From the NCBI GenBank assembly GCA_964389655.1, contig CAYMED010000024.1:6019-18175 (forward strand): a DNA stretch of 12,157 bases, in the 5' to 3' direction. Positions 1 through 12,157 of the stretch are shown here, one piece after another (position 1 is the stretch's first letter; every line of letters begins with the position of its first letter). Source of the DNA: an uncultured Candidatus Poseidoniales archaeon. GTDB lineage: Archaea > Thermoplasmatota > Poseidoniia > Poseidoniales > CAYMED01. The position numbers were made by a program, and so were the translations under genes. The notes beneath the pieces were generated by a model. The model saw only the letters and a program-made list of their open reading frames with translations, made no database searches and was not told where the DNA came from.

Positions 1-20
1 AATAGCCGTCACCCAAGGTT

Positions 21-818
21 ATGCTTCCTGAACACCCAGGGGGGCTTTTGTCTTGGATATGTTCGAATGAATTTGGAACTAGACATGCCACTTTACTAGA
101 TCCCGCTGACCAATCAGCAGAAGATGCTGCAGCCAAGGCTTTGGCTGCAGTTGAAGGCGGTAGTAAGTTGATTTTAGTGGGGGGCTCAACAAATACTCCA
201 GAAAATAAAGTACATGATACAGTTGTTGGGATTCAAGAAGCTCTAGAATTGCGTGTTTGGGCAGCTTCACAAGATTCTACCGTGGATGAAGAAGATTGGA
301 GAATACCAGTAATTCTCTTTCCCGGGGGCGCCCATGCTCTTTCTTCATCTGCAGACGCAATTTTATTCATGATGTTGATGAATAGCATCGATCCAAGATT
401 TTTAGTTGAAGAACAGGTAAAAGGTGCCACCTGGCTCCACGAAGCAGGAGTAGAAATGCTTCCAACCGCATATCTGATTTGCGAACCTGGTGGGAAAGCG
501 GGAGAAGTAGGACAAGCGATTTTGCTCAATTCACCAAAGGACATCCGCGCTTATTCGTTATGTGCTAAGGGATATGGAATGAAAATTCTCTATCTTGAAG
601 CAGGTAGTGGTGCACCCCTTCCTCTCGATTCAGAGATGATTAAATCCGCAGAGGGAGAGTGCCTATTTGTTGGTGGAGGAATTAAAACTGCTGAACATGC
701 CATTTTAGCGAAAGAAGCCGGCGCCTCATGGATAGTTACAGGAACTATTGTCGAAGAACAAGAAGATCTAGATATAATTCGTTTAACAATTGAACAACTA
801 GTATCAGCGTTGAACTAA
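21..818 (+). CDS. Geranylgeranylglyceryl phosphate synthase (GGGPS/PcrB family, group II-like)
   Basis: Family motifs LLDP, LVGGST, PVILFPG, ADAILFMMLMNS, AYLICEPGG, LYLEAGSGA, VGGGI and GASWIVTGT occur in the expected TIM-barrel order. The stop overlaps the convergent gene's stop by 4 nt. Confidence 0.93.
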   Translation: MLPEHPGGLLSWICSNEFGTRHATLLDPADQSAEDAAAKALAAVEGGSKLILVGGSTNTPENKVHDTVVGIQEALELRVWAASQDSTVDEEDWRIPVILFPGGAHALSSSADAILFMMLMNSIDPRFLVEEQVKGATWLHEAGVEMLPTAYLICEPGGKAGEVGQAILLNSPKDIRAYSLCAKGYGMKILYLEAGSGAPLPLDSEMIKSAEGECLFVGGGIKTAEHAILAKEAGASWIVTGTIVEEQEDLDIIRLTIEQLVSALN

Positions 819-2077
819 TCATCATCCTCGTAAACTACAGGATCCCCACTACCACCGGGAGCATTTGGTCTAGTATCAGGCTCATCTCCTTGTGGTAAAG
901 ATTCAACACTCTTTTCGAGATCTATTTCATCCCCTCCTGCTAAAGTATGCATATCATCTAAAGAAGGCGCCTCGATAACTCTCTTCTTAGGGCCTTCTTC
1001 GACGATACGAGCCCGCGTATCTTCTCTAGCGGAATGATCTCTTACCAACCCGAGAGAATCTTGGAACACTCTACCAACAACCTCTCTCGTCTTTTCACTA
1101 CGTCTAGCCGCATCAAGCTCCAACATCGCCCTTTCACGCTGACTCTCTACTTCCTTTAGTTCTGAAGTTCTATCTTGCAATGCCGCTTCAAGGTCAGTGA
1201 TGGTCAGATGCATTTGTTGCACTCTTTCATCTCTTTCAAAGACATCATTATGCAAACGTCTTTCGCGCCTTCTCAAAGCCTCATATTCACGATTCCTTTC
1301 TAACAATCGCCTCTTTAATTCTTCAATTTGTTCGACCAAGTAATCATGTTCTGCACTAACAGATCTCGGGCCAGTCATGACTCTCTCTAACTGTTCTTCC
1401 AATTCACCCAACCGCCTATCGCGCTGATCTAACAATCCTCTCAATCTATCAGCAATCTCTCGCAATCTTTGCCGTTCTTCTTCCAAAGCCTCTCTTGCTG
1501 CAATTTCTGCAGCCAGATCCTCTTCTCGTTGGTCCAATTGTCCTTTTAAACCTCTGACTTCATCAGCAGTAATCGATGTCAAACCCGCCTGGGCCGCCTT
1601 ATCTAGAGCAGAAACCAATTCATCCATCTTTGCTTCCAATTCAGCAACAACATCAGCTTGTTCTATTGTTAATTCACGCAGTTGAGCATTTTCAGCCTTC
1701 ATCGCTTCTCTTTCTTCAGCAGTCATCGATGCCGCCAATGCTTCCAATTCAGAACGGGCATCCTCCAACATCCGCTCAAGATGAACTACCCTCGCATCTT
1801 TTTCTTGCAACATCTGTTCAGCTTCAGAAAGCCTTGCTATTTCTGGAGCAACCCCATCTTCTCTTTCAGCTAAATCTAGCTCTACTACGCGCAACTTTTG
1901 CTTCGCATCCGCCAACTCTTTGTTTCTTTCACTCAATTCTTCCCAAGCGATCAAAACTTCGTCAACCAATTGCTCAGTGGGATATGCTTTCAACATCCCT
2001 TCTAAAGCGGCACGGTCACTATTATCGATCAACCCAGAAGCCCCATCTGAACCGGGTGTCGCAGCCTCTACAGACAT
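815..2077 (-). CDS. Long coiled-coil protein of unknown function (short head, ~300-residue E/R/L/A-rich rod, acidic Pro/Gly tail ending VVYEDDD)
   Basis: The ORF is open from TTG 2098. ATG 2077 is preferred because a TATA-position motif lies at 2108-2113; ATG 2092 is an alternative. It shows heptad-like periodicity, with no Walker A/B, signal peptide or TM segment. Confidence 0.85.
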   Translation of the reverse strand: MSVEAATPGSDGASGLIDNSDRAALEGMLKAYPTEQLVDEVLIAWEELSERNKELADAKQKLRVVELDLAEREDGVAPEIARLSEAEQMLQEKDARVVHLERMLEDARSELEALAASMTAEEREAMKAENAQLRELTIEQADVVAELEAKMDELVSALDKAAQAGLTSITADEVRGLKGQLDQREEDLAAEIAAREALEEERQRLREIADRLRGLLDQRDRRLGELEEQLERVMTGPRSVSAEHDYLVEQIEELKRRLLERNREYEALRRRERRLHNDVFERDERVQQMHLTITDLEAALQDRTSELKEVESQRERAMLELDAARRSEKTREVVGRVFQDSLGLVRDHSAREDTRARIVEEGPKKRVIEAPSLDDMHTLAGGDEIDLEKSVESLPQGDEPDTRPNAPGGSGDPVVYEDDD

Positions 2078-2149
2078 GATATCGCGTTGCATCGGCAACA
2101 GTCCATTCTTGAACCTTCACCTTGTAATCGGCAGATAATGGCCGTTCAT

Positions 2150-2164
2150 CGCCCCTACGGGGCG
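2150..2164 (-). terminator. GC-rich hairpin just downstream of the actin-like gene
   Basis: CGCCCC-TAC-GGGGCG is a perfect 6-bp stem 8 nt after the stop codon. No strong U-tract follows, so its function is uncertain. Confidence 0.35.
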
Positions 2165-2172
2165 TACCGAAA

Positions 2173-3177
2173 TCAGTTAATTGCCGTGTATTGCTCATCA
2201 GGCATTGCGTTTGCCAACTTCAATGCTCCAGAGGCAACACTCACGATTGGATTGTCCACACACCATACTCTAACATCACCAATATCAGCAAGTTGATCTG
2301 CAACCATTTCTGCAACTCCGCCAATCATTGAACCCCCTCCACTGAGGATGATATTATTGCGGAATTGTGGTTGGTATTCAGGGTCGGCTGTAGCGATAAT
2401 TGACTTGATGGCCCCAACAACATGTGGAACCAAAGCCTCGCACCCTTGTCGAATGATATCTCCAATATCAACGATATTCTTCTTACCTTCAACCGACAAT
2501 TCAACCATACACTCTTCGTCATCTGTACCGACATAAGAGAATTCTTCCTTCCATGAACGAACCATGTCTTTTGTTAACTGAGCACCCGTGTATTTCTTTT
2601 CAATAAGGTCCATTATTTGAAGATCCAACCAATCTCCCGCTTCAGCTACTGTGAACTCATCATCTTCGTTAGGGAAGGTTCCGTAAAGTCTAGCGACATC
2701 TGTAGTTCCTGCGCCGATATCGACAACGATTGAACCCATGTATTGATCATGATCAAAACCGGTAGCAAAAGGCTCGCTAACTACCATAATTGCGTTGACT
2801 TGACCACGTAGAGTAGCAACCAAATTCGACTTGTCAGTGAATGTGATGTGCGAAGGGCTGCAAATAACACCAAACACCTCATCGTATTCTTCTGGGTCTG
2901 CTACCTCAATTAAGTGGGATACGAATGCCTTAGCAGCAGCCAAATTCGCCTCATCATCCTGAGCAACCCCCGCAGCCATTGGACGGTAGATATTACAAGC
3001 CAATTTCTTAGCAAGCGCTTCATCTCCAAACAGCACATCCCTACCTAGCATATTTCGAGCAACAGGGTCTTTCGGTTTACCGACGACGGTTTCGATAGTT
3101 TGCAAAGCACCAGCACTCGACGCAATCGTCGATTGGTAGGTTCCAAGGTCAATTCCGATGTAGAGTCTTTCGCCCAT
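2173..3177 (-). CDS. Actin-like ATPase of the MreB/MamK superfamily, MamK-like
   Basis: All five actin-fold motifs are present: GIDLGT (phosphate 1), VVSEPFA (connect 1, catalytic Glu), VDIGAGTTD (phosphate 2), ILSGGGSMIGG (adenosine) and SGALKLA (connect 2). MamK-type strings include VVGxPKD, LGR..GDEA, KExFSxVG, CEALxP and PEYQ. SD-like GAGGA (3188-3184) favours ATG 3177; ATG 3183 is an alternative. Confidence 0.9.
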   Translation of the reverse strand: MGERLYIGIDLGTYQSTIASSAGALQTIETVVGKPKDPVARNMLGRDVLFGDEALAKKLACNIYRPMAAGVAQDDEANLAAAKAFVSHLIEVADPEEYDEVFGVICSPSHITFTDKSNLVATLRGQVNAIMVVSEPFATGFDHDQYMGSIVVDIGAGTTDVARLYGTFPNEDDEFTVAEAGDWLDLQIMDLIEKKYTGAQLTKDMVRSWKEEFSYVGTDDEECMVELSVEGKKNIVDIGDIIRQGCEALVPHVVGAIKSIIATADPEYQPQFRNNIILSGGGSMIGGVAEMVADQLADIGDVRVWCVDNPIVSVASGALKLANAMPDEQYTAIN

Positions 3178-3255
3178 TATCATTCCTCATACGCCGCGGC
3201 GTGGTGGTGCCACACCTGAAGTGGTCTTCAAGGTTGAGTCGCGGCAATCATTCCG

Positions 3256-3290
3256 AATAAACCAAATCTTCAACCAATTCTTGGTTTATT
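3256..3290 (-). terminator. 10-bp inverted repeat straddling the protease stop codon
   Basis: AATAAACCAA (3256-3265) and TTGGTTTATT (3281-3290) with a 15-nt spacer. Confidence 0.35.
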
Positions 3291-6149
3291 TCGATTAATT
3301 ATTGCAACCACTGCGAGGCATATCAGTGCACTGACAAATAAGAAGCCAGGAACCCCCTCTTCTTCCTTCTCTTTCTCCTTTGTTTCCATTGGAGCGGATA
3401 GGGGGTCTGTGCCATTCGCAATCTCCCCTCCATCATTCACCCCATCCCCATCGGTATCTTCTACCAATGGTTCAGTTTCATGATTAAATATTTCATCTCC
3501 ATCACTTAACCCATCACCATCAGAATCAGGATTTTTTGGATTTGTCCCCCTTTCTAACTCAAGAAGATCTAAAACCCCATCGCCATCATCATCTATGTCT
3601 AAATAATCACACAACCCATCTTCATCCAAATCCATTGGTAAATCATTACCAATGAATGGATCGCTTGAACATTGTATTTCTTCAGCGTCGCTAAACCCGT
3701 CACCATCACTATCGATTATTTGATCACAACCATCCGGCACTCCATCTTCATCAATATCAATCAAATCATCAAAGTCCGCACATTGATCAGAATTATCTCC
3801 AACACCATCACCATCGGAATCATTCGCTTCTGTAGCATCATCTGGAAAATCATCATCTTCATCACCTACTCCATCTCCATCACGATCCACTATCGAGTCA
3901 CAAGCATCAGGAATATTATCTCCATCAATATCAATCAAATCATCAAAGCCCGCACATTGATCAGAATTGTCCCCAACCCTATCCCCATCAGTATCTACAG
4001 ATTCTGTGGGGTCGTCAGGAAATGCATCGACCCCATCCTCCACTCCATCTCCATCACGATCAACAACATCTTCTCTAATTTCATCTACCCCCTTGATTGC
4101 AAGGCCAAAACCAATTCTATCACCGTTCAAACCAAGCATATCAGAGTGATTTCCAATATTTACAAATCTAGCATTTACACTCACATTTACCCATTCAGCC
4201 CCAGATAGCTCAGTCGCGGGGATTTTTATTCCAACAGTAGTTTCATTTCGAGGCGACAATTCCACTCTTTCTTCAAACAATGTAGAATATCCATCCTCTT
4301 CGAAAACGTCCCCATATGCGAATTTTCCTGCCGGGGTCTCAATTATCAACTCCAAATCATCGATTTGTGCAGGCTCAGGCCTTGGCGACCATGAAAGACG
4401 AACATCAAGATCGCCCCCGCTCCTATTCAATGTCCAAGAGGCGGATTCACCACTCGCAAGAAAGGGGCCCACCGCCCCATCTCCATTCCACGGAACCGAC
4501 TCAACCCGCTGCAATGGCCTTTCATCAACAGTGGAATCATATGCTCTATTCTGCACCAATTCTTGCCAATTATCCATGGCAAATGAGTCCCATAACCAAA
4601 TATCATTATTCGTTGGATCTTCTAAGTCAATTAGCCTAGATAGATTTGCGCGCCCCCAACCTTGAACATTATCGGGAGCCGCCCCCGTCTCCCCCCGTTC
4701 ATGCTGTAATCCAGGTATCGGCTCGGCGGCTAAAGCAATGACAGCCTTCAGCATTGGCCCACTCGGGGTATGGTTTTCCTGCCCAATCCAACCTTCCTCA
4801 ATCATCTGTTGAATTATGGCCGTGAAGGATGCCGCAGCAGGCGTGGCCATCGAAGAACCAGTACTTGTTCTTGTACCATTATTCCATGACTCATGTTCAT
4901 TATCAGCGGCAGCAGAAACAATCGTAACACCCGGCGCAGCGATGTGAATGCCTCTACGCCCGTCATGCGTTTCACCAACCGACGAAAATTCCCAGATACC
5001 ATGAGCCTCAGTTTTGGTAGTTACACTGACCGCTACTACCGAACGCGCATTAGCCGGCTCCATAATTTGCCCGCGGTTATTTCCCGGTGCAATAAACGCC
5101 ACCGACCATGGCACTTCATTTGACCACGCATCGAAATCATATGTTCGAGCAGTATATTCAACCGTATCATCACCCCATGAATTGGAGTGAATTACAGCGC
5201 CATTCCGTAATGCTTCCCAAAGCAACCAATCCACATCTGGAGGCACCCACCCCTCATCATTTACTATGTCTTGAACTACTAGTCTTGAAGCATGACTCAA
5301 AGAAGTCCCCTCTATTGCTGAAGTTGCATTATCAAACCAACAACCCAGAGTTCCTCCGATATGCGTTCCGTGCCCTCCATCTTGATGAGACAGAGTGTCC
5401 CAACCATCTAGAGTTTCATTCAACGATATGATTTTCCTATGTTCTTGTCCAGGAACCCCTGTAATATTCGCCCCATCACCCCCCTGTCTGAAACAAGCAT
5501 GATCACGATCAAGCCCAGAATCAGCAAAAGCAACGATAACTCCAGAACCGTTCAAACCCAGACCCCAAATTTCTCTAGAATCACTAATACCAGAAGTCAT
5601 CAATCCAGCAGCGATGTCATTTCTTGCTGAAGTTTTTAGAACAGGCTCAATCCAAAGAATTCCAGGAATATGTAAAACCTGCTCAAGTGATTGACCCCCC
5701 CATTCGACTACGATTCTAGCAGGCATCGCAGAACCACTTTGCGGCATGGATTCCAATTCTATGGTAAATCCAAACCGCTCTAGTTCTGTAAGAACGAAAG
5801 AAACCCCTTCGAATGGGAGCCTTGGCTCCAATAAAATTCGCGTTTCGGCTTCAGGATATGCTTTTTCTAACCCCGGCCGCCATTCCGCCGGCCCCGCCTC
5901 ATCTCCAGTAGTACCCCAAGCTAATACGGTATATGGCCCCAACTGCCGCAAAGGAGTCAACCCCTTCTCTCGCAACTTATTCCAATCATCCGCTGACCAA
6001 ATTTCATCCGAGGTAACGATTACTTCTCTAGCATTTAGGCCAATGTTTTCTGTAAAGTCAGCAGCATTTCCAATAGGCACCAGCAGAATCAGCAACGCCA
6101 CCGCGAAGGCCTTGGAAGAACTAAGCACAATCCTATCCGAAGCACCCAT
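3270..6149 (-). CDS. Secreted S8 subtilisin-like serine protease (KP-43-like) with TSP type-3 Ca-binding repeats and a PGF-CTERM anchor
   Basis: N-terminal signal peptide (KAFAVALLILLVPIGNA) and prodomain. Catalytic Asp (FADSGLD), His (GHGTHIGG), oxyanion Asn (APGN) and Ser (TGSSMATP). KP-43-type HSNSWG, PSGPMLKA and QGWGR strings, many DxDxDG repeats, and C-terminal VPGF + TM helix + basic tail. GTG 6152 is an alternative start. Confidence 0.93.
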   Translation of the reverse strand: MGASDRIVLSSSKAFAVALLILLVPIGNAADFTENIGLNAREVIVTSDEIWSADDWNKLREKGLTPLRQLGPYTVLAWGTTGDEAGPAEWRPGLEKAYPEAETRILLEPRLPFEGVSFVLTELERFGFTIELESMPQSGSAMPARIVVEWGGQSLEQVLHIPGILWIEPVLKTSARNDIAAGLMTSGISDSREIWGLGLNGSGVIVAFADSGLDRDHACFRQGGDGANITGVPGQEHRKIISLNETLDGWDTLSHQDGGHGTHIGGTLGCWFDNATSAIEGTSLSHASRLVVQDIVNDEGWVPPDVDWLLWEALRNGAVIHSNSWGDDTVEYTARTYDFDAWSNEVPWSVAFIAPGNNRGQIMEPANARSVVAVSVTTKTEAHGIWEFSSVGETHDGRRGIHIAAPGVTIVSAAADNEHESWNNGTRTSTGSSMATPAAASFTAIIQQMIEEGWIGQENHTPSGPMLKAVIALAAEPIPGLQHERGETGAAPDNVQGWGRANLSRLIDLEDPTNNDIWLWDSFAMDNWQELVQNRAYDSTVDERPLQRVESVPWNGDGAVGPFLASGESASWTLNRSGGDLDVRLSWSPRPEPAQIDDLELIIETPAGKFAYGDVFEEDGYSTLFEERVELSPRNETTVGIKIPATELSGAEWVNVSVNARFVNIGNHSDMLGLNGDRIGFGLAIKGVDEIREDVVDRDGDGVEDGVDAFPDDPTESVDTDGDRVGDNSDQCAGFDDLIDIDGDNIPDACDSIVDRDGDGVGDEDDDFPDDATEANDSDGDGVGDNSDQCADFDDLIDIDEDGVPDGCDQIIDSDGDGFSDAEEIQCSSDPFIGNDLPMDLDEDGLCDYLDIDDDGDGVLDLLELERGTNPKNPDSDGDGLSDGDEIFNHETEPLVEDTDGDGVNDGGEIANGTDPLSAPMETKEKEKEEEGVPGFLFVSALICLAVVAIINRNKPRIG
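3717..4064 (-). repeat. Tandem 174-nt (58-aa) duplication within the TSP3 region of the protease
   Basis: Units are 3891-4064 and 3717-3890. The string catcaatatcaatcaaatcatcaaag occurs at 3749 and 3923 (offset 174). Both units encode VDRDGDGV...GDNSDQCAxFDDLIDID...PDxCD. Confidence 0.9.
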
Positions 6150-6174
6150 CACACGTCAACGCATCGCCAATACG

Positions 6175-6204
6175 CTACAATTCTAACGCGCCAGCGCGTT
6201 TAAG
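6175..6204. promoter_or_regulatory. Divergent promoter region (protease / rpl18a) with TATA-like boxes and a central palindrome
   Basis: TTTAAG (6199-6204) starts 30 nt before the rpl18a ATG. Minus-strand TTGTAG (6180-6175) starts 31 nt before the protease ATG. AACGCGC-CA-GCGCGTT lies at 6185-6200. Confidence 0.5.
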
Positions 6205-6228
6205 GGGGATTTGCAGGTCGCCGGCGCT

Positions 6229-6492
6229 ATGCAGGCTTATCGTATCGAAGGAATCGCCCCGTTCGGCAAGCAAACCCAGAAGTTTTCGCAAGACATTGTA
6301 GCATCTAATGAAGAAGATGCGAAACACCGAATCTATTCTATTCTCGGTAGTAGGCACCACATCAACAGGCGCCAGATTACCATAGAATCGTGCAAGAAAA
6401 TCAAACCCTCCTCCTCTCAAGACCCATTGGTTATTCACCACTTTCGTGAGCAAATAGCCGCTTCTGGAAATACTTCTTCAGAAGAGGAGTGA
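6229..6492 (+). CDS. rpl18a: 50S ribosomal protein L18Ae (eL20/LX)
   Basis: MQAYRIEG...KFSQDIVASNEEDAKHRIYSILGSRHHINRRQITIE matches the LX family and sits in its usual position upstream of pfdA-ftsY. ATG 6229 is preferred over TTG 6211. Confidence 0.92.
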   Translation: MQAYRIEGIAPFGKQTQKFSQDIVASNEEDAKHRIYSILGSRHHINRRQITIESCKKIKPSSSQDPLVIHHFREQIAASGNTSSEEE

Positions 6493-6540
6493 ACCTTCGG
6501 TGGGTTGATGACGCCCGCCCTTCACGGGTGTGCGTTCAAC

Positions 6541-7035
6541 ATGAGTGATGGGGCCGAGTTACAGCGCATAGCCCGCCTGATTGAGATGAACCGTCAACGA
6601 CTTGGACAAGTTGAACAACAACTATCCCAACTTGAATCGGTGTCCAAAGAGCATTCAGAAACTGAAGAATCTTTGATAGCACTAATTTCATCTTCCGACT
6701 CAATGATACCATTGGGGGCGGGCGTCCACCTCCCAATTACAAATCAGAAGAAGGTGGTTGTTGATCTAGGCTCAAGTGTTTTTGCAGAAAGGACTCTGGA
6801 ATCAGCGGCGAAAATAATGTCCCAAAGACAAGAAGACCTTCAATCCGTCATCAAAGAATTGACAGAGCAGTATATTTCAACTGAACAGAAGGTGAAAGAA
6901 CTCACGGCTTCATTGGAGAAGGAGGTTGAAAATACAACAACTCCGGGGGCTACGGGCCCCTCCGAACCAACAAAGACTACCCAGCCCCGCCGCCCCCGTC
7001 GGGGATTTGGTGGTGAATTGACCATGGATGATTGA
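6541..7035 (+). CDS. pfdA: Prefoldin alpha subunit
   Basis: Coiled coil / beta-hairpins (MIPLGAGVHL, KVVVDLGSSVFAERTLESA) / coiled coil architecture, in conserved synteny between rpl18a and ftsY. ATG 6541. Confidence 0.9.
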   Translation: MSDGAELQRIARLIEMNRQRLGQVEQQLSQLESVSKEHSETEESLIALISSSDSMIPLGAGVHLPITNQKKVVVDLGSSVFAERTLESAAKIMSQRQEDLQSVIKELTEQYISTEQKVKELTASLEKEVENTTTPGATGPSEPTKTTQPRRPRRGFGGELTMDD

Positions 7036-7044
7036 GGTGGAATT

Positions 7045-8472
7045 ATGGGCCTATTCGATCGATTCAGAAAGAAGATTAAGAAAGCGGTTGAAGATATTGA
7101 CGAAGAGGAATTAGCAGCATCCGAAGATAGCCAAGAAGCAATAGATGCACTCACAAAAAAACAAGATGCGATAGAACAGAATCATGAACTTCACTCTACT
7201 AAAGAATCCCCCCCTTCCTCTGATTATGAAGAAGACGAATGGGACGATATTGAGGATGTCTTAGAATCTTTGGAAGATTTAGAAGACGAATGGGATGAAT
7301 GGGATGAGGAAGAGGTTGAAGCCCCCCCACCAATGAATATCACTAAGAAAGAACGTAAACGTTTGAAAAGCCAAAGAAAATCAGAACAAAAGTCGGTTAA
7401 GAAAGCCGAGAAGAAGACTAAGAAAAGGGGCCTTGCCGAAGTCGGCCGAATGAAAGGCTCTCAAGTGGATTTACACATGATGCGCTCCACCACTGGTAGA
7501 AAATTAGTCAGTGTCAAGGCAGCACCAAAAGGCTCTACTGGAAGTAAAACTGTGGAGACCTTCGAAGGTCAAGATATCGAAATAGACTTGGGAGGTGGAG
7601 TAGTAGAAAGTGGAGGTAAGGTAATCAAAGAAAGCACTGCCCTCGATGAACTTCTTGAAGAATTGGAATGGGCCTTACTCGAAGCGGATATGAGTAGCGA
7701 TGCAACTACTGAAGTATTGAGGGCACTAAGAACAGAACTTGTAGGCAGCAGATTACGTAAAGGGGCGGATATATCCAAAGTTGTAGAAGCCAGTTTGAAA
7801 AGATCTCTTCACGCCCTGTTAAGTGCGGATTATTGGGATTTTAATGCAACTGTAGATTCAATGATCGATGCAGGAGATACGCCCGTGGTAATCATGATGG
7901 TTGGAGTTAATGGGACCGGTAAGACAACCACTGCTGCAAAAATCGCCCACCGTTTGAAGGAGGATGGCCGCACAGTTGTTGCGGCAGCAGCAGATACATT
8001 CAGAGCAGGGGCAATAGAACAACTCGAAACTCACTGTGAACGCATAGGTATACGTTGCATTTCTAGTCAACGCGGAGGGGATGCTGCAGCAATTGCTCGT
8101 GATGCTGTTGAAAGTGCAAAAGCCAGAGATGCGGATGTAGTTATCATCGATACTGCAGGAAGAATGCAAAACAAAATCAATCTGATGAATGAGTTACAGA
8201 AAGTACATCGCGTCTGCAAACCCCACTTAGTTTTGTTTGTCGGAGACGCATTAGCTGGTAATGATGCGGTTGATCAAGCCATTCAATTCCAGGAAATTTT
8301 AAAATTTGATGGAGCGGTACTTTCCAAGATGGATACAGATGCTAAAGGGGGAGCGGGACTATCGATCGCTTTCTCAACAGGGCGCCCTATTGTGTTAGCA
8401 GGAATTGGACAAGAATATGGTGATTTAATTCAATTCGACCCAACATGGTTACTGAAGCAATTGTGGGATTGA
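7045..8472 (+). CDS. ftsY: Signal recognition particle receptor FtsY
   Basis: NG-domain motifs LLEADM, GVNGTGKTTT, DTFRAGA, DTAGR, KMDTDAKGG and GIGQEYGDL. N-terminal MGLFDRFRKK amphipathic helix and acidic region. SD GAGGTG at 7034-7039. Confidence 0.97.
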   Translation: MGLFDRFRKKIKKAVEDIDEEELAASEDSQEAIDALTKKQDAIEQNHELHSTKESPPSSDYEEDEWDDIEDVLESLEDLEDEWDEWDEEEVEAPPPMNITKKERKRLKSQRKSEQKSVKKAEKKTKKRGLAEVGRMKGSQVDLHMMRSTTGRKLVSVKAAPKGSTGSKTVETFEGQDIEIDLGGGVVESGGKVIKESTALDELLEELEWALLEADMSSDATTEVLRALRTELVGSRLRKGADISKVVEASLKRSLHALLSADYWDFNATVDSMIDAGDTPVVIMMVGVNGTGKTTTAAKIAHRLKEDGRTVVAAAADTFRAGAIEQLETHCERIGIRCISSQRGGDAAAIARDAVESAKARDADVVIIDTAGRMQNKINLMNELQKVHRVCKPHLVLFVGDALAGNDAVDQAIQFQEILKFDGAVLSKMDTDAKGGAGLSIAFSTGRPIVLAGIGQEYGDLIQFDPTWLLKQLWD

Positions 8473-8506
8473 TTAATTTCATCATTGATGACTTGGAGGG
8501 TTATTC

Positions 8507-8887
8507 ATGGAGGAGGACATTTTCAACGACGAGGCAAGCGCTCGCTTGTTCACAGTCATTCATATGTTTCAACGCTCAGCACTGGTAAATCTGGGATTTA
8601 TCGCCGATCACGAAGGAACCACTCACTGGAATCCGGCAGAGGCCAAAGAAGCCATAGATATTCTCTCGATGCTTCAAAAGAAGACTACCGGCAACCTCAA
8701 CAATACAGAAGAACAACTTCTCAAGGGCGTGATTTCAGAATTACAAATGCAATTTGTCAAGGCTCCCGAAATGAAAAGACTTAGGGAAGAACAAGAAGCA
8801 AGTAGCGAAGAAACCCATCAGGCATTCACCAACCCGAGAGAGGGGCCGGTTGAAGAATTGGTCTCTGATGACGCCGAAGAGGAATAA
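8507..8887 (+). CDS. DUF1844 family protein
   Basis: ALVNLG...AKEAIDILSMLQKKTTGNLNNTEEQLLKGVISELQMQFV fits the DUF1844 pattern (IDxLxxLxxKTxGNL..E..LL). SD GGAGG at 8495-8499. Confidence 0.8.
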   Translation: MEEDIFNDEASARLFTVIHMFQRSALVNLGFIADHEGTTHWNPAEAKEAIDILSMLQKKTTGNLNNTEEQLLKGVISELQMQFVKAPEMKRLREEQEASSEETHQAFTNPREGPVEELVSDDAEEE

Positions 8888-8929
8888 ACTCTGCGAACGC
8901 TTCATGACCTCAAGCGTGGTGAGAATAGC

Positions 8930-9628
8930 ATGAGCCGTGTGGGAGAGGTGGATGACCCTGATGCACCCACCGTTCTGATTGTCGACAATAATCAAATGAC
9001 ACACATGAGGCTTAAACAAATATTTACTCAACGCGACTTCAACATCATCGAATGTACTGATGGGGATAAAGCGGTTGACGAATATATCCGACATGAACCC
9101 GAATTAGTCATGCTTTCTCTCGATATTCCCACTTTAGACGGACATGTTACAGCACTGGAGATGAGGGAACACGGGGGGGACTGCCGCATCGTATTTCTAG
9201 CGCCCCGTAGATTGAGAGGTTTGGCAGAGAACGCGACCCATTCAGCTGGAGCAGTAGCATGGTTGGAAAAACCAGTCACGGACGCGTCATTAGGGGAGAA
9301 ATGGCAGGATATCTTAGGCCCAATACCAGATGCCCCAGGTCTGGATGATCTAGATGAGTTACATCCGATGAAGGAAGAAGATGTGATTGAAGTATCAATT
9401 GAAGAAGACGGGACCCCAAACTTGAATCTCCCATCCCTTCCATTACCAGACCTTCCAATCCAAATACCGGAAGAAGAACAGGAAATCCCTCTAAAGTTGC
9501 CCATTAACCCTGTGGCTGAAAAGAAGAAGAAAAAGAAAAGCAAACTGTGGTGGCTACCAGTTTTGACCATAGTTATTCTAATTGCATGGCAAGTAAATGC
9601 CACATATACATACATCCAACTCACTTGA
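8930..9628 (+). CDS. Receiver (CheY-like) domain protein, apparently aspartate-less, with Pro/acidic linker and C-terminal membrane anchor
   Basis: REC fold motifs VLIVD, DGDKA, PELVML.LDIPTLDG, IVFL and AGAVAWLEKPV. The C-terminus is KKKKKKSK followed by hydrophobic LWWLPVLTIVILIAW. Confidence 0.82.
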   Translation: MSRVGEVDDPDAPTVLIVDNNQMTHMRLKQIFTQRDFNIIECTDGDKAVDEYIRHEPELVMLSLDIPTLDGHVTALEMREHGGDCRIVFLAPRRLRGLAENATHSAGAVAWLEKPVTDASLGEKWQDILGPIPDAPGLDDLDELHPMKEEDVIEVSIEEDGTPNLNLPSLPLPDLPIQIPEEEQEIPLKLPINPVAEKKKKKKSKLWWLPVLTIVILIAWQVNATYTYIQLT

Positions 9629-9848
9629 TGTGGCCATCCATTGCGATAACCATTTTTTGGTCATGAAGTTGACTGCCCATTGGGGCTTGGATCACTTCTT
9701 CAATATGCACATTTGAATCATTGAGTAGAGTCGGATCTCCCATTGCAAGTCTGGAATCTAGAGAACCCATTCTCGTCCAATGGCGAAACGCCATCCAAAC
9801 CAAAATACAAGTTGTTGTCCCGGCCAAAACCCAAGAAACAACACTCAT
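9621..9848 (-). CDS. Small hypothetical membrane protein (75 aa, N-terminal TM helix)
   Basis: ATG at 9848 overlaps the pyrF TGA (ATGA coupling). The N-terminus VVSWVLAGTTTCILVWMAF is hydrophobic and followed by RHWTR. The ORF exactly fills the gap between genes. Confidence 0.68.
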   Translation of the reverse strand: MSVVSWVLAGTTTCILVWMAFRHWTRMGSLDSRLAMGDPTLLNDSNVHIEEVIQAPMGSQLHDQKMVIAMDGHIK

Positions 9849-10642
9849 TTTTTCCTCTCCAACAAAGCATCCCATGATGCTTGAGCATATGCCAACGCAG
9901 CGGCACCAGGATCCTCCGATTTGTGAATTCCACTTCCAACAATAATCCCATCCGAACCAGCCAACACCGCTTCTCTTGGATGGCCATATCTTTGACCCAT
10001 TTCCCCATCTCCTATATTCAGATTAACACCTGGGGTCCAGATCATTTTTTCCACACCAACCCTTTCTCTCAAACGTGCAATTTCTTCCACATCACTTCCA
10101 TTGCCAATAAATCCGAAAACACCCTCGTGCGCTGAACCAACTTCAACAACTTTGTTTGAATAATCTCCTTGAAGCAAATTACCACGACTACTCATCTGGG
10201 CTAATAGTAAGACTCCCCCAACCCTGCCAGCATTAGACCAGGCCTCTTGCAAACCATCAATAATATCCGGTCCACTAATCAAGTGAGCAGTAACAATATC
10301 TCCCCAGTTACTGATATTGTGAACGCCCCCCATTTGGTCCCTAGATATCTTTCCGATATCTGCAAATTTACGATCTTCAAAAATTAGCATACCTGCATCC
10401 TTTGCTTTATTACAAAACTTACCCCAAGCATCCGGAGTCCAATCAGTGACAAGATCTACGTGAGTTTTCAGAGCAACAACATATGGAGAAACTAACTCCA
10501 ATAATTGATTCAAATCTTCCATATCATACTTATCTGCAGCCAGCACAACAAGGCTTTGCTTTTTCACACAACCCCTCATCCATTCGCGGGCCAACACTGA
10601 CTCGTTGGAAGACCAACGCTCACCCCAGATATTGGCATCCAT
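9845..10642 (-). CDS. pyrF: Orotidine-5'-phosphate decarboxylase, Ura3/UMPS-like type
   Basis: LKTHVD, FEDRKFADIG (DxKxxD catalytic motif), LLLAQMSSRGNL, TPGV, GQRY and DGIIVGSGI. ATG 10642; TTG 10648 is an alternative. Confidence 0.96.
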   Translation of the reverse strand: MDANIWGERWSSNESVLAREWMRGCVKKQSLVVLAADKYDMEDLNQLLELVSPYVVALKTHVDLVTDWTPDAWGKFCNKAKDAGMLIFEDRKFADIGKISRDQMGGVHNISNWGDIVTAHLISGPDIIDGLQEAWSNAGRVGGVLLLAQMSSRGNLLQGDYSNKVVEVGSAHEGVFGFIGNGSDVEEIARLRERVGVEKMIWTPGVNLNIGDGEMGQRYGHPREAVLAGSDGIIVGSGIHKSEDPGAAALAYAQASWDALLERKK

Positions 10643-10674
10643 CAGCAATGCTCAACGGCTTCGGCGTGTCAACC

Positions 10675-11646
10675 TTACGATAACAAATCCTGCATCGTAT
10701 CTACAATTATTTCATGTGGTGATTTCACACCATCCAATAATTCAAATTGACTTGAAGAATCATAATCAACATGAGTTCCGATACTGCCTCTCATGTCTTT
10801 GAGACGGAGTTTGGGGTGAAAAATCGCCACCCCATATGCAAGCACTCGGGGTAAATTACGAACCGCCCATTTCCGTTGAGGAAACTCTTTTCGCAATAAC
10901 AAACCAACATCCCGCATCCACATACCTCCAGAATGAATCAGATACCTCTTGCCATTTACCCCCTTGTCCAATGCCGCAATGTGTGCCCTTGCAACATCAT
11001 CAACTCCAACGAAATTAATGTGTACATTCAAAACAAATGAAGAACCACTAAGAAAATGTTTGAGGTATGACATTGAACCTTCCATGTGCCGTTTTTGTAG
11101 AGGTTTGCCGAAAATTATCGACGGATGTATAGTTACCAATTTCACATCTTTATTCTCAGCCCATTCTCTAATTATTCGTTCAGCCCCCGCCTTTGCAAGG
11201 CCATATGGATTTGATTCCAAAGTAGCATCATCACACCAATCATCAACACCATACTTTGATCCATTGACATATTTCGTGGGTCTAATTGCCGCAACCGAGG
11301 AGGTGTGAATCACCGTTTTTACTTCACCCTCGGGGATAGCAGAAATTAGATTTTTTGTACCCATAATAGATGGGTCGACAACTTCTTTTTGACTATCTTT
11401 AACTCCAACACTCAATGCGGCAGCACAGTGAATAATCTCATCACAACCCTCAACTGCAGCTTTGACAGAATCAAGGTTTAGTAAATCCATCTGTACAATT
11501 TCTACTTCTCCAAATTGGCGAAGAAACTCTGCTTTCTCAGGACTCCGTACAGCAGCCTTCACATTCTTTCCATCTTCAATGAGTTGCTTTGTAACATGGC
11601 TACCAAGAAAACCACTTGCTCCAGTTACTAGGGTTTTTCCGCCCAT
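10675..11646 (-). CDS. NAD-dependent epimerase/dehydratase family extended SDR (dihydroflavonol/cinnamoyl-CoA/aldehyde reductase-like)
   Basis: VTGASGFLG Rossmann motif, IIHCAA, VDPSIMGTKNL, TSSVAAI, YGLAK (YxxxK), TIHPSIIFG and FVGVDDVARAH. Confidence 0.9.
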   Translation of the reverse strand: MGGKTLVTGASGFLGSHVTKQLIEDGKNVKAAVRSPEKAEFLRQFGEVEIVQMDLLNLDSVKAAVEGCDEIIHCAAALSVGVKDSQKEVVDPSIMGTKNLISAIPEGEVKTVIHTSSVAAIRPTKYVNGSKYGVDDWCDDATLESNPYGLAKAGAERIIREWAENKDVKLVTIHPSIIFGKPLQKRHMEGSMSYLKHFLSGSSFVLNVHINFVGVDDVARAHIAALDKGVNGKRYLIHSGGMWMRDVGLLLRKEFPQRKWAVRNLPRVLAYGVAIFHPKLRLKDMRGSIGTHVDYDSSSQFELLDGVKSPHEIIVDTMQDLLS

Positions 11647-11647
11647 T

Positions 11648-12157
11648 TCAAGCAGCCCGCTTTGAATCGATAAAACTCTTCAAATCTGAACCATATGAAA
11701 CTCCAACGAATATCAACCAAGTTAGGAAAGACATCCACCACATTCCACCTAGGCCGCCGCTCCAAGGCTCTTCATCACCAACTATCGGGCCGCCCATCAA
11801 ACCGTAGAACAAAATCCCCAATCCTAACAAGGAAGAAATTGCAACAACGCTCCATTTATCGATCATTTCCAATTTTTCTTCCACAGGGGTTCCGTCAAGG
11901 ATTCCCCACCCGTTAAGGAATAACAGAAGAAGCCACAAACTCAGGACAATAATAGTAATACATAGTGTTACATTCATTGTTGTGCTAGCAGCAGCCATCT
12001 CCGAACAAACAGGCCCACCATCGAAACCCTCAGATTCAGCCTCATCGGCAAATTCAACACATTCACTCATTGACTCGGATGTTGATTCCAACACATACCC
12101 GCCGCTTGTCACTTCGAGGGAAATTTCAGTTAAGCCCATGTTGTAAACCATATCAAC
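11648..12157 (-). CDS. Hypothetical multi-pass membrane protein, probably 5'-truncated by the window edge
   Basis: The frame stays open to the window end. Three hydrophobic segments follow an acidic loop with two Cys. The stop lies 1 nt before the SDR ATG, as in an operon. Confidence 0.7.
   Translation of the reverse strand, partial: VDMVYNMGLTEISLEVTSGGYVLESTSESMSECVEFADEAESEGFDGGPVCSEMAAASTTMNVTLCITIIVLSLWLLLLFLNGWGILDGTPVEEKLEMIDKWSVVAISSLLGLGILFYGLMGGPIVGDEEPWSGGLGGMWWMSFLTWLIFVGVSYGSDLKSFIDSKRAA

Follow-up and report, generated by a model that had tools for sequence, protein, structure and literature searches.

Two neighbouring genes of a planktonic archaeon, one for an actin and one for a long coiled-coil protein, raise the question of whether their products work together as a single filament system. 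Both lie in the window, the 12,157-nucleotide stretch of DNA analyzed here, which comes from an archaeon of the Poseidoniales (Marine Group II). Members of Marine Group II rank among the most abundant archaea of the plankton. To our knowledge the group has no member in pure culture and its cell biology is almost wholly blank. An earlier note on this DNA, which rightly guessed Poseidoniales, proposed the pair to be a MamK-like actin and an adaptor or co-filament that together position a cargo or shape the cell. The two genes were recovered as described, as co-oriented minus-strand ORFs separated by 74-80 nt (Table 1). Their housekeeping neighbours are genes for GGGP synthase (PcrB), ribosomal protein L18Ae, prefoldin alpha, FtsY and OMP decarboxylase, and the window also encodes a surface S8 protease, a receiver-domain protein and an epimerase. 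A family search of the window found no mreC/D, mam, plasmid or mobile-element families, in agreement with the setting reported earlier. The neighbouring genes give no clue to the cellular role of the pair.

Table 1. Features of the actin/rod locus. Nucleotide positions are those of the window; residue numbers are those of the rod protein.
Feature	Position	Strand	Basis or remark
Lineage-specific coiled-coil rod protein, 425 aa	815..2092	-	AF2 helices, heptad periodicity, conservation map
Rod protein, disordered head	residues 1-23		
Rod protein, N-terminal helical module	residues about 25-168		
Rod protein, conserved linker	residues 169-180		
Rod protein, rod segment	residues 181-366		near-invariant core 241-290
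Rod protein, end of acidic tail	residues 412-425		conserved end PGG...P...[DE]
Intergenic motif GGTGAAGGTTCAAGAATGG	2103..2121	-	11-29 nt upstream of rod-protein ATG
GC-rich hairpin CGCCCC-GTA-GGGGCG	2150..2164	-	9 nt past actin stop codon, read from sequence
Type-A MamK-like actin, 334 aa	2173..3177	-	PDB, NCBIfam and AF2 matches
Actin-upstream motif, degenerate form CTCAACCTTGAAG	3226..3238	-	49-61 nt before ATG
Surface S8 subtilase, 960 aa, TSP3 repeats, PGF-CTERM-like end	3270..6152	-	Pfam Peptidase_S8 and TSP3_bac

The actin is most closely related to MamK. Its homologues begin at the ATG at 3177, giving 334 aa; starting instead from the in-frame ATG at 3183 would give 336 aa. The sequence matches Pfam MreB_Mbl (E 1e-21) and, with 35% identity, the MamK structure 5jyg (E 8e-66), to which residues 5-332 align collinearly with residues 10-338 of 5jyg across a single one-residue gap. 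The GIDLGT, SEPF, DIGAGTTD and GGGS motifs are all kept in this alignment. The AF2 model (pLDDT 91) has the MamK filament 5ljv_A as its best fold match (TM 0.93/0.95, rmsd 1.7 Å). Judged from these alignments and the model, the protein is an intact actin-fold ATPase, as the earlier note had proposed. Among NCBIfam models the best is MamK (NF040964; 339.3 bits, E 2e-101), with a score under the curated cut-off of 400 bits. Scores against the other models also fall below their cut-offs: 206 against 530 bits for BeeR, 74 against 293 (NF010539) and 61 against 366 (TIGR00904) for MreB, and 38.9 against 400 for the salactin equivalog NF053533. Pfam Salactin and Volactin give 30 and 38 bits, and ParM is matched only at E 0.0025. 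Public sources label the protein "rod shape-determining protein MreB", which is a mislabelling of the Poseidoniales actin. Across the Poseidoniales families f2 and f3 the type-A actin is 69-77% identical.

The second gene can be read from a TTG at 2098 (427 aa) or from the ATG at 2092, which gives a 425-aa form that matches the public cluster representative P0125. AF2 places helices at residues 24-36, 39-122, 125-168, 176-240 and 245-366, followed by a disordered tail. The four long helices, of 84, 44, 65 and 122 residues, are interrupted at 123-124, 169-175 and 241-244. Heptad periodicity has z 3-6.6 over about residues 57-140 and 170-320, and the net charge is -43, the tail ending in VYEDDD. 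These features bear out the earlier description of a soluble coiled-coil protein with an acidic tail, and the protein is predicted from sequence and model to be a soluble segmented coiled coil. Its disordered head, segmented heptad rod and tail are the architecture of coiled-coil-rich cytoskeletal proteins, which form an architectural class and not a homology family.

Searches with this rod protein point to a family of its own. No Pfam family, Rod_CreS (PF19220) included, was matched at E≤0.01, and phmmer against the PDB returned coiled-coil matches at chance level only (E≥0.04). Foldseek gave no PDB match at E≤0.001 for the AF2 model, as expected for an elongated helical monomer with a pTM of 0.24. 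SMC and Rad50 models score about 29 bits against cut-offs of 567-729, over coiled-coil stretches only, and family searches found no ABC-type ATPase head in the 425 residues. In protein-language-model features the nearest non-self clusters are crescentin rod proteins, a weak resemblance (score 0.92, 147 of 256 features shared). Only 107 representatives, mostly fragments, were found among 1.84 billion proteins, and by sequence the family is confined to the Poseidoniales lineage. Within the family, conservation is concentrated in the rod segment. In residues 241-290, 31 of 50 positions are invariant among orthologues whose overall identity is no more than 46-65%. Residues 197-322 hold 48 invariant positions, 32 of them at sites other than the a/d core, a pattern indicative of a conserved binding surface. 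The invariant core is arginine-rich (RRRERRLH).

The distribution of the pair was surveyed in 121 genomes of the order Poseidoniales. Type-A actin is present in all 59 f3 genomes and in 14 of 60 f2 genomes, and the rod gene lies directly downstream, on the same strand, in about 70 of the 73 actin-bearing genomes. Strong rod homologues (E<1e-90) occur only in actin-bearing genomes, on the same contig and strand and usually 75-130 nt downstream; the full-length protein is found only with the actin, and the pair has the layout of a dedicated adjacent partner of the ParMRC or MamK-MamJ type. Apparent exceptions in actin-bearing genera trace to loci that were not assembled or to the ends of contigs. 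Insertions of 0.5-3.9 kb separate the two genes in genus g14 and in genomes G101 and G107. The synteny and co-occurrence proposed as checks on the pairing were therefore both found. The whole block of PcrB, rod, actin and S8 genes, with prefoldin and FtsY further on, is syntenic across the order, however, and since the flanking genes are equally syntenic the adjacency of actin and rod genes alone does not discriminate between partners and neighbours.

Part of the rod protein remains where the actin is missing. Small-genome, actin-less genera encode an intact, well-conserved protein of 150-165 aa at the same position beside PcrB, and its homology to the rod protein is limited to residues about 20-170. 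The C-terminal two thirds have thus vanished along with the actin. Features common to the short proteins point to one ancestral truncation, and the co-loss may accordingly amount to a single event; the PcrB tree did not resolve the number of independent actin losses. Persistence of the N-terminal module without actin implies an actin-independent role and a protein that is more than an actin accessory.

A second copy of the pair, on contig C4 of the same bin, was considered as a duplication within one genome and rejected. The C4 copy is of the same lineage as the bin itself (f1). The contig of the window, C24, shows synteny from end to end with C4, C22 and other contigs, at 45-55% identity, and the actin that it encodes falls within the f3 clade. 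We conclude that C24 is foreign to this bin, for which contamination is 5.7%.

The sequences between and before the two genes are conserved in part. The MFE structure of the intergenic RNA (z -2.1) contains the hairpin that follows the actin gene, and GC-rich hairpins of differing sequence occupy the same position in several other loci. Upstream of the rod gene, 16 of 19 loci, drawn from three families, keep GAA[AG]GTTCAAG in an otherwise unconserved spacer; the strict match is the sole one in the 2.1-Mb assembly. Alignment of 22 actin-upstream regions gave the consensus GGTGAACCTT[GC]AAG, and the strict pattern matches upstream of actin A in five f3 genomes. The idea that the strict motif GTGAASSTTSAAG is private to the pair was rejected, as each genome has one or two further matches elsewhere; all four of those inspected fall inside ORFs. 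The motifs before the actin and rod genes are alike (GTGAA-CC-TT-S-AAG and GTGAA-GG-TT-C-AAG).

The actin/rod pair is real, conserved and lineage-specific, and it is probably a two-part internal filament system. We consider it somewhat better than an even chance (about 0.55) that the locus encodes a Poseidoniales-specific cytoskeletal module of two genes, a MamK-type filament-forming actin and a coiled-coil rod partner. The observed part of this reading consists of the gene identities, folds, synteny, phyletic pattern and motifs, from which we infer polymerization, mutual binding and a cellular role. The actin would form filaments in an ATP-dependent manner, as expected of the MamK type, and it has no membrane- or cargo-binding extension of its own. 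The rod protein would dimerize as a coiled coil and serve the actin as adaptor, cross-linker or co-filament. Its actin-coupled portion would be the C-terminal two thirds, with the 241-290 segment and the acidic PGG tail, and the N-terminal module could attach to some other cellular structure that is present with or without actin. The two genes may be separate transcription units, with the hairpin after the actin gene, and their similar upstream motifs could co-regulate them at different levels. The most likely job of such a module would be the internal organization or shape of the cell in larger-genome lineages, to be discarded when genomes are streamlined. Because the rod protein tracks the actin in synteny, co-occurrence and C-terminal co-loss, the paradigm of an actin plus a neighbouring adaptor fits. 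The two-part system proposed earlier thus gains from synteny and co-occurrence, and it is qualified by the non-discriminating adjacency, by a co-loss that may be one event and by the actin-independent N-terminal module.

Those same qualifications lend themselves to a possible, though rather doubtful, reading in which the two proteins are neighbours only. The rod protein would then be an independent intermediate-filament-like scaffold of the crescentin or CCRP kind, kept beside the actin by frozen gene order and making no contact with it. The equal synteny of the housekeeping genes, the survival of the N-terminal module beyond the actin, the tolerated insertions, and the rod gene's own upstream motif and separation from the actin gene by the hairpin are all consistent with this, and the look-alike crescentin rod proteins are a weak lead in the same direction. 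Against it stand a C-terminal two thirds that is missing exactly where the actin is missing, and the likeness of the two upstream motifs. The strongly conserved, exposed surface at 241-290 needs a conserved partner, for which the likewise conserved actin is the obvious choice. The lack of a Rod_CreS match at E≤0.01 also argues against a crescentin-type protein.

Readings that give the pair a specific cargo fare worse. Chromosome segregation was among the cargoes suggested earlier, and in a ParM/ParR-like system the actin would move chromosomes or an integrated element, with the arginine-rich rod protein as DNA-binding adaptor. An actin with an adjacent adaptor is the layout of ParMRC and AlfAB, and the arginines of the invariant core and the weak matches to SMC and Rad50 models could be read in this way. 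The SMC scores reflect coiled-coil composition only, however, and neither an RHH nor an HTH domain is present in the rod protein. The nearest relative of the actin is MamK, and its match to ParM is marginal; the locus is chromosomal, among housekeeping genes, without plasmid or mobile-element genes. No centromere-like iterated repeats were found near the pair or between its genes, the direct repeats that were found being inside the S8 gene, and we regard DNA segregation as improbable. Polar motility, another proposed cargo, is disfavored. Archaellin and actin are discordant in five genera (g2, g4 and g15 have actin and no archaellin; g13 and g20 have archaellin and no actin), and archaellum positioning was rejected as an obligate link. 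At least as improbable as DNA segregation is an envelope module of three genes in which the S8 protease joins actin and rod, for example as a cytoskeleton positioning a surface or secretion structure. The three genes are contiguous and co-oriented in all three families, with the S8 gene upstream of the actin throughout Poseidoniales loci, and the S8 gene is missing from the locus wherever the actin is missing. Its product is, however, much more divergent (36-45% identity, where the actin has 62-77%), with lengths that range from about 720 to 1369 aa. Several such proteases occur per Poseidoniales genome, as paralogue matches indicate, and nothing ties an extracellular PGF-CTERM-type protease to cytoplasmic filaments. 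An inverted repeat (3246-3265/3281-3300) straddles the S8 stop codon, and the actin has an upstream motif of its own. The S8 gene is probably a conserved upstream neighbour that lies outside the actin/rod module.

If actin and rod form a two-gene module, its nearest known counterparts are the MamK systems. MamK is the closest to the Poseidoniales actin in both sequence and fold, and the two share the logic of a MamK-type actin with coiled-coil or acidic partners encoded nearby. In magnetotactic bacteria the partners of MamK include MamJ, MamY and McaA/McaB. Desulfovibrio magneticus has the coiled-coil proteins Mad20, Mad23, Mad25 and Mad26 and the actin-like Mad28 alongside MamK (PMC12748827), and both MamK and its relative BeeR polymerize with ATP (PMC11929497). 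The Poseidoniales actin differs in its sub-cut-off score, its archaeal host and the absence of magnetosome genes, and its rod partner has no detectable similarity to Mam or Mad proteins or to other families. BeeR of Verrucomicrobiota (PDB 8r2n) is likewise a MamK relative from a non-magnetotactic host and is the second-best sequence and structure match; it has a disordered N-terminal extension of 30-50 aa and forms three-stranded tubes (PMC11929497), whereas the Poseidoniales actin has no such extension.

Among archaea, the crenactin of Thermoproteales is described as associating with the SMC-like coiled-coil protein arcadin-4 in cell-shape determination (PMC10869688). Compared by that description, this is likewise an archaeal actin gene beside a long coiled-coil gene. 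Crenactin belongs to the eukaryote-like actin branch, however, while the Poseidoniales actin belongs to the MamK branch, and the rod protein lacks the SMC-type ATPase head expected of an arcadin-4 relative. Salactin and volactin of haloarchaea are also archaeal actins of the MreB/MamK neighbourhood, and MamK is given as salactin's closest subfamily in the salactin paper (PMC10746226). They match the Poseidoniales actin only weakly, and the available portions of the sources describe no dedicated adjacent coiled-coil partner for them. Crescentin and other bacterial coiled-coil-rich proteins share the head, segmented rod and tail with the rod protein; the low feature overlap and the missing Pfam match set it apart from them. 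Literature searches for a Poseidoniales or Marine Group II actin, MreB or cytoskeleton found nothing relevant. The earlier statement that no characterized system has this make-up therefore holds for the papers searched, with the reservation that the MamK/coiled-coil Mad and crenactin/arcadin-4 pairings are functionally similar; these precedents also favor the two-gene module.

The locus brings to light a core-gene actin system of Marine Group II that databases label "MreB", and would add a case in which MamK-type actins outside magnetotactic bacteria have recruited unrelated, lineage-specific partners. The rod family, a second actin/partner pair and the clean loss in small-genome genera provide expressible targets that address cell organization in Marine Group II and what genome streamlining gave up.

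The second pair, a recurrence of the pattern that also speaks for the two-gene module, involves a type-B actin, a sister paralogue of type A that scores 360 bits against the NCBIfam MamK model and has a conserved zinc-ribbon partner in 11 of 11 loci. More distant MamK-like actins of Thermoplasmatota are followed by another, different partner whose tail is a coiled coil, and the rod protein showed no homology to the partners of these outgroup actins. A speculative extension, on balance unlikely, is a dual lineage-specific actin cytoskeleton in which each of two ancient sister MamK-like actins has a partner that is its alone and belongs to a new family: type A the coiled-coil rod, type B the double zinc-ribbon protein. 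In this picture the rod protein would represent a new kind of co-filament or cross-linker that binds actin, the invariant segment of 50 residues would serve as a novel motif for actin binding, and the N-terminal module would tether the filaments to a structure found in all Marine Group II cells. In that event, loss of the dual cytoskeleton would mark streamlined, smaller-celled lineages.

The actin-fold protein and the coiled-coil protein, here called the rod protein, are encoded on the minus strand by contiguous ORFs in the same orientation as an upstream S8 subtilase ORF. ORF, family and structure searches confirm the two co-oriented genes for an actin-fold and a coiled-coil protein that the earlier note had described. 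A family search found no MreC/D, Mam, plasmid or mobile-element families among the window's genes, as that note had also claimed. FtsY is followed in the window by genes for a DUF1844 protein, a receiver-domain protein, OMP decarboxylase and an NAD-epimerase. The prefoldin-FtsY pair recurs near the actin and rod genes in the Poseidoniales loci examined. The DUF1844 protein lies 3' of FtsY in the window and in genome G107, the sole other locus where it was seen.

Coordinates of the features discussed. Those without a prefix refer to the window; G, C and L prefixes denote sampled genomes, contigs and extracted loci with their own numbering.
Feature	Location	Strand	Remarks
GGGP synthase (PcrB) gene	21-818		converging on the S8/actin/rod set
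Rod protein ORF, 427 aa	815-2098	-	ORF
Motif GGTGAAGGTTCAAGAATGG	2103-2121		11-29 nt upstream of rod start
GC hairpin	2150-2164		3' of actin stop codon
Actin-fold protein ORF	2173-3183	-	ORF; homologues start at second ATG (3177), giving 334 aa
Related motif GGTGAACCTT[GC]AAG	50-60 nt upstream of actin start in most loci		alignment
S8 subtilase, 960 aa	3270-6152	-	ORF and family search
Ribosomal protein L18Ae (LX), prefoldin alpha, FtsY in a row	6211-8472		on far side of subtilase
Type-B actin and partner	G000:C15:57066-59178; L062:6012-8222
Short ORF	L055:6952-7446		directly abuts PcrB
Short ORF	L056:6970-7458		0.4 kb from PcrB
Short ORF	L057:6126-6593		directly abuts PcrB
Short ORF	L058:6067-6528		2.4 kb from PcrB
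Short ORF	L060:6697-7221		directly abuts PcrB
Short ORF	L061:2089-2547		no PcrB match

The actin is MamK-like and lies just outside the curated MamK subfamily. It belongs to the Pfam family MreB_Mbl (E 1e-21) and matches Actin, Volactin and Salactin less strongly; in a PDB sequence search its closest solved structure is by far MamK (5jyg/5ljv, E about 1e-65), followed by BeeR (8r2n, PMC11929497; E 5e-39) and MreB (E 2e-11). Its NCBIfam scores are 339 bits for MamK (cut-off 400), 206 for BeeR, 74 for MreB and 39 for salactin. Over 328 residues it is collinear with MamK, and the phosphate-1, connect-1, phosphate-2 and adenosine motifs are intact. When the AF2 model (pLDDT 91, pTM 0.88) is superimposed on 5ljv_A, a subunit of the MamK filament, TM is 0.93/0.95, rmsd 1.7 A and identity 35%. 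Together these results show that it is not an MreB. Near-identical public proteins, whose source names assign the sequence to Candidatus Poseidoniales (Marine Group II), carry the automatic label 'rod shape-determining protein MreB' or 'hypothetical'.

The contig itself (C24) is most likely a contaminant from a Poseidoniaceae-like organism, because it is syntenic gene for gene over its full length with contigs C4 (13600-27100) and C22 from its own bin, the encoded proteins being 45-55% identical, and because the bin, G000, belongs to family f1 but the contig's actin falls inside family f3. FtsY, prefoldin, PcrB, OMP decarboxylase and others all occur twice in this bin, whose contamination is 5.7%. 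The synteny and the f3 versus f1 placement indicate that the bin's two actin/rod copies are orthologues from two organisms rather than paralogues.

No Pfam family covers the rod protein, and a PDB search gave no meaningful match. When 1.84 billion representatives were scanned exhaustively with HMMER, just 107 proteins matched; nearly all are fragments of the rod family, and some are relatives, about 150 aa long, of its N-terminus. The AF2 model (22-row alignment; pLDDT 79, with the low pTM expected for a rod) predicts helices at residues 24-36, 39-122, 125-168, 176-240 and 245-366, then a small element of low confidence, after which the tail is disordered. Hydrophobic residues show a significant heptad periodicity (z up to 6.6) at about 57-140 and 170-320, with an unbroken register over 211-322; 40% of residues are charged, and the net charge is -43. 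Conservation along the protein is very uneven. Orthologues are just 46-65% identical overall, but 31 of the 50 residues in segment 241-290 (GPRSVSAEHDYLVEQIEELKRRLLERNREYE.LRRRERRLH.DVFERDER) are invariant. Since 32 of 48 invariant positions in 197-322 lie outside the a/d core, the sequences imply that this region bears a conserved, putative interaction surface. Other conserved stretches are the linker AGLTS.TA.EVR (169-180), RTREVV (334-339) and, at the C-terminus, a PGG...P...acidic motif.

The order-wide survey covered 121 sampled genomes of Poseidoniales. The window's actin type, type A, is present in every genome of family f3 (59/59) and in 14/60 of family f2; identities are 69-77% in f2 and f3 and about 60-63% in f1. 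Strong rod matches (E<1e-90) fall in the same genomes, a favourable outcome of the co-occurrence test that the earlier note had proposed, and wherever an actin-bearing genus seems to show an absence, the PcrB locus is unassembled or a contig ends there. With few exceptions the rod gene lies about 75-130 nt downstream of the actin gene on the same contig and strand. The intervening distance is about 1.5 kb in genome G101 and about 0.5-0.7 kb in genus g14. In G107 (L044:6255-9944) the pair tolerates a separation of 3.9 kb by an insertion that encodes a protein of 1229 aa; it has Ig-like domains (He_PIG) and matches a PQQ_2/BamB-like beta-propeller weakly, below threshold.

The adjacency is conserved, but as an argument for coupling it is weak, because throughout the order the whole block PcrB> <rod <actin <S8 ... 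prefoldin> FtsY> has been kept. That the two genes are mere neighbours carried along in this block is a reading we regard as less likely, as the C-terminal two thirds of the rod protein, with the invariant segment and tail, occur only where the actin does. Seven small-genome f2 genera (1.2-1.6 Mb) have no actin match whatsoever. In 5-6 loci examined from actin-less genera, an intact ORF of 150-175 aa lies at or near PcrB; the genus g6 locus has the same short ORF on a contig with no PcrB match. These short coiled-coil ORFs are homologous to rod residues of about 20-170 only, and APS-kinase-like, sulfotransferase-like and other genes take the place of S8 and actin. Conservation among these short proteins is good, and the N-terminal module therefore has a role that needs no actin. 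They also share derived features, so the co-loss of actin and the rod C-terminal part may have been a single event; a PcrB tree could not settle the number of actin losses. This joint absence is the best comparative argument that actin and rod protein are coupled. To a true two-part filament system we assign a probability of roughly 0.55.

The pair follows the known scheme of a prokaryotic actin with an adjacent partner, its closest analogues being MamK with coiled-coil Mad proteins (PMC12748827) and crenactin with arcadin-4 (PMC10869688). Literature searches found no paper describing the Poseidoniales pair. The polar motility apparatus that the earlier note had listed as a cargo is unsupported, since five genera have only one of archaellin and actin; its two-part filament interpretation is partly supported. 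A ParMRC-like segregation locus is unlikely: there are no centromere-like repeats and no plasmid context. The S8 protease is most likely merely a long-standing neighbour, being extracellular, poorly conserved, variable in length and set apart from the actin by an inverted repeat. What remains is a cytoplasmic actin filament that, with its rod-shaped partner, would organise or shape the cell and would be dispensable in streamlined lineages. The subtilase has TSP3 calcium-binding repeats of bacterial type, which include a 174-nt tandem duplication (3697-4044), and an end, VPGF plus hydrophobic helix and basic tail, that resembles a PGF-CTERM archaeosortase signal as read from its sequence.

The GGTGAAGGTTCAAGAATGG motif is conserved across three families, and the remainder of the spacer is unconserved; hairpins of different sequence occupy the place of the GC hairpin in other loci. 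The actin-upstream copy of the related motif is degenerate in the window (3226-3238). A strict shared pattern gave 13 matches in five f3 genomes versus 3 for the reversed control; 5/13 lie upstream of actin A, and four others inspected lie inside ORFs. Alignments support an element that is similar, but not identical, ahead of the two genes. It lies where a promoter or operator could stand if actin and rod were transcribed separately but under shared regulation. As motifs precede actin and rod, a hairpin follows actin and an inverted-repeat element spans the S8 stop codon, S8, actin and rod may form three separate transcription units. GTGAA..TT.AAG-type motifs are conserved upstream of both actin and rod genes, and the S8 inverted-repeat element occupies 3246-3300.

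Almost every actin-bearing Poseidoniales genome has a second MamK-like paralogue, type B (43-48% identical), and the two types are sister clades relative to other Thermoplasmatota actins. A co-oriented partner upstream of type B is conserved in 11/11 loci; it has about 340-357 aa, with a zinc ribbon at either end and, in the centre, a conserved domain that belongs to no known family. Among about 238 genomes sampled from the phylum outside the order, just 7 have a MamK-like actin (36-43% identity), and several of these actins have a different downstream partner, in which a coiled-coil tail follows a common globular N-domain about 250 aa long. MamK-type actins in the phylum thus repeatedly pair with unrelated, lineage-specific neighbours, as type A, type B and the outgroup actins each adjoin a different partner. 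The type-B actin of the single-contig genome G003 (C1:1175450-1176447) matches as two adjacent pieces (query residues 5-149 and 155-335) and may be a frameshift or pseudogene. In outgroup loci L046, L047 and L048 the protein after the actin, with the shared N-domain and tail, has 429-618 aa. In two loci from distant Thermoplasmatota (L051:5250-7242 and L052:6434-8511), a chemotaxis cluster with CheA-, CheY- and CheC/D-like neighbours contains a MamK-like actin followed by a conserved partner of 318-341 aa.

What the first reader, a model, noticed from the sequence alone, without database searches (positions are those of the whole stretch)
2173..3183. Actin homologue is closer to magnetosome MamK than to MreB, in an archaeon with no magnetosome genes nearby
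Compared with the Magnetospirillum MamK sequence as I remember it, matches run collinearly along the whole protein, beyond the universal actin motifs: RLxxGIDLGT, SSxG, VVGxPKD, LGR..GDEA, VVSEPF, VDIGAGTTD, LxGTxPxxxD, KExFSxVG, CEALxP, PEYQ...NI..GGGS, GDxxVxCVxxP and GALxLAxxxP. The catalytic Glu is retained and there is no N-terminal amphipathic membrane helix. Inference: a cytoplasmic, dynamic MamK-type filament, relevant to the origin of MamK and to inter-domain transfer of actins.
Basis: partly seen in the sequence, partly recalled or inferred. Interest (0 to 1): 0.8.

Follow-up and report, generated by a model that had tools for sequence, protein, structure and literature searches.

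The report
MamK-like actin of ocean archaea
Marine Group II archaea, abundant uncultured ocean microbes, carry two very conserved copies of an actin related to the bacterial magnetosome filament protein MamK, each beside its own lineage-specific partner gene; they have no magnetosomes, so this is probably an unstudied internal skeleton and not evidence that MamK itself came from or went to archaea.

Summary
Observation confirmed. ORF 2173-3183(-) scores 226 bits against MamK, 138 against BeeR and 47 against MreB; its model fits the MamK filament subunit at TM 0.93. The catalytic Glu (E137) is kept. It is MamK-like, not magnetosome MamK: it falls below the NCBIfam cut-off (339/400), its cross-strand loop is one residue shorter, and no magnetochrome was found in 201 Poseidoniales genomes. 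It is paralog A of a two-copy family found in 194 of 285 Poseidoniales genomes. In trees without long outgroups, both paralogs group with KSB1-type bacterial and other archaeal MamK-like proteins, apart from magnetosome MamK; the root is unresolved, so no direction of transfer is shown. A is followed by a 427-aa coiled coil and B is preceded by a zinc-ribbon protein. One clade of small genomes lacks both actins, the zinc protein and the rear of the coiled coil (one loss event). The window's contig looks mis-binned from another Poseidoniales, but is not chimeric. Best reading: a cytoplasmic ATP-driven filament with a coiled-coil adaptor; cargo unknown. The scan noted the actin plus coiled-coil pair at least seven times on other DNA. 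I found no paper describing it; one key review was unreadable.

The parts
2173..3183 (-). MamK-like actin, Poseidoniales paralog A (336 aa; probable start Met3 at 3177)
   Evidence: 183 of 336 columns nearly invariant among 120 homologues
2773..2775 (-). Catalytic glutamate E137 (MamK E143)
   Evidence: alignment; 119/120 conserved
2950..2961 (-). Loop Q75-E78, equivalent to the MamK cross-strand loop 80-85 but one residue shorter
   Evidence: loop definition from the BeeR preprint 10.1101/2023.11.07.565980; Q75-D77 nearly invariant
2371..2382 (-). PEYQ motif (268-271), directly before the position of the MamK non-polymerising mutation A278D; likely longitudinal filament contact (inference)
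   Evidence: 5ljw title; 120/120 invariant
815..2098 (-). 427-aa acidic all-helical (coiled-coil) protein, 74 nt downstream and co-directional; candidate adaptor
   Evidence: no Pfam hit; four long helices; follows paralog A in 25 of 26 sampled relatives that have A
1223..1372 (-). Nearly invariant Arg-rich segment 243-292 of the coiled-coil protein; missing in genomes that lack the actin
3270..6152 (-). S8 peptidase with TSP3 repeats, upstream and co-directional; conserved neighbour, deleted together with the actin; possibly only a passenger
21..818 (+). Geranylgeranylglyceryl phosphate synthase; convergent flanking archaeal housekeeping gene (synteny marker, not part of the system)

Best explanation
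The protein is a Poseidoniales-specific, MamK-like cytoskeletal actin. It binds and hydrolyses ATP and polymerises head-to-tail into a polar, twisted, probably two-stranded filament that turns over (inferred from fold and conserved residues, about 0.85-0.9). It has no membrane anchor of its own, so it reaches its target through an adaptor, most likely the neighbouring coiled-coil protein, whose invariant Arg-rich segment 243-292 would contact the acidic actin (pI 4.3) or the cargo (inferred, about 0.5). Paralog B and its zinc-ribbon partner, encoded elsewhere, belong to the same system as co-polymer or second filament (inferred from joint loss). The job is to position or partition a large internal structure along the cell, as MamK does with magnetosomes. 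The cargo is not a magnetosome (shown) and is otherwise unidentified; the chromosome is my first guess, with no direct evidence.
For: Fold: AF2 model pLDDT 91.7 matches the MamK filament subunit 5ljv at TM 0.93, rmsd 1.5 A, better than BeeR (0.88) or MreB (0.82-0.83). ATPase motifs and PEYQ are nearly invariant. The actin is more conserved than its housekeeping neighbours: 73% against FtsY 62% and GGGPS 55% in G003. Two paralogs are kept in nearly all carriers. Partner genes are syntenic: coiled coil after A, zinc-ribbon protein before B in 12/12 loci. The zinc protein occurs in exactly the same 28 of 41 genomes as the actin. In actin-less genomes both loci are cleanly reduced: L18a, a 140-168-aa N-terminal remnant, then GGGPS at locus A, and kptA to coaBC without zinc protein or actin at locus B, including in a single-contig genome. 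Precedent: MamK with coiled-coil Mad proteins (PMC12748827).
Against: There is no experiment. The joint loss is one event in one clade (GGGPS tree 91/97) whose genomes are also about 0.5 Mb smaller, so it may be general streamlining; the S8 peptidase was deleted too. In G001 paralog A is followed by another gene and no coiled-coil orthologue was found (83% complete). BeeR shows that a MamK-like subunit can build a different filament (PMC11929497). The loop that sets MamK's strand register is shorter. Nothing identifies the cargo.
Confidence: 0.55

Rival explanations
1. The filament is mainly a cell-shape scaffold: actin A/B plus a crescentin-like coiled coil stiffen or elongate a wall-less cell, and the streamlined clade became small spheres after losing it.
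For: Absent from the small-genome clade. The coiled coil's nearest named feature neighbours are crescentin rod domains (score 0.92, a lead only). FcmB shows that a non-MreB actin can set shape (PMC12645912).
Against: No membrane-binding helix; fold and scores are MamK-like, not MreB-like. Salactin, the nearest studied archaeal family, is described for its dynamic instability (PMC10746226; that its deletion leaves shape unchanged is from my memory of that paper). Cell shapes of these genera are not known to me.
Confidence: 0.22
2. The filament organises the motility or polarity pole (archaellum, chemosensory array or small-GTPase module).
For: Relatives in the same part of the tree have such contexts: inside a che operon in a Thermoplasmatota genome, before an ArlD/E-domain protein in ANME-2, before MglB/MglA-type genes in KSB1.
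Against: In Poseidoniales archaellin does not track the actin: genera g2, g4 and g15 have actin and no archaellin found, g13 has archaellin and no actin.
Confidence: 0.12
3. The actin works alone or only with paralog B, and the coiled-coil gene is an unrelated neighbour truncated by the same deletion.
For: One deletion can explain loss of S8 and the actin; G001 has A without the neighbour.
Against: The remnant is the N-terminal part, which is nearest the actin gene; a single deletion running from S8 through the actin would remove that end first, so loss of the rear needs a separate event. Segment 243-292 is nearly invariant.
Confidence: 0.25
4. It is a true magnetosome MamK, in a magnetotactic archaeon or on a bacterial contaminant or chimeric contig.
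For: Best family hit is MamK; identity of 34-35% to Magnetospirillum MamK overlaps the low end of true orthologues (35-95%, PMC10653835).
Against: No mamI, E, L, O, P, Q, R or F in the bin; magnetochrome 0/201 Poseidoniales against 5/5 magnetotactic controls; neighbours are archaeal and syntenic across the order; tree position apart from verified MamK.
Confidence: 0.01

Closest known systems
MamK of Magnetospirillum (PDB 5jyg, 5ljv, 5ljw; NCBIfam NF040964)
   Same: Fold (TM 0.93), collinear sequence, catalytic Glu, PEYQ region, no membrane helix.
   Different: 34-35% identity, below the family cut-off, cross-strand loop one residue shorter, no mam cluster, archaeal host, two ancient paralogs, partners unrelated by sequence to any Pfam family.
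MamK with coiled-coil Mad20/23/25/26 and Mad28 in Desulfovibrio magneticus RS-1 (PMC12748827)
   Same: Two actin-like proteins plus coiled-coil proteins acting as a positioning network (analogy).
   Different: No magnetosomes here; homology of the coiled coil to Mad proteins was not found by Pfam, NCBIfam or the Atlas and was not tested directly.
BeeR of Verrucomicrobiota (PDB 8r2n; PMC11929497)
   Same: MamK relative in a non-magnetotactic host with unknown function.
   Different: 28% identity, 206 of 530 bits; BeeR has a disordered N-terminal tail, lacks the 80-85 loop and is three-stranded; this protein has no tail and keeps most of the loop.
Salactin (and volactin) of Haloarchaea/Methanotecta (PMC10746226)
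   Same: Archaeal actin whose nearest family is MamK; dynamic filament.
   Different: Only 39 of 400 bits on NF053533; weak Pfam scores of 30 and 38 just over the gathering marks; no acidic N-terminal tail.
Uncharacterised MamK-like actins of KSB1-type bacteria, other Thermoplasmatota and ANME-2
   Same: Nearest relatives by identity and tree.
   Different: KSB1-type forms often carry a 180-890-aa N-terminal extension unrelated to the coiled-coil neighbour; gene contexts differ.
MreB
   Same: Actin fold; databases label these proteins 'rod shape-determining protein'.
   Different: 22-24% identity, 74 of 293 bits, no membrane-targeting element; the label is wrong.

Membership tests
Magnetosome MamK | Actin fold with intact ATPase motifs, best match to MamK | tested here: met
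Magnetosome MamK | Reaches NCBIfam NF040964 cut-off (400 bits) | tested here: not met
   339 bits; paralog B 358. The cut-off is not specific to magnetosomes: non-magnetosome relatives pass it.
Magnetosome MamK | Encoded in or with a magnetosome gene cluster | tested here: not met
   with positive control 129
Magnetosome MamK | Branches with verified magnetosome MamK | tested here: not met
   Best tree places it apart; union with proteobacterial/Nitrospinota-type MamK rejected at p 0.018; union with Nitrospirota/Desulfobacterota MamK not formally rejected at p 0.07
Magnetosome MamK | Cross-strand loop 80-85 that supports the non-staggered double filament | tested here: inconclusive
   Present and conserved but one residue shorter
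Magnetosome MamK | ATP-dependent parallel non-staggered filament that treadmills | not testable with these tools
   Needs biochemistry and cryo-EM
MreB | MreB HMM cut-off and clade | tested here: not met
   74/293 and 61/366 bits; MreB is a distant long branch
MreB | Membrane-binding amphipathic helix or hydrophobic loop | tested here: not met
   No N-terminal extension; the loop at residues 94-101 is acidic
BeeR | NF053558 cut-off, disordered N-terminal tail, loss of loop 80-85 | tested here: not met
   206/530 bits
Salactin | NF053533 cut-off | tested here: not met
   39/400 bits; no salactin sequence was available for the tree
Crenactin, Ta0583, ParM | Sequence similarity to the solved members | tested here: not met
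   None among the 42 PDB hits at E<=0.001 or the top 50 Foldseek rows; not placed in a tree

The most novel reading that the evidence does not exclude
Poseidoniales run a four-component cytomotive system: two diverged MamK-like actins that co-polymerise or divide labour, a coiled-coil adaptor and a zinc-ribbon regulator, used to segregate the chromosome or position another organelle-scale cargo. These actins belong to an old archaeal branch of the MamK superfamily, inherited in Thermoplasmatota and passed to KSB1 bacteria, so magnetosome MamK is one bacterial recruitment from a family that spans both domains.
Probability: 0.25. Interest if true: 0.8.

Novelty: new variant of a known kind. Interest (0 to 1): 0.55.

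Why it matters
Marine Group II archaea are uncultured and their cell biology is nearly blank; the two main genomic surveys do not mention an actin. A duplicated, strongly conserved MamK-like actin with dedicated partners gives a concrete system that can be expressed and imaged. It also shows that 'mamK' hits and 'MreB' labels mislead in metagenomes: the MamK model's cut-off is passed by proteins with no magnetosome context, and these archaeal proteins are annotated as rod-shape proteins. For MamK's origin, it adds a sampled archaeal side of the family that magnetosome-centred trees leave out.

Tried and rejected
Complex prediction of actin A with two copies of coiled-coil residues 200-360 gave no answer (score 0.00); not used as evidence either way. 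Promoter and terminator scan gave nothing above chance and is bacterial in type. Plasmid search found only MreB-level hits, so no plasmid origin is indicated in that collection. Archaellum coupling rejected at genus level. A Rosetta-stone link between the KSB1-type N-terminal extensions and the coiled coil was not found. A second independent loss in genus g14 was rejected: G028 and G899 also lack kptA and coaBC, so the region is unassembled. The single positive in an actin-less genus (G874) sits on a 2-kb contig while its native locus shows the remnant, so it is probably contamination. Rooting failed: MreB and BeeR attach at different places in different runs and can break A+B monophyly. Charles-Orszag 2024 (J Bacteriol review of archaeal actins), Lowe 2016 and Bergeron 2017 were not readable, so prior mention of this family there is not excluded and MamK interface residues could not be checked one by one. 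Paper searches for MamK with Marine Group II, and MreB or actin with Poseidoniales, found no description. No salactin, crenactin or ParM sequence could be put in the tree.

Full report
Observation. The window holds a 336-aa ORF at 2173-3183 on the minus strand. Against solved structures it scores 225.6 bits with Magnetospirillum MamK, 137.5 with BeeR, 46.6 with the best MreB and 34 or less with actins; the MamK alignment covers residues 5-332 with one single-residue gap. NCBIfam gives MamK 339 bits (cut-off 400), BeeR 206 (530), MreB 74 (293) and salactin 39 (400). An AlphaFold model (pLDDT 91.7) fits the MamK filament subunit at TM 0.93 and 1.5 A. E137 matches MamK E143. Only a few residues precede the first strand, so an MreB-type N-terminal helix is absent.

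Host and contig. The closest homologues are named Candidatus Poseidoniales or Poseidoniaceae, and the neighbours are archaeal genes (GGGPS, L18a, prefoldin, FtsY). The order FtsY, prefoldin, L18a, S8 peptidase, actin, coiled coil, GGGPS is kept across the order, so the contig is not chimeric at this gene. It does look mis-binned: 16 of its 24 longer ORFs have a second copy elsewhere in the bin at 36-81% identity, it is a tetranucleotide outlier, the same-genus genome's actin is 77% identical to the copy on contig C4 and 60% to the window's, and the window's FtsY groups with family f3 while C4's groups with the same-genus genome. The window therefore comes from another Poseidoniales organism, and tests on the bin alone do not cover it. 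For that reason I also tested the whole order.

No magnetosomes. Proteins from a verified mam operon find no mamI, E, L, O, P, Q, R or F in the bin, only a generic CDF transporter, a CitMHS transporter and a weak MamA-like hit. The magnetochrome domain is found in 0 of 201 Poseidoniales genomes and in 5 of 5 magnetotactic controls.

Distribution. Poseidoniales carry two paralogs, A (window type) and B, about 45% identical. At least one is found in 194 of 285 genomes: 162/162 in family f3 (probably Poseidoniaceae; inferred, codes are unnamed) and 30/121 in f2 (probably Thalassarchaeaceae), where seven genera give 1/90 and the one positive is likely contamination. It was not found in 8 genomes of the sister order, and was found in 6 of about 189 other Thermoplasmatota. 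MamK-like proteins are also common in bacteria with no mam genes nearby: Acidobacteriota, Rokubacteria, Gemmatimonadota, Planctomycetota, Nitrospirota, Gammaproteobacteria and others, and occur in ANME-2. So 'MamK-like without magnetosomes' is a broad family, not a single odd transfer.

Phylogeny. I labelled magnetosome MamK by gene context and by score against 5ljv. In a 40-sequence tree without long outgroups (LG+C20), A and B form one group (100/98), joined to KSB1-type bacterial proteins (96/94); these, other Thermoplasmatota and ANME-2 are split from all remaining bacterial MamK and MamK-like proteins by a branch of 92/96. Only one KSB1-type locus is named as KSB1; the rest are unnamed relatives. 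AU tests reject A+B with proteobacterial/Nitrospinota-type MamK (p 0.018), do not formally reject A+B with Nitrospirota/Desulfobacterota MamK (p 0.07), and do not reject a Thermoplasmatota-only clade (p 0.24). With MreB or BeeR included, the long branches land in different places and A+B monophyly can break. The root, and so the direction of transfer, is not resolved. Rows left out of the 40-sequence tree were MreB, BeeR, long branches and redundant relatives. Identity agrees with the tree: KSB1-type 40-44%, other Thermoplasmatota 35-43%, verified magnetosome MamK 32-37%, BeeR 28-32%, MreB 22-24%.

Partners. A 427-aa all-helical protein lies 74 nt downstream of A. It has no Pfam family, a nearly invariant Arg-rich segment at 243-292, and a full-length orthologue in 25 of the 26 sampled relatives with A and in none of the 13 without actin. 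In actin-less genomes the locus reads L18a, a 140-168-aa N-terminal remnant, GGGPS. Paralog B is preceded in 12 of 12 loci by a 339-aa zinc-ribbon/TerB-like protein found in exactly the same 28 of 41 genomes as the actins; at that locus the actin-less genomes keep kptA and coaBC but lack both genes. Two unlinked loci were thus emptied together. The actin-less genera form one clade in a GGGPS tree, so this is a single event in genomes that also shrank, which limits its weight.

Mechanism. Shown: fold, conserved ATPase residues, lack of a membrane anchor, duplication, synteny, joint loss. Inferred: ATP-dependent polar filament, since the PEYQ motif beside MamK's polymerisation-blocking site A278 is invariant and the actin is better conserved than FtsY; coupling to a cargo through the coiled coil, by analogy with MamK and Mad proteins (PMC12748827). 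The MamK cross-strand loop (80-85) is one residue shorter here, as in the KSB1-type and Thermoplasmatota proteins, so the non-staggered architecture is not assured. I put a positioning or partitioning filament with a coiled-coil adaptor at 0.55, a shape scaffold at 0.22 and a motility-pole organiser at 0.12; the idea that the coiled coil is only a neighbour (0.25) overlaps these. The cargo is unknown.

What is known. MamK relatives outside magnetotactic bacteria are published (BeeR, PMC11929497), salactin's nearest family is MamK (PMC10746226), and an early tree noted some archaeal proteins on the MamK and ParM branches (PMC2651865). I found no paper on the Poseidoniales family, but could not read the 2024 review of archaeal actins. 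This scan has reported the actin plus coiled-coil pair repeatedly on other DNA; I reached the same reading, including the truncated remnant, before looking. The paralog-B zinc partner and the KSB1 sister relation were not returned by a word search, which does not prove they were unnoted.

Verdict. A real, lineage-wide, MamK-like actin system in Marine Group II archaea; a new variant of a known kind; not a magnetosome protein and not yet informative about where MamK arose. Interest 0.55.

Noticed in passing
G000:C15:57066-59178 (L024:5067-7179): Paralog B with an upstream 339-aa zinc-ribbon/TerB-like/zinc-ribbon protein; same presence pattern as the actins in 41 genomes.
   Followed up: yes
window as a whole (G000:C24) against C4 and C22: The contig duplicates a block of single-copy genes found elsewhere in the bin at about 45-62% identity; probably from another Poseidoniales organism.
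   Followed up: yes
L056:10001-16322: KSB1 genome with two tandem MamK-like actins, the first with a 360-aa N-terminal extension, followed by Roadblock/MglB-type genes and a small GTPase; suggests a polarity role.
   Followed up: partly
P0123-P0137: KSB1-type MamK-like actins fused to a conserved ~90-aa N-terminal helical domain and a long low-complexity linker; undescribed architecture as far as I could see.
   Followed up: partly
L051:5607-12966: Thermoplasmatota genome G134 has a MamK-like actin inside what reads as a chemotaxis operon (CheY, CheB, CheA, CheC, CheD by sequence appearance; not scanned).
   Followed up: no
L061:8001-14373: ANME-2 MamK-like actin followed by a 1752-aa protein with an archaellum ArlD/E domain and coiled coil.
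   Followed up: partly
P0164: 768-aa protein joining an FtsZ (tubulin fold) to a MamK-like actin domain; could be a real fusion or an assembly artefact.
   Followed up: no
L036:6433-7457 (G003:C1): Paralog B is split into two ORFs in a single-contig genome; frameshift or sequencing error not resolved.
   Followed up: no
L148:3210-7522, L150:7774-11194: In actin-less genera an adenylylsulfate-kinase-like and sulfotransferase-like gene cluster sits between L18a and prefoldin (by sequence appearance; not scanned).
   Followed up: no
window 8930-9628 (+): Receiver-domain protein with an acidic Pro-rich linker, a Lys run and a C-terminal membrane segment; conserved beside ftsY.
   Followed up: no
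Context-verified magnetosome MamK proteins fall into two groups not joined in these trees, with non-magnetosome proteins near each; the backbone is unresolved.
   Followed up: partly
G000:C29, C2, C9: Three tubulin/FtsZ-family genes in the bin, one divergent (323-aa frame).
   Followed up: no
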